Positions 1-64,000 of a DNA stretch of 64,000 nucleotides are shown piece by piece. Origin of the DNA: a gamma proteobacterium SCGC AAA076-P13. GTDB lineage: Bacteria; Pseudomonadota; Gammaproteobacteria; Magnimaribacterales; D2472. The notes under the pieces are model-generated. The model had not been told where the DNA came from. It worked only from the letters and a program-made list of their open reading frames with translations, and did no database searches. Positions within the stretch are counted from its first letter, which is position 1. Every line of letters starts with the position of its first letter. Location of the stretch: positions 12,834-76,833 of the forward strand of contig ARRA01000004.1 of NCBI GenBank assembly GCA_000384935.1. The letters are read 5' to 3'. The translations under genes and the position numbers were made by a program.

Positions 1-1
1 T

Positions 2-622
2 ATCACGCATGACAGAGAAAAGCTTTTACATGTATTTGATCAAGTTGGATTTGTATTTTTATTTGCACCTCTTCATCACGAATCTATGAGATACGTAATG
101 CCAGCAAGACAGCGCATTGGTCAGAAAACAATATTTAATTTATTGGGACCTCATACCAATCCTTGCGGAGCAAAGAGACAAGTTATTGGCGTCTATGATA
201 AAAAATTACTCGGAACATTTTCAACGGTGGCAAAAAATTTAGACATGGAACATGTTCTTGTTGTTCATGGGGATGATGGCTTGGATGAGATCAGTGTTAG
301 TGGCCCAACTCAAATATCTGAATTAAAAAATTATAAGATTGAGAACTACTCAATAACACCTCAAGATTTTGGTTTATCAGCTTCTGGGCTTGATGAGATT
401 GCGGCACAATCCCCAGAAGACAGTTTAAGACTTGTAAGGGAAGCATTTTCTGGAGAACAATCTGCAGTCCAAGACATGATTGCTCTAAACGCTGGAGCAG
501 GACTTTATATTGCAAGAAAAGTGGACTCAATTGCAGATGGGGTGGAATTAGCATTTTCATTAATGAATAACGGTAAAGCGGCAGACAAATTAGCCGCATA
601 TGTGAGGGTTTCGAATCTATAA
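2..622 (+). CDS. trpD: anthranilate phosphoribosyltransferase (5'-truncated by window edge)
   Basis: Frame open from base 2 (FVFLFAPLHH..RYVMPARQRIGQKTIFNLLGPHTNP, HGDDGLDEIS); overlaps trpC start. Confidence 0.95.
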   Translation: MTHDREKLLHVFDQVGFVFLFAPLHHESMRYVMPARQRIGQKTIFNLLGPHTNPCGAKRQVIGVYDKKLLGTFSTVAKNLDMEHVLVVHGDDGLDEISVSGPTQISELKNYKIENYSITPQDFGLSASGLDEIAAQSPEDSLRLVREAFSGEQSAVQDMIALNAGAGLYIARKVDSIADGVELAFSLMNNGKAADKLAAYVRVSNL

Positions 623-1371
623 TGACTATCCTTAACGAAATAGTTAAAAATACCAGAGAAAAGTTAATTCAAAAAAAAGAGTCTCTGTCTCTCAACGACA
701 TCAAGACACAACTTGGTGGATTAAATCTCTCCAAAGGAGCCTTTAAAGCAGGGTTGGCTAATAAAGATCAGGCTATTATTGCAGAAATTAAAAAAGCCTC
801 ACCCAGTGCTGGAATTATTGCCGAAGATTTTGACCCCATTAAAAAAGCTAAAGAATACGAAGCTTTTGGAGCCTCAGCATTATCTATTCTTACTGAAGAA
901 GACTTCTTTCAAGGACACAATCAATTTTTGATAGACGTAAAAGCTATAACTAAACTTCCTATTATTAGAAAAGATTTTATGATTGATGAATATCAAATAT
1001 ATGAAGCTAAACTTATTGGTGCTGATTGCATACTGCTAATTGCTAGCGTTCTTTCTGATGAAGAAATAACCCACTTTGTAAATGTGGCTGAAGAACTAGA
1101 ACTAGATTATTTAATAGAGGTTCATGATGAAGAAGAGCTTAAAAGAGTTGAGCACTTTAGCAATGCGATGATTGGTGTTAATAATAGAAATCTTAAAACC
1201 TTTGAAGTAGATTTAAATAATTCGATCAACCTTAAAAAGATATTTAATGGCGATAATATTTTTATTGCTGAATCTGGAATTAAAAATCAAGAAGATATAG
1301 ATCTTCTTAAACAAGAAGACATCCATGTATTCTTAATCGGCGAGAGCTTAATGAAAGGTGCTTTTAGTTGA
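622..1371 (+). CDS. trpC: indole-3-glycerol phosphate synthase
   Basis: IIAEIKKASPSAG, LSILTEEDFFQG, RKDF, IGVNNRNLKTF, AESGI motifs. Confidence 0.97.
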   Translation: MTILNEIVKNTREKLIQKKESLSLNDIKTQLGGLNLSKGAFKAGLANKDQAIIAEIKKASPSAGIIAEDFDPIKKAKEYEAFGASALSILTEEDFFQGHNQFLIDVKAITKLPIIRKDFMIDEYQIYEAKLIGADCILLIASVLSDEEITHFVNVAEELELDYLIEVHDEEELKRVEHFSNAMIGVNNRNLKTFEVDLNNSINLKKIFNGDNIFIAESGIKNQEDIDLLKQEDIHVFLIGESLMKGAFS

Positions 1372-2534
1372 AACTAAGAGACTGGCAAGAAAATGCCTTT
1401 CCTTTGTGGTGGGAGAAAAAAAGAGGCATCATAAAAGTTGTAACGGGAGGAGGTAAGACGGTCTTTGCTATTCACTGCCTAACCAAGTATTTAGAAGAAA
1501 ATCAAATTAATTCAATATTAATTGTTGTTCCATCTATAGCTCTATTAGATCAATGGTATGAAAGCTTATCTTTAAGTTTCAGCTCTAAGGAAATAGCTCT
1601 GAATGGTGGCGGTGAGCAAATAGAAGATGTTGCAAAGATCTGCATATCAACGATAGATTCACTTAAAAATCTTATAGATAAAGTTGATCCTGAAAATACA
1701 CTTTTGATAGTTGATGAGTGTCATAAAATAGGAACTGAGAAAAGAGGAGAGATGCTAACAAATAATTGGCATGCAACCCTGGGATTATCAGCAACTCCAG
1801 AAAGAGACTACGACGACAATTTTTATATCATCATTAAAAAAATTCTTGGAGATATTATTTTTGACTATGACTATATTGATGCCAGAGAAGATGAGGTAAT
1901 AGTAAATTTCAAACTTCTTTATGCCTATGCTGCAATGACAAAGGATGAAGAAGATAAATACAAAAAGTTTACGAAAAGCATTCAAAGAAGAGCTGCAACA
2001 ATTGGCGGTAATAATATGAATGACTACCCGTTAAAGATGCTCATTTTTAATAGAGCAAGAATGGTAAAAAATTCAAAAAATAGAATCCCTTTTGGAGTTG
2101 AGTTGTTACAAAAACACAAAAGAGAAAGCTGGATTGTTTTTACAGAGAATAAAAAGCAAGCAAAAGAATTCAATACAATTATAAATACCAAGGGATATAA
2201 ATCAGCTATCTATAATACGGATTTGGATAATGCAGCAAGAGAAGAAAATCTTAACAATTTTAAAAACGGTAATCTAAATGTCTTGGTAAGTTGTACTGCA
2301 CTGGATGAAGGTTTTGATATGCCAGAGGCTGATGGGGCAATGATATTAAGTGCCTCTTCATCTAAAAGACAAAGAATTCAAAGAATGGGCAGAGTGCTTA
2401 GAATAACTGCAAATAAAGAAAATGCCTTAATCGTTACTGTATATAGCTCTAATACTGAGTATGTGAAATTAAAGGAAGAGTCTAATAGGTATCAATTAGA
2501 AAATGTTCCAATCAGATGGCAGCAAATGAAGTAA
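1368..2534 (+). CDS. superfamily 2 DEAD/DEAH-box helicase (XPB/Rad25-like)
   Basis: LRDWQ Q-motif, TGGGKT Walker A, DECH, GLSATPER, LDEGFD, QRMGRVLR. Confidence 0.88.
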   Translation: MKLRDWQENAFPLWWEKKRGIIKVVTGGGKTVFAIHCLTKYLEENQINSILIVVPSIALLDQWYESLSLSFSSKEIALNGGGEQIEDVAKICISTIDSLKNLIDKVDPENTLLIVDECHKIGTEKRGEMLTNNWHATLGLSATPERDYDDNFYIIIKKILGDIIFDYDYIDAREDEVIVNFKLLYAYAAMTKDEEDKYKKFTKSIQRRAATIGGNNMNDYPLKMLIFNRARMVKNSKNRIPFGVELLQKHKRESWIVFTENKKQAKEFNTIINTKGYKSAIYNTDLDNAAREENLNNFKNGNLNVLVSCTALDEGFDMPEADGAMILSASSSKRQRIQRMGRVLRITANKENALIVTVYSSNTEYVKLKEESNRYQLENVPIRWQQMK

Positions 2535-2535
2535 C

Positions 2536-3270
2536 TTAAAAAACGTACCTGAAGTTTGTAGTGAATGAATGGTTTGATTTTTTTGATATATCTGGGGGGT
2601 CATTATCAAGAGCGCTTGAGACTTGAATCTCAAATAATATTTTTTCTGATAAAGGAATATTTAAAGCCATTAAAGCTGAAACTTTATAATCTGAACTAAA
2701 TTCATTAAGTGATGGTTGATAAAATAATGATGCTGAAAAAAAGTTACTATTTTTTAATTTTATCTTTTTGTATAGATATAAATTAACTCTACCTGTTTTT
2801 TTATTAATTTCCTCAAGGCTTTGTTCATTTTCATGTAATAGGCTTAATCCAATTTTAGACATTTCATTTAAATCAAATCTTAAACCAATACCAAATAGAT
2901 CTCTTTTTTTATAGGACTGGAAAGGGTTTTTACTACTTTGAAGATAAACTTCGTAGTCAAATAAATTATCTGATTTAAATAATAATCTGCCATGAAAAAA
3001 TGAAGATTTATCTTCTAATGCATCTCCTTTAGTTCTCTCTGCGTGGTTGAATGTCAATAGGGACTCAATATCCTCATTGTTTTTTGTGAAAGATAGATTT
3101 AGCTTATAGTCATCTCTATCTTCATTCCCTCTAGATCCATTTAAAGAGATACCCGCTGATTTAAATTCACCAAGCTCTCCTGAATATCTTAAATTTTCTA
3201 TATTTACTATAGATTGTGAAAAGATGATTGGTGAGGCTAAAAGGCTCGCAATGAGATAGAGATTTTTCAT
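2536..3270 (-). CDS. DUF481-like outer-membrane beta-barrel protein
   Basis: Signal peptide, alternating beta-strand pattern, C-terminal aromatic (RYVF). Confidence 0.65.
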   Translation of the reverse strand: MKNLYLIASLLASPIIFSQSIVNIENLRYSGELGEFKSAGISLNGSRGNEDRDDYKLNLSFTKNNEDIESLLTFNHAERTKGDALEDKSSFFHGRLLFKSDNLFDYEVYLQSSKNPFQSYKKRDLFGIGLRFDLNEMSKIGLSLLHENEQSLEEINKKTGRVNLYLYKKIKLKNSNFFSASLFYQPSLNEFSSDYKVSALMALNIPLSEKILFEIQVSSALDNDPPDISKKSNHSFTTNFRYVF

Positions 3271-3281
3271 GAATGCTTTTT

Positions 3282-3908
3282 TTAGATATGAGTACTGGTT
3301 GATGTCATAACTTTAGCTGTATATTTCATTATCTTTTTTGCTGGAATTTGCAATTCCTCTCCACCATTATCTACAGCTTGCTGCGCATGAATATCCTCGT
3401 CCTCTCTCATTGTCTTAAGAATTTCAATTGTTTGGATATCTTTTGGTGAAATCTTATTAAGATGCTTATCAATATGAGCTACAACTTGTTTTTCTGTTTC
3501 TTCTACAAAGCCTAAACTTACTTTTTCACCAAAAGTTCCAAATACAGCACCTATACCAAAAGAGCCGGCATACCAAACAGGGTTAAATATAGAACCTCTA
3601 CCCCCGAGCTCATCAAGTCTTTTTTTACACCAAACAAGATGATCAGTCTCTTCTTGCCCAGCTTCAATTAAGTGTTCTTTAACCTCGGGATCTTTACATA
3701 CAAGTGCTTGCCCCCTATATAAAGCTTGGGCCGCAACCTCTCCAGCAAGATTAACTCTCATCATTTGAATAGATAGCTTTTTTTCTTTTTGAGTGAGCTC
3801 CTCTGAGTTCATTGCAGACGGGTAAGATCTATCAGTTCCAGATTTTTTATTTGAAAGCGTTTTTAGTGCAATATCAAACTCATTAACAATATTATTCAGA
3901 AAACTCAT
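3282..3908 (-). CDS. coq7: demethoxyubiquinone hydroxylase (di-iron, Coq7 type)
   Basis: MRVNLAGEVAAQALYRGQ, EETDHLVWC, ETEKQVVAH, EDEDIH. Confidence 0.93.
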   Translation of the reverse strand: MSFLNNIVNEFDIALKTLSNKKSGTDRSYPSAMNSEELTQKEKKLSIQMMRVNLAGEVAAQALYRGQALVCKDPEVKEHLIEAGQEETDHLVWCKKRLDELGGRGSIFNPVWYAGSFGIGAVFGTFGEKVSLGFVEETEKQVVAHIDKHLNKISPKDIQTIEILKTMREDEDIHAQQAVDNGGEELQIPAKKIMKYTAKVMTSTSTHI

Positions 3909-5173
3909 TTTATTCCTTTAAATCCTATATCTTTTCTATAAAAAGCACCCTCAAACGATACTTTATTAACGAGATTATAAGCCTTAGATTGAGCTTCCTT
4001 CAAGTTAGTTCCAAGAGCAGTTGCGCAAAAAACTCTGCCGCCTGATGTCATTACGTTATGGTCAACTAATTTAGTTCCTGCGTGAAATAATTTTGTATCA
4101 TGATCATCTTCTGGATGAATTTGAACTTCTTTATTAGATATATATTTCTCAGGGTATCCCTCAGAAGCAATAACAACACCACATGAGTGTTGCTCTGTCC
4201 ATTCGACATGAATTGACTCTAATTGTTCATGTATTGCTGCTAGACATAGATCAACAAGGCTTGATTTAAGTCTTAATAATATTGGTTGAGTTTCAGGATC
4301 CCCGAACCTACAATTAAATTCCAAAACTTTAAGCTCACCATTCTTAATCATTAACCCAGCATATAAGAAACCGAGATAGGGTGACCCTTCTGATATGAGG
4401 CCTTCCATTGTTGGTTTCATAACTTCATCAATAATTTTTTTATGGATATGATCATCAACTATTGGAGCTGGAGAGTAGGCGCCCATCCCACCAGTATTTA
4501 ATCCAACATCACCTTCACCAACTGCCTTATGGTCTTGGCTTGTAGCTAGTGGAATAATTTTATCTTTACTTACCACTGCAATAAAACTAGCTTCTTCACC
4601 CTCTAAAAATTCTTCAATAACAACACTACTACCCGCTTCGCCAAATGCTTGATCTTTAAAGATGCTGTCGAGCGCTGATACAGCTTCATTTTTATTTTGA
4701 CAAATAAGAACTCCCTTGCCAGCTGCTAGCCCGTCAGCTTTCACTACAGTAGGGTACTCAATATTATCTAGATAATTAATTGATGCATCGTATGAGTCAA
4801 ACGCTGCATAAGCCGCTGTAGGTATTCCATATTTAACAAAAAAATCTTTTGAAAAAGTTTTAGAGCCTTCTAACTGAGCTGCTGCCTTAGAGGGGCCAAA
4901 GGTTTTTATTCCTTTGCTTTGAAGGTAGTCGGACATACCATCCACAAGAGGTTGTTCAGGACCAATAATAACCAAACCTATATGTTCCTCTTTGCAAAAA
5001 CTTTCAACCTTAGAAAAGTCGTTGGTATCTAAAGATAGATTTGTAATTTTAGATTCAAGAGCTGTTCCTGCATTACCAGGAGCCACAAATACATTAGTAA
5101 CTGATTCGTCTTGAGCTGATTTCCATGCAAGAGCATGCTCTCTGCCGCCTGAGCCAATTACAAGTACTTGCAT
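3905..5173 (-). CDS. purD: phosphoribosylamine-glycine ligase
   Basis: VLVIGSGGREHALAW, KADGLAAGKGV, NTGGMGAYSP, EFNCRFGDPE. Confidence 0.98.
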   Translation of the reverse strand: MQVLVIGSGGREHALAWKSAQDESVTNVFVAPGNAGTALESKITNLSLDTNDFSKVESFCKEEHIGLVIIGPEQPLVDGMSDYLQSKGIKTFGPSKAAAQLEGSKTFSKDFFVKYGIPTAAYAAFDSYDASINYLDNIEYPTVVKADGLAAGKGVLICQNKNEAVSALDSIFKDQAFGEAGSSVVIEEFLEGEEASFIAVVSKDKIIPLATSQDHKAVGEGDVGLNTGGMGAYSPAPIVDDHIHKKIIDEVMKPTMEGLISEGSPYLGFLYAGLMIKNGELKVLEFNCRFGDPETQPILLRLKSSLVDLCLAAIHEQLESIHVEWTEQHSCGVVIASEGYPEKYISNKEVQIHPEDDHDTKLFHAGTKLVDHNVMTSGGRVFCATALGTNLKEAQSKAYNLVNKVSFEGAFYRKDIGFKGIK

Positions 5174-6714
5174 TAGTGTCTAAAGTGCCTCGTGCTAGTA
5201 AAAACCATTGCAATATTGTTCTCATCTGCAGCAGCTATAACCTCATCATCCCTGATTGATCCACCTGGCTGAATAATTGCAGCTATCCCACTGGAAGCGG
5301 CCTTATCAATCCCATCTCTAAAGGGAAAAAATGCATCCGATGCCATAACAGCACCTTTAACTTTAAGGCCTTCCTCTTTTGCTTTTAAATTAGCTATATC
5401 GGCACTTATCACTCTACTCATTTGTCCTGCACCAATGCCTATTGTTTGTCTATTGTGAACATAAACTATTGCATTACTTTTAACGAATTTAGCAACCCTC
5501 CAAGCAAACATAAGGTCATTCAGCTCTTCAGGTGTTGGCTGTCTCTTAGTAACGCATTTTAAGTCTTCCCTTGGAACTGCATAAGTATCATCGCTTTGAA
5601 CCAAAATTCCACCAGAGACTTTTTTAATAACACCTGGATAGGGATTATCTTGTTCCAAGTCAACTTTTAAAATTCTAACGTTTTTCTTTTTAGCAAATTC
5701 AACCAAAGCACCTTCTTCATAGTCAGTGGCTATGATCACCTCAACAAATTGACGGCTATTAATCTCTTCAGCTGTCTTGGTATCCAATGTTCTATTGAGA
5801 GCAATAATTCCTCCAAAAGCAGATGTTGGATCTGTTTTAAAAGCCAAATCATAAGCACCAAATATAGTATTTGACTCTGCCACCCCACAAGGATTAGCAT
5901 GTTTCACAATTACACACGCAGGGTCATCAAAGGCTCTAACGCATTCCCATGCAGCATCCGCATCAACTATATTGTTATATGAAAGCTCTTTGCCTTGAAG
6001 AATATCCGCATTGGCTATGTTTTTAAATTTAAGATTTGAAAAAGTTAATAAATTTGCTGTTTGGTGAGGATTTTCTCCATATCTTAAGGGTTCACTTTTT
6101 TCAAAATTGTAATTAGGCAAAAGATTATCCGTATCTTCTTTTAGATAATTAGAGATAGATAGATTGTAATCAGCCATAAGATGAAAAACTTTTTGAGATA
6201 ACTCTTTTCTAAATTCATATGAAATTCCATCTTCATCCTTCCACTCTTGAATTAATCGTGAATAATCATTTGGATTTGAAACTACAGCAACATCTTTAAA
6301 ATTTTTAGCCGCAGATCTAATCATAGTTGGCCCACCTATATCTATTTTTTCTATAGCCTCTTCGAATGAACATCCCTCTGCAATCGTTTCTTTAAATGGA
6401 TATAGGTTTACGATTACTAAATCAATTGGCTCATAACCTCTTTCTTTTAAAACATCTAAATCTTGATCTCTTCTTGCAAGAATTCCTGCATGTATTTTGG
6501 GATGTAATGTTTTAACTCTCCCATCCATCATTTCTTCAAATCCGGTGAAGTCAGAGACCTCAATAACATCTGTTGTTATTTCTTTTATCGCTTTAAAAGT
6601 TCCTCCAGTCGATAAAATTTTCACTCCTTGAGAGATTAAAAATGATACCAACTCACTCAAGTGTGATTTATCTGAAAGGCTTATAAGTGCTGTTTTTGGT
6701 TTTATTGCATTCAT
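5173..6714 (-). CDS. purH: bifunctional AICAR transformylase/IMP cyclohydrolase
   Basis: STGGT, GRVKTLHPKIHAGIL, LRYGENPHQ, ASDAFFPFRDG, ends RHFRH. Confidence 0.98.
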   Translation of the reverse strand: MNAIKPKTALISLSDKSHLSELVSFLISQGVKILSTGGTFKAIKEITTDVIEVSDFTGFEEMMDGRVKTLHPKIHAGILARRDQDLDVLKERGYEPIDLVIVNLYPFKETIAEGCSFEEAIEKIDIGGPTMIRSAAKNFKDVAVVSNPNDYSRLIQEWKDEDGISYEFRKELSQKVFHLMADYNLSISNYLKEDTDNLLPNYNFEKSEPLRYGENPHQTANLLTFSNLKFKNIANADILQGKELSYNNIVDADAAWECVRAFDDPACVIVKHANPCGVAESNTIFGAYDLAFKTDPTSAFGGIIALNRTLDTKTAEEINSRQFVEVIIATDYEEGALVEFAKKKNVRILKVDLEQDNPYPGVIKKVSGGILVQSDDTYAVPREDLKCVTKRQPTPEELNDLMFAWRVAKFVKSNAIVYVHNRQTIGIGAGQMSRVISADIANLKAKEEGLKVKGAVMASDAFFPFRDGIDKAASSGIAAIIQPGGSIRDDEVIAAADENNIAMVFTSTRHFRH

Positions 6715-6980
6715 TATTTTATGTCATATTTTTTTAATTTAGTTCTCAACGTTGTTCTATTGATTCCAAGAACCCTTGAGGCTTTAGATTGATTATTATT
6801 TGAAAACTTCATTACTGATGAAAGTAAAGGTGGCTCGATTTCATTAAGGACTAACTGATAAACATCAATTGGAATATTGTTTTGATCCAACTGCTTAAAA
6901 TACCTCTTCATGGCTTTTCTGACCTCTTCTTTTAGAGGACTTTTTGAATAGCTATCAAAAGATTTTTTTTTATTTCCCAA
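6714..6980 (-). CDS. fis: Fis-family DNA-binding protein
   Basis: NNNQSKASRVLGINRTTLRTKLKKY HTH; fis-purH-purD synteny; TTG start. Confidence 0.88.
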   Translation of the reverse strand: MGNKKKSFDSYSKSPLKEEVRKAMKRYFKQLDQNNIPIDVYQLVLNEIEPPLLSSVMKFSNNNQSKASRVLGINRTTLRTKLKKYDIK

Positions 6981-7043
6981 AATATAATTGTAATTAGAAA
7001 GAATATTTAGTTTACAGTTGTTTAAAAATTGCTCAATAGGTTT

Positions 7044-7607
7044 TTAGAGATTTATTGGAGTTTTTCTCTCTCCGCCAATATGAAACTCTTGAACTTTATT
7101 ATTGCTCACAATAATTTTTGTAATCGAAGTGTAGTCAGGGTAAAAACATAACAAATTTCGATTATTTGTATATTCAGCTATCAGAGCATTTATAACCATA
7201 AAATGGCTAAATATTATCGTATCCCTTTCAATTGATAGGATTTGTTTTGTAAGCTCTGAACGCCAATTATTAACCTCATTCGGTAGATTAATTAAATCCA
7301 TTTTTATAATTTTTGTTAGCCAATCTTTTTTATCTTTTGAATCTATTCCATTAGAAGGAATTTCAGAAAATACTGCATTTATTTCAACATCTTTATTATA
7401 TTTTTTGGCAAGCGGGGCCGCAGTCATCAATGCACGAGACTTAGGACTAGAGATAAAGTGATAGTTCTTCAAAAAGAGAAGTTCATTATTATCAATCAAC
7501 TCTATAGCTTGATTCTCTCCTAGTTGACTTAATCCAGGATCGGGATCGTCACCCCAAGAGGCAGAGGCCTCTCCATGCCTAATTAATATTATGTTTATCT
7601 GTGACAT
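7044..7607 (-). CDS. histidine phosphatase family protein
   Basis: LIRHGE, SSPKSRA, IFSH motifs. Confidence 0.85.
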   Translation of the reverse strand: MSQINIILIRHGEASASWGDDPDPGLSQLGENQAIELIDNNELLFLKNYHFISSPKSRALMTAAPLAKKYNKDVEINAVFSEIPSNGIDSKDKKDWLTKIIKMDLINLPNEVNNWRSELTKQILSIERDTIIFSHFMVINALIAEYTNNRNLLCFYPDYTSITKIIVSNNKVQEFHIGGERKTPINL

Positions 7608-7637
7608 TTATATTGAAGCTATAGCTATAATGCTTAT

Positions 7638-8375
7638 GTGAGAATTCATAGAATATATTGTAATTCAGTATCGGACCAAGGTAATGTTTTTGATTTAGAC
7701 CAACCTCAATCAACCCATATATCAAAAGTGCTGAGACTGAAGCTTGGTAATGAGATAGATGTCTTTGACGGAAAGGGCTCATCCGCAATTTGTAAAATAA
7801 TTGAAATCAATAGATCGAGCATAGTTTTAGAAAGAATATCTGAGGTAAAAAAATTAAATCCCACCCATCCAAAAATAAATGCAATCCTTCCTCTTATAAA
7901 AAAAGATAATTTGCACTTTATGTTGCAGAAGCTAACAGAGGTTGGGGTTTATGAATTTATTTTTTACAAACCAGATCTTATAGACCAAAGTATTGCAAAA
8001 AAAGATTCAGAAAAAATTATCAATAAATGCAACGAAGTTATTATTAATGCTTGTAAGCAATGCGGATCAAATTTTATTCCTGCTTTATATTATTTTAGTA
8101 ATTTAGAATTGGCAGTTAATTTAGTGAAAGATAATGCTGTTAAATCATATGCCTTTGATTTAAATGCTAAAGAGCAATTTAATCTAGCAGAAATCAAAAC
8201 AGATGAAGATATTTGCATGATAACTGGACCAGAATCTGGATTTTCTAAAGAAGAAATTAAAATTTTAAGCAAAAAAGATATTGAAATTAGATTATTAAAA
8301 AATAATGTTCTAAGAGCAGAAACGGCTCCTATTGTTATATCATCGTTGTTGCAAAATCATTTTGGTAACATTTAA
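7638..8375 (+). CDS. rsmE: 16S rRNA m3U1498 methyltransferase
   Basis: HISKVLRL, QKLTEVG, ACKQC, GPESGFS, VLRAETA. Confidence 0.95.
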   Translation: MRIHRIYCNSVSDQGNVFDLDQPQSTHISKVLRLKLGNEIDVFDGKGSSAICKIIEINRSSIVLERISEVKKLNPTHPKINAILPLIKKDNLHFMLQKLTEVGVYEFIFYKPDLIDQSIAKKDSEKIINKCNEVIINACKQCGSNFIPALYYFSNLELAVNLVKDNAVKSYAFDLNAKEQFNLAEIKTDEDICMITGPESGFSKEEIKILSKKDIEIRLLKNNVLRAETAPIVISSLLQNHFGNI

Positions 8376-8377
8376 GA

Positions 8378-9304
8378 ATGAGCAAAAAATTATTATTTAT
8401 AACCGATCCTTTGAAAGGTCTAAAACAAGAAAAAGATACTTCCATTTTCATGATGGAGGAGTCTATCGCTTTGGGCTGCAAGGTTTATCAGTGCGAAATG
8501 TCTGATCTTTATATTTCTGAGGGTATGGTGCTAGCTGATTCAAGAAATATCATAGCCATAGGATCTAATAAAGTTGAAAGCATTAAAAAAGAATCCATAA
8601 AGGTTGCTGATTTTGATTTTACTTTTATGAGAAAAGATCCTCCTGTCGACAAGGATTATATAAACTCACTCCATTTGTTAGGTTTGGCTGAAACTCATGG
8701 AGCAACAGTTTTTAATAAACCAAATTCTATAAAAGAGTTCAACGAAAAGATATTTGCTATACATTTTAAAGAGTTTATTCCTCAGACCTTGGTAACTTCC
8801 AACATAAAAAAGGTAATAGAATTTCAACTCAAACATGACACCATAGTAGTTAAACCTTTAGATGGAATGGGTGGAGAATCAATCTATAAAATGGATAATT
8901 TTGAAGATGAAAATCTAGATATTTTGCTTGATATGACCGATAACGAAAATACCCAGATCATTGCACAAGAGTTTCTTGAAGATATTTATAAAGGCGACTT
9001 TAGAATTTTAATTATAAATGGAAAGCCCTTTCCAAAAACCTTAGCTCGAATTCCACAAGGTGAAAGTTTTAAAGGTAACTTGGCTGCAGGAGGAATGGGT
9101 GTTGTAAAAGATATAACCGAAGTTCAGCAAAAAACAGCTGAAAAAATAGGAAAATATTTAATTACTAAAGGAATTAACTTTGCTGGTATAGATATGATTG
9201 GTAAGTATTTAACTGAGATTAATATCACAAGTCCTACCTGCGCAAGGGAGATATTTAAACAATCAGGCAAAAACCCAATTAAAGAATATTTAGAACTTTT
9301 ATGA
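8378..9304 (+). CDS. gshB: glutathione synthase
   Basis: MRKDPPVD, NEK, KPLDGMGG, GNLAAGG, TEINITSPT. Confidence 0.97.
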   Translation: MSKKLLFITDPLKGLKQEKDTSIFMMEESIALGCKVYQCEMSDLYISEGMVLADSRNIIAIGSNKVESIKKESIKVADFDFTFMRKDPPVDKDYINSLHLLGLAETHGATVFNKPNSIKEFNEKIFAIHFKEFIPQTLVTSNIKKVIEFQLKHDTIVVKPLDGMGGESIYKMDNFEDENLDILLDMTDNENTQIIAQEFLEDIYKGDFRILIINGKPFPKTLARIPQGESFKGNLAAGGMGVVKDITEVQQKTAEKIGKYLITKGINFAGIDMIGKYLTEINITSPTCAREIFKQSGKNPIKEYLELL

Positions 9305-9924
9305 CGTCAATCTCCTTGAAGCAAAGAGTTAGCAGAAGGTCTTTAACCCTTAACAAATCCTTTATTTTATCTCTAACTTTCCATGTCTTTTTGATATTTG
9401 GAATAACATTTACAACTTTTTATAAAATACCCTTGTTACAAGATTCCCCAATTATTAATGTAAAGTTGGCAAACTCTTCGCAAGATATAATTGGCAATGA
9501 AAATTTTGATCAAGAAATACTAGCCATAGATAGTGATGGTTTTAAAAATAAGCAAATGCAAACTCAGAAAAGTTCATATCAGCCTCATAAAATAAAAAAA
9601 CTTGAGGCTAATTCAGTTGTAAGTAACGAGGAGGCTATGTATTTAAATCTTTGGCAAAGAAATATTGAGACGATAGGAGATAAAATTATAGGACAAGAGG
9701 GTGCCATCTATAACAAAAGCAAGGTGCAGGTTATGGCAACAATAGATTCATTTGGGAATTTAATAAAATCAGAGATTCTTATATCATCAGGAAATCAATC
9801 TGTTGACGAATTAGCTCTTAATATTTTAAATGAAGCCGCTCCTTTTGCTCCCTTCGATGCAAAAATGATTAATGAATATAGTGTTTTAGAAATAGTTAGA
9901 GATTGGAACTTTTCAACAGAATAA
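9301..9924 (+). CDS. TonB C-terminal domain protein
   Basis: N-terminal TM with SLTFH, SSGNQSVDELAL..AAPFAPF..LEIVRDW; gshB-tonB-yqgF synteny. Confidence 0.75.
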   Translation: MTSISLKQRVSRRSLTLNKSFILSLTFHVFLIFGITFTTFYKIPLLQDSPIINVKLANSSQDIIGNENFDQEILAIDSDGFKNKQMQTQKSSYQPHKIKKLEANSVVSNEEAMYLNLWQRNIETIGDKIIGQEGAIYNKSKVQVMATIDSFGNLIKSEILISSGNQSVDELALNILNEAAPFAPFDAKMINEYSVLEIVRDWNFSTE

Positions 9925-10310
9925 TGCAAATAGTATCTTTTGATTTTGGAACAAAAAAAATAGGCATTGCTGTTGGACAAACAGAAACAAAAACGTCATC
10001 CCCACTAGAAATTATTTTTAATAAAAATAATGCAGTGAATTGGGTAAAAATTTCTTCTATTATTAATGAATGGAAGCCAGATTTACTTCTAGTTGGTAAA
10101 CCTCTTAATATGGATGGCACTGATAGTGATATCATGGAAAAAGTAGATATCTTTTTTAAGAAATTAGGAAAGGTAACAAAGGTTCCATGTGAATATGTTG
10201 ATGAGAGGTTAACTAGTTTTGAGGCAAGACAAAACCTTGCAGATATTAAGACTGATCTCATTGATGCACATGCAGCTAAGATTTTAATAGATCACTGGTT
10301 TAATAAATAA
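9924..10310 (+). CDS. yqgF: YqgF/RuvX RNase H-like nuclease
   Basis: FDFGTKKIGIAVG, VGKPLNMDG, DERLTS, IDAHAA; ATG at 9924 overlaps upstream TAA. Confidence 0.92.
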   Translation: MQIVSFDFGTKKIGIAVGQTETKTSSPLEIIFNKNNAVNWVKISSIINEWKPDLLLVGKPLNMDGTDSDIMEKVDIFFKKLGKVTKVPCEYVDERLTSFEARQNLADIKTDLIDAHAAKILIDHWFNK

Positions 10311-10312
10311 TT

Positions 10313-12088
10313 ATGTCCATACCCTCAAGCTTTATTGATCGACTGATAACTTCTGTCAATATAGTAGATATTATAGGAAGAAGGCTTCAACTAGAAAGAA
10401 GAGGCGGAGCTTATTGGGCAAAGTGTCCATTTCATGGCTCTGGAGAGGAAAGAACTGGGTCTTTCAAGATCTATGAGGATACAGGCACCTATCATTGTTT
10501 TGGTTGCAAGGAGTCTGGTAACGCAATTCACTTTTTGAGAAAACATGACGGCCTTGATTTCATGGAAGCTATTGAATTACTGGCATCTTATGTGGGTATG
10601 GAAGTTCCTCAGCAAGAAAAGCCGGTAGATGTTTCCGATGCTCTAAATATTAACTCTCGAGCCGTAGAGATTTTCATAGAACAATTAAAGTCGCCTTTAG
10701 GAAAAACGACTATTGAATATTTAAAAGCAAGAGGTATTAGCGGTGAGACTGCTAAATTTTTTGAACTAGGATATTCCGTAGAAAGAAACCCATCTCTTCA
10801 TTCAATACTTTCTCCAAAGTATGAAAAATCCGACCTTGAGGATTCCGGGTTATTTGGATCAAATGACAATGGAGAAATGTATGATCGTTTCAGAGACAGG
10901 CTTATGTTTCCAATTAGAAATATTAAAGGTGAGCATATAGCCTTTGGTGGAAGGCTTCTGCAAGATAAAAAAGACCAAGCTAAATACTTGAACTCACCAG
11001 AGACTAAAACATATAAGAAGAAATATGAATTATATGGGCTTTATGAGGCAAGATTAATTGAAAAAAGACCGCAATCCTTATTTTTGGTTGAAGGTTATAT
11101 GGATGTTATTGGATTGCATCAGCATGGCATAAAAAATGCAGTAGCTTCTTCTGGGACAGCATTCACTCAAGAGCAACTCAGAAAAATTCTTAGTTATACC
11201 AACGTTATTTACATAGTGTTTGATGGAGATGAGGCTGGGCAAAAAGCTTCATGGAGAGCTGTAGAAAATGCTCTTCCTCTTCTTAGAGAAGATATCAGAA
11301 TGAGTTTTATATTTTTAAAACCTGGAGATGACCCAGATAGCTATATCAAAGAAAATGGCAAAGATGCTTTTGTTAAACTGGCGTCTGAAGCAACATCATT
11401 TTCGGATTATTTTTTACAATCTATTAAAGACCATGATGACTTATCTTCTATTGAAGGAAGGTCTATGGTTGCTCAGTTTGCAAAACCCTTAGTAAACAAA
11501 ATAGCCAATCCAACACTTAAAGAAGCATATACGAGTGAGATAAGTAATATATGCGATTTAGATTTTAGTAAGCTGCTATCTGGAGAGGACAGATATCAAC
11601 CCAATAAATCTTTACAAAAAGAAGAGGTAAAAAAGACCCCTAATTCGGTTATAAGAAAATCTGTACTTGGAGTCTTTACAGCTCTTATCCAGCACCCCAA
11701 GTTAGCTAAAGACAGAGCATTTGATTTGATAAGAAAAGATTCTAGATTTTTATTTTTAAACGATGTGAGAAATTTCTATAAAGATAATCCAGAAGCAGTT
11801 CCATCCATACTATTTGAAAAAATAGAAAATGAAAAAATAAAGAACTTATTTGGTGAAGCTCTAGTATCAGAAATTAAGCTTTCAGTTGATGATGCAAAAT
11901 CAATGATTGAGGATTGTATTAGCCTAATATCAAAAACTGAAAAAGATAGAGAGGAAATCTTAAAAGAAAAGTATAATATGCAAGAAATAACATCTGCAGA
12001 AAAAAGGGAATTACAACAACATATTCTCAAAAAAGCTTCCATGACAGAAGAAGACCAGATTTTATTAAAAAATTTAAGCTCTAAATAG
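10313..12088 (+). CDS. dnaG: DNA primase
   Basis: CPFH zinc finger, HCFGC, FGGR, KYLNSPET, EGYMDVI, FDGD TOPRIM. Confidence 0.97.
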   Translation: MSIPSSFIDRLITSVNIVDIIGRRLQLERRGGAYWAKCPFHGSGEERTGSFKIYEDTGTYHCFGCKESGNAIHFLRKHDGLDFMEAIELLASYVGMEVPQQEKPVDVSDALNINSRAVEIFIEQLKSPLGKTTIEYLKARGISGETAKFFELGYSVERNPSLHSILSPKYEKSDLEDSGLFGSNDNGEMYDRFRDRLMFPIRNIKGEHIAFGGRLLQDKKDQAKYLNSPETKTYKKKYELYGLYEARLIEKRPQSLFLVEGYMDVIGLHQHGIKNAVASSGTAFTQEQLRKILSYTNVIYIVFDGDEAGQKASWRAVENALPLLREDIRMSFIFLKPGDDPDSYIKENGKDAFVKLASEATSFSDYFLQSIKDHDDLSSIEGRSMVAQFAKPLVNKIANPTLKEAYTSEISNICDLDFSKLLSGEDRYQPNKSLQKEEVKKTPNSVIRKSVLGVFTALIQHPKLAKDRAFDLIRKDSRFLFLNDVRNFYKDNPEAVPSILFEKIENEKIKNLFGEALVSEIKLSVDDAKSMIEDCISLISKTEKDREEILKEKYNMQEITSAEKRELQQHILKKASMTEEDQILLKNLSSK

Positions 12089-12146
12089 ATTGAATTTATA
12101 GATTTAATCACTACATAGAGTAAACATATTTGGAGTACAAGAATTC

Positions 12147-13961
12147 GTGGATAAATTAAGTAAAAAAGGTTCAAAAATAGCTGAACTCATCGAGAAAGGA
12201 AGAGAGCAGGGCTATTTAACCTATGCAGATGTTAATGATCACCTTCCTGAGGATATTTCTGATCCAGATCAGGTCGATGAAATCATTGGAATGATCAATG
12301 ATTTAGGTCTCCAAGTTCACGAAACTGCACCTGATGCTGATGACTTATTATTGGCAAATTCAGAAGAGTCTGATGATATTGCTCTTGAGCAAGCTGCAGA
12401 AGCTCTTGCTGCTGTAGAAAATGAGACTGGAAGAACTACAGATCCTGTAAGAATGTATATGCGTGAGATGGGAACAGTTGATCTTCTAACTCGTGAAGGT
12501 GAAATAGAAATTGCTAAAAGAATTGAAGAAGGCATGAGAGACCTTCTTGCCGCAAGTGTTGTTTACCCCAAAACTGTGGAGTTCGTAATCGATTATCATC
12601 AAATGGTAAAAGATGGCGAAAAGAAAACTAATGATTTTTTAACTGGGTTCCTTGAGGAAATGGAAGTGGTTCCATCTGCAGGACCAGGAAGCCAAAGAGC
12701 GAAAGATGAAGCAGCTGCTGCAGAAGAATCAGACGATGAGACTCCATCAGGTCCGGATATGGAAGAAGTCCAAAGAAGGATGACTAATCTTAAAAGACAT
12801 TACAACAAAACATTAAAGGTTATTGAATCAAAAGGGCGTCATTCTAAAGAAGCAAATGCCGAATTTAAGAAAGTTGGAGAAATTTTCCAATTCCTAAAAT
12901 TTAGTCCAAGAATGTTTGATGACATTGCATCTATTGCTAGAGAAGGACTGGCAATGATTAGAGATAAAGAAAAATTTATTCAAGAGCAGTTGGTAAGAAA
13001 TGCTCGTATGCCTAGAAAAGATTTCTTAGCTGTGTATACAGACAACTTAACAAAAGTTAGATGGGTTGATTCTTTAATGAAAGAGAAAAAATACAAAAAA
13101 GATCTTTTAGAAAAAGTTAAACAAGATGTGGTTATTGCACAGAAAGACATTATCGAGCTTGAAACTAGAGTCGGTCTTAGTGTTAAAGAAATTAAAGAGA
13201 TTAATAGAAATATGTCTATGGGTGAAACCAAAATGAGACGTGCTAAAAAAGACATGGTTGAGGCTAACTTAAGGTTGGTTATATCTATTGCTAAAAAATA
13301 TACCAACAGAGGTCTTCAATTCTTGGACTTAATCCAAGAGGGAAATATAGGTCTTATGAAGGCTGTAGATAAGTTTGAGTACAGAAGAGGTTATAAATTC
13401 TCTACTTACGCAACTTGGTGGATCAGACAGGCCATAACGAGATCTATTGCTGATCAGGCTAGAACAATAAGAATACCAGTCCATATGATTGAGACTATTA
13501 ACAAATTAAACAGAGTGTCTCGTCAGATGATGCAGGATATGGGAAGAGAGCCAACACCAGAAGAGTTAAGTAAAGAGCTTGATATGCCTGAAGACAAAGT
13601 AAGAAAAGTTCTTAAGATTGCAAAAGAGCCAATTTCAACTGAAACACCTATCGGTGATGATGAAGATTCAAGCTTAGGTGATTTCATTGAAGATACTGTT
13701 ATAGAGTCTCCACTTGAAAATGCAACAGAAGACAGTCTGCATTTTGCAACGGATGATGTCTTGGGGTCTCTTACAGCAAGAGAAGCCAAAGTATTAAGAA
13801 TGAGATTTGGTATTGGCATGAATACTGACCATACTCTTGAAGAAGTAGGGAAGCAGTTTGATGTTACTAGAGAAAGAATAAGACAGATTGAAGCAAAGGC
13901 TTTAAGAAAACTTAGACACCCTAGCAGATCAAGTCATTTAAAAAGCTTTTTAGACGAGTAA
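12147..13961 (+). CDS. rpoD: RNA polymerase sigma factor RpoD
   Basis: [70 protein letters not shown]. Confidence 0.99.
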
Positions 13962-13963
13962 AC

Positions 13964-14602
13964 TTACTTCCAATTACCTTTTCTTCCTGATAAATCCCAA
14001 TTGATTCTTGACCACATCAATTGGATTCGTCTTTCTATATACCTTTTTGCAAAGAAATCACTCATCTCAGGAAGCGGAACAAACGATGATGAACCTAGGC
14101 CATCAATAATTTTTAGAACGATTAAATTGTCTTCATAGCCCACAACTATATTATGTGGAATGATATTTTTTGTTAAAACTAAACTAGATCTTAGCCAAGA
14201 TTCAAAATCATCTAGAGCTTTCTTTATTTCATCTGTCATGCCAAATGTAAACAAATATTTTTCAAGTGTGATTGCTATATTTTGATTATTATCTAGGACT
14301 AATTCTGTTTCTGATGCTGGCCCTATAGATGTTTCAACCATTCCATACCATCTAGCTAAATGCTTCCATTTATTTGGATTATTATTCTTAAGAGATCTTT
14401 GTTGATAAGCAGATTGCTCTCTAAGATTATCATCAAAGCTTTCTGCTGATCTAAGTTTTTTATACCAAGCTGCATTTTTTTTTACTTTTTCTGATTGGCC
14501 TTCAAAAGAAATCTTAAGACATCTATCTTTTTTTAAAGGATGAATAAAGCATCGCCTATTACCGCCTTGAGCAAAGTACTCGATGTTATTCAGGTTAATC
14601 AT
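13964..14602 (-). CDS. YrbL-family kinase-like protein
   Basis: FAQGGNRRCFIHP..CLKI, YGMVETSIG, NIVV..IIDGLG. Confidence 0.7.
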   Translation of the reverse strand: MINLNNIEYFAQGGNRRCFIHPLKKDRCLKISFEGQSEKVKKNAAWYKKLRSAESFDDNLREQSAYQQRSLKNNNPNKWKHLARWYGMVETSIGPASETELVLDNNQNIAITLEKYLFTFGMTDEIKKALDDFESWLRSSLVLTKNIIPHNIVVGYEDNLIVLKIIDGLGSSSFVPLPEMSDFFAKRYIERRIQLMWSRINWDLSGRKGNWK

Positions 14603-14645
14603 CTTTTAATAATAACTTATATGACTGAGATCAACATATTAAAGC

Positions 14646-14673
14646 TTCCCTAAATCATATATTCTTATATAAT
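14646..14673 (+). promoter_or_regulatory. probable native sigma70 promoter of the tRNA-Ile2 locus
   Basis: TTCCCT-N16-TATAAT about 30 bp upstream of the tRNA 5' fragment. Confidence 0.45.
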
Positions 14674-14704
14674 TGTTCGCTCTTAATTCAATAGAATTTA
14701 TTAA

Positions 14705-14744
14705 GGGCCTGTAGCTCAGTTGGTTAGAGCAGTGGACTCATAAT
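14705..14744 (+). repeat. attL: 40-bp direct repeat, 5' half of tRNA-Ile2 through the anticodon loop (truncated tRNA)
   Basis: GGGCCTGTAGCTCAGTTGGTTAGAGCAGTGGACTCATAAT is identical to 21995-22034, then diverges (TCCTTG vs CCATTG). Confidence 0.97.
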
Positions 14745-14802
14745 TCCTTGCTACAACTCTAAACCCCCATTCCTACAATGTTTTTTAGTACCACTTTTTA
14801 GT

Positions 14803-14828
14803 ATGTGTCAGTTTTTTTGCGACACACT
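14803..14828. repeat. putative integrase arm-binding sites, left end
   Basis: ATGTGTCAG (14803-14811) and inverted GACACACT (14821-14828) match the right-end AGTGTGTCAG motif. Confidence 0.65.
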
Positions 14829-15629
14829 CTTATTGATAGGCAATGGAAATACACCTTTGTGAATGTTATCAACATTCCTTCTGCCTTTAGTTGTCATTCT
14901 AAAGCCAAGTGCCTTTGCGTACTGAACTTTATCAGCAATGCCTTCTCCTAACTTATTTGTACCAACACCTTCAATGTCATAAACAGTATCGCCTTTTCTC
15001 CACACAGTTCCTTTCTTTCTAATAATCTTCCAACCTCTTAACTCTGCTCCAATCTCTGTAAGTGTTAAACCCTTCTTCCATAAGTCATAAGCCTTTAATG
15101 ACTCAATCATTTCTGTTTCTCTGTTTCTTGCTGATAGTTTTATTTTAAGTCTTGCTCTACTGCCTTTATCGTATTCGTAGTTGTCTCTCATAATGATTTT
15201 TATTCTTTTCATTACATCTTCTTTTGATAGGTATGTTGGTATTGCTATGACTTTAATTCTTTCTTCTTCTATTTCGTCTTTTAGTGATATAGCATCCTCA
15301 TAATTTATAAAGTCAGCAAACTCTAAACTTGGTTCAGCAAATAAAAACTCTCCTCGTCTTTGTCTGTCGTTATCTACTTTCTCATTCCACCAAGTCTTAA
15401 AGTCTTTGTTTCTTATATCTCCAAAGTTTCTGTATAACTTTTGATTACCTTTGCCTTCATTTTTCATTACTTTGTCGTAGTAAGGATTTCGTTTCATATA
15501 CTCAAACCACAAGTAGTAGAAGTTGCTTTCCCACCAAGTTCCATTAGTAGAAGTCTCTACTCCTCTTTGAGTAAAAAGAGGGTGCTTACCCTTAAAACGC
15601 CTGGTTCGAATTGCCTTTAGTTTAGCCAT
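14808..15629 (-). CDS. putative FseA-like (DUF6499/DUF2285-type) transcriptional activator
   Basis: Likely start MAKLKAIR at 15629; LWFEYMKRNPYY resembles DUF6499 WEFLRRNPxY; SLKAYDLWKKGLTLTEIGAEL resembles the DUF2285 HTH. Confidence 0.5.
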   Translation of the reverse strand: MAKLKAIRTRRFKGKHPLFTQRGVETSTNGTWWESNFYYLWFEYMKRNPYYDKVMKNEGKGNQKLYRNFGDIRNKDFKTWWNEKVDNDRQRRGEFLFAEPSLEFADFINYEDAISLKDEIEEERIKVIAIPTYLSKEDVMKRIKIIMRDNYEYDKGSRARLKIKLSARNRETEMIESLKAYDLWKKGLTLTEIGAELRGWKIIRKKGTVWRKGDTVYDIEGVGTNKLGEGIADKVQYAKALGFRMTTKGRRNVDNIHKGVFPLPINKSVSQKN

Positions 15630-15748
15630 AGTTAGTGTGGTGTATATAGATAAGACTATGGTATCAGTATTGAAATATGAACACCACCAAATGTTGGTAT
15701 TCTGTATATATGTTCGCAATAAAGCAGACATAAAAAAAAGGAAATAAT

Positions 15749-16168
15749 ATGAGTAATAGTACCAAAAATCGTTTCGAAGCATTAAGCAACGAAGAGAAAA
15801 AAGAAGTAAGAAAGCAATGGGGCAAAACATACAATAGGCATTTCTATTGTGTATATGTGAAAGATTTTCACACACCTTATTACATAGAAATACCACAACA
15901 AACAGAGCAGTTGAATATGAAATTCAAACTGTTTTATATATGTGATTATTATGGGTTTGAATTAGAAGACATAAGACGAGCATTCAAAGTTTCTATGTCT
16001 CCTTGTTTTCATAATTGGCATCCGAACATACTTGTTGATTTAAGTTATCCAAATACAGAAAGCAACAACACTTATGTAAAAACTTTATCAGAACAAGGAC
16101 GCACAAAAACCTTTGTTTTTGATGAAAAGAAAGTTATTGAAAAAACTACAGAATTGGAGGTGGCGTAA
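15749..16168 (+). CDS. hypothetical element protein
   Basis: 139-aa ORF with AAGGA SD; first of four coupled + strand ORFs. Confidence 0.7.
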   Translation: MSNSTKNRFEALSNEEKKEVRKQWGKTYNRHFYCVYVKDFHTPYYIEIPQQTEQLNMKFKLFYICDYYGFELEDIRRAFKVSMSPCFHNWHPNILVDLSYPNTESNNTYVKTLSEQGRTKTFVFDEKKVIEKTTELEVA

Positions 16169-16710
16169 TGAGAAAGGCAGTAAGAGAATTGCTTAAACAA
16201 AGACAACAAAGTAGCGAAGACTTATTGAAGCAAGTTGATGTTAAGCAAGTTGGAGGTGGCAGAGCAAAAGATTGCTTTAATAATTCTGTAGATTTTGCTG
16301 TTCAAAACAGCGATAGAGAGAGATACAAAATTGTAAGTGGTTGGTTAGTTGGCGAGTTCGATAGAGAGTTTAACGGCACAGCAATCATTCATCATTATTG
16401 GAACTATGATACTAAGACAAAAGAATACATAGACATAACACCAAATATTGATGATAGGGATATGACATACAAATATGTCGTCGACACTGAACTAATGGCT
16501 TACTCACAACAGCCACATATCTACGAGATTATTGATGACTGTGTTGGACATAGTATGTGGTACAGCAATGGTAAGTTTAGTTTAGTCACTAAGCCTTTCT
16601 TAACTCAAATACCAGTTGGTAATTGTGGTTTAGGAACAGAGTTGTTTTTTATGGACTTTGGTGGAGTGGACAAAATAAACAGAGCATTAAAACAAATGGA
16701 GGTGGCGTAA
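16168..16710 (+). CDS. hypothetical protein with candidate Cys-His-Asp (transglutaminase/papain-like) triad
   Basis: GRAKDCFNN..VSGWLV..IIHHYWN..YIDITP; GGAGG SD and TAATG coupling. Confidence 0.6.
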   Translation: MRKAVRELLKQRQQSSEDLLKQVDVKQVGGGRAKDCFNNSVDFAVQNSDRERYKIVSGWLVGEFDREFNGTAIIHHYWNYDTKTKEYIDITPNIDDRDMTYKYVVDTELMAYSQQPHIYEIIDDCVGHSMWYSNGKFSLVTKPFLTQIPVGNCGLGTELFFMDFGGVDKINRALKQMEVA

Positions 16711-16994
16711 TGAATATAGATATGAATGCTTTAGAGCAACATCAAACAACCCTTCTGTTTCATTTTTATGACTTTGGAGATAGAGATGAATTTATAGATA
16801 TGTTGGGTGGAAGAAATACAGATACACACTATGGTATTGATGTTTTTTATTTAAGAACAGACTATGGATATAGCACAGATTGTTTTATCAAAATTGAAGC
16901 AAGAGGTAGAGAAAATGCTGAGATGTTATATGAGCAAATTAGTAATTGGGCTGATGACTGTGGCACAGACACAATGTATTCCTCAATCGTTTAA
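16710..16994 (+). CDS. hypothetical acidic protein (94 aa)
   Basis: Start MNIDMNALE at TAATG junction with GGAGG SD. Confidence 0.65.
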   Translation: MNIDMNALEQHQTTLLFHFYDFGDRDEFIDMLGGRNTDTHYGIDVFYLRTDYGYSTDCFIKIEARGRENAEMLYEQISNWADDCGTDTMYSSIV

Positions 16995-16996
16995 CA

Positions 16997-17182
16997 ATGA
17001 GAAAGAAGCCAACTAACCCTCAACTAAAACACTTAAAACACGAAGTGTATATTGAGCCAACAACAGTCGCACATCACAAGTTTGTATTGAGATGTGCTGA
17101 CTGTGAAGGTGCTTTTATTAAATGGCTTAGTAGGACAGACGCAGAGTTTTTAATGGGGGAAGGTGTTGTTTTTATTTCTTAA
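16997..17182 (+). CDS. small phage-type zinc-finger protein
   Basis: H..HHKFVLRCADC..FIKWLS motif; 61 aa. Confidence 0.6.
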   Translation: MRKKPTNPQLKHLKHEVYIEPTTVAHHKFVLRCADCEGAFIKWLSRTDAEFLMGEGVVFIS

Positions 17183-17423
17183 CAATCTTCCTAATCTCTT
17201 TTGGCTTAATGCCTAACCTCATAAGCCAAGTTAAAGTTGAAATATGCTCTTCGCTTTCTTCTTCAATCAAATCCGATGCTAAGCCTATACACTCATTACA
17301 TATAGCCAAGTTCTCATACCAACCAACATTAGCAACTATAAGTTTCTCAACATCATCTTCAGTTTTATTACAGAAACTACATACGCCCAATTTACGCATA
17401 GATTTTGGTACTTCTTTGCTCAT
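17172..17423 (-). CDS. stand-alone ClpX C4-type zinc-finger domain protein
   Basis: CSFCNKTEDDVEKLI..ICNECIGLASDLI matches ClpX N-domain CSFCGKxxxEVxKLI..ICDECVxLCxxII. Confidence 0.8.
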   Translation of the reverse strand: MSKEVPKSMRKLGVCSFCNKTEDDVEKLIVANVGWYENLAICNECIGLASDLIEEESEEHISTLTWLMRLGIKPKEIRKIVKK

Positions 17424-17704
17424 TAGATTTCTTCTAATACTTTATTTTCTAATTCAACTAAAACCATATCTGCTAACTTCTCGTTTGTTTCATATGAAGT
17501 AAAACCATTTTCTTTAAGTTGTTTTGCTGTCTGCTTTAATCCCACATATAACTTACATAAACTATCGTTGCTGATGTCTTGTCTTCTGTGTTTCATTACA
17601 TACAAATAACTCTTACTCTTTCCTAAGTATTGCTCTGTAAAGTCAACTTTAGTTAAACCTCTGTTATGTTCTTTCAGTGTGTTAAATACCTTGTCTAATA
17701 TCAT
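17423..17704 (-). CDS. small HTH-like protein (DUF6626-like)
   Basis: DFTEQYLGKSKSYLYVMK; strong TAAGGAG SD; coupled to the ClpX-finger ORF. Confidence 0.5.
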   Translation of the reverse strand: MILDKVFNTLKEHNRGLTKVDFTEQYLGKSKSYLYVMKHRRQDISNDSLCKLYVGLKQTAKQLKENGFTSYETNEKLADMVLVELENKVLEEI

Positions 17705-17823
17705 TCTTGTTTCTCCTTAATGTATTACTAATAGTGATAAATAGTAGTAAGTAAAGTAATTAGACATAGCAATGCTACACACTCCCCAAAAGTATGTTTC
17801 AAATTGTTTTAATAGATTTAGTT

Positions 17824-18306
17824 TTATTGTTTATTGCTGTGCTTACTAATAAAACTGCTTCGCAAATCTATTTTATATTTCTTTAATGTGTATCTGCTAA
17901 CAGCATCTCTGTTAGCAATCTGTGTTGCGTGAAATAAGAAACCCTTTTCTCTTTTAGTATTAAGTAGTTTCATATATTCCAATTTTAATAACTCAATCAT
18001 TTGTTCATTCGTAAAACCTTCTAATGTTTTAACTTGTATATGTGCGTGTGTTCTTTTTTCATCACCTTCAATTACTACAGCCCTTTTTATATGAAATTTA
18101 TCTTTGTACTTATATAACTCTCTTCTCCACTCGCCATTTATATTCTTCCCAAATACATCACATTCAATTTTGTAAAATAATCTACACATCAATTCACTCA
18201 TTTGTTCTTTAGTAAGTTCTACTTCTGTATTCAATGTAATAAACAAATCAAAACTTTGTTTGTCTAACCACTCTGTTGTTGCTTCTCTTAACTTGTATTC
18301 GTTCAT
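17824..18306 (-). CDS. minimal HUH-endonuclease rolling-circle Rep
   Basis: Ordered RCR motifs: I FITLN, conserved E, II THAHIQV (HUH), III RYTLK (YxxK). Confidence 0.72.
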   Translation of the reverse strand: MNEYKLREATTEWLDKQSFDLFITLNTEVELTKEQMSELMCRLFYKIECDVFGKNINGEWRRELYKYKDKFHIKRAVVIEGDEKRTHAHIQVKTLEGFTNEQMIELLKLEYMKLLNTKREKGFLFHATQIANRDAVSRYTLKKYKIDLRSSFISKHSNKQ

Positions 18307-18356
18307 ACAAGTTATTTATCAAAACCTTACAGATTAAGGATGTTTTTTTAGACTAA

Positions 18357-18827
18357 CTAAATGTCAGTAGCACTATTTGCCAACTTGGTAACAAGTTCAG
18401 CATTGTCATTAGTTGCTTGGGTATAAGAGTTTTGTAAATCTATATAGGCTTGCTGTTGAGCAATTTGTGCCATTTCTTCAGACTGAAGAACTTCATCCGT
18501 TGCTTGTAGTATTTTTGTTTCTGCTTCGTAATTTAATTCTTGTCTTATTTCCTCTAAGTAATTAAGTGCTTCAGCACAAGTTCCACCACTTCTCATAAAC
18601 TCATCTTGTACATCGTTGTAGTTCATAGTGGGAGTAATGTATGTACTAACTGCTCTGCTTAACTTACTAATCACATTTTGATTTTCACAAGTAAGCCTTA
18701 GCCATTGCCAATCAGCATCACTTATTTGCCCATCAAACTTTGCTTTTGACTTTAATCCCACAATCTTTTCAGCAATACTAACAATGCTTTGAAAACTAAC
18801 CCCTTCAAAAATCTCATATAGTTTCAT
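18357..18827 (-). CDS. hypothetical helical protein, N-terminus MKLYEIFE
   Basis: ORF track 18357-18860; the internal ATG at 18827 is the more plausible start. Confidence 0.6.
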   Translation of the reverse strand: MKLYEIFEGVSFQSIVSIAEKIVGLKSKAKFDGQISDADWQWLRLTCENQNVISKLSRAVSTYITPTMNYNDVQDEFMRSGGTCAEALNYLEEIRQELNYEAETKILQATDEVLQSEEMAQIAQQQAYIDLQNSYTQATNDNAELVTKLANSATDI

Positions 18828-19177
18828 AATTTTTCTGCTTTCCGAACTCTCTTTCCACATAGTTCAACTTTGTAATTCTTTTCTTCTTACCTTCACCCAC
18901 ACTATTTCTTACAGTTTTAATGCTTATTGTTATTTATCGTAATAACTCCGCTTTTGTATTAAATCCTTTAGTTATTGCTCTAAACCCTTGTTAAGCCTTG
19001 TTATTACGGCGTTTGTAATCTTCTGCCTTTTTCGGATGACAGATATAAATTAAGACTTTATCGTTGTACGCAACATAGAACAGAGTTATTGAATGAATAA
19101 AAAGGAAAAAGAAGAAGAATTAAAACGAATGCTTAATGTGACTAATGTGTCTATAGGCAAAACTTGGAGAAAAAAAT

Positions 19178-19753
19178 ATGCGACAAGCAAAAGTGCTGAC
19201 AAAGGAACAAATAAAAAAGGTATTAAAGGTATGCCAACTAACAAGACACGAAGATAGAAATAGATTTATTGTTTATCTTTCTTTTTTAAGTGGAATGAGG
19301 GCAATTGAAATTGCTAACTTGCGAGTAAACAATGTTGTAAATGCTGAAAATGAAGTATTAGACACTATTGCTTTAGACAAAACGCAAACAAAGGGCAATA
19401 AAGGGCAGACTGTTTATGTTGGTAAAGCATTAAGAAAAGAGATTGCTGTTTATTTTAAGAAGTTTCCTCATTTATTAAATAATAAAGAAGGTAGTTTAAT
19501 CAAAACTCAAAAAGGCAAAACAACAAGTGCCACTATTCAGTATGTATTTAAGCAGTTATATGAGTTAGCAAACATACCTAACGCAACATCACATAGTGGG
19601 CGTAGAAGTTTTATAACTGAATTAAGTGAAAAGGGCGTTAGTGTTCGTGTGATACAAGAACTTGCTCGTCATAGTTCCTTACAAACTACGCAAAGGTACA
19701 TAGATGTGAGTGTGCCAAAACTTAAAGGGGCTGTAGATTTAATAAATGTTTAA
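19178..19753 (+). CDS. short tyrosine recombinase (catalytic domain only)
   Basis: SGMRAIEI (R), TKG (K), SHSGRRSF (HxxR), LARHSS (H), TQRY (Y); GGAG SD. Confidence 0.93.
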   Translation: MRQAKVLTKEQIKKVLKVCQLTRHEDRNRFIVYLSFLSGMRAIEIANLRVNNVVNAENEVLDTIALDKTQTKGNKGQTVYVGKALRKEIAVYFKKFPHLLNNKEGSLIKTQKGKTTSATIQYVFKQLYELANIPNATSHSGRRSFITELSEKGVSVRVIQELARHSSLQTTQRYIDVSVPKLKGAVDLINV

Positions 19754-19967
19754 TTATTTAATGGATTTAATTATAGGCGTATTTAATTTCGCCTTTAATT
19801 TCGTGTATTACACCTTAATTATTGTGGGAATATTATTTTTATTCGTAATAATTGGGTAAATGAATGCTTACTAAAGCCTATAACCACAGTATTTTCGGCT
19901 AATTAGACTTAATCTAAGCTTCTCTAAGCAGTTTTATTGAAATATTAGTGTGTTTATACCCAATTAC

Positions 19968-20438
19968 TTAAGTAATGCTTGTTAAGTAGGGTTTTAATAG
20001 GGGAGTTTTCTTAGTAATTTCGGCTGAAATTTCCCAATAATTCTTTGCTGTCATATCAGTTTTACCATTTAAGTATTCAAATAGTTTTTCTGTCTGTGTG
20101 TACTTGTAGTTATCTTCTTCTCCTTTGCTACAAGCAACCCAATCTCCCATTAGTAAACTAATGCCAAAAGCATTCCAACTTTCGAACATACACTTTTGTT
20201 TATCGCTTAAATGAATATCCCTAATAATTATCTCAACTAACTTGTTTACACATTGGTTGTAATCGCTATTGTTAAAAATAGGATGTCGATTTATGAACAA
20301 ATGTATTAGTTCTCTATTGTTAGTTGTGAACTTAACCTCTTCTTCTTCATCTCCAAAAATTAAAGGTACAGTAATTTTTACTGATTGAACTTTTACATAT
20401 TGGTTTTTATAGACTGTTATATTTTCAAACTCATTCAT
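19968..20438 (-). CDS. hypothetical protein downstream of the integrase
   Basis: GAGGAG SD before ATG at 20438 (MNEFENITV), 10 nt downstream of the integrase stop. Confidence 0.65.
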   Translation of the reverse strand: MNEFENITVYKNQYVKVQSVKITVPLIFGDEEEEVKFTTNNRELIHLFINRHPIFNNSDYNQCVNKLVEIIIRDIHLSDKQKCMFESWNAFGISLLMGDWVACSKGEEDNYKYTQTEKLFEYLNGKTDMTAKNYWEISAEITKKTPLLKPYLTSIT

Positions 20439-20448
20439 TCTTCTCTCC

Positions 20449-21873
20449 TCAATCTTCATAGTTCTTTAGTAGTTGCTTCATTGCTTCTACTATTTTCTGC
20501 TCTTCTTTTTTATTAGTTTTTTTGAATTTCATATCACTTGCTAAGCCTACAAAAGCACTTGCTAATGAAGTTGCTTGTGCTTTGTTGTAAAACTTATCTA
20601 ATACGACAGCACTATTTCCTAATTGCTCTGCTACTAAAACTCCATTACTTGTTTCTTCTAATAACTCTGTTGCGTATGTATGTCTCAAACTATACAAACT
20701 TCGTTTGTTGCCTTCTTTGTTCTCATACAGTTTTATATCTTTAAGCAACTTCATAAATGCTTTGCTTGTTTGCTCACTTAACCTTTTGTTTCGTGCTTCT
20801 AACTTTGCTTTACTAAGTTTGCTCACACCAACTTCACTTGCTAATCGCACAACATACTCATCACAGTTAAACAGCTCTTTTAAGCAATCTCTTTTATTCT
20901 TTTCAGTTTTAAGTTTGTTTTTCTTATTGTGCTTGTTCCAAATGTCGCTGCTCTTTTCAGTTCTACTTGCTATGCGTAGTAGGGCGTTTTCAAATGCTCC
21001 ACTTGATGTTCGTATTATTACCTTCCTACTTGCTTTAGTTTTTGTTTCATTCTGTTTTAAGTAGCAAACCAAATACTCTTTTACATCAGCATCACTAAAA
21101 AACTGTTCTTCAACTTTACCTAACGCAGTCACTTGCTCATATTCAAAACTACTAAATCGTACTCGCATTATTTCTAAGCCAACTCTAATAGCACTATGAA
21201 GTAGTAAGAAGTAATAGTCGTATAGCAGTTCTGCTATTTCATTTGTAGTTTTGTTTTTGCTTTTGTTTGCTCGTTTGTTAGTTAGGGCAGTACGGACTTT
21301 TTGTTGCTGTGCTTTTGTAAAATGTAATCTCTTTGTTGCTTCAGTCACATTCGTTTTTACAAAATCAATTTCGTTGTTTATGTAGTTATTGTTTTTAGCA
21401 AACTTCATTAAGGCGTTCCAACTTGCTTGTTGTGTGTTTTGCCTTGTCCTACTTATTGCTTCTTTTCTTTGGGAAACAAACTCTTCTACATCTTGTTCCT
21501 TAATAGCAGTCATCACATAACTGCTAAAAAACTTCATAAACTTATTTTCAATTGTTGTTATGTATTCGCTTTCAATATCTTTAGCAATGCCTTTTTCAAT
21601 TCTGTCTTTAGTTTTAGCAATGTACTCTTTTGCTACAAAACCAAATGTCTTGTTTACAACAACAGCTCCCTTTGTTTCGTTTCTAAAAATATCTTCTGCT
21701 ATTTGTTTTGCTACAGCAGTTGCTTTGCGTAGTTCAGTTTCGCTTGTGCTTTGTCTGTAGTATTTGTTTTTCTGTGTAGCACTCTTCACAGAGACTTGAT
21801 AGAACTTGCTGTTCTTTCTCATACTTAAAGTTATGAAACTATCTACCTTCTTTTCTTTCATACCCTCACTCAA
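20449..21873 (-). CDS. tyrosine integrase of the tRNA-Ile2 element
   Basis: N-terminal arm-binding-like YYRQSTSETELRKA; SAIRVGLE (R), TK, LYSLRHTYAT, QLGNS, KFY; adjacent to attR. Confidence 0.9.
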   Translation of the reverse strand: MSEGMKEKKVDSFITLSMRKNSKFYQVSVKSATQKNKYYRQSTSETELRKATAVAKQIAEDIFRNETKGAVVVNKTFGFVAKEYIAKTKDRIEKGIAKDIESEYITTIENKFMKFFSSYVMTAIKEQDVEEFVSQRKEAISRTRQNTQQASWNALMKFAKNNNYINNEIDFVKTNVTEATKRLHFTKAQQQKVRTALTNKRANKSKNKTTNEIAELLYDYYFLLLHSAIRVGLEIMRVRFSSFEYEQVTALGKVEEQFFSDADVKEYLVCYLKQNETKTKASRKVIIRTSSGAFENALLRIASRTEKSSDIWNKHNKKNKLKTEKNKRDCLKELFNCDEYVVRLASEVGVSKLSKAKLEARNKRLSEQTSKAFMKLLKDIKLYENKEGNKRSLYSLRHTYATELLEETSNGVLVAEQLGNSAVVLDKFYNKAQATSLASAFVGLASDMKFKKTNKKEEQKIVEAMKQLLKNYED

Positions 21874-21920
21874 ATAGTGTAAAATTCACTTCTCTTTTTA
21901 ATAGCAATTATTATAAAGCA

Positions 21921-21956
21921 AGTGTGTCAGAGTGTGTAAGGATTTTTGACACATAT
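21921..21956. repeat. putative integrase arm-binding sites, right end
   Basis: Tandem AGTGTGTCAG / AGTGTGTAAG (21921-21940) plus inverted TGACACATAT (21947-21956). Confidence 0.7.
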
Positions 21957-21973
21957 ATTTTTAGAGATATGCT
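21946..21973 (+). promoter_or_regulatory. element-encoded sigma70 promoter for the restored tRNA-Ile2
   Basis: TTGACA (21946-21951)-N16-TATGCT (21968-21973), 21 bp upstream of the tRNA. Confidence 0.65.
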
Positions 21974-21994
21974 TGTAAAGGTTGATTTAACAAG

Positions 21995-22071
21995 GGGCCT
22001 GTAGCTCAGTTGGTTAGAGCAGTGGACTCATAATCCATTGGTCGTAGGTTCGAGTCCTACCGGGCCCACCA
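21995..22071 (+). tRNA. ileX: tRNA-Ile2 (anticodon CAT, lysidine-modified type); contains attR
   Basis: Full cloverleaf GGGCCTG..CTCATAA..GTAGGTTCGAGTCCTAC-CGGGCCCACCA; resembles ileX rather than Met tRNAs; located downstream of rpoD. Confidence 0.9.
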
Positions 22072-22114
22072 TCTTCTTCTGTTAAGCTATACTCCTTATC
22101 TTTATGGAGTATCA

Positions 22115-23419
22115 ATGTCTAATATAATTAACGAATCCTTTGTATTGCCATGTGGGCAAGTAATTAAAAATCGTATTTGCAAAGCAGCGATGACTGAACG
22201 AATTGCTAAAGGTAACAATCTAGTGCATCAAGGACATGTCAATTTATATGAGAGATGGGCAGATGGTGATATTGGCATCTTATTAACCGGCAATGTTCAA
22301 ATTGATCGTCGAAATTTAGAAGGGCCAGCAAATGTAGTTATAGATTCAAATAACTATAAAGAACAATTAGATGATTTAAAGGCATGGTCTGCAGCTGGAA
22401 CAAAAAATAATACTCAGCTATGGATGCAAATCTCACATGCTGGCAGACAAACTCCTGGTGAAATAAATTCCTCACCTTTAGCGCCCTCAGATATTGGTTT
22501 AAAAATTCCTGGAAAGAATTACGGCATCCCAACCCCTATGACTGAAGAGGATATTTTAGATGTTATAGAAAGGTTTGTTTTCACTGCAAAAATTGCTAGA
22601 GAAACAGGCTTTACTGGCGTTCAATTTCACTCTGCACATGGTTATCTTTTATCAGAGTTTTTATCACCTGATATCAATAATAGAACTGATGCATGGGGTG
22701 GAAATATTCAAAATAGAGCTAGAATTCATTTAGAAATTATTAAGAGATGCAGAGAAGAGGTGGGAACAGATTTCCCTATTTCAGTAAAACTAAATTCTGC
22801 AGATTTTCAAAAAGGTGGGTTTACAGCTAGTGAATCTATTCAAGTTGCACAGATGCTTGAAAATGAAGGTGTGGATATTATAGAAATTTCAGGAGGCACA
22901 TACGAACAACCTAAATTAATAGGTGTTGATGACTTAAGTATTAACCCCAAAAGAAATGAAAAAAGAAAAGAAAGCACTGTTGCCAGGGAGGCCTACTTTC
23001 TTGAATATGCACAGGACATCAGAAAGGCAGTTTCTTTGCCATTAATGGTTACAGGAGGATTTAGAACTAAGGATGGTATCGAAGATGCTTTAAAAAGTAA
23101 TATTTGCCAAATAGTTGGTATAGGAAGACCTTTATGTGCAGATCCTTACTGTGTTAAAAAAATGATAGCAGGTGAGCTAAACGAATTACCTAGTTTGGAA
23201 AAAACTCTTTCACTAGGACCTTCAATCCTTTCTCCTTCTAGTCCGTTTACTATAATTAAGGTAATTAATGCATTTGGTGCAATGGCATGGTTTTATCAGC
23301 AGATTAAAAATATGTCTAAGGGACTAATGCCTAATCATAAACAGAAACTTTTTAATGCCTTTAGATCAGATATGAAAGCTGACAAAATTGCAGTAAAAGA
23401 TTATTTAGATAGCCATTAA
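22115..23419 (+). CDS. NADH:flavin oxidoreductase (Old Yellow Enzyme family)
   Basis: KNRICKAAMTE, QISHAGRQ, HSAHGYLLSEFLSP, NRTDAWGG, ISGGTYE. Confidence 0.92.
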   Translation: MSNIINESFVLPCGQVIKNRICKAAMTERIAKGNNLVHQGHVNLYERWADGDIGILLTGNVQIDRRNLEGPANVVIDSNNYKEQLDDLKAWSAAGTKNNTQLWMQISHAGRQTPGEINSSPLAPSDIGLKIPGKNYGIPTPMTEEDILDVIERFVFTAKIARETGFTGVQFHSAHGYLLSEFLSPDINNRTDAWGGNIQNRARIHLEIIKRCREEVGTDFPISVKLNSADFQKGGFTASESIQVAQMLENEGVDIIEISGGTYEQPKLIGVDDLSINPKRNEKRKESTVAREAYFLEYAQDIRKAVSLPLMVTGGFRTKDGIEDALKSNICQIVGIGRPLCADPYCVKKMIAGELNELPSLEKTLSLGPSILSPSSPFTIIKVINAFGAMAWFYQQIKNMSKGLMPNHKQKLFNAFRSDMKADKIAVKDYLDSH

Positions 23420-23593
23420 ATAACTAATTTTTAACCTCAGTTTTTTACTTGGATAGATACTTTCTAAAACATTTTTTTAACCCCCTAAATTTTGATTTAC
23501 AAAATTAAAAAAAAGGCGTAAGTTTATTAAAAACGCTTATGTAAATTATATACATTAAGTAGTCATAACTTTAAATTTCGGGGGGAACTTAAT

Positions 23594-24898
23594 ATGACCA
23601 ATCCAAACCACCCTAGTGTTGATCAAAGCGATCGCGTAGTACCTTATAACCTTAGACAGAGCGGCCGAACGCCTGTTCAGATGTTGATTTCAACTCGAGT
23701 AAGGAAGTCACCTTTTTGGCATCTTTCTCATGAAGCTGGTTGCTGGAGAGCAACTGTTTACAATCGTATTTATCACCCAAGAGGCTATGTAAGACCTGAA
23801 GATGGTGGTGCTATGGTCGAGTATGAGGCATTAGTGAATCGAGTAACTATGTGGAATGTTGCTGTTGAAAGACAGATAAGAGTAAAAGGACCTGATGCAG
23901 AAGCTTTTACTGATTACGTTATTACTCGTGATGCAACGAAGATTGAACCAGGAAATGGTAAATATGCAATTTTGTGTAACGATAAAGGAGGGGTTCTTAA
24001 CGATCCTGTTTTATTAAGATTAACAGAAGATGAATTTTGGTTTTCTATTTCAGATAGTGATTTATTACTTTGGCTGCAAGGTGTAAATGTCACTAAAAAG
24101 TATGACGTAGTAATTGATGAAATTGATGTATGTCCTGTTCAAATCCAAGGGCCTCTTTCTGAAAATCTTATGGCTAAATTAGCTGGTGAAGAACTTAGAG
24201 ATGTTCCTTATTATGGAATCATGGAAACTCAGATTGGTGGGGCAGATGTAGTGATTAGCCAAACTGGATTCACTGGAGAAAAAGGTTACGAAATTTATGT
24301 TCGTGATGCCCATCAAAATGCTGAAAAAGTATGGAATGCAGTTCTCGAGGGAGGTGAGGAATTTGGTTTAATGGTAATTGCTCCAGCTCACCATCGAAGA
24401 ATTGCTGCCGGTATTTTATCTTGGGGACAAGACTTAGATCATGAAACCTCACCTTTTCAGGTTAACTTGGCCTACCAAGTACCTCGTAATAAATCTGCAG
24501 ATTATATTGGTAAAGAGGCGCTTGAAAAACAACGCGCCATGATTGATGAAGGAACTCCACCATTTAAAATGAGAATGGTTGGAATTACTCTAGGTGGAAA
24601 AGAAATCACAGACTATGCTCCTGATTTTTGGTTAATAGCAGATACCGATGGAAATGATATGGGTTATGTTACTTCTCCTTGGTGGTCTCCAGAATTAGGC
24701 ACAAATATAGCTCTTGCATGGGTACCATGGGCATCATCAGATTTAGGAACTAAATTACTAGTTAGACTTCCAGATGAATTTTCGGTGTCACCTGGGGTTC
24801 CGGTTGATGGAGAAATTGTAGATGTACCATTTAGAGAGTCTGTCAATCCAAATAAAAGAGAAGTTCAGTCAGCAAAAGGGCTAGATTTCGCTGACTAA
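23594..24898 (+). CDS. GcvT-family aminomethyltransferase/demethylase (DmdA-related)
   Basis: VRKSPF, VYNR, WNVAVERQI, QIQGP, SQTGFTGEKGYEI. Confidence 0.82.
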   Translation: MTNPNHPSVDQSDRVVPYNLRQSGRTPVQMLISTRVRKSPFWHLSHEAGCWRATVYNRIYHPRGYVRPEDGGAMVEYEALVNRVTMWNVAVERQIRVKGPDAEAFTDYVITRDATKIEPGNGKYAILCNDKGGVLNDPVLLRLTEDEFWFSISDSDLLLWLQGVNVTKKYDVVIDEIDVCPVQIQGPLSENLMAKLAGEELRDVPYYGIMETQIGGADVVISQTGFTGEKGYEIYVRDAHQNAEKVWNAVLEGGEEFGLMVIAPAHHRRIAAGILSWGQDLDHETSPFQVNLAYQVPRNKSADYIGKEALEKQRAMIDEGTPPFKMRMVGITLGGKEITDYAPDFWLIADTDGNDMGYVTSPWWSPELGTNIALAWVPWASSDLGTKLLVRLPDEFSVSPGVPVDGEIVDVPFRESVNPNKREVQSAKGLDFAD

Positions 24899-24989
24899 AA
24901 ACTAGAACTTTATTTATCACTTTTAGCAGGCTTGAGTTTACTTAGGCCTACTGACTGCAAAATTTAAACAAAGTAAGCTAATATAACTC

Positions 24990-26219
24990 ATGGATTACAT
25001 TACGTATGCTGTGCCTTTTTTCCTGTTAGCTCTCTTAGCAGAGCTTGCCTATGGCATAGCAATTAAGAAAAATACATACAGGCTTAATGACGCCATCAGC
25101 AACTTATTTATGGGGACGCTACGCACAGCAAATAAGCTAATTATCATTGGTGCAGCTGGTTATGTTTTTTATACTGTTGAAACCAAGTTCGCTTTATGGC
25201 GCATGGATGCATCTTTAGCTATCACTTGGATTTTTGCATTTGTTGTTTATGATTTTTTTTATTATTGGTTTCATCGCATCAGTCATGAAAGGCAAATTTT
25301 TTGGGCTTCTCATGCCGCTCACCATCAAAGCGAGGATTACAATCTAAGCACTGCCTTGAGGCAAACGGGAACCGGCGCATTCGTTAGTTGGGTTTTTTAT
25401 ACTCCAATGTTTCTCATAGGGGTTCCCTCATATGTATTTGTAAGTGTTGCCTCTTTAAACCTTATTTATCAATTTTGGGTTCATAGTGAGCATATACCTA
25501 AGCTTGGATGGTATGAAAACTATTTTGTAACCGCCTCAAACCATAGGGTCCATCACGCCCAAAACGAGCAATATATTGATAAAAATTATGGTGGTGTATT
25601 TATTATTTGGGATAGGATGTTTGGGACTCACAAAGTAGAGGATGAGAATGAAGCCTGTATTTACGGAATAAGAAGTACATTGAATACATTTAATCCTATT
25701 TGGGCAAACCTTCATGTTTACGTAAAAATAATGAAAGAAATATGGTTCTCTAAAGACTGGAAAGATAAGCTATATGCTCCTTTTGCTCGGACTAGCTGGA
25801 CTCCCAAAAGCTTCTCATTAAAATCCCATAAAGATAATTTTGATCCTGAAACTTTTAAGAAATATGACCCTATAATTACAAAGAACCAAAAAATATATGC
25901 ACTTTTCCAATATCTTTTTATAACTTATATTTTTTTAGCGTTTATACAAAGTGGCTATTTAAATTATTTAGAGCTATGGTTAACTATCTGCATGATGACT
26001 TTAACAATGTATTGCACAACAATGTGGTTTGATGGAAAAGATATAATAAAGGTAGAGATTATTCGACTCACTCTATGCTTACTGATTGGAGCATACGCTT
26101 TTTATCAGACCTCTTTGATATCTATTGCGGCAAGTGTAATAATTTATGCACTAATTAATTTATTGGTTTTACCATTTATAAATAATTACAAAATACCTTC
26201 TTTAGCTCAACAATCTTAA
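24990..26219 (+). CDS. sterol desaturase / alkylglycerol monooxygenase-like fatty acid hydroxylase
   Basis: His boxes YWFHRISH, HAAHHQSE, HRVHH, DKNYGG. Confidence 0.85.
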   Translation: MDYITYAVPFFLLALLAELAYGIAIKKNTYRLNDAISNLFMGTLRTANKLIIIGAAGYVFYTVETKFALWRMDASLAITWIFAFVVYDFFYYWFHRISHERQIFWASHAAHHQSEDYNLSTALRQTGTGAFVSWVFYTPMFLIGVPSYVFVSVASLNLIYQFWVHSEHIPKLGWYENYFVTASNHRVHHAQNEQYIDKNYGGVFIIWDRMFGTHKVEDENEACIYGIRSTLNTFNPIWANLHVYVKIMKEIWFSKDWKDKLYAPFARTSWTPKSFSLKSHKDNFDPETFKKYDPIITKNQKIYALFQYLFITYIFLAFIQSGYLNYLELWLTICMMTLTMYCTTMWFDGKDIIKVEIIRLTLCLLIGAYAFYQTSLISIAASVIIYALINLLVLPFINNYKIPSLAQQS

Positions 26220-26394
26220 ATCATTAGGTGCATTGATATGTTTATTTTTCATGCTTTTTAATCTATATTCATCAATATGACTAAGTGGAAATTTCTGTTT
26301 TTATTATTTTTATCCTTGTTACTTCCAGTAATTTTTATTCGAATGTTTATAGGGTACTAAATATTGAAATTTTAAAAATTATGGAGAATTATTA

Positions 26395-27564
26395 ATGATC
26401 GACTCTACTAAATCTATCGAAGCATGTGCTGCCTATTATGGAGATGATGCTGATGCCATGAAAAGCTATTTAATTGAAGGAGAGAAGAGAGCCCTTAATT
26501 TAGACAATCGAGGACCTATTTCTTTTGAAGGCGACGGCGCTCTTTCAAGTCATATTCGTGAAGCTTATTCTAAATATGGTTTTTACATATTTGAAGGCGC
26601 ATTAACCGATGATGAAGTAGAAGACATTAAAAGTGATATCAAAGAATTACGATCTAAGTTTCCAACCGGACCTGAAAGCACTCTTAGCTCAAATGGTGAG
26701 CCGGCAATGAATGCAAATTCAAAAGCTCTAACGTTGGTGTGGTCAAAGCCTCTTGGAGATCCATTAGGTGGAACTGAGCTTGCAAATGGAAGGCATCAAA
26801 TAAAAATGTTTGAGCCTAAAGCAAAGGAAGATGCCCCTTCGGCAGTTCCTCTAATATTGCTAGGGTCTCTGCAATTTTCTGATGCATGCCTTCGAACCTA
26901 TGCAAATCCAAATATCCTAAGAGTAGCTGAATCTATCAATGGCAAAGATTTTGCCCCATTCAATGAGGCGCTATTCATAAAAGAGCCTGGTATTGGCGCT
27001 GCAGTTTCATGGCATCAAGATGGTGTAACGCATTGGGATAGTGAAGACTTCAATGAAGATATCCATGGGTTTAATTTCATGGCTCAAGCTTATGGAAGTA
27101 CTGCTGTAAATGGAGTTTGGGTAATGCCTGGTACTCATAAAACTGGGAAAATTGATATTAAAAAACTTGTTGCAGAAACAGGTAGCGAACGCTTGGATGG
27201 AGCAGTGCCTATAGTTTGCAACCCAGGTGATGTAGTTATATGCAATAGACAGATATTGCATGGTTCTTTCCCAAACTGTGGGTTTGAGCCTCGTATAACT
27301 GTTAACTTTGGATTTCATAAAAGATCATCTGTCTTAGGTATTAAAGGCGGCGGCATACATAGTGAATCTCAAGTTTTTGACGAAGAAATCATCACAAGAA
27401 GATCAAGAGCAATGGGATATGCAATCGAAGCAAGAAAACAAAAATACCCTTCAGAAGTAGCATTCTCATACCAACCTTTTAAAGAGGCAGATACATCTTT
27501 TGAATGGAATAATGAATCTAGAAAAGATTTAAAAGACTACAATCTAGAGGATTTGAGTATTTAA
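26395..27564 (+). CDS. phytanoyl-CoA dioxygenase (PhyH) family Fe/2OG enzyme
   Basis: WHQD, NGVWVMPGTHK, PGDVV..LHGS..R. Confidence 0.85.
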   Translation: MIDSTKSIEACAAYYGDDADAMKSYLIEGEKRALNLDNRGPISFEGDGALSSHIREAYSKYGFYIFEGALTDDEVEDIKSDIKELRSKFPTGPESTLSSNGEPAMNANSKALTLVWSKPLGDPLGGTELANGRHQIKMFEPKAKEDAPSAVPLILLGSLQFSDACLRTYANPNILRVAESINGKDFAPFNEALFIKEPGIGAAVSWHQDGVTHWDSEDFNEDIHGFNFMAQAYGSTAVNGVWVMPGTHKTGKIDIKKLVAETGSERLDGAVPIVCNPGDVVICNRQILHGSFPNCGFEPRITVNFGFHKRSSVLGIKGGGIHSESQVFDEEIITRRSRAMGYAIEARKQKYPSEVAFSYQPFKEADTSFEWNNESRKDLKDYNLEDLSI

Positions 27565-27579
27565 GAAATATGAAAACTC

Positions 27580-27792
27580 ATGTATAAAATCTTATCAATA
27601 TTTTTAATCCTTGGTATTGTTGGGTGCGAACAAATGTCTGGTGAAAATGCCCCGAAACCTCCTTTTGCAGATATTGAAGACTGCATAGAGTATGTAAATA
27701 AATTAGATGCAAAAAAAGGCTACCCAAAAAGAAAAAAAGAATCGGTTATTCGTGAATGCAAGAACAGCAATAATCTAATGGTGTCTGAATAA
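27580..27792 (+). CDS. small putative lipoprotein
   Basis: Hydrophobic signal ending IVGC. Confidence 0.55.
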   Translation: MYKILSIFLILGIVGCEQMSGENAPKPPFADIEDCIEYVNKLDAKKGYPKRKKESVIRECKNSNNLMVSE

Positions 27793-27836
27793 TTAGAATA
27801 TTTCATATAGACAAGAACGTGTGGCAGAATTAAAGG

Positions 27837-29534
27837 ATGAAAAACCTTATTTTCTTTATTGTATTATTTTCTTTTAATACTCTTTCTTCAAATCCAACAG
27901 ATCGAATTGTCATCGCTAAAGAGATAGTAACTTTAGATGATCGCTATCAAAACGTAGATGCTATATTTATTAAGGGAAATAAAATTCATACAGTTGGATT
28001 TAAAGAAGAATTATTAAAAAGATTCCCTGACGTTAAAGTTGATACTGCCAATGAGAATAATATTATTGTTCCTGGTTTTATAGAGCATCATATTCACCCG
28101 TTACTTGCCGGCATTACTATGAACTCTGAGATTGTTGCTATAGATGATTGGGATGTGCCGCATAAAATAAGTGCAGGAGTAAGAGACAGAGAAGGTTATC
28201 TAGATAGACTGACAACTATTGAAAGAAATATGAGTGACCTTGAAAAGCCCTTAGTGAGTTGGGGTTTTCATCACTACTTTCATGGCAAGCTGACAAGGCA
28301 AGACTTAGACCAAATATCAAAAGATAGACCAATATTAATAATACATAGATCATTCCATGAATTTATTATGAATTCTAAGGCCTTAAGCTTATTTAAAATA
28401 ACAGAAGATGACTTGAGTGATCTTAATGAAGAAGAGAAAAAACATGCCAGTTTTGATGAGGGTCATTTTGCCGAAAGAGGCCTAATCGCTGTAATGCCTA
28501 AAGTGATGAAATATATTGCTGCTCCTGAAAGAATAATTGCCGGCCTTCAAATAACAGAAAAGTATGTTCAACAACATGGTATTACTTTGATTGCAAATCC
28601 TGGATCAATGTATGATCCCAAAATACAGCAAGCTAAAAATTATGTTTTTGGTGATGAAGACACTCCTTTTAGATCATTATTTATTCCAAGTGCTTTATAT
28701 ATGTTAGAGCATACTGATATTTCTAATCTTATTGAAGAAACTGAGAAACACTTATCTTGGGGTCAAGGTAAAGTAGAGTTTCTTCCTAAGCACATTAAAC
28801 TTTTTACCGATGGTGCCATGTATTCACAGAATATGGTTTTAAGAGATGGTTATCTAGATGGTCATCAAGGTGCGTGGCTAATGGAGAATGATATTTTTAA
28901 AGACGGTTTTAGACTGTTTTGGGATGCAGGATATCAAATTCATGTTCATCAAAATGGAGATGCTGGTCTTGATAGGCTTTTAGATGTCTTAGATGAAAAC
29001 ATGCAGCGTAATCCTAGAAAAGACCATAGAACCACTGTAGTCCATTTTGGCTACTCAGCATTTGATCAAATAGAAAGAATGAAAAGACTTGGTGTCATTG
29101 TTAGTGCAAATCCATATTATGTTCCTGTTCTGTCTGATTTATATAGCAGAAAAGGGGTTGGATATGAAAGATCACAACAGATGGTAAGATTAGGTGATGT
29201 GAATAGAGCAGGCATAGTCTTATCACTTCATTCAGACATGCCAATGGCGCCTGCATCTCCATTAGTTCTTATGCACTCAGCAGTTAATAGAGTAAATTAT
29301 GCAGATGAAGTGGCTGGCCCCAATCAAAGAATATCTGCTCTAACAGCTCTCAAAGGAGTTACCTTAAACTCAGCATACACTTTAGGGATAGAGGATAATT
29401 ATGGGTCTATAACTCCTGGGAAGTTTGCAAATTTTACTATCCTCTCAGAAAATCCGCTCTCAATTGATCCTCTTAGAATAGATCAAATTAATGTTGAAGG
29501 AACAATAGTTGAGGGAAGGCTTTTTCAAAAATAA
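27837..29534 (+). CDS. exported amidohydrolase (YtcJ-like)
   Basis: PGFIEHHIH, KLFTDGA, HQNGD, HSDMP, GSITPGKFANF. Confidence 0.88.
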   Translation: MKNLIFFIVLFSFNTLSSNPTDRIVIAKEIVTLDDRYQNVDAIFIKGNKIHTVGFKEELLKRFPDVKVDTANENNIIVPGFIEHHIHPLLAGITMNSEIVAIDDWDVPHKISAGVRDREGYLDRLTTIERNMSDLEKPLVSWGFHHYFHGKLTRQDLDQISKDRPILIIHRSFHEFIMNSKALSLFKITEDDLSDLNEEEKKHASFDEGHFAERGLIAVMPKVMKYIAAPERIIAGLQITEKYVQQHGITLIANPGSMYDPKIQQAKNYVFGDEDTPFRSLFIPSALYMLEHTDISNLIEETEKHLSWGQGKVEFLPKHIKLFTDGAMYSQNMVLRDGYLDGHQGAWLMENDIFKDGFRLFWDAGYQIHVHQNGDAGLDRLLDVLDENMQRNPRKDHRTTVVHFGYSAFDQIERMKRLGVIVSANPYYVPVLSDLYSRKGVGYERSQQMVRLGDVNRAGIVLSLHSDMPMAPASPLVLMHSAVNRVNYADEVAGPNQRISALTALKGVTLNSAYTLGIEDNYGSITPGKFANFTILSENPLSIDPLRIDQINVEGTIVEGRLFQK

Positions 29535-29556
29535 AATATTTTTTTAAAGGAGTTTA

Positions 29557-30657
29557 ATTATCTTTGATTTAGTTATTATTGGAGCTGGCGTAATTGGCTT
29601 ATCTATAGCCAAGTACTCAAGCGAAAAAGGCATGTCAGTAGCCGTAATTGAAAAAGAGTCTAGAACGGGTGAGGGTATCTCATCTAGAAATTCAGGAGTG
29701 ATTCATGCCGGCATGTACTATCCGAAATCATCACTTAAAACAAAATTCTGTATCAGTGGCAATAAGCTCTTATATGAATATGCTAAAGACAAAAATATAA
29801 ATCATAAAAAAATAGGTAAATATATTATTGCCTCAAAACCCTCAGAGCTAAAAAGACTTAAAGATATTTATGATCAAGGCATTATCAACGGACTTAATTT
29901 AGAACTTTGCCAAAAAGATAAAACTAATTCGCTTTACCCTGAATTAATAACAGAGGGGGGTATTTTTTCACCAAATACCGGCATTATCGATGTGCCTGAA
30001 TTAATAACCTCCTTAGAGGGGGATATTCAACATAATGGAGGCTTGGTTTCGTTAAATACCGCATTCTTAAAAGCAACACAAAAAGATAACCTTTTTGAAA
30101 TTAAATGTAATGACGGAAAAGACTTTACTATCCATTCTAAAAATCTCATTAACTCTGCTGGCATATCCTCTGAAATGGTCTCAAAGAATATTAAGCCACT
30201 ACATTCAAGACATATACATCCAATAAATTATGCAAAGGGGCATTATTTTAAATATACAGGCCATCATCCATTTAAAACACTAGTCTACCCAGTCTCAGAT
30301 GAATTTACTTCAGGCTTGCATGTTGGATTTGATATAGCAGGGCAAATAAGATTTGGGCCTAGTATAGATTGGATTGACGAGATAGATTATTCTTTTAATG
30401 ACTCCCTTAAGGACCATTTTATAAACTCCATCCAGAGTTATTGGCCAGGCTTAAATCCAGATAAGCTCCAGCCAGACTATGTAGGCATTCGACCAAAAAT
30501 ACAAAATGCAAAAGAGCATATGATGGATTTTTCTATTCTTGACTCTAAAGATCATGGCATTAATGGGCTTATTAATATTCAGGGAATTGAGAGCCCTGGA
30601 GTGACGTCTTGTTTATCAATCGGAGATTATGTCACTAATCTAATTTTAGAAAATTAA
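29557..30657 (+). CDS. FAD-dependent oxidoreductase (L-2-hydroxyglutarate oxidase-like), apparent non-canonical start
   Basis: In-frame FDLVIIGAGVIGL upstream of the first ATG; SSRNSGVIHAG, YVGIRPK, GIESPG. Confidence 0.85.
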   Translation: MIFDLVIIGAGVIGLSIAKYSSEKGMSVAVIEKESRTGEGISSRNSGVIHAGMYYPKSSLKTKFCISGNKLLYEYAKDKNINHKKIGKYIIASKPSELKRLKDIYDQGIINGLNLELCQKDKTNSLYPELITEGGIFSPNTGIIDVPELITSLEGDIQHNGGLVSLNTAFLKATQKDNLFEIKCNDGKDFTIHSKNLINSAGISSEMVSKNIKPLHSRHIHPINYAKGHYFKYTGHHPFKTLVYPVSDEFTSGLHVGFDIAGQIRFGPSIDWIDEIDYSFNDSLKDHFINSIQSYWPGLNPDKLQPDYVGIRPKIQNAKEHMMDFSILDSKDHGINGLINIQGIESPGVTSCLSIGDYVTNLILEN

Positions 30658-30659
30658 AC

Positions 30660-31568
30660 TTAGCTTTGAGTCAGATGCTCTAATAATTTGTTTTTAAATT
30701 GATCTAATATTTCTTCTTCAATTAAGTGTCGCATATTATCGATTACAATCAGTTCACTGTTAGGTATAAGGTTATTCATAAGATATGAATTTTTTACATT
30801 TATTACTGGATCTTTTTTACCATGAACGATAAGAGTTTTTGCTTTTATAGATCGTATTTTTCTTAACCTATTCTTAGAAGAAAGTATCGCAAAAAGCTGT
30901 CTCGCATATCCAAAACCATCTTTGACTCCCTCGGTCCTAATATAGTTATTTATAGTCTCTTCTCTAAATTCAGGAGTATCAACCTTTTTATTCTCCATGC
31001 CTATTAAACCCACCCATTTAATTTCACGTTGATAAACTTCTTCCATAGTTGGATTTTCAAGTAGCGATCTCTCAAGCATCATAGTTCTAACTTCTTTTGA
31101 AGGACCATTGAGAGGCCCAGGAACAGAAGCAGTAGATGCTATTAAAGTAAAAGAACGAACTCTATCAGGGTATTTAGCACAAATGATCTGACTTATCATT
31201 CCTCCCATAGATGTGCCCAGAATATGAGCATTATCAATACCAAGATGATCCAAAACATCAATACCATCTTTAGCCATATCATTTAAGTTATATTCAGTCT
31301 TGATGGGTAGTCTTAAAAAATAACGAAGGTATCCTAGTTGCAGTGATGGCTTCTCTTTAAATCTTGAAGATAATCCTGAATCCCTATTATCAAAAGTGAT
31401 TGGCCTATAATTATTGTTTACTAAAAATTCTATAAGGTGAGGTGCCCAATGAACAAGTTGTGCACCTAAACCATGAACCATGAGAATTGGCTTTGAGCTC
31501 TCTCTTCCATAATCGCGATACATGATTTCTACACCATCTTTTTTAGCAATTCCTTCTCTATAATTCAT
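30660..31568 (-). CDS. alpha/beta hydrolase
   Basis: VHGLG, FDNRDSGLS, GTSMGG nucleophile, HGKKD, H. Confidence 0.9.
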   Translation of the reverse strand: MNYREGIAKKDGVEIMYRDYGRESSKPILMVHGLGAQLVHWAPHLIEFLVNNNYRPITFDNRDSGLSSRFKEKPSLQLGYLRYFLRLPIKTEYNLNDMAKDGIDVLDHLGIDNAHILGTSMGGMISQIICAKYPDRVRSFTLIASTASVPGPLNGPSKEVRTMMLERSLLENPTMEEVYQREIKWVGLIGMENKKVDTPEFREETINNYIRTEGVKDGFGYARQLFAILSSKNRLRKIRSIKAKTLIVHGKKDPVINVKNSYLMNNLIPNSELIVIDNMRHLIEEEILDQFKNKLLEHLTQS

Positions 31569-31652
31569 TTAAATAGTTTCACATATTTTTGTATGCAATA
31601 CATTCCTTTTTCCTATACATTAAGTAAATAAATTATCAAAAAAATTAAATGT

Positions 31653-33002
31653 ATGACAGGCACTGTTAGTAATACGATTCGAGCTGCTTATGGAATAGGC
31701 GACTATGCAATCTGTTTGTATTGGGGTGGCGTAAGTACATTTTTGCTATATTTTTATACTGATGTTGTTGAAATTTCAACCTCAGCTGCTGGAATTATAA
31801 TGCTCATTAGTATGACGTGGGATGCAGTCACAGACCCATTTATGGGATTTCTAGCTGAAAGAACAAGATCTAAAATGGGAAGCTATAGGCCTTATATTTT
31901 TTACGGCTCCATTCCATTAGCCATATCATTTATTTTATTGTTATGGGTTCCTCCTTTTGAGGGCTTTACACTGATTCTATGTTTATTATTAGTAAATTTA
32001 CTCCATAGAACTTGTTTCACCATTGTTAGTGTTCCTTATTCATCCCTTACTGCAAGAATTACTGATAGTAGTGATGAGAGAACAATTCTTACAAGCTCTA
32101 GAATGCTTTTCGCTGCACTTGGCACTTTTTCTGTTGGAACATTGGGATTTCCAATTATATTTTATTTTGGTGGAGGAGATGAGTCAGTAGGGTTTGTATA
32201 TCTTGGAGCTATTTCAGGTTTATTAGCAATTATTATTCTGCAAATTACAGTTTATTTTGTTCAAGAAAGAAGCTTTAAAACTAATAAAAATGGATTACCA
32301 AATTTTATAGAAGTGACAAAATCAGTCTCTAGTAACTTTCCTTTCTGGATAGTCTTTTCAGCAATAATAATTTTGATCTCAACATATTTAATGTTTAGCA
32401 ATAACTTAATTTATTTTACAAAATATGCACTGGGGCTTCATGAATATCAATTCCTTATTCAGCTTGTCCTTCTTGGAACGACTTTGATCACAGTGCCCCT
32501 TTGGGCATATGCAGCATTAAAGTTAGGAAAGAAAAACACATGGTTAATTTCAATGGTAATTTTATTTTTTGGCTTCTCTACTTTTTATTACTATCCAATC
32601 AACAACCTCAATACATTATTATATATTTTAGTTCTTATTGGTTTTGGTAATGGTGCAACTGGAGTTCTTTTTTGGTCAATGCTTCCTGATACTATTGAGT
32701 ATGGTGAGTGGAAGTCTGGCATAAGAACCGAGTCGTCTTTATATGGATTCATGACTTTTGCACAAAAAGGATCCATAGCAATCTCGTTATTTATATTGAC
32801 TATAATTCTTACCAATATTGGTTTTGAGCCAAATCAAGAACAATCCAGTGAAACAATAAAGGCGCTTAAGAGTTTAATGTCAATCATTCCTCTTATTGGA
32901 GTATGTATAAGTTTTGCTTTGCTTTATTTCTATCCTATAGATAAAAATTTCCATGAAAAATTAATTCAAGATATTGAAAACAGGAGAGCATTAGATGTCT
33001 AA
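31653..33002 (+). CDS. GPH-family (MelB-like) glycoside:cation symporter
   Basis: AYGIGD, WDAVTDPFMG, RPYI, PYSSL, PDTIEYGEWKSG; multiple TM helices. Confidence 0.9.
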   Translation: MTGTVSNTIRAAYGIGDYAICLYWGGVSTFLLYFYTDVVEISTSAAGIIMLISMTWDAVTDPFMGFLAERTRSKMGSYRPYIFYGSIPLAISFILLLWVPPFEGFTLILCLLLVNLLHRTCFTIVSVPYSSLTARITDSSDERTILTSSRMLFAALGTFSVGTLGFPIIFYFGGGDESVGFVYLGAISGLLAIIILQITVYFVQERSFKTNKNGLPNFIEVTKSVSSNFPFWIVFSAIIILISTYLMFSNNLIYFTKYALGLHEYQFLIQLVLLGTTLITVPLWAYAALKLGKKNTWLISMVILFFGFSTFYYYPINNLNTLLYILVLIGFGNGATGVLFWSMLPDTIEYGEWKSGIRTESSLYGFMTFAQKGSIAISLFILTIILTNIGFEPNQEQSSETIKALKSLMSIIPLIGVCISFALLYFYPIDKNFHEKLIQDIENRRALDV

Positions 33003-34998
33003 AATTCGTTGGGGTATTGTTGGAAATGGAAGCATAGCTTCAGCTTTTGCGCATTCTATAAAATACTGCCAATACTCAGAATTAATTGGAGTGTATGGAA
33101 GGAATGATGACAAGCTTAATAGTTTCTCATCTAAATTTGATATTAAGCCATATAAAGATATAAATGACTTGATTGCCTCAAAAGAAATAGATGCTGTTTA
33201 TATAGCAACTCCACATAGCAGTCATTATGAATATTCATTGCTAGCAATCAAAAACAAAAAACACATTCTTTGCGAGAAACCAATGACAATAAACCATCTT
33301 GAAAGCATGGTTTTATTAAATTTAGCCAAAGAAGCAGAAGTATTCTTGATGGAAGCTTACATGTATAGGGTGCATCCACAAACATTCAATATTCTTGATA
33401 ACCTATCTATTTTTGACAACAAAAAAAATAAGATAACGATAACCAGTTCTTTTGGTTTCTCTGCTGATCTGCCAGAGTCGCACAGATTAAGAAATCCACA
33501 TATGGGAGGAGGAGCTATCCTTGATGTTGGTTGCTACCCATTATCAATGGCAAAACTTATTGCTGGAAGACTCAACGGATTGTCTTTCGCTGATCCAGAG
33601 ACCATTGATGCCAAAGGAAGGCTTGATTCTACTGGTGTTGACCTTCAATCTGAAGCTAGCATAGTTTTCTCAGGCAATGTAGAAGCATATATTAAATGTG
33701 CTATAGATGAAGATTATACTAATGATTTAAAAATTTCTGATGGCAGCATAGATCTAGTAGCCAGTCAGCCATGGCACTGTGGTCAATTTCAAGATGGGAA
33801 TTCATCAATAGAGTTATATAAAGATGGAAAATTATATAAAGAAATCTCTTTTAAGGATGAAGTGGGATTATTTACTAGAGAAATTGACCATGCGTCTGAA
33901 TGTATATTAAATAATCAATTAGAGTCTCAGAATATTTCTCACTTAGATTCGCAAAGCAATATGCTTTGGCTAGATAAATGGAGAAAATCATTAGACATTG
34001 CCTGTCCCTTCAGCCAGCTTGAAGATTCCCCAGTTTCAAAATCAAGATTTTACTTAATCCAAAAATCAAAATTACAAGAAACGCCGCTTATTGGAGTTAA
34101 TAAATTAGGTTCTAGATTGGCATTAGGTTGTGATAATCAGACTTCTGCCTTACATGCATTTACGATGTTTGATCACTTCTATGGATCAGGCGGAAGAATT
34201 TTTGATACGGCATATATTTACAATAATGGAAAAGGTGATAAATATTTAGGGGATTGGATTAAGTCAAGAAAAGTTGAAGATGAAATTATAGTGCTTGGAA
34301 AGGGCGCCCATACTCCTGAATGCTCTCCTGAATTTATAAGGCCACAGATCATAGAATCCTTAGAACGTTTACAAATTAATAAAATAGATATCTTTTGCCT
34401 GCATAGGGATAATCCAGATATACCTGTAGCAGAGTTTATGGATGCACTAAACGAAGTCAGGTCTGAAGGTTTGATAGGATCTTTAGGGGCTTCAAATTGG
34501 GAGCTCGATCGTTTTTCAGAGGCGCGTAACTACTCTGCATCTAACAACAAAGCAGCATTTAGTGTTTTAAGTAATAATTTCAGTCTCGCCGATATGATTG
34601 ATCCCGTCTGGCCTGGATGTGTTGGCACTAATGATAGCTACTTGAATTATCTTACAGACAACAAAATTATGCTTTTTCCGTGGTCAAGCCAAGCAAGAGG
34701 ATTTTTTATAAAGAAAAAAGAAATTACTTCCAATGAACATTTTTCAAACCCATCTTTAGAAGAGGAGATAAGGGTATGGCATGATGAAAAAAACCTTAAA
34801 AGAAGAGAAAAATGTTTTGAAATTGCCAAATCGAGAAATGTGCAACCAATTCAAGTTGCTCTCGCTTATGTAATTCAAAAATCTCCTTTAATATTTCCAC
34901 TCATTGGACCAAGGACTGTTATGGAAACTGATAGTTCTATTGCAGCTGTCCAATTAAACCTATCTAAAGAAGAAATGAACGAGCTATTTATAAATTAA
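32995..34998 (+). CDS. Gfo/Idh/MocA oxidoreductase fused to aldo-keto reductase
   Basis: N: RWGIVGNGSIA, YIATPH, LCEKP, GGGAILDVGCY; C: FDTAYIY, LHRD, GASNW, PLIGPR. Confidence 0.88.
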   Translation: MSKIRWGIVGNGSIASAFAHSIKYCQYSELIGVYGRNDDKLNSFSSKFDIKPYKDINDLIASKEIDAVYIATPHSSHYEYSLLAIKNKKHILCEKPMTINHLESMVLLNLAKEAEVFLMEAYMYRVHPQTFNILDNLSIFDNKKNKITITSSFGFSADLPESHRLRNPHMGGGAILDVGCYPLSMAKLIAGRLNGLSFADPETIDAKGRLDSTGVDLQSEASIVFSGNVEAYIKCAIDEDYTNDLKISDGSIDLVASQPWHCGQFQDGNSSIELYKDGKLYKEISFKDEVGLFTREIDHASECILNNQLESQNISHLDSQSNMLWLDKWRKSLDIACPFSQLEDSPVSKSRFYLIQKSKLQETPLIGVNKLGSRLALGCDNQTSALHAFTMFDHFYGSGGRIFDTAYIYNNGKGDKYLGDWIKSRKVEDEIIVLGKGAHTPECSPEFIRPQIIESLERLQINKIDIFCLHRDNPDIPVAEFMDALNEVRSEGLIGSLGASNWELDRFSEARNYSASNNKAAFSVLSNNFSLADMIDPVWPGCVGTNDSYLNYLTDNKIMLFPWSSQARGFFIKKKEITSNEHFSNPSLEEEIRVWHDEKNLKRREKCFEIAKSRNVQPIQVALAYVIQKSPLIFPLIGPRTVMETDSSIAAVQLNLSKEEMNELFIN

Positions 34999-37426
34999 TC
35001 TGATTGGACAGACGAATATCTTTTGAAGAAGCTCCAATATGGATATTGTAAGATCCTTGTTTAACTTCCCATTCTTTTTTATCAAGACTCCATTCACTAA
35101 AACTTCTAGCATTTAATATAATTTCTACTTCTTTTTCTTCTTGAGGGGTTAGAAAGATTTTATCAAACCCTTGAAGTTTTTTTAAAGGCTCAGATGGAGC
35201 CTCAACAGTATGCTCCACATAGCATTGTGAAATTTCAGCACCTGAAACATCTCCAGTATTTTTTATAGTAAATTTACATGAAATTAAATTATCTTTAAGC
35301 TCATCAATTACGAGATTAAAGTATTCAAATTTTGTATAGGACAGCCCATGACCAAAAGGGTATTGTGTTTTTATATCTTTCTTTTCATACCATTTATAAC
35401 CAACTAGAAGCTTCTCATCATAATTCATTTGTAAATCTTGTCCTGGGTATGAGGAAAAAGCAGGGGTATCTTCAATATTGATAGGAAAAGTTGAAGGTAA
35501 TTTGCCTGAGGGGCTTACATCTCCAGTAATAATATTAGCGAGAGCATTTCCAAACTCCTGACCTGGATACCAAGCTTGAATAACACTTTTAACTTTATGA
35601 ATCCAAGGCATTTTAATTGGTGATCCGGTATTCAGAACAAGAATAGTATTTGGGTTAACACCAATAACAGCATCAATTAATTCATTTTGTTGAGAAGGGA
35701 GGTTAAAGTCATTTCTGTCATTACCCTCGGTCTCCCAGTCTGAATTAGTCCCTACGACCATAATTACCTGATCAACTTCTTTTGCTAATTGGAGAGCTTC
35801 ATTAAATAAGTCCACTTTATCTGGAGCCTTACATCCAATGTATATAGCAGGGAAGTTGCCTTCAAACTTATATTGTATTTCTATCTGATACTTTTTAGCA
35901 TTTTCCAATTTAGCCATTCCTCTCCTGGAAGCTGTGCCAAGTGCAAAAAATGCATCACCTGGTTCGGTATTGCTCCAGTTATCTATGATTTCCTCACCAT
36001 CTATTAAAAGTTTACTTTTTCCGATGGCAAAGATTTCGAATTCATGCATACCAGTAATATCTGGTGAATATGTACAAGAGAATTTTACAAAAATATCAGG
36101 TCTCTCTTCTTTAGCTATTATATCTTTAGCAAATCCCTCAAGAGCCCAAAACTTATTTCTTAGTTCATACTCTTGAGATATAAGTTTTTTTTCATCATTA
36201 GCAGTATTAAAGTATTCAACTAGAAATTTATTTTTTTTATCGGAACCAGCCTCAATTAGATCTGCATTAAATATTGGAAGATATTTATGTGTATGACAGC
36301 CTTTGGAGTACTTAATATCAACTGAATCCCCAATCTTGCTTTCCAATGCCTCAAGTGGGTGCGATTCATAATAAGATTGGAGATGGGCACTACCTCCGCC
36401 AATAATTTGAGCATTTTTTGCATTAGGCCCAATAACACCCAAGGATCGTAAATTATTTTTAAGCGGCAAAAGCTCTTCATTTTTTAAAAGTACCATACCC
36501 TCTTGAGCTGCCTCTCTAAGCAAGATGCGTTGTGCTTCATTATCATTACTATTCTCTGATTTAATTTCAGGATTATCGAATCTTTTTGTAAAAGCTGCCA
36601 CATGAAGAATTCGTTTTACTTTGTTATTGATCTCTTCAATTAAAACTGAATTGTTGTCTACTTCATCTTGAAGCAATTTACCCCAGCTTTTTGCAGGACC
36701 TGGCATCTCAAGATCTAACCCGCCATTAGCATTTTTAACTGTCTCTAAGGCTGCGCCCCAGTCACTAACAACATAACCATCAAACCCCCATTCCTGTTTT
36801 AAAATATTGATTAACAAGTCTTTATGAGAGCTACAATAAATATTATTAAGCTGATTGTAGGCACTCATGACAACTTTTGCGTTTGCTTGTTTTATTGCCA
36901 TTTCAAAAGGAAGTAAATAAATTTCTCTCAGTGTTTTCTCATCGATGTTAGAACTCACCGTATATCTCTCATACTCTGTATCATTTCCAACAAAGTGTTT
37001 TAAGCAAGCAGCAACATTTTTGGATTGAACCCCATTCACATAATCAACTGCAATTCTTCCAGTAAGATAGGGATCTTCAGAGAAGCTCTCAAAATGCCTA
37101 CCACCTAGAGGGTGTCTATGAATATTTATTGTCGGCCCTAGTAAAACATCGACATCCTTTGCTTTAGCTTCCTCCCCTAATTCAATACCTAAACGATTAA
37201 TTAAGCTCATATTCCATGTTGAACCAAGGGATATAGCGCTTGGAAAACAAGCAGAGGCTTTACCTGAATTACCATTACCTCTAACCCCATTAGGTCCATC
37301 TGACATTTTTATACTTGGGATATTCAATCTTTCAACTTTGTTCGTGTGCCATGCATCGAACCCACTTAGCAATAAGATTTTTTCTTCAAGGGTTAGTTCA
37401 TTTAGTAATTTTTCTATATTTGGCAT
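34988..37426 (-). CDS. GH3 beta-glucosidase with PA14-like insert and Fn3-like tail
   Basis: SDGPNGVRG, GRHFESFSEDP, KHF, VVSDWG, VLLKN, YPFGHGLSY. Confidence 0.93.
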   Translation of the reverse strand: MPNIEKLLNELTLEEKILLLSGFDAWHTNKVERLNIPSIKMSDGPNGVRGNGNSGKASACFPSAISLGSTWNMSLINRLGIELGEEAKAKDVDVLLGPTINIHRHPLGGRHFESFSEDPYLTGRIAVDYVNGVQSKNVAACLKHFVGNDTEYERYTVSSNIDEKTLREIYLLPFEMAIKQANAKVVMSAYNQLNNIYCSSHKDLLINILKQEWGFDGYVVSDWGAALETVKNANGGLDLEMPGPAKSWGKLLQDEVDNNSVLIEEINNKVKRILHVAAFTKRFDNPEIKSENSNDNEAQRILLREAAQEGMVLLKNEELLPLKNNLRSLGVIGPNAKNAQIIGGGSAHLQSYYESHPLEALESKIGDSVDIKYSKGCHTHKYLPIFNADLIEAGSDKKNKFLVEYFNTANDEKKLISQEYELRNKFWALEGFAKDIIAKEERPDIFVKFSCTYSPDITGMHEFEIFAIGKSKLLIDGEEIIDNWSNTEPGDAFFALGTASRRGMAKLENAKKYQIEIQYKFEGNFPAIYIGCKAPDKVDLFNEALQLAKEVDQVIMVVGTNSDWETEGNDRNDFNLPSQQNELIDAVIGVNPNTILVLNTGSPIKMPWIHKVKSVIQAWYPGQEFGNALANIITGDVSPSGKLPSTFPINIEDTPAFSSYPGQDLQMNYDEKLLVGYKWYEKKDIKTQYPFGHGLSYTKFEYFNLVIDELKDNLISCKFTIKNTGDVSGAEISQCYVEHTVEAPSEPLKKLQGFDKIFLTPQEEKEVEIILNARSFSEWSLDKKEWEVKQGSYNIHIGASSKDIRLSNQINL

Positions 37427-37502
37427 GATGCAATGGTAAAGGCTTATTTCTTTATCTTCAATTAAGAATTTTTTTTTAAAAGTCTGTTACCATTCATTTA
37501 TT

Positions 37503-37757
37503 ATGATTGAAAGAATAAAAAAATCTGTAATGCTATTTAATGCGCCCATCCAAAGAGTGTATGAAGCCAATCGCGGAACAATTATTAGAACTGTCATTTA
37601 TACCATTGGCCATTTTGTCATTGCTGCTGCTTGCGTGATGTATTTCACAGGTGCAGAGTTCTCAGATGCAATAACTGATGCTATTGTGGAGCCACTTTTA
37701 AATAGTGTTTGGTATTTTGTTTTAGATAAATTTTGGGCCAGTCGATACCCTCAATAG
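37503..37757 (+). CDS. DUF2061-like small membrane protein
   Basis: RTVIYTIGH..EPLLNSVWYFVLDKFW. Confidence 0.6.
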   Translation: MIERIKKSVMLFNAPIQRVYEANRGTIIRTVIYTIGHFVIAAACVMYFTGAEFSDAITDAIVEPLLNSVWYFVLDKFWASRYPQ

Positions 37758-37829
37758 CCCAAGAATTCCTCTTTTTTTAGTGTAATTTTTTTATATACAA
37801 AACCACATATATGTCTTTATAATTCACTT

Positions 37830-37880
37830 ATTCGTGATTTGATCCTATTGCTGCGAATTAAAAGAAGAGCTAAAATGGAA
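37830..37880 (+). ncRNA. SAM-II-like riboswitch
   Basis: P1 ATTCGT/GCGAAT enclosing GATTTGATCCTATTGC, followed by AGCTAAAATGG; mirrors SAM-II UGAUUUAACC..UUGC..AGCUAAA; TATAAT at 37818-37823; precedes a methionine-forming methyltransferase. Confidence 0.75.
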
Positions 37881-37922
37881 TAATTTCCGGGATTTAATTT
37901 AAAACTATTTAGGAGAAAAATC

Positions 37923-38981
37923 ATGAAAAGACAATTGATACAAAGACTTAATGAAGGGCCAGTTATCTGTGCTGAAGGGTTTCTTTTTGAAATTGAAAAA
38001 AGAGGTTATCTATCAGCTGGAGAGTTTGTGCCAATGGTCTCATTGGAACATCCAGAGGCGTTAGAGAATCTTCATAAAGACTTCCAGCATGCCGGATCAG
38101 ATGTTGTTGAAGCTTTTACTTATAATGCTCATAGAGAAAAAATGAGAGTTATCGGGAAAGAAGAATTAATTGAACCCTTAAATAGAGCAGCATTACAAAT
38201 TGCAAAAAAAGTTGCCGACAATCCGATTGATGGCGGCGAGCCAAATCTTATGGCTGGAAATATTTCTAATTCTAATATATGGGAGCAAGGTAATTTAGAT
38301 TCTCATAAAGAAGTTGAAAAAATGTTTAATGAAATGGTTGGGTGGTCTGTAGATGAAGGGGCTGATTTATTAGTTGGTGAAACTTTTTACTATGCTGAAG
38401 AGGCATACATGGCTCTTGATATTATTCAAAAAGCTGGACTTCCATCAGTTATTACCATTGCACCAATGGCAGAAAATGAAATGAGAGATGGGGTATCTAT
38501 ACTTGATACTATGAAAGAATTAGAACAAAGAGGAGCGGATGTTGTAGGCATGAATTGCTTCAGAGGTCCTGACACAATGATGCCTTATTTAAGAGAAGCT
38601 AGAAAAGTACTTAAATGCCATATGGGAGCGCTTCCATTACCTTTTAGAACAACAGATGCAAATCCTACATTCTTTAATTTGCCTGATGACCATGGATGTT
38701 CCTGTCCTGCACCTCATGGCAGAACTTTTCCAACAGCATTAGATCCTTTGTACTGCAATAGATATGAAATGCGTGAGTTTGGTAAAGAGGCATTTGAGTT
38801 AGGCATTAACTACCTTGGTGTTTGTTGTGGTGCAACACCTATGCATATCAGAGAGGTTGCAGAAGCAGCTGGTTTAACAGTGCCTGCAAGCAAATATAGA
38901 GAGAATATGTCAAACCATTTTATGTATGGTACAAACGAAAGAACCGCAGATCATATGGTAGATTATGGGGATAAAGCTTAA
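37923..38981 (+). CDS. homocysteine S-methyltransferase (betaine-homocysteine type)
   Basis: ICAEGFLFEIEKRGY, AGSDVVEAFTY, GMNC, YLGVCCG zinc ligands. Confidence 0.88.
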   Translation: MKRQLIQRLNEGPVICAEGFLFEIEKRGYLSAGEFVPMVSLEHPEALENLHKDFQHAGSDVVEAFTYNAHREKMRVIGKEELIEPLNRAALQIAKKVADNPIDGGEPNLMAGNISNSNIWEQGNLDSHKEVEKMFNEMVGWSVDEGADLLVGETFYYAEEAYMALDIIQKAGLPSVITIAPMAENEMRDGVSILDTMKELEQRGADVVGMNCFRGPDTMMPYLREARKVLKCHMGALPLPFRTTDANPTFFNLPDDHGCSCPAPHGRTFPTALDPLYCNRYEMREFGKEAFELGINYLGVCCGATPMHIREVAEAAGLTVPASKYRENMSNHFMYGTNERTADHMVDYGDKA

Positions 38982-39009
38982 ATAAGGCTCTCTCTAAAAT
39001 TAAATTATT

Positions 39010-39036
39010 AAAAGGCTCTTTATTAAGAGCCTTTTT
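39010..39036. terminator. intrinsic terminator
   Basis: AAAAGGCTCTT-TATT-AAGAGCCTTTT hairpin. Confidence 0.85.
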
Positions 39037-39052
39037 CATTTAAAATCATATT

Positions 39053-39637
39053 ATGAGATTTTTACTTCTTTTCCTGATGTCTTTTCCAGCCATGGCTGAG
39101 TCTTCTAAAATTCTATGTGAGCTAGATGGAACCTACTCTGTTACCTATAAAGATATTAAAAAAACATATCTTTCAGAGGGAATAGAACTTTTTAAGAATT
39201 TGGCTAGACAGACACAACAATCATTATTTTTACTTCAACGAGCTAAAACAAATTTTGCTGAAGAAGATTGGCAAAAAGATAAAATGTACGTTGTTCAGTA
39301 CTGGGATGTAGATACACGCAAGGAATCTTTTAAATCTTTAAAACATACTCTTGATCCATCTCCAGCATGGATAAACTCTAATGCTGATTGGGAATCAACC
39401 AAGACTGATACCGGTATAACTGTAACCCACACCATGAATACTGGAGATGTTCATCCATTATTTCCTGATTATGAGGTCGATATTTATAGTATTTCTAATT
39501 CATTTAACTGGTTTACTGGTAAAGGACAAATATCTGGAGATATATGGCTTAACAAGAAAGATGGTACAAAGAATAGAAACCCAAAGGTTGAGATAATGGC
39601 AGCAGGAAAGTGCCAGCCTCAAAAGAAAAAGTTTTAG
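39053..39637 (+). CDS. hypothetical exported protein
   Basis: Signal peptide ending AMA; Cys near each terminus. Confidence 0.65.
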   Translation: MRFLLLFLMSFPAMAESSKILCELDGTYSVTYKDIKKTYLSEGIELFKNLARQTQQSLFLLQRAKTNFAEEDWQKDKMYVVQYWDVDTRKESFKSLKHTLDPSPAWINSNADWESTKTDTGITVTHTMNTGDVHPLFPDYEVDIYSISNSFNWFTGKGQISGDIWLNKKDGTKNRNPKVEIMAAGKCQPQKKKF

Positions 39638-39642
39638 AAAGT

Positions 39643-39741
39643 TTAGACTATAGCTGCAATAAAGAACGCCAAAATAACTATACCTATAGGCACATATCTA
39701 TCAAAATTATCTGAGAGTGTTTTTAAAATTTTTTCTATCAT
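39643..39741 (-). CDS. 32-aa single-TM small protein (not in ORF track)
   Basis: MIEKILKTLSDNFDRYVPIGIVILAFFIAAIV*. Confidence 0.45.
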   Translation of the reverse strand: MIEKILKTLSDNFDRYVPIGIVILAFFIAAIV

Positions 39742-39809
39742 ATTATTAGTTATAAAATTCCCTACTGTGGTTTAAAGTATCTGAAAAATTAAGCTACTTT
39801 TAGCTAAAT

Positions 39810-39935
39810 TTATTTATTTCGAGCTTTTCTTAATTCTCTATATACCTTATTAAGTTTTTTTTTCTTAATCTCTTTTACAGCTTTTCTTTTAATACTAGCA
39901 TCAGCTGATTTTTTTGCTCGCTCACCTTTATCCAT
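39810..39935 (-). CDS. 41-aa highly basic small protein (not in ORF track)
   Basis: GGAGGA SD; MDKGERAKKSADASIKRKAVKEIKKKKLNKVYRELRKARNK*. Confidence 0.6.
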   Translation of the reverse strand: MDKGERAKKSADASIKRKAVKEIKKKKLNKVYRELRKARNK

Positions 39936-40004
39936 AAACATCCTCCAAAAGAATTTTAATGAAGTCATTTAATAGTAACAAATTTTTATAAAATCTCTAC
40001 AATA

Positions 40005-41324
40005 TTGTTTAACTTTATGATTGTTGAAAAAACTCACATACCTAGAACCCTTATAATTTTTATTGATGTCGAATCTTTAAGAACAGGGCAAGAGTTAGAA
40101 AACATTTATGGAGAGTTTTATGAGCTTGTTAATTCGGCAGGAGCTGAGATTGTTCAATCAAGTTCTAGTAAACAAAAATCACCCTCAGTAAGTCATTTTA
40201 TTAACAAAGGTAAGCTTGAAGAAATCCTAGGTATAGTTGATAAATCTAAGGCCGAGCTTGTTATTGTTAATCATCAACTTTCTGCCTCTCAAGCAAGAAA
40301 TCTTGAATTAAAATTAAAAGTAAGAGTTATAGATAAAACAGAGCTTATTTTAGATATCTTTGCGTCAAGAGCAACAACCCATATTGGAAAGCTTCAAGTC
40401 GAGCTCGCACAGTTAAATCATTTATCGACAAGATTAATAAGAGGGTGGACTCACTTAGAGAGACAAAAAGGTGGAATTGGACTAAGAGGCCCTGGAGAAA
40501 CTCAGCTTGAAACAGATAGACGTCTTATTGGGCATAGGATTAAGCGCTTAAAAAGTAGGTTAGAAAAGGCTCATAAGCAAAAACAACTTAACAGCTATTC
40601 AAGAAAAAAAAGTAGGAATAAGCTTGTTGCTTTAGTTGGATACACAAATGCAGGCAAAACTACCTTATTTAATTCTTTAACTAATAGTAAACAACTCGCA
40701 GAAGATAAGCTCTTTGCTACCCTAGATTCTGTAACAAGAAAAAATATAGATCCAGAATTGGGGCCAATATTATTTTCAGATACAGTTGGATTTATATCTG
40801 AACTGCCAACGCAATTAATAGAATCATTTAAAGCTACTCTTGACGAGCTTAAATCTGCCGATTTATTGCTTCATGTAGTAGATATATCTGATATAGATCA
40901 TCGCCAAAAAGAAAAAGAAGTAAATCAGATTTTAGATGAATTAAATTTACAATCCATTCCACAGATTAGAGTTAATAATAAATGTGATATTAAAGGATCA
41001 ACTAATTTTGATAGCAAGAACAAAGATAATGAGGTATGGATTTCTGCTGAAAAAAATATAGGTATTCAGGAGTTAAGAGAATTAATTAATAATGATTTAT
41101 TTAATGGTATATATAGAGGTTGGATTTCTTTAGAGGCGTCTTTAGGAAAAATTAGAGCTAAATTATTTAGAATGGGATGTATTGATGAAGAGAAGGTATC
41201 ACCAACAGGAAAGATATTCGCTCATATTCATATAGGACAAGATGAATTAGATAATTTTATTCATATTAACGGCTTTGCCCTTTGCAACGACAAAGATATA
41301 CTTTTAGAAACACAATCAACATAA
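40005..41324 (+). CDS. hflX: ribosome-splitting GTPase HflX
   Basis: ILDIF, LQVELAQL, GPGETQLETDRR, GYTNAGKTT, LFATLD, DTVGFI, NKCD. Confidence 0.97.
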   Translation: MFNFMIVEKTHIPRTLIIFIDVESLRTGQELENIYGEFYELVNSAGAEIVQSSSSKQKSPSVSHFINKGKLEEILGIVDKSKAELVIVNHQLSASQARNLELKLKVRVIDKTELILDIFASRATTHIGKLQVELAQLNHLSTRLIRGWTHLERQKGGIGLRGPGETQLETDRRLIGHRIKRLKSRLEKAHKQKQLNSYSRKKSRNKLVALVGYTNAGKTTLFNSLTNSKQLAEDKLFATLDSVTRKNIDPELGPILFSDTVGFISELPTQLIESFKATLDELKSADLLLHVVDISDIDHRQKEKEVNQILDELNLQSIPQIRVNNKCDIKGSTNFDSKNKDNEVWISAEKNIGIQELRELINNDLFNGIYRGWISLEASLGKIRAKLFRMGCIDEEKVSPTGKIFAHIHIGQDELDNFIHINGFALCNDKDILLETQST

Positions 41325-41327
41325 CCA

Positions 41328-41780
41328 ATGAAAAAAATAAATAGCACCCTAGATAAAATAACAAATCCATTATTAAATATTGTTCCTTGGCTTCCAAGGT
41401 TTGCATTAGGCATAGCTTTCTTTTTTCACGGTTATGGAAAACTTCCCGCTCCTTTCATGATGGATGAGCAGCATAGAATGGTTACCTGGTTTGAAAGTAT
41501 TTTTATACCTATGCCAGAGCTATGGGTAAATTTAGTAATTCTTGGTGAACTGGCTGCCGGGATTGGAATTATCTTAGGCGGGGTAGTGGGTTTGTTTGCA
41601 AGTCAACTTGGACATTTATTAACAAGATTATCTGGGCTTCTTGTGGTAATTATAATGACCTGCGCTTTATACATCGCTCATGCAGACTGGTTTACTAGCT
41701 TAAGTACAAAATTTGTTACAAGTGAGCAAATGTTCTTGTTAGTTTTAGGAATATTCTTTGCAATACGTGGCAATAAATAG
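41328..41780 (+). CDS. DoxX-family membrane protein
   Basis: PRFALGIAFFFHGYGK, ELAAGIG, IAH. Confidence 0.75.
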   Translation: MKKINSTLDKITNPLLNIVPWLPRFALGIAFFFHGYGKLPAPFMMDEQHRMVTWFESIFIPMPELWVNLVILGELAAGIGIILGGVVGLFASQLGHLLTRLSGLLVVIIMTCALYIAHADWFTSLSTKFVTSEQMFLLVLGIFFAIRGNK

Positions 41781-41817
41781 TCTTTAAAACAATCTTCTAA
41801 AAATAATAAAAAACTTC

Positions 41818-41877
41818 TTGCATTTCTAAATGAGAATGATTATCATTTCCAATCATAAATGAGAATGATTCTTATTT
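41818..41877 (+). promoter_or_regulatory. promoter with two tandem Fur boxes
   Basis: AAATGAGAATGATTATCATTT (41828-41848) and AAATGAGAATGATTCTTATTT (41857-41877); TTGCAT-N17-TATCAT overlaps box 1. Confidence 0.85.
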
Positions 41878-41989
41878 AGCTTGGGAGGAAGTTAATTATT
41901 TCCCTGAAAGTGCGCTATTTGGTTTGTTATTTAATCAAATAAGGAATTACTTCCCCCCAGGTATTTTTACATTTTGATAAAGGAAAAAA

Positions 41990-44173
41990 ATGATTAAAAA
42001 AATAATTGAAACTAGGCAAGCTTTGATAACAATATCTGCATTAATAATGCTATCGGCCACATCATTGCTATCAGCAAATGATAATGTTGAGTCGGTAACT
42101 ATTATAGGCTCTAAAGAGGACGCAAGAAATCTTGCAGGATCTGGTAATGTTATTAGTGAAGAAGACCTTAAAAAGATAGTTGATACTGATATTCATAAAA
42201 TTCTTTCAGCAGTGCCTGGCCTATATTTTAGAACTGAAGATGGTTATGGCCTTAGGCCAAATATTTCAATAAGAGGAACAAGTATTGATAGATCAGCTAA
42301 AGTAACTCTCATGGAGGATGGAGTGCTTATAGCTCCAGCACCATATACTTCAGCATCTGCTTACTACTTTCCAACATCAGGAAGAATCAATTCAGTAGAA
42401 GTTTTAAAAGGACCTTCTTCTATATCAGCGGGGCCAAGTACTATTGGCGGCGCTATAAATTTAATAAGTACACCAATTCCTGAAACTACATCTGGAAGAC
42501 TAGTTCAAGAATTTGGTGAAAATGGCACGATGAGAACTCATGCTAATTATGGAATTAATACTGGTGATTTTGGGGCATTGTTAGAAATACATGATCATTC
42601 TAGTGATGGTTTTGCATCTATTGCAAGCGTTGGTGGTGATACAGGTTTTAATAAATCAGACGTAATGATTAAGGCAAGGTATGAGACAGGTAATCACTCT
42701 TTAACATTTAAGATGTTAGATCTTGATGAGACATCTGAACAGTCTTATGTTGGTCTTTCCCAAGCAAGCTTCAATATTAATCCACATAAAAGATATGGGA
42801 TGACCCAATATGATGAAATGAAAAATGATGGAGATCAAACCTCATTAACATATAAGGGTAATTTTAATAATTTTGATATTGTTCTTACATCATGGAGCAA
42901 TGATTATCATAGAGATTGGTTTAAGGTAGATAAAGCAAATAACTCTAAAGTTGGCGGAGTTGGAAATGGTATTAATAATGTAATTAGCGCTGCAAATGCA
43001 GGCAATGTAACAGCTCAAGGAATTTTAGACGGTGAAGTAGCTACCGAAGTTAAGCTAAAACATAACAACAGGTACTACACCAATGAAGGATACCAATTCA
43101 AGATAATGACTGAGGTTGGAAATCATTCGATTATTCTAGGCTATAGAGATATGGATGATTCAGAAAGCAGATATCAAAGTTATGAATGTTTTGACCAAGG
43201 TGCAAATGGAGTAAATTCTGCATTAAGAACATGCAGTACTGGATATACTGGGAGCAATAACAGGCTAAGAGAATCTCAGGCAACTTCATTTTATATAGAA
43301 GATACTATTTCATTAGGCGAGCTAGCGTTAACAGTTGGTCATAGATCTGAGGAATATGATCAAATAGAAAATAGATGGGATGATGGCGTTCCAACAAGAA
43401 CAATGCTTGCTTCTGGATACCCAAAATCTAAATCAGGGGACTATGCCTCTACAGGATTTGGTGCCACATATGATTTAAATGAAAACGTAAAACTTGTTGC
43501 TGGTTTTCATGAAGGAATGACCCCAATGTTTGGAACTGATCCTGAAAAGGCAGATAACATGGAGCTAGGGTTGAGATATCTAAATGGCAGTTCTAATTTA
43601 GAGGTATTTTATTTTCAAAGTGATTACTCAAGTTTAAAAGCTGAGTGCAAAAACTCACAAGGCGGAGATTGTGATGCTGGAGATGTCTTTAATGGAGGAG
43701 CTGTTGATGTTTCAGGTTTTGAAATTTCGGGTTCTAAAATCTACCAGGTTGGTAATTTAGATTACCCAGTTGGCATTACATACACATCAAATGACGCAAC
43801 CTTTGCTAATAGCTTTGATGATGATGGTGAGTACTGGGGAGTTGTTTCATCTGGTGATGATGTTCCTTATGTACCAAGCTCATCATTAGCAATTGTTTTA
43901 GGTTTTGTAAGTGACTCAGGTTTAACTGGAAATCTTAGGCTTGTAAGTAATGGAAGCGCATGCTCAACAGCAGCTTGTGGAACCTATCAAAAAATAGATT
44001 CCCATAACTTTGTAGACACAAATTTAAGAAAAGTTATAAATGAAAATCTTGACGTGTACTTAATTGTTGAAAATCTATTAGATTCAGCAGATGTAGTAGC
44101 AAGAGCACCTAAAGATGGCGCAAGGGCTCAAAAACCAAGAACAATGAAAGTAGGTTTTTCATATAAGTTTTAG
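41990..44173 (+). CDS. TonB-dependent receptor (FecA-like, iron-regulated)
   Basis: Signal peptide, ESVTIIG TonB box, plug EDGYGLRPNISIRG/VEVLKGP, C-terminal SYKF. Confidence 0.92.
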   Translation: MIKKIIETRQALITISALIMLSATSLLSANDNVESVTIIGSKEDARNLAGSGNVISEEDLKKIVDTDIHKILSAVPGLYFRTEDGYGLRPNISIRGTSIDRSAKVTLMEDGVLIAPAPYTSASAYYFPTSGRINSVEVLKGPSSISAGPSTIGGAINLISTPIPETTSGRLVQEFGENGTMRTHANYGINTGDFGALLEIHDHSSDGFASIASVGGDTGFNKSDVMIKARYETGNHSLTFKMLDLDETSEQSYVGLSQASFNINPHKRYGMTQYDEMKNDGDQTSLTYKGNFNNFDIVLTSWSNDYHRDWFKVDKANNSKVGGVGNGINNVISAANAGNVTAQGILDGEVATEVKLKHNNRYYTNEGYQFKIMTEVGNHSIILGYRDMDDSESRYQSYECFDQGANGVNSALRTCSTGYTGSNNRLRESQATSFYIEDTISLGELALTVGHRSEEYDQIENRWDDGVPTRTMLASGYPKSKSGDYASTGFGATYDLNENVKLVAGFHEGMTPMFGTDPEKADNMELGLRYLNGSSNLEVFYFQSDYSSLKAECKNSQGGDCDAGDVFNGGAVDVSGFEISGSKIYQVGNLDYPVGITYTSNDATFANSFDDDGEYWGVVSSGDDVPYVPSSSLAIVLGFVSDSGLTGNLRLVSNGSACSTAACGTYQKIDSHNFVDTNLRKVINENLDVYLIVENLLDSADVVARAPKDGARAQKPRTMKVGFSYKF

Positions 44174-44205
44174 TTTTCTTGGGAGAGGGGTGTGCAACAT
44201 CCCCT

Positions 44206-44238
44206 AAAAGAAAGGGCGGTCTAACCGCCCTTTCTTTT
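44206..44238. terminator. intrinsic terminator
   Basis: AAAAGAAAGGGCGGT-CTA-ACCGCCCTTTCTTTT perfect 15-bp stem. Confidence 0.9.
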
Positions 44239-44298
44239 ATTTAAAAGATTGTACAAATATAAAATATTTTCAAGTACAATAGCGTTTCATTGATTAAT

Positions 44299-44374
44299 GG
44301 GGCTATAGCTCAGCTGGGAGAGCACCTGCTTTGCAAGCAGGGGGTCCGCGGTTCGATCCCGCGTAGCTCCACCA
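44299..44374 (+). tRNA. tRNA-Ala (TGC)
   Basis: GGGGCTATAGCTCAGCTGGGAGAGCACCTGCTTTGCAAGCAGG..TTCGATC..TAGCTCCACCA. Confidence 0.97.
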
Positions 44375-44475
44375 TTCCTTTTTCTAATTCACAAAAAAAA
44401 CTCATGTATATACAAAATGAGTTAAATCATTATAGTTACTAGCCCAAAATAAAAAATAAATAGGAAAGAGGAAAT

Positions 44476-45228
44476 ATGAACACAGAAAAAGCTTATAAAA
44501 ATTTAGATTTTTTAACCAGCACAGATGCCCGTAGTTTAAGGATTCTAGCAGAATACCTTCACCCAAAAGCTCAATTCGAACAAGAAAAAGTGAGTAATAC
44601 AATAGTAATTTTTGGATCTGCAAGAGCCCCATCCCCAGAAGAATTAAAAAATAGCGACGGCATTAGCGAAGGAAGAGAAAAAAATCAAAAGCTAGCTAAA
44701 TACTATGATGCTACAAGAATGCTTTCAAGAAAATTGACAGAATGGTCCATGGACATAGACAAGGAGGAGCAAAAATATGTTATTTGCTCAGGCGGTGGTC
44801 CAGGCATAATGATTGCAGCTAATCGAGGAGCAAGAGAAGCGAATGGTAAAACAGCGTCATTAAGAATTTCATTGCCTTTTGAAGATGCTCCAAACCCTTA
44901 TGTTAATGAAGAGTTAGATTTTGAATTTCATTATTTTTTCACTAGAAAATTTTGGTTTTCTTATCTTGCGAAAGCATTGGTTATTATGCCGGGAGGGTTT
45001 GGAACTTTAGATGAATTCTTTGAGGTCTTAACATTAATACAAACAGGAAAAATTAAGAAAAATCTTCCCATTGTTTTATTTGGAAAAGAATACTGGAATA
45101 AGTTAATCAATTTTGAAACCTTGGTTGAATTTGGGACAATTAATAAAGAAGACTTAGATCTTTTTTTTCTTACAGACACTGTTGATGAGGCGTATGATCA
45201 CATCACAATAAATCTTAATTCCAAATAA
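44476..45228 (+). CDS. LOG-family (TIGR00730-like) nucleotide-binding protein
   Basis: IFGSAR, SGGGPGIM, FHYFFTRK, PGGFGTLDE. Confidence 0.9.
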   Translation: MNTEKAYKNLDFLTSTDARSLRILAEYLHPKAQFEQEKVSNTIVIFGSARAPSPEELKNSDGISEGREKNQKLAKYYDATRMLSRKLTEWSMDIDKEEQKYVICSGGGPGIMIAANRGAREANGKTASLRISLPFEDAPNPYVNEELDFEFHYFFTRKFWFSYLAKALVIMPGGFGTLDEFFEVLTLIQTGKIKKNLPIVLFGKEYWNKLINFETLVEFGTINKEDLDLFFLTDTVDEAYDHITINLNSK

Positions 45229-45330
45229 TAGCTTAATCTCATAAGCTAATTTGCATACTTTATTAGATATTTATATGCTTGCTTTGATGGAATTTATAAT
45301 GACGATGAGTAGATAGTATTAAATTATGAT

Positions 45331-46245
45331 CTAAAACGATTGTTCGCTATGAGCTTTTAGTTTTTTTTGAAGTGATGATGTAAAGACCTCACTTAACAAT
45401 TCAACACTTTCTATTGAAGAATAGGAAGGCCTAATTATGATTGCTAGCTCTCTATGAGGGCCAGGCTCATCCAATAATGCTTTATTTATTAAGGAGTTCG
45501 AGTTAACTAATTGATCAATTGCTATATGAGGTACTAGAGTAGAACCCATGCCTCCTGCTGCCAGTTGAGTGAGTGTTGTAAGGCTAGATGCCTCCATTGA
45601 ATATTGTTTATTAGTTTCAATTTTACAAGCAGCAAGAACATGACTTTTAAGGCAATGCCCATCATCCAAAAGCATTAAATTAGATATATCTATATCTTTA
45701 GCTTTAATTTTAGTTTTTCTATAGTTAATTTTGTTGGTAATGTAATAAAAATTCTCTTCCCAGAATTTAAAGGATAGAAGCCCCTCAACCTTATAGGGCA
45801 TTGCAAGAATAGCCATATCAATTTCCCCATTATTAACTTTTTCAATAAGTGCACTTGATTGTGCTTCAATAATTTTTAGCCTTAAATCTGGAAATTTTTT
45901 CTGAAGAGTAGGAAGAACTAAGGGAATAAAATATGGTCCTATGGTGGGTATTATCCCAAGATTGATTGGCATTGTTAGAGGTTTATTTTGGCTTTCACTT
46001 AATTGATTTATTTCATCTATGCTGGACTTTATACCCTTTGCTTTTTTAAGAAATTCTTTGCCAATATTTGTAACTATTACTTTTTTATTAGTCCGCTCAA
46101 AAACCTGAACACCAAGCTGTGATTCCATCTCAGAAATAGCATTACTCAAGGTAGATGGTGATATGTAGCATGCGTCAGCTGCTTTTTTAAAGTGCAATTT
46201 TTTTTCAACCATAAGAGCATAATGGATTTGTTTTATTGTAACCAT
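45331..46245 (-). CDS. oxyR: OxyR-type LysR regulator
   Basis: LysR HTH, GIIPTIGPY, LDDGHCLKSHVLAAC (two redox Cys); divergent from katG. Confidence 0.85.
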   Translation of the reverse strand: MVTIKQIHYALMVEKKLHFKKAADACYISPSTLSNAISEMESQLGVQVFERTNKKVIVTNIGKEFLKKAKGIKSSIDEINQLSESQNKPLTMPINLGIIPTIGPYFIPLVLPTLQKKFPDLRLKIIEAQSSALIEKVNNGEIDMAILAMPYKVEGLLSFKFWEENFYYITNKINYRKTKIKAKDIDISNLMLLDDGHCLKSHVLAACKIETNKQYSMEASSLTTLTQLAAGGMGSTLVPHIAIDQLVNSNSLINKALLDEPGPHRELAIIIRPSYSSIESVELLSEVFTSSLQKKLKAHSEQSF

Positions 46246-46268
46246 GTATGTATTTTATATTCATTTTT

Positions 46269-46305
46269 ATCGAACATAAAGTTCTTTAATATTGTATTTA
46301 TTAAT
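46269..46305. promoter_or_regulatory. possible OxyR operator
   Basis: ATCG-N7-AGTT-N7-ATTG-N7-TAAT, a degenerate match to ATAG-N7-CTAT-N7-ATAG-N7-CTAT. Confidence 0.35.
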
Positions 46306-46343
46306 ACATAAAATATAGGTAGAGTAGTAGTACACATCTTTAG

Positions 46344-48503
<2,160 letters not shown>

Positions 48504-48518
48504 GGTCCTTTAGTTTTT

Positions 48519-48546
48519 TAGGCGGCATTCAATGCCGCCTATTTCT
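48519..48546. terminator. intrinsic terminator
   Basis: TAGGCGGCATT-C-AATGCCGCCTA inverted repeat followed by TTTCT. Confidence 0.75.
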
Positions 48547-48580
48547 CTCTAAGTATTTTAAAAAGCATATAATCAGTTTT

Positions 48581-49306
48581 ATGGATATTAACTTGTGGAA
48601 GGAAATAGAAAGCGAAGTTCGTCTTAGAATTGATGCTGAGCCAACATTAGGCCCATTTCTCAACTCACTAGTATTATCACAAAAAGATTTGTTGGCAGCA
48701 GTAGCTTCTATACTTGCATCTAAACTTCATAGCGATGCTCTTTCTGCTGCAGATATTAAAAAGTTTATTTTAGACGTTTACAGAGATTGTAAAGAGATAG
48801 AGCCAGCCCTTGAAGCAGACTTAAGATTTTTCAAACAAAATGATCCAGCATGTAAATATTTTTCTACCCCACTTCTTTTTTACAAAGGGTTTCTTGGCTT
48901 AGCAACTTATAGAGCTGCTCATTGTTTATGGAATGGTGAGAGGCACACAATGGCATTATTTCTTCAGAATAGGGCCTCAGAAGTTTTTGGTGTTGATATT
49001 CATCCCGCAGCAACAATAGCGGGTGGAGTCATGATTGATCATGCTACCGGGGTTGTAATTGGAGAAACTTCAGACATAGAGAAAGATGTATCTATTTTTC
49101 AAGGTGTAACTCTTGGAGGAAAGGGCTTTGAATCAGGCAAAAGACATCCAAATATTAAACAAGGAGCGACGGTTTTTGCCGCTAGTACAGTTCTAGGAAA
49201 TATTACAGTTGGAAAAAACTCAATCGTAGCAGCTGGTAGTCTTGTATTGCATAATATCGATGACAACAAGACAGTTGCTGGAGTTCCCGCAAAAGAGACT
49301 AATTAA
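48581..49306 (+). CDS. cysE: serine O-acetyltransferase
   Basis: DPAC, KGF, VDIHPAA, IDHATGVVIGET, RHP, GVPAK. Confidence 0.93.
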   Translation: MDINLWKEIESEVRLRIDAEPTLGPFLNSLVLSQKDLLAAVASILASKLHSDALSAADIKKFILDVYRDCKEIEPALEADLRFFKQNDPACKYFSTPLLFYKGFLGLATYRAAHCLWNGERHTMALFLQNRASEVFGVDIHPAATIAGGVMIDHATGVVIGETSDIEKDVSIFQGVTLGGKGFESGKRHPNIKQGATVFAASTVLGNITVGKNSIVAAGSLVLHNIDDNKTVAGVPAKETN

Positions 49307-49308
49307 GA

Positions 49309-50586
49309 TTATAAAATACTTTTATCTTTTATCGGAAGTAGTGTCTTGTAGCCTTGATAAGCAACTACTAAGGAAACCACAAGTGCATTTACTGAGAATT
49401 GACTCATTAATAATTGAGTAGAAATCAGACTCATATTCAATAGGTTAAAGTACTCAATACTTAAAATTCCACACACAGAGAATCCAAAAATAACTAAGTA
49501 CACATACCAGTTGCCCTGAAGTAATGATGCAGTTAGTGTGCTTAATAGGGTTATGGTGACACCAAAAAAAGCTATCTCATTGTAAGAATGCTCAGGCAGT
49601 ACAAAAAGCACTGATCCTGAAACAATAATAGTAAACAGCATCTGAAAGAATGCAAAAACTGTGATGTCTTTAGAAACAATAGGATTATATTTTACATAGA
49701 ACTCTTTAGGATCCTTTTCTTCTATGCAATCATCTGGGCGCCAGTATGTCTTTGAATAAAAAACTTTGAGCTTATCACTTAATTTTTTGGTCTTAATACT
49801 ATCTTTGATCATAGTTGTATATATCTGAATATTTGCCCATATAGGATTAAAGCTTTTGAGTGCGCTTACTGTTCCATAAATAGGATCCACCTCTGGCATT
49901 CTTGCAGTATAGGTTCCAAACATCCGATCCCAGATTATAAATACACCACCATAATTAGCATCAATGTATTCTTTATTTTTTGCATGATGAATCCCATGGT
50001 TCATAGGAGTGATAAATATTTTTTCTAAAAACCCTAAATGCCCAATATGTTCGGTATGAACCCAAAATTGATATACCAAGTTAATTCCAGCTACAGTTAC
50101 AAAAACCTCTACAGGAACCCCAAGAAGAATCATTGGCAAGTAAAAAATCCACTTCCAAATCCACCCAGTACTTGTCTGTCTTAATGCAGTTGCAAGATTA
50201 AAATCTTCTCCATGATGATGGACACTATGTGTAGCCCATAATATTTTTATTTCGTGATGCAGTCTGTGCATCCAATAATAAGAAAGGTCATATAAGAGAA
50301 AGGCTATAATCCAAGTTAGAGGGTTCTTAACTGACAGTAGACCTACATTAAAATACTTACTTACATAAACAAAAATTAGGCTTTGGACTCCCAGGTTTAG
50401 CATAGTAGGATATCTGCTTATCATCCCCAATGAAATACTCGTAAATGTGTCATTAAGCCTATAGGTATCTTTTCCTACATACCTTCCATAACAATACTCA
50501 ATTAAGATAAGTATAAAAAATACAGGTACAGCAAATGTGATAATAATTGATTTATCAGTAACAACTGCTGCAGTAGATTCGATCAT
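49309..50586 (-). CDS. second sterol desaturase / alkylglycerol monooxygenase-like protein
   Basis: YWMHRLHH, HSVHH, HGIHH, DANYGG. Confidence 0.85.
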   Translation of the reverse strand: MIESTAAVVTDKSIIITFAVPVFFILILIEYCYGRYVGKDTYRLNDTFTSISLGMISRYPTMLNLGVQSLIFVYVSKYFNVGLLSVKNPLTWIIAFLLYDLSYYWMHRLHHEIKILWATHSVHHHGEDFNLATALRQTSTGWIWKWIFYLPMILLGVPVEVFVTVAGINLVYQFWVHTEHIGHLGFLEKIFITPMNHGIHHAKNKEYIDANYGGVFIIWDRMFGTYTARMPEVDPIYGTVSALKSFNPIWANIQIYTTMIKDSIKTKKLSDKLKVFYSKTYWRPDDCIEEKDPKEFYVKYNPIVSKDITVFAFFQMLFTIIVSGSVLFVLPEHSYNEIAFFGVTITLLSTLTASLLQGNWYVYLVIFGFSVCGILSIEYFNLLNMSLISTQLLMSQFSVNALVVSLVVAYQGYKTLLPIKDKSIL

Positions 50587-50619
50587 AAATAGTGCTTAGA
50601 TTTATATATATTAAAGATT

Positions 50620-51438
50620 TTAAATTTTACCTTGTAAATAAGCAAGTGCACCAATTGCATTTGCATATTCCATATTTGGATTATATTTACTACTAACCCC
50701 AGCAAGTTCAAGTCTTTGGTCTATAGCATCTCTTACCGATTTTAGTAAAGGTATCCTTCCAACAAAGTATACTTTGTTAACTCCTACCAATAATGCATTT
50801 AAATACGCTACAGTCCCAATAACTTCACCAGTCATATTGGTCAAAGCTGCTGCAATATCATTTGCGTTGTAATTCTTATCATCTCTTGCTTTTACAAAAT
50901 TTGAGGCTGTAATATCTCCATCTAACCCACCTATATTATTTACAACATCACCAATTAAAAAATCAACATTACTTCTATTGCCTTTTATGGCTTTTTTATT
51001 TATTTCATGAGCATCTGAAGTATTTATAAGGAGTTTTGCAAGACCTTGAAGAGACCCTCCGCCAACAGAAATTCCACCTAGGTGATGAAAGTTATTAGCT
51101 TGATAGTTTATACAGGCTGTCCCAGTTCCAGCGCTAACAACAACGAAAGCATTGTCTTGAATACTGTAAATATCTTTAGCACCCTGACCAATTGCCATTA
51201 CCTCATTAACCTTAGTTATTGAAGCCGATCTAAATACATCCGGGAGATCACTTGATTTACCTCCAGTTACAGCAATTTTTTTTATTTCTGATACTGCTAT
51301 ATCTAGTTTATTAATAACGTTATGAAATTTATCAGATATGCTCTCATCTGAAGATATGAATGTATAAAAACGTATTTCACCTTTAATCTTTATTGCAACA
51401 TCAATATTAGATATTCCAAAATCGATACCGATGTCCAT
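50620..51438 (-). CDS. type II (CoaW/fumble-like) pantothenate kinase
   Basis: IGIDFG, AVTGG, VNEVMAIGQG, VSAGTGT, GGISVGGGSLQGL, ITASNF, AIGAL. Confidence 0.75.
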   Translation of the reverse strand: MDIGIDFGISNIDVAIKIKGEIRFYTFISSDESISDKFHNVINKLDIAVSEIKKIAVTGGKSSDLPDVFRSASITKVNEVMAIGQGAKDIYSIQDNAFVVVSAGTGTACINYQANNFHHLGGISVGGGSLQGLAKLLINTSDAHEINKKAIKGNRSNVDFLIGDVVNNIGGLDGDITASNFVKARDDKNYNANDIAAALTNMTGEVIGTVAYLNALLVGVNKVYFVGRIPLLKSVRDAIDQRLELAGVSSKYNPNMEYANAIGALAYLQGKI

Positions 51439-51440
51439 TA

Positions 51441-53822
51441 TTAATTATGAGAATTAATTTCTTTATTTCTTTCCATTAAATCTTTCATAAGATTTTTTGG
51501 ATTACTATTACTAGCATTTGGGCGAAGTCTTGCTGGTATCATTCTTTGAGGGTAGTAGTTATTTTCAATATCCACATCAGCTATTTCCCAAAAGGGATCA
51601 GCAATAATAGATTTAATTTTAATTGTAGATCTTTTAAGCCATTTAGCTTCGCTTGGATTTTTTCTCCAAATCTCTGCGGGTATTTTTAATAACTCGCTAC
51701 TACCATCTTCATAGTTTATTTGAAGGGGAATTGGCATAACGAGACCACCAATATTCTTAAAATCTAAAATGTAATAGAATTCACCTTTATCAACAGCACC
51801 TACCAGTGCCTTTTTCTTCCATTCAGGGTCACTATTATTTCTATCATAAAGGTCATCAAGAATTTCTTCATAGTCAGCCATTTCTCTTTTTGAAGGAGTA
51901 AACTCGTCATATTCATCATATATATCCAGTAGTTCCGGTCTGAGTTTAACTCGCTCTTCTATGCCCTCAGATATGTTTCTCTCATCAAAAAGCATTTTTG
52001 GCTCATTATTAAAATCTTCTCGATCTTTTTTAAGATTATCAGATGGGTTAAGCGTATCCAATGTCGCTTCAAAAACATTTTCAAGCGCAATATCTACATG
52101 ATCTGTTGAGAAGAACCACCCATTCCAAAACCAATCCAGGTCTACACCAGAGGCTTCTTCCATTGTTCTAAAAAAATCATATGGAGTAGGGCGTTTGAAT
52201 CTCCATCTATTGCAGTATTCTTTAAAAGCAAGATCAAACAGCTCTCTACCTAAAACCGTTTCTCTAAGAATAACTAATGCAGTTGCAGGCTTAGCATATG
52301 CGTTATTTCCAAACTGCAAGATAGATTCAGAATTTGTCATAATTGGAACTTGATATGAGCTTTTCATGTAATCAGTAATCCATCTAGCTTCACCTCTTCT
52401 AGATTTATATTCTATATCCCATTCTTGTTCTGCTAGGTATTGAAGAAAAGTATTAAGTCCTTCATCCATCCACGTCCACTGTCTTTCATCAGAATTAATA
52501 ATCATTGGAAAGTAGTTATGACCCACCTCATGAATAACCACTCCTATTAAGAATTTCTTTTCACTTCTTGAATATGTTCTTGTTCCATCATCTTCTAGGT
52601 CAGTTCTTGGGCCATTAAATGTGATCATTGGATATTCCATGCCACCCACTGGTCCGTTAACGCTCTGAGAAGTAGGATATGGGTAATCAAATGAGTATTT
52701 GGAATAAACCTTCATCGTGTGCATTACAGCTTCTGTAGAGTACTTAGACCAGAGCGGCTCTCCTTCATTTGGGTAAAATGACATAGCCATAACTAAAGGA
52801 TTTTCAGCTGAATCTTGTTTAAACCCAGCAGCATCCCATATAAATTTTCTAGAGGAGGCCCAAGCAAAATCTCTTACATTATCAGCTTTAAATACCCATG
52901 TTTTTAGGTCCGAAGATCTAGTTTTTTCATTCTCGTAAGCTTCATCTGGGGTAACTATAAAAATAGGTTTATCTGATTTTTTTGCCTTATTAAGTCTCTT
53001 TATTTGTTTTTTGGTTAAGACATCACCAGGGTTTTGCAGAACTCCTGTTGAAGAAACAATATGATCTGATGGGGTCGTAATAGAAACTTCAAAATCTCCA
53101 AACTCAAGTGTGAATTCTCCATTGCCAATAAACTCTTTGTTATGCCAGCCTTCATAGTCGGTATATGCTGAAACTCTTGGATACCACTGAGCAACAAGAA
53201 AGATGTCGTTACCATCTTCAAAAGTTTCATACCCATTTCTAGCTCTTACTGCATTTTCTTCAACTAGCTGATATTCCCAATCAATTCCAATATCAACTGT
53301 TTTGTTGCTTGTTAGAGGCTCATCTAGATTTACCCTAATTAAGGTTCCTACAAGATGTGTTGAAGCATCCTTGCCATTTACCTTAATTTTTAAATTTTTT
53401 AATCCGCCACCGAATTCATCCATGAAATTATTTTTTCTTAATTCGCCAAACGAAATACTTTTTGTGCTGCCGGTTGTAGCAGTCATATTTTTAATAGAGT
53501 CCTTCTTAAATATATTTTGATCTAATTGAACCCATATATATCGCAGATCTAGAGGTGAATTATTTTTGTATGTAATTACCTCAGACCCTGATAGCGATCT
53601 ATTATCTTCATTAAGAATAATAGAAATTTTATAGTCAGCCTGCTGCTGCCAATATAACTTTCCAGGCTCACCCGTAGCTGGTCTATATTGATTAGGATCT
53701 GGATATTTTTCTTCTAATTGTCTAAATTTATCTTCGAATGATCCTTTTGTTTGATGAGCATCATGAGAAAAAGAAAAGACTGAAAAAACAATCAATAACA
53801 CCGACATATAATTACTCTTCAT
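51441..53822 (-). CDS. M1-family zinc aminopeptidase, exported
   Basis: GGMEYP, HEVGH..WMDEG (HExxH-x18-E), YWQQQADY. Confidence 0.92.
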   Translation of the reverse strand: MKSNYMSVLLIVFSVFSFSHDAHQTKGSFEDKFRQLEEKYPDPNQYRPATGEPGKLYWQQQADYKISIILNEDNRSLSGSEVITYKNNSPLDLRYIWVQLDQNIFKKDSIKNMTATTGSTKSISFGELRKNNFMDEFGGGLKNLKIKVNGKDASTHLVGTLIRVNLDEPLTSNKTVDIGIDWEYQLVEENAVRARNGYETFEDGNDIFLVAQWYPRVSAYTDYEGWHNKEFIGNGEFTLEFGDFEVSITTPSDHIVSSTGVLQNPGDVLTKKQIKRLNKAKKSDKPIFIVTPDEAYENEKTRSSDLKTWVFKADNVRDFAWASSRKFIWDAAGFKQDSAENPLVMAMSFYPNEGEPLWSKYSTEAVMHTMKVYSKYSFDYPYPTSQSVNGPVGGMEYPMITFNGPRTDLEDDGTRTYSRSEKKFLIGVVIHEVGHNYFPMIINSDERQWTWMDEGLNTFLQYLAEQEWDIEYKSRRGEARWITDYMKSSYQVPIMTNSESILQFGNNAYAKPATALVILRETVLGRELFDLAFKEYCNRWRFKRPTPYDFFRTMEEASGVDLDWFWNGWFFSTDHVDIALENVFEATLDTLNPSDNLKKDREDFNNEPKMLFDERNISEGIEERVKLRPELLDIYDEYDEFTPSKREMADYEEILDDLYDRNNSDPEWKKKALVGAVDKGEFYYILDFKNIGGLVMPIPLQINYEDGSSELLKIPAEIWRKNPSEAKWLKRSTIKIKSIIADPFWEIADVDIENNYYPQRMIPARLRPNASNSNPKNLMKDLMERNKEINSHN

Positions 53823-53997
53823 CTTTTCGTTCCTCTTTATAGTCGCTTTCTATAATATTTTGCTGATTAGGTTCTCGAAATCTATTAATTCTATTATTTC
53901 TATTTGTTTGATTTTTTGATGCTTTAATTTTACCTAGATTAAAGAATACGAAGAGTGAAATAGCAGCCATGCCACCAAATATAAGAGCGTTAGACAT
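53812..53997 (-). CDS. small single-TM hypothetical protein
   Basis: 61 aa, N-terminal hydrophobic segment, abuts both neighbours. Confidence 0.55.
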   Translation of the reverse strand: MSNALIFGGMAAISLFVFFNLGKIKASKNQTNRNNRINRFREPNQQNIIESDYKEERKDEE

Positions 53998-54807
53998 CTA
54001 TCTTCTGCTATTTATTTTTGCAAGCAACCTTAATATTTCTAAATACAGCCATATTAAAGTAACCATTAATGAAAAAGCACCATACCATTCCATATATTTT
54101 GGAAGTCCTTTCTCAGCACCTTCTTCAATATAGTCAAAATCGAGAACTAGTGATAAAGACGCAAAACATACAATGCCCAATGAAAGCCCAATACTCATTA
54201 AGGATCCATTAGTTGGCGATAGGAGACTTATGCCCGATCCAAAAAAACTCATAACAAAGCTAACCATATAAAGTATGAATATTCCCCCGATACCAGCACC
54301 AACCATTAATCTAAAATTTTCAGTTGGTTTTATAAGACCACTTTTGTAACAAACTAATAGAGACGCAAGTATTCCAAAAGTTAACCCAATAGCTTGTATA
54401 GCTATTCCGTCGTAAAGGTTTTCATACATTAATGAAATCCCTCCAAGCATAACTCCTTGAACAAGTGCATAAAAAGGAGCTGTAGTTCCAGCCTTTGATG
54501 GGCTTCTAAAGATAGTCACAAGAGCAAGAATAAAACCTAAAATACCAGCGGGAAATGTAAGAGCCGGAATATTCCAACCTACTGCAGCGCCAGTAAAGCA
54601 AAGAGCTAAAAGGATTCCTGTCTTATTAACAGCACCATCTAAAGTCATAATATCAGTAGATTCAGCAACTGATGATGTTGTCCTGAAACCACTTCCAGCA
54701 TTCATCTCACTGCTAGATTGAGTTCTAAATCCACCTTGATCAAAATTTCTTGAAAACGCAGGATTACGCGATCTACCAAATCGATTAATTGCAGAATGTT
54801 TAGACAT
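53998..54807 (-). CDS. Bax inhibitor-1/YccA-family membrane protein
   Basis: SRNPAF, MTLDGAVNKT, LVLDFD, EWYGAFSLMVTLIWLYLEILRLL. Confidence 0.88.
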   Translation of the reverse strand: MSKHSAINRFGRSRNPAFSRNFDQGGFRTQSSSEMNAGSGFRTTSSVAESTDIMTLDGAVNKTGILLALCFTGAAVGWNIPALTFPAGILGFILALVTIFRSPSKAGTTAPFYALVQGVMLGGISLMYENLYDGIAIQAIGLTFGILASLLVCYKSGLIKPTENFRLMVGAGIGGIFILYMVSFVMSFFGSGISLLSPTNGSLMSIGLSLGIVCFASLSLVLDFDYIEEGAEKGLPKYMEWYGAFSLMVTLIWLYLEILRLLAKINSRR

Positions 54808-54865
54808 AAATAACTCCTTTAAAATTACTTTTATATATTAAATACTTAAGGCCTTAATAACAAAT

Positions 54866-55903
54866 TTAAAGCTGATGAATCCATTTTCTTAATAGATCTA
54901 CAGCCTCAACATGTTGCAGAGCTCTTCCAGATTCAGGCATCATTATTCCTGGATCAAGAGATTGCATTCTATATAACAATATAGATTCATCTGGGTTTCC
55001 AGGAACTATCGAATATTTTAAATTATTACTTGCTCGCCCAGCAGCTATTGGTTTTTTAAAGTAACCTAAGTTTATTTTTCTATTTTCAGTAAAGTTAAGA
55101 TAAAGGCCTGTTGTATCAGCAGATCCACCTTCGATATGACAATGACCACAATTAATATCTAAATATGAGCGAGCTCTAGTATCTAAATCTTCATTAATAT
55201 TAGACCAATCCACCATTGAGTCAGTAGAGATGTTTTCTGTTATCCAGCCCTGTTGATGCCATTTTAAAAGCTGATTCATTGAGCTATCAGCATAGCTTAT
55301 GTCTTTGTTAAGGTTTCTAGCTTTAGGTCCTATGGGAGAAATAGTCTCATTTGATTGATGACATTCTTTACATTGATTAATATTGGGAACTCTATACCTA
55401 ATATCTTGCATATCACCATATTCATTTATAAATTGGGTTGATATTGTTTTTCCAGCAATACTTTTATATGCATCTGTCTGATCTTTATTCCAAATGTAAC
55501 TTACATTTTTCCACCCGTCATCATGCCTTATAAGCAATCGAGTTTCTAAAAGCTGAGGATCAAGCTCTGATTCTGGAAAATCGTTAAGATATGCAAAGGT
55601 TTTTATTAAAACGGATCCAGTTGGAAAATCAAAAACCTCATCTGGATGATATTCTGCAAAGCCACCTGCTGGAACATAAACGAACCTTAACTTATCAGCA
55701 TAATCAGAAAATAATGCTGAATTTAAGTCATATGGAAGCACCCCATCAGTTGGTATTTGCTTACTTAAATTAGTAAAAAAACCATAGTCTGATAATTTTA
55801 ATGCAACATCTTGGCTTATTACTTTTGAGTGATTAACCTCAGCAGTTATTGAGATTGAAAATATAGCAAAGGCTATAAGAATTAATGAATTATAAAGTTT
55901 CAC
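54866..55903 (-). CDS. SO2930-family diheme c-type cytochrome
   Basis: LFSDYADKLRF, CKECH and CGHCH heme motifs, MMPESGR. Confidence 0.85.
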   Translation of the reverse strand: MKLYNSLILIAFAIFSISITAEVNHSKVISQDVALKLSDYGFFTNLSKQIPTDGVLPYDLNSALFSDYADKLRFVYVPAGGFAEYHPDEVFDFPTGSVLIKTFAYLNDFPESELDPQLLETRLLIRHDDGWKNVSYIWNKDQTDAYKSIAGKTISTQFINEYGDMQDIRYRVPNINQCKECHQSNETISPIGPKARNLNKDISYADSSMNQLLKWHQQGWITENISTDSMVDWSNINEDLDTRARSYLDINCGHCHIEGGSADTTGLYLNFTENRKINLGYFKKPIAAGRASNNLKYSIVPGNPDESILLYRMQSLDPGIMMPESGRALQHVEAVDLLRKWIHQL

Positions 55904-57131
55904 TTAGAACCACTGGAGGGAGGGGGGTTATCTCACCAGAGAATTTTTCATAGCTAGTTTCTATAGGATCAAAAAATGGCAATATGTATTTTAATGCGTT
56001 AATAGTTAAAAAAGAGGCATCACCATTATCACCAAGTACAATTTTATCTTCCTTGGGCTGGCCAAAGACAATTTGGGGCAGGGGGAGTATCCCATCCCAA
56101 AAAATATCTGGCATGTCCCCACCAGATATTTCAAATAAAATTTTAGCTAACTCGCCCGTTTCAAGGTCGGGGTTATATCCCGATCTGCCAAATCTATTTC
56201 CATGAATCTGAATTGCTCTTGGGTGAGGATAATAGCTTTCATCATCTGTATCATACCCATAAGTTACAACAGCAATATTTATAGTGTCATTATCTCCAAT
56301 GTCATTATCAAATATTTCAACATGTGAATTCGCTTGAATAATAATCCCTGACCCTCTTGGGACCTCTCCCACAATATTTCCCTCAGGAGCAAAGTTATCT
56401 GTATTATTATTTACTGATTTATTATTAAAGACCCTAATATGGTGCCCGCCTTGTTGTGGAATATCAGGTAAGTCAAAAACCAATATTCCGCCTGTGTTAT
56501 TAGAAGCATAATTATTAAATACATCTGCATAATAGGAATTCTCAATCTCTATTCCTGCAACATTAAATTCAGCAATTGAATTTTTTACAATTATATTCTC
56601 TGACTGCCCTACATAAATACCAGCGTCAGAAGCTCCAATAGCAACACACGAGTCTATAAGTACATTTTTTGATTCGACCGGATATAAACCATAAGCCCCA
56701 TTTTCTGAGCTAGGACCTCCAGTCCATTCAGTGCGAACTCTAATAAAGCTTATCCCATCAACACCTTTAACTTTTATAGCATCTCCCTTTGCATTTTCAA
56801 CCGCAAAGTCCCTAAGAATTACATTATCAGAGGTTACTGAAAGCCCTTGAGCACCAGAGAGTTGATTTTTAAATGATAGAACAGTTTCATCAATTCCTTC
56901 ACCTTCTAGAACAAGGTTATTAACATCAATAGAAAGGCTATCTTCAAGCTCATATAGCCCAGCAGATAGGTGAATAATGTCACCTGGGCTAGCAAGAATG
57001 AGGGCTTCTTGTATTTCTGTGTAAGGATCCTCAGACGGAGAGATATAAACAGTGCCTGCGAAACAAGCCGCGCTCAGTAGTCCCAGGCAATATAGCCTAA
57101 ATTGCTTCGGGAATATCTTCAAAACTTTCAA
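55890..57131 (-). CDS. parallel beta-helix repeat protein (usual partner of SO2930-family cytochrome)
   Basis: GAYGLYPV, GASDAGIYVGQS, NVAGIEIENS, NFAPEGNIV. Confidence 0.85.
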   Translation of the reverse strand: MKVLKIFPKQFRLYCLGLLSAACFAGTVYISPSEDPYTEIQEALILASPGDIIHLSAGLYELEDSLSIDVNNLVLEGEGIDETVLSFKNQLSGAQGLSVTSDNVILRDFAVENAKGDAIKVKGVDGISFIRVRTEWTGGPSSENGAYGLYPVESKNVLIDSCVAIGASDAGIYVGQSENIIVKNSIAEFNVAGIEIENSYYADVFNNYASNNTGGILVFDLPDIPQQGGHHIRVFNNKSVNNNTDNFAPEGNIVGEVPRGSGIIIQANSHVEIFDNDIGDNDTINIAVVTYGYDTDDESYYPHPRAIQIHGNRFGRSGYNPDLETGELAKILFEISGGDMPDIFWDGILPLPQIVFGQPKEDKIVLGDNGDASFLTINALKYILPFFDPIETSYEKFSGEITPLPPVVLSETL

Positions 57132-58203
57132 GAGGTTTCTTTAACTCGCTCCAATCGCACTCAAAATCATCTGGTGCATGCTCATATTCAAGCAAGCCCA
57201 ATGCTTCAAATTTTGGCCTTACCGAGTCAGTTAACAAGCCAATTCTTGACAGGTTAGGGATAACCCTTGAAAACAAAAAGTTTCTAAACATTTCAAATGT
57301 TTTTGTATTCATTTGAAATTCTCTCGCTTCTTCAGGAGTCATTTTTAAAAATCTTTGCTCTGCCTTTGTATTTATTAATCTTTCACGAGAAATAACACAT
57401 GCCTCATATGCAAATTCAGCTCTATCTTCTATTTCTTCTGGAGTTAATGTTTTAATATAATCTTCTAAATAATTGATACCAAAAGTTACATGCCTGGCTT
57501 CATCTCTAACCACGTAGTGAAGTAGTTGCTTTAAAAGAGGATCTTTAGTTATAGCCTTAAGCATTTGGAATGCAGCAAGTGCTAATCCCTCAATGATGAT
57601 TTGCATGCCAATGAATTTTAAATCCCACCTTTCATCTGTGAGTATCTTATCAAGAAGTAATTTTAGTGAAGGGTTTATGGGGTAGTGAATTCCAATTTTA
57701 TCCTGGAGATACCTATTAAAAACCTCTACATGTCTGGCTTCATCAAAGGTTTGGGATGCTGCATAAAGCTTAGCATTATAGGTTGGTGCGCAGCATGCAA
57801 GCTGGGATGCAACAAGCAAAGCACCTTGTTCTCCATGGAGAAACTGGCTCATTAATTCTGCAGTTGAATGCCTATCAAAGAGTATTTTTTCTTCCTCTGA
57901 AAGATTTTGGTAGGCTTCAAGTGTTTCATGGGGTAATTCTTCATCTGGTTCAACTATTTTCTCATCTTCTGGGTGTGTGTAATCCCAATTTAAATCAATA
58001 GACCCATTCCAATTCAACTCTTTACCAAGCTCATAAAGCTTTTTAATTCTATTGTCTGCAACAGTGTAGTCCCAGTTATAAGCTCCTGTTAAAGGCGTAT
58101 TAAATATCTCCACAACATCTTCAACTTGCTCAGATGTCAGGCTCACCTCATCATCAAAGTAAAGTAAATCCTCAGGTGGTCCGTTTTGTTTAGTAATTTT
58201 CAT
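57097..58203 (-). CDS. ferritin-like di-iron protein (AurF-like)
   Basis: HGEQGA, DEARH twice, IEGLA. Confidence 0.8.
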   Translation of the reverse strand: MKITKQNGPPEDLLYFDDEVSLTSEQVEDVVEIFNTPLTGAYNWDYTVADNRIKKLYELGKELNWNGSIDLNWDYTHPEDEKIVEPDEELPHETLEAYQNLSEEEKILFDRHSTAELMSQFLHGEQGALLVASQLACCAPTYNAKLYAASQTFDEARHVEVFNRYLQDKIGIHYPINPSLKLLLDKILTDERWDLKFIGMQIIIEGLALAAFQMLKAITKDPLLKQLLHYVVRDEARHVTFGINYLEDYIKTLTPEEIEDRAEFAYEACVISRERLINTKAEQRFLKMTPEEAREFQMNTKTFEMFRNFLFSRVIPNLSRIGLLTDSVRPKFEALGLLEYEHAPDDFECDWSELKKPLESFEDIPEAI

Positions 58204-58267
58204 TTTGTTCCCTATAATCCCTAATTAATGTTTGCACTGCACACATTAACTTATTTTATAACAGAAT

Positions 58268-60046
58268 CTAGTTTTTGAAAAGTTTTGTTAACTCGTCAAG
58301 TAGAACCTCGCCTAGTTCTTCAGCTCTATGAATTGTAATTGCATTTTCGTAGTACTTAGTTACATCATGCCCAATGCCTATTGCTTGGAGTTCAATAGGG
58401 CTATCCTTTTCAATTTGCGATATTATCTTTTTAAGGTGATTATCTAAATAATCTTCTCTATTTGCTGATAGAGTACTGTCATCAACTGGAGCACCATCTG
58501 ATATAACAATCAATATTTTTCTTTCTTCATTTCTTTTTATGAGTCTTTCATGAGACCAGCTAAGGGCTTCACCATCTATATTTTCTTTCAAAAGACCTTC
58601 TCTTAGCATTGCACCAAAATGTTTTCTTGACCTTCTCCATGTATTATCAGCACTTTTATAAATGATATGTCTAATATCATTAAGTCTTCCAGGGTTGGAG
58701 ATACTTCCCTTGCTAATCCATTCCTGCTTTGAATCTCCACCTTTCCAGTGTTTGGTAGTAAAGCCCAAAACCTCTGTCTTTATCTGACATCTCTCTAATG
58801 TGCTTCCAATAATATCAGCACATATTGCAGCCAAGCTTATTGATCTTCCTCTCATAGAACCAGAATTATCTATAAGAATTGTTACTACAGTATCTTTAAA
58901 ATTAGCTTCTGTTTCTTGTTTATAGCTTAAAGGGTGGCCTGGCTCTGCAATAACTCTGTGAAGTCGAGCAGTATCAAGCATTCCTTCTTCAAGGTTGAAG
59001 TTCCAGCTTGTATTTTGTTTTGCTAGCAGCAAACGCTGTAATCTATTTGCTAGTTTTCCAATCGTAGTTTGATAAGGTTTTATAAGATTATCTAATTGAA
59101 CTCTCAATCTTATAGCCTCATCCGGGGTGGTCAGATCTTTAGCTTCTACGATTTCATCATATTCTGAGGTAAAGATTGAGTAATCAGTTTTTAAGGATTC
59201 TGTAAAATTATTATCAGGGTAGGAGAGTGCTTCAATTTCCTCATCTATAGAGGCTCCATCTGATGTTGATGCAACCTGCTCAATATTTTCATTTATTTCA
59301 ATATCTATCTCTTCAAGAGAAGAATCAGAATCGAAGTTCTCCTCATCATCATCTTGATTCTGTTCTAGGTCTCCATTTTCAATTTCGTTTGAACTTCCAG
59401 GAGATTCAAAAGGCTCATCTTCATCAAAACTATCCTCATCACTAGTAGCTGTTAGTAAATTTATTTTTTTTAGGAATTCTTCAGATAGTTTGCTGAACTT
59501 TTCTTGATTTGATAGCTCTTGGATCAAGTCATTCTTTAAGTGACTAAAATCTACAGAACTATATTTTTTATTAAAGTCACTAAGAATTTCTTTTGAAGTT
59601 GTAAGCAAATTGAATCCAGCTAAATCTTTAAGCCATAAATTTGCACAAAGAGCCTCATAAGCAGGAGATTTTTTATCACCTACAGCCAGGCTTTTAGATT
59701 CTAAATATTTAACTATATTTGTCTTAGAGCCTTTAAAGTGTCTAGATCCAACTATCTCAACTCGTGACATCTCAAGCTCATTAAAAACCAATCTTGCAGG
59801 AAGGGTAAGTGGGATTTCTTTTAAATTTTTATGATAAGCAAACCAAAAAGCTTGAAAGTCTGACTCGCCTCTCCAAGAAGATAGATCTTTTGTAGATCTC
59901 GGTGTTGAGGATAGTGAGGCTTGGTCTAAAAGAGGGGGTCTCTGAGGTACTCCATTTTTAGATGTGATATTTTTATTATTTGAAATAGCTTTGATAGAAG
60001 CAAGTGAAGCCTCATGAAGTTTATCTCTATTTTTTATCCACCCCAT
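58268..60046 (-). CDS. cobT: CobT-like VWA-domain protein
   Basis: Acidic linker, [46 protein letters not shown]. Confidence 0.8.
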
Positions 60047-60053
60047 TAGTTAT

Positions 60054-61034
60054 TTAGCTTTTAGGACCATCACTTTCAATATCTAAGTCAAAGCATCTTT
60101 GGAAATACTCAGACAATATAGGTTTCTCCATCTCATCACACTTATTAAGAAAAGTTAGCTTGAAAGATCCTACTATATCTTTAAAAATTTTATAATTTTG
60201 TGCCCATGAAATCACAGTCCTAGGCGACATTAAAATTGAGATATCCCCAGAGCTAAAACCTGATCTTGTAAGGTTTGCTAGTTTAATCATATTTTTAAGG
60301 ATCTCTTGATTCTTTGTACTTTTCATCTCGCCAACTTGGGATGAAACTACTTTGTATTCTTGCTTAGGATCTAGATAATTCAATGTTGAAAGGATATGCC
60401 ATCTATCCATTTGGCCTTGGTTAATTTGTTGTGTTCCATGATAAAGACCAGTTACATCTCCTAACCCTACAGTATTTGTAGTTGCAAATAATCGAAAAGA
60501 CGAATGAGGAGCCACAACTTTATTTTGGTCTAACAATGTCAATTTTCCTTCCACTTCTAAAATTCTTTGAATTACAAACATGACATCAGGTCTACCTGCA
60601 TCATATTCATCAAACACTAAAGCAACAGGGTTTTGAATTGACCAAGGCAAAAGACCTTCTTGGAATTCTGTTATTTGCTTACCATCTTGAAGTTTTATAG
60701 CATCTTTACCCAGTAGGTCGATTCGACTGATATGACTATCAAGGTTTATTCTTACGCAAGGCCAATTCAGCCTAGCCGCAACTTGTTCAATATGAGTTGA
60801 TTTTCCAGTTCCATGAAATCCTTGAACCATAACTCTTCTGTTATGTTCGAAGCCAGCTAGAATAGATAAAGTAGTCTCTTTATCAAATACATAATTAGGG
60901 TCTATTTCTGGAACCCACTCAGTTTTTTCTTTGTATCCTTTAACGGTGATCTTGGAGTCAATATTAAATGTTTTTGAAACATCAATCTTAAGATTGGGTT
61001 TTATTGGAAGATCTATATTTGAATTAATGGCCAT
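60054..61034 (-). CDS. cobS: CobS-like AAA+ ATPase
   Basis: GFHGTGKSTHIEQVAARLNWP, FDEYDAGRPD, TNTVGLGD, MSPR. Confidence 0.88.
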   Translation of the reverse strand: MAINSNIDLPIKPNLKIDVSKTFNIDSKITVKGYKEKTEWVPEIDPNYVFDKETTLSILAGFEHNRRVMVQGFHGTGKSTHIEQVAARLNWPCVRINLDSHISRIDLLGKDAIKLQDGKQITEFQEGLLPWSIQNPVALVFDEYDAGRPDVMFVIQRILEVEGKLTLLDQNKVVAPHSSFRLFATTNTVGLGDVTGLYHGTQQINQGQMDRWHILSTLNYLDPKQEYKVVSSQVGEMKSTKNQEILKNMIKLANLTRSGFSSGDISILMSPRTVISWAQNYKIFKDIVGSFKLTFLNKCDEMEKPILSEYFQRCFDLDIESDGPKS

Positions 61035-61162
61035 GCTTAATCTTTATTTAGTATAATTTGTAACCATCATACTTTTTGACTTATCAAAGTTCTAGTTTTT
61101 TTGTAAACAATGTAAGATAGTCTTCGACTATAACAGCAATTATCTCAAAGGAGCTTGGGCAA

Positions 61163-62053
61163 ATGGACAAAAAAAATAATCTTTTAGAAAAGTCCTTAGA
61201 CCTATTTTCATTAAATAAAATAGATAGAGATATTTACACCTGGACAGGTAAAAATGTTGGTTGGGCAAGAGTATTTGGTGGCCAGGTTATGGCTCAGACT
61301 TTAATAGCAGCTTATAAGACAATTGGTGTTGATCATTATGCTCATTCCTTTCATTCTTATTTTTTAAGACCAGGGCATATGGATAAGCCGATTATTTTCA
61401 TGGTTGATAGAATTAGAGATGGGAAAAGTTTTTCAACAAGAACTGTTAAGGCACTTCAAGATGGCGAGGCAATTTTTAGTTGTTCAATATCTTTTCAAAA
61501 AGATGAAGATGGTCTTGAGCATCAAATTCCAATGCCAGATATTCCTGGACCTGAGAATCTAAGAAATGAGATTGAAATCAGAGAAGAGTTACTCAAAAAA
61601 CTCAATATGAAGGCAGAAGATATGCCTGTTTTCTTGCGTCAAAAAAGAAATTGAAATGAGACCAGTAGAGCAGCAAGATTACTTTAATCCAAAAAGACTA
61701 CCTCCTTATAAAAACACATGGATCAAGCCTGAAGGTGTAATCCCTGATGATCAAAAAATTCAACAAGCCTTTCTTTTATACATATCTGATATGGGCTTAA
61801 TTGCTGCAGCAAATAACTCCATAGGGGTAAATTTTTTAACTAAAAACCTTCAAAATGCCAGTCTTGATCATGCAATGTGGTTTCATCGAAAAGTTGATCT
61901 TAACGACTGGTTTTTATATTCAATAGACAGTCCAATTACTAGGAATGCTAGGGGTTTTTCAAGAGGCTCTATTTTCTCCCATAACGGAGATCTGGTTGCT
62001 TCCTGCACCCAAGAGGGCCTAATAAGGCTTTGGCCTGAAACAAAAGAGGATAA

Positions 62054-62057
<4 letters not shown>
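61163..62057 (+). pseudogene. tesB: acyl-CoA thioesterase II split by a +1 frameshift at an A6 run (61641-61646), or a sequencing indel
   Basis: ORF1 RVFGGQVMAQ..HSYFLRPG; ORF2 YISD..ASLDHAMWFH..QEGLIR; removing one A gives RQKEIEMRP. Confidence 0.75.
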
Positions 62058-63999
<1,942 letters not shown>

Positions 64000-64000
64000 C

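Follow-up and report, generated by a model that had tools for sequence, protein, structure and literature searches.

VEIMEs (Eppley et al. 2022, PMC9618062) are marine phage satellites of <5 to 16.8 kb that integrate in bacterioplankton, mostly with a tyrosine integrase, and lack a major capsid gene. They are defined by concatemers within virions, and rolling-circle replication has been inferred for them. Tycheposons (Hackl et al., bioRxiv 10.1101/2020.12.28.424599) carry an inward-facing, tRNA-targeting tyrosine integrase at one end, a partial tRNA of ~40 bp, a small replication module and cargo; they stack in tandem and form islands from transient visitors. For replication they encode polymerases, primases and helicases. 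In the available text the word 'rolling' does not occur, the hallmark genes do not include an HUH gene, and additional island content is suggested to be flanking DNA that lacks clear boundaries. PICMIs (PMC10803314) are small marine satellites without capsid remodelling, for which concatemer packaging is the transfer model; they require int, alpA and a primase, and adjoin fis. In IMEs and CIMEs (PMC5704250), described with conjugative helpers, the integrase can be lost while attL and attR are kept, elements accrete in tandem and move together with an active element, and HUH Rep-like proteins occur. Cassettes marked by partial tRNAs make up additive flexible islands in the marine genomes of Actinomarinales (PMC7771536), Alteromonas (PMC4119200) and Methylophilaceae (PMC10872708), and have moved between genera; they were described without a mobiliser, and the available Actinomarinales text (PMC7771536) does not mention an integrase. 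pDolos (bioRxiv 10.1101/2023.11.28.569023) is a rolling-circle plasmid that hijacks an inovirus.

We analysed a window of 64,000 nucleotides from the gammaproteobacterium SCGC AAA076-P13, which contains an element inserted at a tRNA-Ile2 gene. It has an integrase, no major capsid protein, a length of <17 kb and a marine host, as VEIMEs do, and, like tycheposons, an inward tRNA-targeting integrase at one end, a small replication module and cargo. By these features it appears to fit the VEIME/tycheposon kind of capsid-less integrative element, with a predicted HUH replicon as the difference. The first-pass annotation had proposed a candidate new class, which cannot be upheld since capsid-less, tRNA-integrated elements with tyrosine integrases were already described under those two names. 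The comparison with tycheposons is by published description. That with VEIMEs sets an element known from sequence alone against packaged DNA and is of text only; the terms HUH, rolling, Inovirus, relaxase, SAR86 and DUF6626 are absent from the available VEIME supplementary tables. No published account of an HUH replicon in such elements was found in a search that extended up to, but not into, subscription journals and the VEIME supplementary PDF, and searches for DUF6626, PF23343 and related names returned 0 papers. The element was unmatched in the available text of bioRxiv 2025.08.03.668216, PMC12595487, PMC12379486, PMC10484663, PMC11876622 and bioRxiv 2026.10.07.757358. Identity with PICMIs was rejected: AlpA and primase had no match, fis is not adjacent and the site is tRNA-Ile2. 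Unlike for IMEs and CIMEs, no conjugative helper was found for the element in a PF19044 scan, and the cassettes that share its ends measure 0.7-4.3 kb and lie in arrays that reach five units or more. These cassettes are bounded by both arms, in contrast to tycheposon flanking DNA, and conserved arms tie them to one integrase family, in contrast to the Actinomarinales cassettes. The element is integrative, unlike pDolos, and no inovirus helper was identified for it.

The first-pass annotation had described a 7,290-bp unit between 40-bp tRNA direct repeats; the repeats proved exact and the spacing of 7,290 bp was confirmed (Table 1). The duplicated 40 bp are the 5′ half of tRNA-Ile2 (CAT), through the anticodon loop, so that the element lies on the upstream side of the tRNA gene and provides that gene's 5′ half. 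The tRNA was assigned to Ile2 because the other two CAT tRNAs of the genome show what we take to be initiator and elongator-Met features. tRNA was the sole family matched in Rfam, and the GC content of the element (32.7%) is not distinct from that of the window. TGTGTCA-type motifs lie ~96 bp from the core in the left arm of 15 of 19 units and at a fixed distance in the right arm of all 19; the alignment of 26 left arms includes some from duplicate contigs, and four weak right-arm matches (E 1e-5 or worse) were set aside. The right arm also holds a divergent promoter-like pair, one facing the integrase and one the tRNA, which are the best two of 17 matches where 30 were expected by chance, that is, fewer than chance.

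Table 1. Features of the tRNA-Ile2 element, in window coordinates
Feature	Position	Strand	Evidence
attL core, displaced tRNA-Ile2 5′ half	14705..14744	+	Exact 40-bp repeat; runs into full tRNA at relatives' empty sites
Left attachment arm	14745..14830		Common to sister elements and integrase-less cassettes; TGTGTCA-type motif at 14804
Putative transcription activator, 273 aa, accessory (RovC/PF20109-like, weak)	14808..15629	-	Atlas score 0.93-0.94
ORF, 139 aa, accessory region	15749..16168	+	No family; first 62 aa identical in L041
ORF, 180 aa, accessory region	16168..16710	+	No family; strong ribosome-binding motif
ORF, 94 aa, accessory region	16710..16994	+	No family; strong ribosome-binding motif
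ORF with CxxC, 61 aa	16997..17182	+	78% homologue in sister fragment L036
ClpX-type C4 zinc-finger protein, 83 aa	17172..17423	-	PF06689 E 3.5e-12; present in L037, L048
DUF6626 protein, backbone	17423..17704	-	PF20331 E 5.4e-10; adjoins HUH gene in L037, L048, L052, L058
Predicted HUH Rep-like endonuclease, 160 aa, backbone	17824..18306	-	Motifs FITLN, HAH, YxxK in order; model pLDDT 82.7
Helical ORF, 167 aa	18357..18860	-	92% in L037, 42% in L048
Basic ORF, 54 aa, overlaps short recombinase start	19093..19257	+	Like peptide, same frame, in L037 and L048
Catalytic-domain-only tyrosine recombinase, 191 aa, predicted resolvase, backbone	19178..19753	+	PF00589 E 2.9e-26
ORF, 156 aa (163 aa from upstream ATG), directly behind integrase	19968..20438	-	88-92% in L037/L048
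Tyrosine integrase, 470 aa, facing inward	20449..21861	-	phrog_1 E 7.6e-15; catalytic residues conserved
Right attachment arm	21862..21994		TGTGTCA-type motifs at 21922, 21947; arm alignment
Intact tRNA-Ile2 (CAT)	21995..22071	+	attR core = 21995-22034

The 160-aa ORF had been read as an HUH protein, and both its predicted fold and its conserved, ordered motifs bear this out. H86 was invariant, and R74 and Y138 were present in at least 90%, of 35 sequences with 16-53% identity; H88 was near-invariant in 34 close homologues. A single-sequence fold prediction (pLDDT 44.8) was discarded. The model retained matched SIRV1 ORF119 best (Z 7.5, rmsd 3.1, 102 residues aligned), with Z 6.9 against parvoviral NS1 and Z 6.0 against RepB. 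Its Foldseek list was topped by RAYT and AAV Rep at E ~0.01, and no PDB entry was found at E 0.001. As unrelated ferredoxin-like folds reach Z 6.5-6.9 against the best 7.5, these scores are middling, and the fold was accepted only in combination with the motifs. PF23343, which takes its name from replication proteins of filamentous phages, did not match the window protein; 15 of the 34 close homologues gave sub-threshold matches and 6 of 42 distant homologues passed the cut-off. The fold, the invariant histidine, the near-invariant tyrosine and the PF23343 relatives together support a predicted HUH Rep-like protein. Sequence searches of the PDB with three profiles gave nothing significant, phage records matched neither this protein nor the regulator, and no hairpin stood out as an origin in the intergenic DNA of the element.

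Rep and relaxase roles are indistinguishable by sequence. With a relaxase, the unit would be an integrative mobilisable element using the channel of a conjugative element, which is improbable: neither a coupling protein nor an ATPase was found in it by family searches and a Walker A scan, and PF19044 (TraG/VirB4-like) exceeded its cut-off in 0 of 266 genomes of the order (one family, and many genomes incomplete) against 4 of 14 controls. RovC-type activators are a protein family known from conjugative elements, and the weak likeness of the accessory regulator to them would suit such an element. So would the finding that islands in Proteobacteria with larger genomes hold HUH and DUF6626 genes like these, and the relaxases akin to rolling-circle initiators that are common in Streptococcus IMEs (PMC5704250).

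The integrase call was correct, with R225, K273, R392 and Y424 conserved; it had been given as 474 aa from a TTG, but homologues begin at the ATG at 21861, which makes 470 aa the more likely length. It differs from its L048 counterpart by 25 synonymous and 24 non-synonymous codons and has no integron-integrase match. The 191-aa protein is, as first described, a tyrosine recombinase reduced to its catalytic domain, with R41, K72, H139, R142, H165 and Y174 all intact. At least 80% of its length was covered by 450 plasmid records and same-length homologues lie on plasmids, which supports a plasmid-type recombinase. For the putative activator, atlas clusters contained PF20109 at 14-37% and PF10074 at 13%; this resemblance points weakly to the proposed function, and PF10074 itself reached only E ~0.1, in 4 of 9 proteins. 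The gene is missing from the sister elements L037 and L052 and none was seen in L048. Small ORFs number eight, not seven, plus the overlapping 54-aa ORF; a counterpart of the 156-aa ORF was not found in L052.

The first-pass annotation had recognised no primase, helicase, capsid, T4SS or Zot genes, and searches of Pfam, PHROGs and NCBIfam with the 13 element ORFs likewise gave no match. The sole terminase hit, on the DUF6626 ORF, was sub-significant (E 0.03). No ORF has a Walker A motif, and the maximum over a 19-residue hydropathy window was 1.34. PICIs and P4-like satellites have a primase-helicase replicon and capsid or terminase hijacking genes, and inovirus prophages have a Zot/pI ATPase and small transmembrane coat proteins. 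Both identities were rejected, the former for want of any such gene among the 13 ORFs, the latter on the Walker A, hydropathy and family results.

The unit is mobile, as supported by empty and occupied sites and by end-to-end junctions. In 14 of 20 relative loci examined there was a single tRNA without arms, and a contig of run X4 skips from 14702 to 21992. The right end is joined to the left in two metagenome contigs, L041 (1,989 bp; through the core, 97.2% identical on the right and 99.6% on the left) and L048, which has no terminal repeat. Neither is a closed circle, so tandem integration explains the junctions equally well; of the attP form anticipated earlier, the joint was found and the circle was not. 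No go-back joints were among the joints listed for 7 runs (all contigs). In contigs of run X3 the element was covered in most bins and the host flanks little or not at all, a pattern that a particle fraction or a different host could give; absent cover in contigs carries no weight.

Related gene sets with other cargo were found at tRNA-Ile2: L037 (7,002 bp) has an identical HUH protein and restriction-modification cargo, and L052 (8,186 bp), in a Pseudomonadales MAG, has the same tRNA half, gene order and arm motifs. Other Proteobacteria also have the backbone, combined there with different replication genes. Of 266 genomes of the order, only one contained the full element. IMG/VR, queried with the HUH alignment, the left-junction pattern, the integrase and the integrase alignment, returned nothing. 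That the unit is a decayed prophage or filamentous phage remnant is very improbable and already largely refuted. The kinship of the HUH protein to PF23343 and the weak PHROG matches of a few small ORFs could be read in this way, but every ORF is intact at a coding density of 87%, a Zot ATPase, Walker A motif and transmembrane coat candidate are all absent, L037, L048 and L052 share the backbone, have intact ends and lack virion genes, and near-identical pieces occur in runs of 13 studies.

Our main result lies outside the element coordinates. Twelve distinct integrase-less cassettes carry the same attachment arms and stack at tRNA-Ile2 in tandem arrays, with five complete units in L047; their cargo is restriction-modification or membrane-protein genes. 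As in CIMEs, attL and attR are kept and integration and transfer genes lost. Both arms are retained and the right ends of some cassettes contain a decayed integrase start, indicating derivation from such elements; nothing is shared with the element interior, so that no origin is evident. Two cargo blocks, in G006 and G007, have the right arm only; the cargo of right-arm-only blocks includes a TonB receptor with phytase. L043 matches G006 at 99.8% over 6,819 bp and then has additional cassettes ahead of the tRNA. Three species (G002, G007 and G008) share one 990-bp cassette at 98.3-99.2% identity; between their rpoD genes the figure is 82.8-83.7%, and in the sequence immediately left of attL it drops to 52-61%. 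It is likely that cassettes crossed between species. In none of 14 contigs and 20 genome loci did an autonomous element adjoin an arm-bounded cassette, and no cassette circle was seen. Fifteen genomes had at least two copies of the tRNA half, and nine were excluded: G147 for a degenerate half around yrbL, G034 for a degenerate downstream copy, G164 for its three full tRNAs, G128 and G216 for a second match with 2 mismatches (in G128 another tRNA), and G011, G125, G167 and G051 for copies on separate contigs. The arrays were not classed as integrons, having no resident integrase and sites made of a tRNA half and arms rather than attI and folded attC.

The cassettes might instead be decayed, cis-mobilisable remains of a real mobile element, spread passively and integrase-free by transduction or vesicles, with homologous recombination then placing them at the tRNA and its arms. 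Decayed integrase starts, the missing interior and the two right-arm-only blocks would all be expected of such remains, and decay to CIMEs is documented (PMC5704250). We nevertheless consider this unlikely: identity of the shared cassette ends at attL, and unrelated left flanks in three hosts leave little homology for RecA, while the fixed distances of the arm motifs despite differing cargo suggest that the arms are still in use. The element is more likely the helper of the cassette pool, lending its integrase.

We favour, as the probable reading, a capsid-less tRNA-Ile2 element that would excise as a circle, replicate by an HUH rolling circle, travel by phage or vesicle and serve as helper for cassettes with the same arms. 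This keeps the mobile unit, the HUH Rep-like protein and the plasmid-type recombinase of the excising rolling-circle satellite first proposed, without its novelty as a class. Site-specific insertion upstream of tRNA-Ile2, restoring its 5′ half, was observed, as was the joining of right and left ends through the core, as circle or tandem copy, in two contigs. The HUH protein would nick an origin, host polymerase and helicase completing the copying, and the short recombinase may resolve multimers. For transfer, an unrelated phage or vesicles would package the DNA, because the PF19044 scan of the order found no conjugation ATPase. ComEC (PF03772) had no match in the host's own 87%-complete genome. 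A visiting element could integrate beside a resident cassette and excise jointly with it, or excise it in trans; the cassette would then be left behind in another host, at the same tRNA, and arrays would grow unit by unit. More tentatively, tRNA-Ile2 of streamlined marine bacteria may be the seat of a distributed, integron-like cassette system, edited by the visiting integrase of a rare rolling-circle satellite that would carry defence and nutrient cassettes from species to species inside borrowed particles, its integrase never resident.

Mobility genes are reported to be nearly absent from streamlined marine genomes, and it has been a puzzle how small tRNA cassettes are exchanged among streamlined ocean bacteria in which resident integrases and genes for conjugation or competence are all but missing. 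Such cassettes evade island finders that demand an integrase and at least 2 kb; in Islander, 5′-fragment islands are 159 of 3,919. With an integrase, a core site, arm motifs, an autonomous carrier and twelve passenger cassettes identified, the helper-passenger model becomes directly testable. Since restriction-modification systems are part of the cargo, as are a TonB receptor and phytase in right-arm-only blocks, the exchange would affect phage defence and phosphorus uptake.

A 40-bp sequence occurs in identical copies at the two ends of the element, spaced 7,290 bp apart, exactly as the first-pass annotation had described, and a complete CAT tRNA gene starts with the right-hand copy. The other two CAT tRNAs of the host genome resemble initiator and elongator tRNA-Met. 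By the identity rules for these tRNAs, we therefore take the tRNA at the element to be tRNA-Ile2. Because the repeated stretch is the 5′ half of the tRNA as far as the anticodon loop, the element lies upstream of the gene, whose 5′ half it provides; 159 of 3,919 Islander islands are arranged in this way. The unit holds 13 ORFs and is 87% coding, in a host genome of 1.31 Mb from an order represented by 266 small genomes in four families; together with the marine origin of the matching runs, these figures suggest a SAR86 host. Feature positions are collected in the table.

Positions of features at the element and at related loci
Feature	Sequence	Position	Strand
yrbL	window	13964-14602	
attL core (40 bp)	window	14705-14744	
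Left arm	window	14745-14830	
End of leftmost gene	window	14808-14830	
20-bp repeat, first copy	window	16152-16171	
20-bp repeat, second copy	window	16694-16713	
54-aa ORF	window	19093-19257	
Right arm	window	21862-21994	
attR core (40 bp), start of complete tRNA	window	21995-22034	
VSQKN terminus	L048	2135	
VSQKN terminus, G013 cassette gene	L018	3749	
Inverted repeat around tRNA half	L041	740-830	
256-aa cargo with DSGGFQ motif	L052	15929-16699	
TonB receptor and phytase (G006)	L016	2788-6462	
tRNA half, yrbL, full tRNA (G147)	L060	2116-2994	reverse

Empty sites, which had been predicted for a mobile unit, were observed. Twenty loci were fetched from relatives, and 14 contained a single tRNA without arms, four contained two cores, one had the right arm alone and one lacked the site. 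A contig from sequencing run X4 passes straight from 14702 to 21992, the element being absent. Scanning JGI metagenomes for the left junction yielded 14 contigs: two with right-to-left ends joined through the core, one full sister element, one sister fragment, seven bearing cassettes and three cut short. The junction in L041, one of the two joined contigs, is 97.2% identical to the right end of the element in the window and 99.6% to its left end; L048 carries the same type of junction in a relative, with no terminal repeat. The joined ends expected of a circular form are thus present, and they are compatible with a circle, a concatemer or a tandem copy; judged by its sequence, L041 is one of these three forms of the window's own element. 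Parts of the unit were present in 20 runs from 13 studies, the best run possibly being the source sample, and scans of IMG/VR for the HUH protein, the integrase and the left junction gave no match. We conclude that the element is real and recently mobile. The joined ends of L041 also contain a perfect 12-bp inverted repeat around the tRNA half (hairpin –15.4 kcal/mol; the observation also covers the L037 right end), which is imperfect in the window and L048 versions.

Both recombinases are intact. The integrase, 470 aa when counted from the ATG where homologues begin, matches phrog_1 (E 7.6e-15) and keeps R225, K273, R392 and Y424. The 191-aa recombinase matches PF00589 (E 2.9e-26) with every catalytic residue present; it is predicted to be a resolvase, and its distribution, with at least 80% coverage in 450 plasmid records, fits this role. 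No direct family match to the 160-aa ORF was obtained in Pfam, PHROGs or NCBIfam. A model built from 34 sequences (pLDDT 82.7) gave the SIRV1 HUH protein ORF119 as top structural match among 48,161 chains (Z 7.5, rmsd 3.1, 102 aligned). Parvoviral NS1 and plasmid RepB ranked just below it, and so did unrelated ferredoxin-like folds. Foldseek placed RAYT and AAV Rep at the head (E about 0.01), and CRESS Rep is one named viral match. In an alignment of 35 sequences with identity down to 16%, H86 is invariant and Y138 near-invariant, and of 42 distant homologues, six score above the PF23343 cut-off. Taken together, the fold matches, the conserved residues and the PF23343-passing relatives bear out the earlier assignment as an HUH Rep-like protein. 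Further products are a weakly RovC-like 273-aa protein, a ClpX-type zinc finger and DUF6626. Virion, primase, helicase, Zot and T4SS genes, reported as missing in the first-pass annotation, were likewise not recognised among the element ORFs in Pfam, PHROGs and NCBIfam.

Three small features accompany these genes. One is a basic 54-aa ORF, read in a different frame across the start of the short recombinase; similar peptides occur in L037 and L048, and it could act in translational control or as an accessory factor. The leftmost gene of the element in the window, that of L048 and a G013 cassette gene all end in VSQKN inside the left arm, so the arm supplies the stop codon. Where the 139-, 180- and 94-aa ORFs meet, their stop/start junctions and the ribosome-binding site lie within a near-exact 20-bp repeat, which may help genes of this accessory region to be exchanged.

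The sister element L037 (7,002 bp) encodes an identical HUH protein, a 94% identical integrase and a 61% identical resolvase, and a HindIII-like restriction-modification pair replaces the left region. A more distant relative of 8,186 bp in a Pseudomonadales MAG (L052) uses the same tRNA half and shares gene order and arm motifs, with DUF6626, HUH (35%), resolvase (45%) and a frameshifted integrase (about 59%). Its 256-aa cargo protein has no Pfam or PADLOC match; it carries a DSGGFQ motif of the kind seen in tRNA-guanine transglycosylase-like DNA-modifying proteins. HUH profile matches were found in one of 266 genomes of the order and four of 400 of the class, and DUF6626 in seven of 401 phylum genomes. 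The element's HUH family was absent from all five new DUF6626 loci examined. L075, which sits at the 3′ half of tRNA-Cys, combines the element's integrase, resolvase and regulator families with an AAA ATPase; in L076 the integrase and resolvase are accompanied by a helicase-like gene. By these shared recombinases beside other replication genes, the backbone is that of a broader group of small islands in Proteobacteria whose replication genes are exchangeable. Distant HUH homologues also occur in two islands with type I restriction-modification-like genes, one (G523) next to guaA and encoding both a serine resolvase and a tyrosine integrase, the other (G449) with DUF6626, DUF6641 and a RadC-like gene.

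Twelve distinct cassettes of 683-4,262 bp carry both arms of the element and no integrase. They come from five of the 266 genomes (G002, G007, G008, G013, G152) and seven metagenome contigs, and form tandem arrays of five complete units in L047 and two in L038. On the left side, 15 of 19 units have a TGTGTCA-type motif about 96 bp from the core, and on the right side all 19 have one at 50-78 bp, against a genome-wide total of 82 such motifs; the 19 units take in duplicates and the two full elements. We read the motifs as arm-type integrase sites. A decayed integrase start persists in some right ends, so cassettes descend from full elements. Among the cargo are type II restriction-modification genes (L047, L049) and membrane proteins that are either DUF4345 or unknown. 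Cassettes have spread across species: a 990-bp cassette is 98.3-99.2% identical in G002, G007 and G008, whose rpoD genes are 82.8-83.7% identical, and beyond it the sequences diverge, with 52-61% identity on the far side of attL and 57-79% past the right end of the tRNA. Its start is also found in L043 and L050 (97%). A second right-arm type of other sequence (L038, L043, L047 unit 4, L061) keeps the motif spacing, suggesting a second integrase subfamily at the same site.

Two further blocks, which carry a TonB receptor with phytase and a glycosyltransferase, have only the right arm. The right arm occupies the former tRNA promoter position and contains a promoter-like match that ranks among the top two (not above chance), so it may be retained after the rest decays; both blocks agree with such retention. 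In G006 and L043 the TonB-dependent receptor and phytase genes lie directly upstream of the right arm, replacing the native upstream region; L043 is 99.8% identical to G006 over 6,819 bp and holds additional cassettes before the tRNA. This phosphorus-scavenging block likely arrived by the arm/tRNA route. The patchily distributed yrbL gene beside the element is possibly a cassette that was domesticated long ago, because in G147 a degenerate tRNA 5′ half right after rpoD precedes yrbL and the full tRNA follows. Three complete tRNA-Ile2 copies within 4.3 kb in G164, each preceded by yrbL sequence and one block containing Ns, were rejected as arm-bounded cassettes and attributed to segmental duplication or misassembly.

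The element would excise as a circle and replicate by the rolling-circle mode, its multimers would be resolved, and transfer would take place in phage particles or vesicles. Conjugation is less likely, since none of the 266 genomes, which are incomplete and were searched for this one family, passed the PF19044 cut-off. A simple helper model for the cassettes is counted against by two observations: cassettes share no sequence with the element interior, and no element adjoining a cassette was seen in 14 metagenome contigs and 20 genome loci. Accretion would be the simplest way for the integrase to move cassettes, with the element landing beside a cassette and departing with it. In the portions of the sources consulted, accretion is documented for CIMEs (PMC5704250) and movement of this type is proposed for tycheposon islands (bioRxiv 10.1101/2020.12.28.424599).

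The element falls outside PICI/P4, inoviruses and integrons, and outside PICMIs as the consulted part of PMC10803314 delimits them. Its working resembles that of VEIMEs (PMC9618062) and tycheposons, as far as the consulted text of both describes them, and it is a candidate member of either group; what had been proposed as a new class of marine satellite is hence a variant within known kinds. Neither the element family nor an HUH replicon in such elements was found in the literature searched, whose supplements may hold either. In the consulted parts of three reports, tRNA-flanked cassettes are known from marine genomes with the mobiliser unnamed (PMC7771536, PMC4119200, PMC10872708). The cassette pool that the element likely serves adds to its interest.

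Follow-up and report, generated by a model that had tools for sequence, protein, structure and literature searches.

Which sigma factor, if any, reads the short TAAATA boxes that stand next to the replication gene of a small island in the genome of the gammaproteobacterium SCGC AAA076-P13? A preliminary description of the window, the whole stretch of 64,000 nucleotides analysed here, had noted two identical intergenic copies of GATAAATAAC on the minus strand and a GATAAATA on the plus strand (boxes 1, 2 and 3 in Table 1), and had taken them for T4-like late promoters that let an infecting helper myophage switch on the island. The boxes are where it had placed them, all three in intergenic DNA, and box 1 is indeed separated by 6 nt from the ATG of Rep (18306), with no Shine-Dalgarno (SD) sequence in between, the leaderless layout that had been described. 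Box 2 is not leaderless in the window, since the first ATG is 70 nt away and the conserved start of the c1 gene (18827) about 100 nt; in four relatives (L013, L014, L025 and L027) it is found 5 nt before an ATG.

The preliminary description had also warned that AT-rich DNA gives chance matches, and at the level of the window this is borne out. GATAAATA occurs nine times, against 7.17 expected, and at least nine copies were present in 30 of 100 shuffles. The enrichment that had been proposed as a check was not significant, with three copies of GATAAATA in the element against 0.92 expected from the genome rate (P=0.067). Repeated 10-mers in the intergenic DNA of the element number seven, the simulation mean being 5.5, and at least one such repeat was present in 97.5% of the simulations. 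The significance of the boxes thus comes from their conservation across loci, and not from counts in the window.

The island spans 7.3 kb (14704-22040) and has the 5' half of tRNA-Met repeated at its two ends. The host assembly has 1.31 Mb, a GC content of about 34% and a completeness of 87%, and belongs to an order with 266 genomes in four families; the host is probably SAR86-like. Features for site-specific integration, namely att repeats and an integrase, are present. In 3 of 14 loci from the genus (G115, G120 and G129) the site is empty. In L034, one of 14 loci compared, the left and right island ends (95-98% identity) are joined through the core, and this junction is an excised or tandem form of the island. 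Four relatives are cargo-only mini-islands with the same ends, and the GTGTC and GCGACACACT words of the left arm are likely to be arm-type sites of the integrase. In the DNA runs X1 and X2 the island has a lower depth than its flanks, and none of the listed joints is a contig that connects its ends; in the RNA runs X15 and X16 contigs cover the island only in patches, and such contigs show neither starts nor levels.

Table 1. Features of the island, with positions in the window.
Feature	Position	Strand	Remarks
Left att core, copy of tRNA-Met 5' half	14704..14750	+	Repeated at 21995-22040 (direct repeat D1)
Left arm with GTGTC / GCGACACACT words	14800..14828		Retained in cargo-only mini-islands and L034 junction
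c7, conserved terminal ORF, 273 aa	14808..15629	-	Family found in 14 loci, without a library name; lacks a late box
Variable opposite-strand ORF cluster (139/180/94/61 aa), SD-led	15749..17182	+	61-aa ORF c4 conserved in 23 loci
c6, ClpX-type C4 zinc-finger protein	17172..17423	-	PF06689, E=3.5e-12; 16 loci
c2, DUF6626 protein downstream of Rep	17423..17704	-	PF20331, E=5.4e-10
Box 3, GATAAATA then GTAGTA	17736..17743	+	Antisense, through conserved site into Rep; no gene behind; 26/27 Rep-c2 junctions
Conserved site with near-invariant GCTACAC core (17774-17780) and weak hairpin	17767..17797	+	C-T-A-C invariant in 17 aligned loci, both layouts
Rep, HUH endonuclease with one conserved Tyr, 160 aa	17824..18306	-	Predicted from residues, model and fold matches
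Box 1, GATAAATAAC	18311..18320	-	Predicted late promoter of leaderless type, 6 nt 5' of Rep ATG without SD; 38/38 loci
Conserved A-tract, weak variable hairpin alongside	18325..18352		A at -42 to -38 of Rep start, 0.85-0.96 conserved
c1, helical protein, 156 aa	18357..18827	-	N-terminus M-K/R-hydrophobic-x-E/D-hydrophobic
Box 2, GATAAATAAC	18929..18938	-	Upstream of c1; 22/22 covered loci
c3, small tyrosine recombinase, catalytic domain only	19178..19753	+	PF00589, E=2.9e-26; 24 loci
c12, accessory ORF	19968..20459	-	6 loci
c5, large tyrosine integrase	20449..21873	-	phrog_1, E=7.6e-15; 16 loci
Sigma70-like site before integrase	21910..21938	-	10/12 consensus match only; overlaps ACACACT arm words
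Sigma70-like site inside island, toward tRNA-Met	21946..21973	+	10/12 consensus match only
Intact tRNA-Met, 5' half = right att core	21995..22071	+	Direct repeat

Among the 12 ORFs of the island, several of which remain unnamed, no Pfam or PHROG match to a head or tail family was found, and no terminase or pac-like feature was recognised. The opposite-strand ORF cluster gave no Pfam, PHROG or PADLOC match at cut-off. The DUF6626 protein c2 is a candidate DNA-binding regulator or excision factor, and its counterpart in a second gene layout, c8, matches the PF20331 family weakly (E=7e-4). The c7 protein, which we had presumed to resemble an FseA/DUF6499-like activator, has no Pfam match in eight members of its family, and this assignment was dropped.

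The name Rep for the 160-aa ORF is reasonable because its HUH and tyrosine residues are conserved and its predicted model matches HUH Reps, so that it may be regarded as a predicted nicking enzyme. In 40 sequences H87, Y139 and K142 are invariant and H89 is nearly so. The model (pLDDT 78) has SIRV1 ORF119 (2x3g, Z 7.3) and AAV5 Rep (1m55, Z 7.2) as its top folds, and its fold and HUH/YxxK residues are common to these rolling-circle Reps and to pMV158 RepB (3dkx). The island protein differs from them in forming a stand-alone 160-aa family without a Pfam or PHROG match. Viral Reps are among its matches, and the Atlas relates it to a replication-protein cluster (0.96). Z scores of 6.3-7.3, as obtained here, are in the range that a common fold can reach. 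Among 139 genomes related to the host, Rep was found in G000 only, which is also the count for the order (1 of 266 genomes). Neither Rep nor c1 was found in IMG/VR, an absence that is weak evidence because this collection is biased toward contigs that carry hallmark genes of viruses. The exact 17-mer of box 1 has eight matches in IMG/VR, which were taken as coding chance and set aside, the ORFs behind them having 3-32 codons.

Conservation upstream of Rep homologues had been proposed as a check on the boxes, and it is found throughout. The Rep alignment covers 41 metagenome and two genome loci, six of which lack the 5' end of Rep, leaving 37 and the window. All 38 carry a TAAATA box 5-6 nt before the start (32 as ATAAATA, 6 as CTAAATA), although Rep identity among them reaches as low as 35%. 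In the 26 distinct upstream sequences there is no SD-like word, and conservation is 0.88-1.0 in the box columns and 0.38-0.77 in the flanking columns -36 to -15. The box upstream of c1 and the antisense box between Rep and c2 recur in nearly the same manner (Table 1), and in the second layout a sense box stands ahead of the c8 gene at 13 of 13 junctions. These counts are not independent trials, because the loci are kin. The boxes are conserved in both gene layouts and at five different types of insertion site or host flank, and a comparison of the loci finds them retained where the genes are rearranged. The relatives are located at tRNA-Met, or beside tRNA-Phe or guaA, their GC content ranges from 31 to 47%, and two of the records carry the names of Pseudomonadales and Sphingomonadaceae MAGs. 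Among the eight distinct leaderless boxes of the island family, none begins with TA and five begin with GA.

The host assembly, 87% complete, encodes two sigma70-family proteins only, RpoD and one more, and the distance from box to ATG in the host is 5-6 nt in 8 of 82 cases, without a peak. Transcription of Rep from a sigma70 promoter in uninfected cells had been named as the finding that would speak against a phage factor; no sigma70-like site was found directly upstream of Rep or c1, and such sites, with 10 of 12 consensus positions, stand before the integrase and the tRNA. As described for the T4 late promoters (TATAAATA, read by gp55) and for the ATAAATA boxes of CBB and GAP32 (PMC5259590), the island promoters would consist of a lone TAAATA box with no -35 element; they differ in lying on a chromosomal island, in beginning with G and in abutting the start codon. 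In the island the TAAATA core lies at about -13 to -6 of the start without a -35 element, and its distance of 5-6 nt to the ATG recurs at virion genes of G141 and G144, two fragments of uncultured jumbo phages related to PA5oct.

More than 121 stretches of viral DNA matched in a scan for GATAAATA-GTWGT-ATG. Eighty of them were examined, and there the ATGs mostly begin long ORFs; families of neck, tail tube, baseplate and end-protector proteins are among these, and the genes behind such leaderless boxes encode neck, tail tube, baseplate wedge, end-protector and terminase proteins. The neck proteins are nearest to those of PA5oct (50%) and of the jumbo phages GAP32, CBB and Atu_ph07. In G141, all 24 distances from box to ATG are 5 or 6, and 11 of the boxes are GATAAATA; in G144, which was reached via the G141 neck protein, 26 of 34 distances equal 5. 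The first base of the box near ORF starts is mostly G in G141 (G:T 18:4), G144 (25:5) and PA5oct (17:3), and this count is biased for G141, because it was found by a GATAAATA-seeded scan, while G144 and PA5oct were reached through the neck protein of the scan matches. The corresponding ratios are 2:10 in HTVC008M, 2:13 in Melnitz and 6:6 in CBB. The cultured phages PA5oct and CBB have the leaderless spacing at one site and at none, respectively. In the 394 kb of G139 the boxes are not enriched (12 against 19 in the control), and no DNA likeness was found between the island and G141 or G144.

With respect to the transcription factors, a gp55-like late sigma (phrog_12791) was found in three of five phage records, including G144 (at 119281-120102). 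The gp45 profile matched in HTVC008M and gave no match in PA5oct, CBB, G144 and G141, of which the last two are fragments; gp33 was found in none of the five records by a search that had no positive control. For CBB, ATAAATA is described upstream of genes for structural proteins, together with a gp55-like sigma and neither gp33 nor gp45 (PMC5259590). Late-promoter prediction failed for pelagimyophages according to one account (PMC7029224), TATAAAT was taken as a query motif in another (PMC9004378), and the promoters catalogued for PA5oct are sigma70-like only (PMC7318152). A 135-aa gene of G144 is 82% identical to a host gene. Within the host's order, 80 of 266 genomes have a match to it, the closest of them with 78-85% identity; outside the order, weak partial matches are found in 3 of 400 genomes of the phylum. 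On this one gene of one fragment, the data suggest that the jumbo phage G144 infects bacteria of that order.

The c1 protein, for which no fold, family or usable Atlas match was found, may provide a second link to jumbo phages. Its N-terminal word is present in 18 of 19 aligned c1 sequences and in 87 of 120 database homologues. It also starts 16 of the 444 ORFs in G141 and G144. Of 1421 host ORFs only 2 begin with it, and none does among the 406 of Melnitz and HTVC008M or the 485 of CBB. One of the G141 proteins with this word is a homologue of PA5oct gp279, a virion protein detected by mass spectrometry (MS), which has the same start. In PA5oct, the word is present on 3 of 39 MS-detected proteins and on 0 of 41 others (P=0.11, with 80 of 462 features examined). 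The internal proteins of T4 are described as diverse, with only the capsid targeting sequence in common (PMC3012670). In a similar way, c1 shares only a short N-terminal word with diverse proteins; it is here that of jumbo-phage ORFs, and a targeting role would be by analogy. More speculatively, c1 is a candidate passenger of the helper virion, loaded via its N-terminus.

The boxes are real and conserved, and the island is probably a phage satellite. We consider it quite likely that the boxes are controlled by a phage sigma factor of some gp55 type. That this factor is the gp55-like late sigma of an infecting jumbo myophage, with the island as its probable satellite, is the reading that we favour, with moderate confidence. 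In the uninfected cell, the island would be integrated and quiet, with only the integrase read, from its sigma70-like site. Once an infection has reached its late phase, the phage sigma would direct host RNA polymerase to box 2 for c1, with read-through, and to box 1 for the leaderless Rep and then the DUF6626 and zinc-finger genes; box 3 would be used by the same sigma. The island would then excise, giving the joined-ends form seen in L034. Rep would nick it, and enzymes borrowed from elsewhere, which are proposed because no helicase or primase gene was recognised in the island, would roll it into concatemers for the headful terminase of the helper to package. For this later course, of excision, rolling-circle replication by borrowed enzymes and headful packaging, the chances appear evenly balanced. 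A wider proposal, which we hold to be doubtful, is that minimal satellites of lytic jumbo phages form a widespread marine family, which mimics two codes of its helper. The late promoter would trigger excision and replication without a sensor or repressor, and draw the terminase, and an N-terminal head-loading signal would let an island protein enter the particles of the helper and so reach the next cell.

The trigger could instead be a classic T4-like myophage of the Kyanoviridae type, with gp55, gp33 and gp45, or any other phage of gp55 type. HTVC008M has 11 leaderless sites, including two with GATAAATA, its sites with G, and two with ACTAAATA, and Melnitz has three. The class of the helper is therefore not settled, because leaderless sites, some of them with G, are found in a classic T4-like phage as well. 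Among 80 classic marine gp55 loci, eight gp3 genes are leaderless at 5 nt, ACTAAATA stands at gp20 in seven of nine gp55 loci, and some of the GATAAATA-GTWGT-ATG matches are T4-type gp3 and end-protector genes. However, the boxes of these loci conform to TATAAATA at 34 of 35 gp3, 12 of 12 gp22 and 17 of 20 gp23 genes, and this consensus, expected of a classic T4 helper, is not that of the island boxes. The first base T that dominates in such phages is found in none of the eight distinct leaderless island boxes, and the N-terminal word of c1 is absent from the ORFs of Melnitz and HTVC008M. A classic T4-like or other gp55-type trigger thus appears rather unlikely, and the better fit as helpers is with marine jumbo myophages, uncultured relatives of PA5oct. 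Of the original proposal of a T4-like helper, the core idea of phage late-type boxes and a leaderless Rep is supported by conservation and by the phage data, whereas the classic gp55/gp33/gp45 machinery is the poorer fit.

Other explanations give the island or its boxes a different role. It is unlikely that the island is a defence module, in which c1, driven by the late sigma, poisons head assembly or Rep replication drains the infection, virion spread being incidental or absent. The lack of a recognised packaging gene, the apparent aiming of c1 at phage and the failure to find Rep and c1 in virus collections would suit such a module, but PADLOC has no match for 13 proteins, and the integrase, the att ends, the joined-ends form and the variety of hosts and sites indicate mobility. 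Defence and hitch-hiking are moreover compatible, as the example of PLE indicates (PMC7567579). It is improbable that the boxes are sites at which an island protein (Rep, DUF6626 or c7) binds or nicks, or sigma70 promoters that depend on one, with a coincidental likeness to phage. Short AT-rich words are frequent, box 3 is antisense with no gene behind it, and c2 and c7 have no assigned targets. Against this, the boxes keep a constant 5-6 nt to the starts of two unrelated genes that have lost the SD sequence, they have spacers in common with phage late genes (GTAGT, GTTGT and CAGTT), and the separate invariant site next to box 3 is available as an origin or operator. The core of a -10 box is TAnnnT, and TAAATA does not fit it. 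Chance AT-rich words inherited by descent are hardly credible: the counts in the window match chance, but the contrast between box and flanking columns in the 26 distinct loci, and the survival of the boxes through gene rearrangement, largely refute this explanation.

Control by the late sigma of a jumbo phage would leave box 3, which has no gene to serve, to be accounted for. The conserved site beside it is a candidate HUH nick site, or else an operator or arm-type site; the latter is as likely as the former because the same word recurs at the att arms. The hairpin at this site has z of about -2.1 to -2.6 in three of six loci, and the copy in the window has none. Box 3 is directed into the site in one layout, and the box of the other layout faces away from it, so that an R-loop from box 3 at the origin was rejected as a general mechanism. 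GATAAATA as the nick site of the HUH protein is disfavoured too, since the bases 5' of the box vary and its spacing follows start codons. In T4, extracts deficient in gp55 are described as packaging about 100-fold less DNA, gp55 helping to load the terminase (PMC3012670). A late promoter without a gene could thus mark DNA for packaging, and, speculatively and by analogy with gp55 in T4, box 3 may open the origin or recruit the terminase via the late sigma.

In comparison with known satellites, the island would seem to resemble VEIMEs and PLE in its working and the P4-Ogr system in its regulation, while its gene content appears to be that of neither P4, PICI nor PLE. Pfam and PHROG searches found no match in the island to the P4 core (Psu, Sid, delta, alpha and AlpA). 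The PICI/PLE set (primase-helicase or RepA replicon, AlpA/MarR, TerS and capsid-size genes) has no match either, the replicon gene of the island encoding an HUH protein, and the integrase and RepA of PLE belong to other families than those of the island. VEIMEs, like the island, are described as elements of 5-17 kb in streamlined marine hosts, with a tyrosine integrase, no capsid genes and proposed rolling-circle concatemers (PMC9618062). They are defined by virion packaging, which for the island is a prediction, and the length peaks of the study, 35 and 60 kb, are not of jumbo size. The main text of that study does not contain the words 'promoter', 'SAR86', 'tRNA' or 'myovirus', and its datasets could contain the island family.

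In the P4/P2 pair, the helper late factor Ogr promotes the late genes of the satellite, and a comparable regulation is proposed for the island. As described, Ogr is an activator from a temperate phage, and P4 has its own homologue, delta, in addition to alpha, Sid and Psu (PMC8628076); in the island, the sigma of a lytic jumbo phage would act directly. In the PLE of Vibrio cholerae, whose phage is ICP1, the integrase is on in uninfected cells, the lytic phage induces the replication initiator, and the element depends on phage replication and virion genes, all of which would be likenesses to the island. By contrast, the RepA cluster of PLE is early, its excision is by the phage protein PexA, and no late-sigma promoter was found in the account (PMC7567579).

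In the open-access literature, we found no satellite with gp55-type promoters or with a jumbo helper of the PA5oct-related lineage. If the favoured reading is true, the island would be a satellite whose trigger simply mimics the promoter that the late sigma of a lytic jumbo phage reads. It would provide a sequence rule to assign helpers to many orphan marine satellites, connect an uncultured lineage of jumbo phages with a streamlined gammaproteobacterial order of very high abundance, and serve as a small, testable reporter of which promoters the gp55-like sigmas of jumbo phages recognise when gp33 and gp45 are lacking.

Finally, the DNA upstream of box 1 has a conserved feature of its own. The hairpin at this place is inconsistent across loci (-0.1 to -9.5 kcal/mol) and was discarded as a conserved terminator. 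The region with the A-tract that it accompanies is a candidate UP-like element, or a candidate terminator of an antisense RNA.

Because integration of the island duplicates the 5' half of tRNA-Met, leaving a copy of that half at the left end, the promoter of the tRNA gene, a sigma70-like site, seems to be supplied by the island. A YrbL-like host gene adjoins the left side (Table). Within the island, the stop-start junction GGAGGTGGCGTAATGA occurs in two identical copies in the cluster of opposite-strand ORFs.

The tRNA-Met site is also occupied by cargo-only mini-islands in four genomes. These retain both island ends and are without integrase and Rep; their cargo includes either an ORF for an 841-aa TonB-receptor-like protein or small membrane proteins. 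They are possibly non-autonomous passengers. Other relatives are inserted next to guaA. The guaA gene of the host of locus L033 is 99% identical to that of genome G000, and this is therefore a second insertion site in the same host lineage. Variable cargo adjoins the far end in L033 and four further loci (L002, L041, L010 and L040), with ORFs that, named by sequence reading rather than library scan, encode DNA methyltransferases and O-antigen acyltransferase-like and MORN-repeat-like proteins.

An unnamed 135-aa membrane-like protein occurs both in the jumbo phage fragment G144 and in roughly half of the family to which the host belongs, and is of use as a host marker. G144 and a second such fragment, G141, carry host-like genes, again named by reading, for ClpP, ClpX, ClpA, ferredoxin, MetK and a peptide deformylase-like protein; a ClpX-type zinc finger is encoded on the island as well. 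In a relative of the island, a further box-led ORF, other than c1, has a product that begins with the jumbo-type N-terminal word.

Table. Positions of features in and beside the island, in its relatives and in other genomes
Feature	Location	Strand	Remarks
YrbL-like host gene	window 13964-14602		PF10707
Copy of tRNA-Met 5' half	window 14704-14750		
Stop-start junction, two copies	window 16155-16171, 16697-16713		
Small ORF	window 19093-19257	+	overlaps start of small recombinase; kept in 9 loci
Sigma70-like site before tRNA-Met	window 21946-21973		10/12 consensus match
Relatives next to guaA	L033:2-1537, L032:36-800		
Mini-island, genome G112	L420:9393-10549		
Mini-island, genome G114	L419:12012-16187		
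Mini-island, genome G131	L421		
Mini-island, genome G117	L422		
Box-led ORF of relative	L024:188-754	-	starts MRFFEF; SD present
135-aa membrane-like protein	G144:198448-198852, G000:C8:8228-8632

Follow-up and report, generated by a model that had tools for sequence, protein, structure and literature searches.

An integrase element in the anticodon loop of tRNA-Ile2 that rebuilds the 5' half of the gene, and a predicted element-borne promoter for the hybrid tRNA

Introduction

Most mobile elements that target tRNA genes rebuild the 3' end of the gene and leave the host promoter untouched. A reversed orientation of tRNA integration was reportedly the subject of work by Zhao and Williams in 2002, going by its title.

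Among the 3919 islands of the Islander collection, 159 carry a 5' tDNA fragment; they are counted there, and how the rebuilt tRNA is transcribed is not addressed (Hudson, Lau and Williams, PMC4383910). In such islands, of which those at the anticodon-loop (A) subsite are closest to the present case, the displaced 5' fragment lies upstream in the same orientation with the integrase in between, which is also the arrangement of the element analysed here. For the marine pelagiphages HTVC021P, HTVC022P, HTVC109P and HTVC120P, experiments showed that the interrupted host tRNA is made whole after integration by a 5' tRNA segment of the phage (bioRxiv 10.1101/410191). According to the main text of that preprint, in which the word promoter is absent, these phages are complete podoviruses that insert into tRNA genes for Cys, Leu and Arg, in contrast to the present element, which has no virion genes. 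Among 1273 cases of integrase-tRNA arrangement, the shapes OD and SIT together account for less than 8%, as given in the accessible part of Panis et al. (PMC2951348). In the OD shape, the integrase is divergent from the tRNA and its promoter lies inside the att region, as in the locus described below; the promoters of the KplE1 integrase and of an OD-shape E. coli integrase are overlapped by arm sites and self-repressed, and autoregulation of a tRNA-associated integrase is also covered in the accessible text of PMC7286903. The same portion of PMC2951348 treats the integrase promoter and not a tRNA promoter in the same att arm, and that of PMC13626063 contains nothing on 5' fragments. Our search of the accessible literature found no paper on the integrase family of this element or on a promoter supplied by an element to a tRNA restored at its 5' end, an earlier description being possible. 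The 5'-rebuilding geometry is rare but already described, and we add to it a testable promoter model.

We analysed a stretch of 64,000 nucleotides (the window) from the gammaproteobacterium SCGC AAA076-P13 (G000), whose assembly comprises 1.31 Mb in 39 contigs and is 87% complete. The host may be a marine bacterium with a small genome, perhaps a member of SAR86.

Results

The first 40 nt of tRNA-Ile2 (CAU) are present twice on the plus strand of the window, at 14705-14744 and at 21995-22034, the copies being identical at 40/40 positions and offset by 7290 bp. The original prediction that the duplicated block is the 5' half of the tRNA holds: a 40-nt stub lies at 14705 and the complete gene at 21995-22071, and the identity stops one base past the anticodon loop CTCATAA, where it had been expected to end. 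In the relatives G003 and G018 the site is empty, and the DNA preceding the stub joins directly to an intact tRNA; the DNA flanking the stub is 98% identical over 102 nt to the DNA before the intact tRNA of G003. These empty sites show the stub to be the displaced 5' half of the host gene (attL) and the gene at 21995 to consist of an element front, reaching to about 22033, and a host tail (attR), in agreement with the proposed integration of the reverse, 5'-half type. Read from the DNA, the locus is a 7.29-kb tyrosine-integrase element inserted into the anticodon loop of tRNA-Ile2 with duplication of the 5' half, the working gene being an element/host hybrid. The features defining an Islander-type island are all found here, i.e. 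an uninterrupted target (G003, G018), a tRNA end fragment upstream of the intact gene in the same orientation, and an integrase with a PF00589 domain inside an island of 2-200 kb, given here by a 191-aa recombinase scoring above the cut-off and the length of 7.29 kb; unlike in the Islander definition, the main integrase stays below this cut-off (15.8 versus 27.1 bits). The layout also agrees with the OD shape, as integrase and tRNA are divergent and the att region extends over the predicted integrase promoter.

Decoding of AUA codons depends on tRNA-Ile2. The assembly encodes three tRNAs with a CAT anticodon, one of them tRNA-Ile2 and the other two displaying elongator-Met pairs (U4-A69, A5-U68) or features that we take to be those of an initiator. 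The gene at 21995 carries C4-G69, C5-G68 and G27-U43, which are Ile2 marks according to the accessible part of PMC2500205, where elongator determinants are also given, and we rejected an elongator-Met identity for it. It is the sole tRNA-Ile2 found within the 87%-complete assembly, as the original prediction presumed. TilS is encoded in the genome, and AUA makes up 35.5% of the Ile codons and is present in 1117 of 1119 crude ORFs. As further observations on tRNA copies, tRNA-Arg(CCT) has two copies of the same sequence (G000:C6 13-87, at a contig end, and C1 258476-258550), and G011 has two loci with tRNA-Ile2 and an oxidoreductase gene (C4 16183-16593 and C1 662670-663117).

The main integrase of about 470 aa is encoded on the minus strand (20449-21861; homologs begin at the ATG at 21861) and reads away from the tRNA. 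Residues R230, K278, R397, H398 and Y429 are invariant in 12 sequences and presumably constitute the catalytic R, K, R-H and Y known from this family. The structure model matches the folds of XerH, lambda Int and Tn1549 Int, resulting in a protein with the catalytic residues and the tyrosine-recombinase fold of a lambda-type integrase. Its predicted N-terminus comprises strands at 14-18, 25-30 and 38-42 and a helix at 48-66 and has no match to an arm-binding domain in Pfam. The second, small tyrosine recombinase of 191 aa (19178-19753, plus strand) matches PF00589 with 92.7 bits. A weakly HUH-endonuclease-like protein of 160 aa (17824-18306, minus strand) belongs to a family of 46 homologs with conserved HxH and YxxK motifs, in which H87, Y139 and K142 are invariant and H89 near-invariant across 34 homologs; the best fold matches of its model (pLDDT 79), with E-values between 2e-4 and 1e-2, comprise Rep and HUH transposase folds among others, suggesting that it may act as the replication or nicking protein of the element. 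The cargo ORFs (14808-17704), including a ClpX-type zinc finger ORF (17172-17423) and a DUF6626 ORF (17423-17704), are mostly without family, and their content varies among related elements. Virion or packaging genes, by which a prophage would be recognised, are not among the PHROG matches of the 13 element ORFs, and the integrase searches found no relatives of the main integrase in viral contigs.

Searches with an alignment of the main integrase yielded 17 loci, one from a genome and 16 from metagenomes. At 13 of the 17 the integrase has the 5' half of tRNA-Ile2 on its upstream side, the two reading in divergent directions; one further locus stops at the first bases of the tRNA, three are too short, and no other layout occurs among the 17. 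All 13 loci reaching the site thus have the 5' half of the same tRNA. Eight contain the whole tRNA (one lacking 3 nt at a contig end), two of these also possessing the stub, 7-8 kb upstream. As judged from these alignments, the targeting of tRNA-Ile2 is a family-wide trait. The element-borne halves of L059 and L060 differ from that of the window but remain paired with the divergent 3' half of their own host. In a profile search of 1.84 billion proteins, 72 matches to the integrase were obtained at E-values up to 1e-30; weak matches are present in G035, G099 and G222. We further observed that tRNA-Ile2 is also the target of conventional 3'-fragment islands (L042, L043, L044, L066), a single tRNA in L066 being preceded by a reverse element and followed by a 3' fragment, and that elsewhere in the genome of the window conventional tandem islands are marked by two 3' fragments of tRNA-Ile(GAT), each 45 nt long (G000:C3 155245-155289 and 160344-160388).

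It is hardly credible that the duplication stems from misassembly or arose locally without mobility, even if the assembly is incomplete and in 39 contigs and no single contig from the read runs spans the stretch. Two other complete elements (L053, L054) have the same ends, the empty sites show the uninterrupted target, and in five contigs the right end, the half tRNA and the left end are joined in a predicted attP or tandem joint, which does not distinguish circles from tandem copies; one of these contigs (L062) is 97-99.6% identical to the element of the window. Two seawater runs, each from a separate study, cover the body of the element in 30/30 bins, with no spanning contig. Neither an attP nor an attB joint is among the matches listed in four DNA runs (4/24).

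Crossover probably takes place in the anticodon loop (14737-14743). Past the loop, an element half-site (14744-14757, plus strand) and the tRNA half-site on the other side make up an imperfect dyad of 14 bp. The element half-site has 9/14 of the letters that perfect symmetry with the left half-site would require, a level reached by 0.26% of the 14-mers of the element. The imperfect dyad proposed for the predicted attP is thereby recovered, and the match amounts to 7-10/14 across 12 left ends, the background of 0.26% applying to those with at least 9. A degenerate 8-nt form of an arm-like repeat occurs twice at the left end (14802-14827: 14803-14810 on the minus and 14820-14827 on the plus strand), where it is kept in related left ends, and three times at the right end (21922-21954: 21922-21929 and 21932-21939 on the minus and 21947-21954 on the plus strand). 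It had been claimed that the TTGACA upstream of the tRNA overlaps a repeated arm-like motif; this stands for the degenerate 8-nt repeat and fails for the exact 10-mer TGACACATAT, which occurs only once in the element, its 9-mer being present inverted at 14802-14810. In L069 the right-end repeats shift together to a variant motif. Clusters of three repeats within 30 nt exist at two places in the genome, the right end and one more (C6, near 11300), which we dismissed as an att site as it lies upstream of a gene that we take to be mraZ-like from its sequence features and gene order. By eye, 21891-21906 looks in most relatives like the core half-site of the left end in reverse complement. This segment sits at the predicted transcription start of the integrase and could be an extra integrase site.

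The predicted native promoter of the tRNA (TTCCCT-16-TATAAT, 14646-14673, plus strand) belongs to a type found in 12 of 13 loci scanned and now precedes the truncated stub, as originally predicted. In several relatives (L023, L025, L026, L041, L045 and L047), no more than about 9 nt separate rpoD from the start of tRNA-Ile2, and the two genes probably share a transcript; for lineages with yrbL between rpoD and tRNA-Ile2 a separate promoter is predicted. We scored promoters by consensus counts and conservation, a genome-trained sigma-70 matrix having drifted to AT-rich noise and been discarded. A single consensus match is not above chance and is uninformative, since 39% of 2000 shuffled right ends yield a site of at least 9/12. 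We compared 22 right ends, which are not independent, L063-L067 being near identical, G002, G007b and G008 sharing one cassette, and L059 and L060 forming a pair.

The original prediction placed the tRNA under the promoter TTGACA-16-TATGCT, which is indeed present in the element DNA before the intact gene (21946-21973, plus strand; TTGACA at 21946-21951, TATGCT at 21968-21973). Under this explanation it would be the main tRNA promoter, and integrase bound to the arm would modulate both tRNA-Ile2 and its own gene. The site has the top consensus score in the right end of the window (10/12), it ends 21 nt before the tRNA, near the usual distance in this genome, in which many tRNA genes have a promoter-like site 8-18 nt upstream, and positions 2 (A) and 6 (T) of its -10 hexamer are kept in 18 of the 22 right ends. 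However, the hexamer reaches at least 4/6 in only seven of the 22; it is AATGCT or weaker in 11 and absent at a spacing of 16-18 in four, including G006, which has lost the native promoter, and among integrase-less right ends it reaches 4/6 in one of seven. The TTGACA is part of the third arm-like repeat, and as the three repeats co-vary in divergent elements, it is accounted for as a repeat unit; in one contig of low depth (2.9), a weak witness, 21888-21957 including the TTGACA is swapped for 36 other letters and the distal site described next is kept. We consider it unlikely that this proximal site is the main promoter of the tRNA.

A second candidate, TTCATA-17-TAAAAT (21857-21885, plus strand), has its -10 at 21880-21885 and its -35 over the start codon of the integrase. 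This -10 (TAAAAT, TATAAT or TAGAAT) is present in 20 of the 22 right ends, 103-127 nt before the tRNA, integrase-less derivatives having kept it, compared with the seven for the proximal hexamer. The part of the original prediction that assigns transcription of the tRNA to the proximal site is thus weakly supported. Across five divergent lineages the distal hexamer is identical at 27/30 positions, a figure inflated by picking the register by motif, versus 33/85 for the spacer. The -35 is constrained anyway in integrase-bearing copies because it contains the integrase start codon, and it is poor in L053 and G141; L059 and L060 are without the distal hexamer and show a different candidate 83 nt upstream. 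The promoter-like sites 8-18 nt before many tRNAs make a leader of 100 nt atypical for the genome. Taken together, the conservation of the hexamer suggests that a distal promoter at the integrase start (21857-21885) probably transcribes the hybrid tRNA-Ile2.

Alternatively, the element would have no dedicated promoter, and the tRNA would be transcribed by read-through from the rpoD operon, from the native promoter across short cassettes or from cargo genes, the conserved hexamer being a site for a recombination protein. The tRNA of several relatives begins 8-9 nt past the rpoD stop, leaving no room for a promoter, and in G006 the cargo genes are oriented toward the tRNA with no intervening terminator found. 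In the window, however, the 2 kb before the tRNA are occupied by two genes on the opposite strand, and the hexamer varies between TAAAAT, TATAAT and TAGAAT, i.e. inside the -10 consensus, while its neighbours drift, and we regard this alternative as improbable.

The distal promoter faces a predicted integrase promoter (TACACA-17-TATAAT, 21938-21910, minus strand), the -35 of which lies within the second arm-like repeat. The position of the arm-like repeats over this -35 appears to fit known integrase autorepression better than a co-control of the tRNA. The integrase -10 is TATAAT in eight of 11 aligned integrase-bearing copies, the three copies that diverge most having TATACT or a weaker hexamer. 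A key base is lost, each time by a different change, in G006, G013, the outer G007 copy and a cassette carrying a DUF4345 gene, so that the hexamer is broken in 4/4 integrase-less lineages with a close integrase-bearing reference and in 4/5 overall; in a test devised post hoc, the joint chance of these losses is about 0.01 for the hexamer and 0.001 for the three key positions. The fifth integrase-less lineage, G141, has kept the integrase -10 as TATTAT, and the proximal site passes there.

Scanning 266 genomes of the order, we found the right end in six (E-values up to 1e-22), the left end in eight and a full integrase of the family in G000 only. G002, G007 and G008 have a 1-kb integrase-less cassette that bears the att ends of the element and a gene for a DUF4345 membrane protein, G013 and G141 other short integrase-less cassettes, and the contigs of G101 and G111 stop inside the DUF4345 cassette after its start. 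The host stub of G013 has two substitutions, the element-borne half none. In G006 and the outer G007 copy the stub is gone and the right end is kept before a tRNA or half tRNA. Six of the eight left ends are accompanied by a right end and an intact tRNA, the other two being cut by contig ends, and no left end without a right end exists among the genomes with both sides assembled. These stub-less copies, and the lack of any left-only genome in that set, agree with the original prediction of a right end that is not easily lost. In G006 (L031 12151-15825), genes for a TonB-dependent receptor and a phytase lie between yrbL and the retained right end, which bears a short integrase remnant, the stub and the native promoter being gone.

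Over its first 220 nt the DUF4345 cassette shows 94.6-99.5% identity among five hosts from three genera (L032, G008:C3; L034, G007:C1; L035, G002:C1; L076, G111:C30; L077, G101:C70), compared with 78-85% for the rpoD ends, and the cassette has thus probably spread laterally, with an integrase supplied in trans. In run X1 the DUF4345-cassette-type right end has a summed depth of 30 versus 2-4 for much of the full element, which is a rough guide.

Discussion

We propose a model in which the main integrase would carry out strand exchange inside the 7-nt loop with the help of the dyad on either side and of the arm-like repeats. Transcription from the distal promoter on the plus strand would yield a tRNA precursor whose leader measures about 100 nt, and this promoter faces the predicted integrase promoter, whose -35 in an arm-like repeat is probably autorepressed as in KplE1. 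We infer that the right end is retained through decay because AUA decoding requires the rebuilt tRNA-Ile2, and this need would leave behind the integrase-less cassettes, which are probably moved in trans.

More tentatively, these elements can be read jointly. The promoters of tRNA-Ile2 and of the integrase, facing each other about 25 bp apart, might couple integrase repression to AUA decoding; upon loss of the integrase, selection might silence the opposing promoter. The right end might then become a permanent tRNA promoter, serving also as an att arm for integrase-less cassettes that helper elements move across genera. We regard this reading as possible and as doubtful in its entirety.

The full elements, attP forms and decayed cassettes form a natural mutation series pointing to one promoter, by which the transcription of a front-rebuilt tRNA becomes a testable question. 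Tools seeking only 3' fragments, or requiring an integrase or a minimum of 2 kb, would miss the cassettes of about 1 kb. The target is the sole AUA-reading tRNA found in a genome in which about one third of the Ile codons are AUA, resulting in a clear case of a mobile-element end that is hard for its host to shed.
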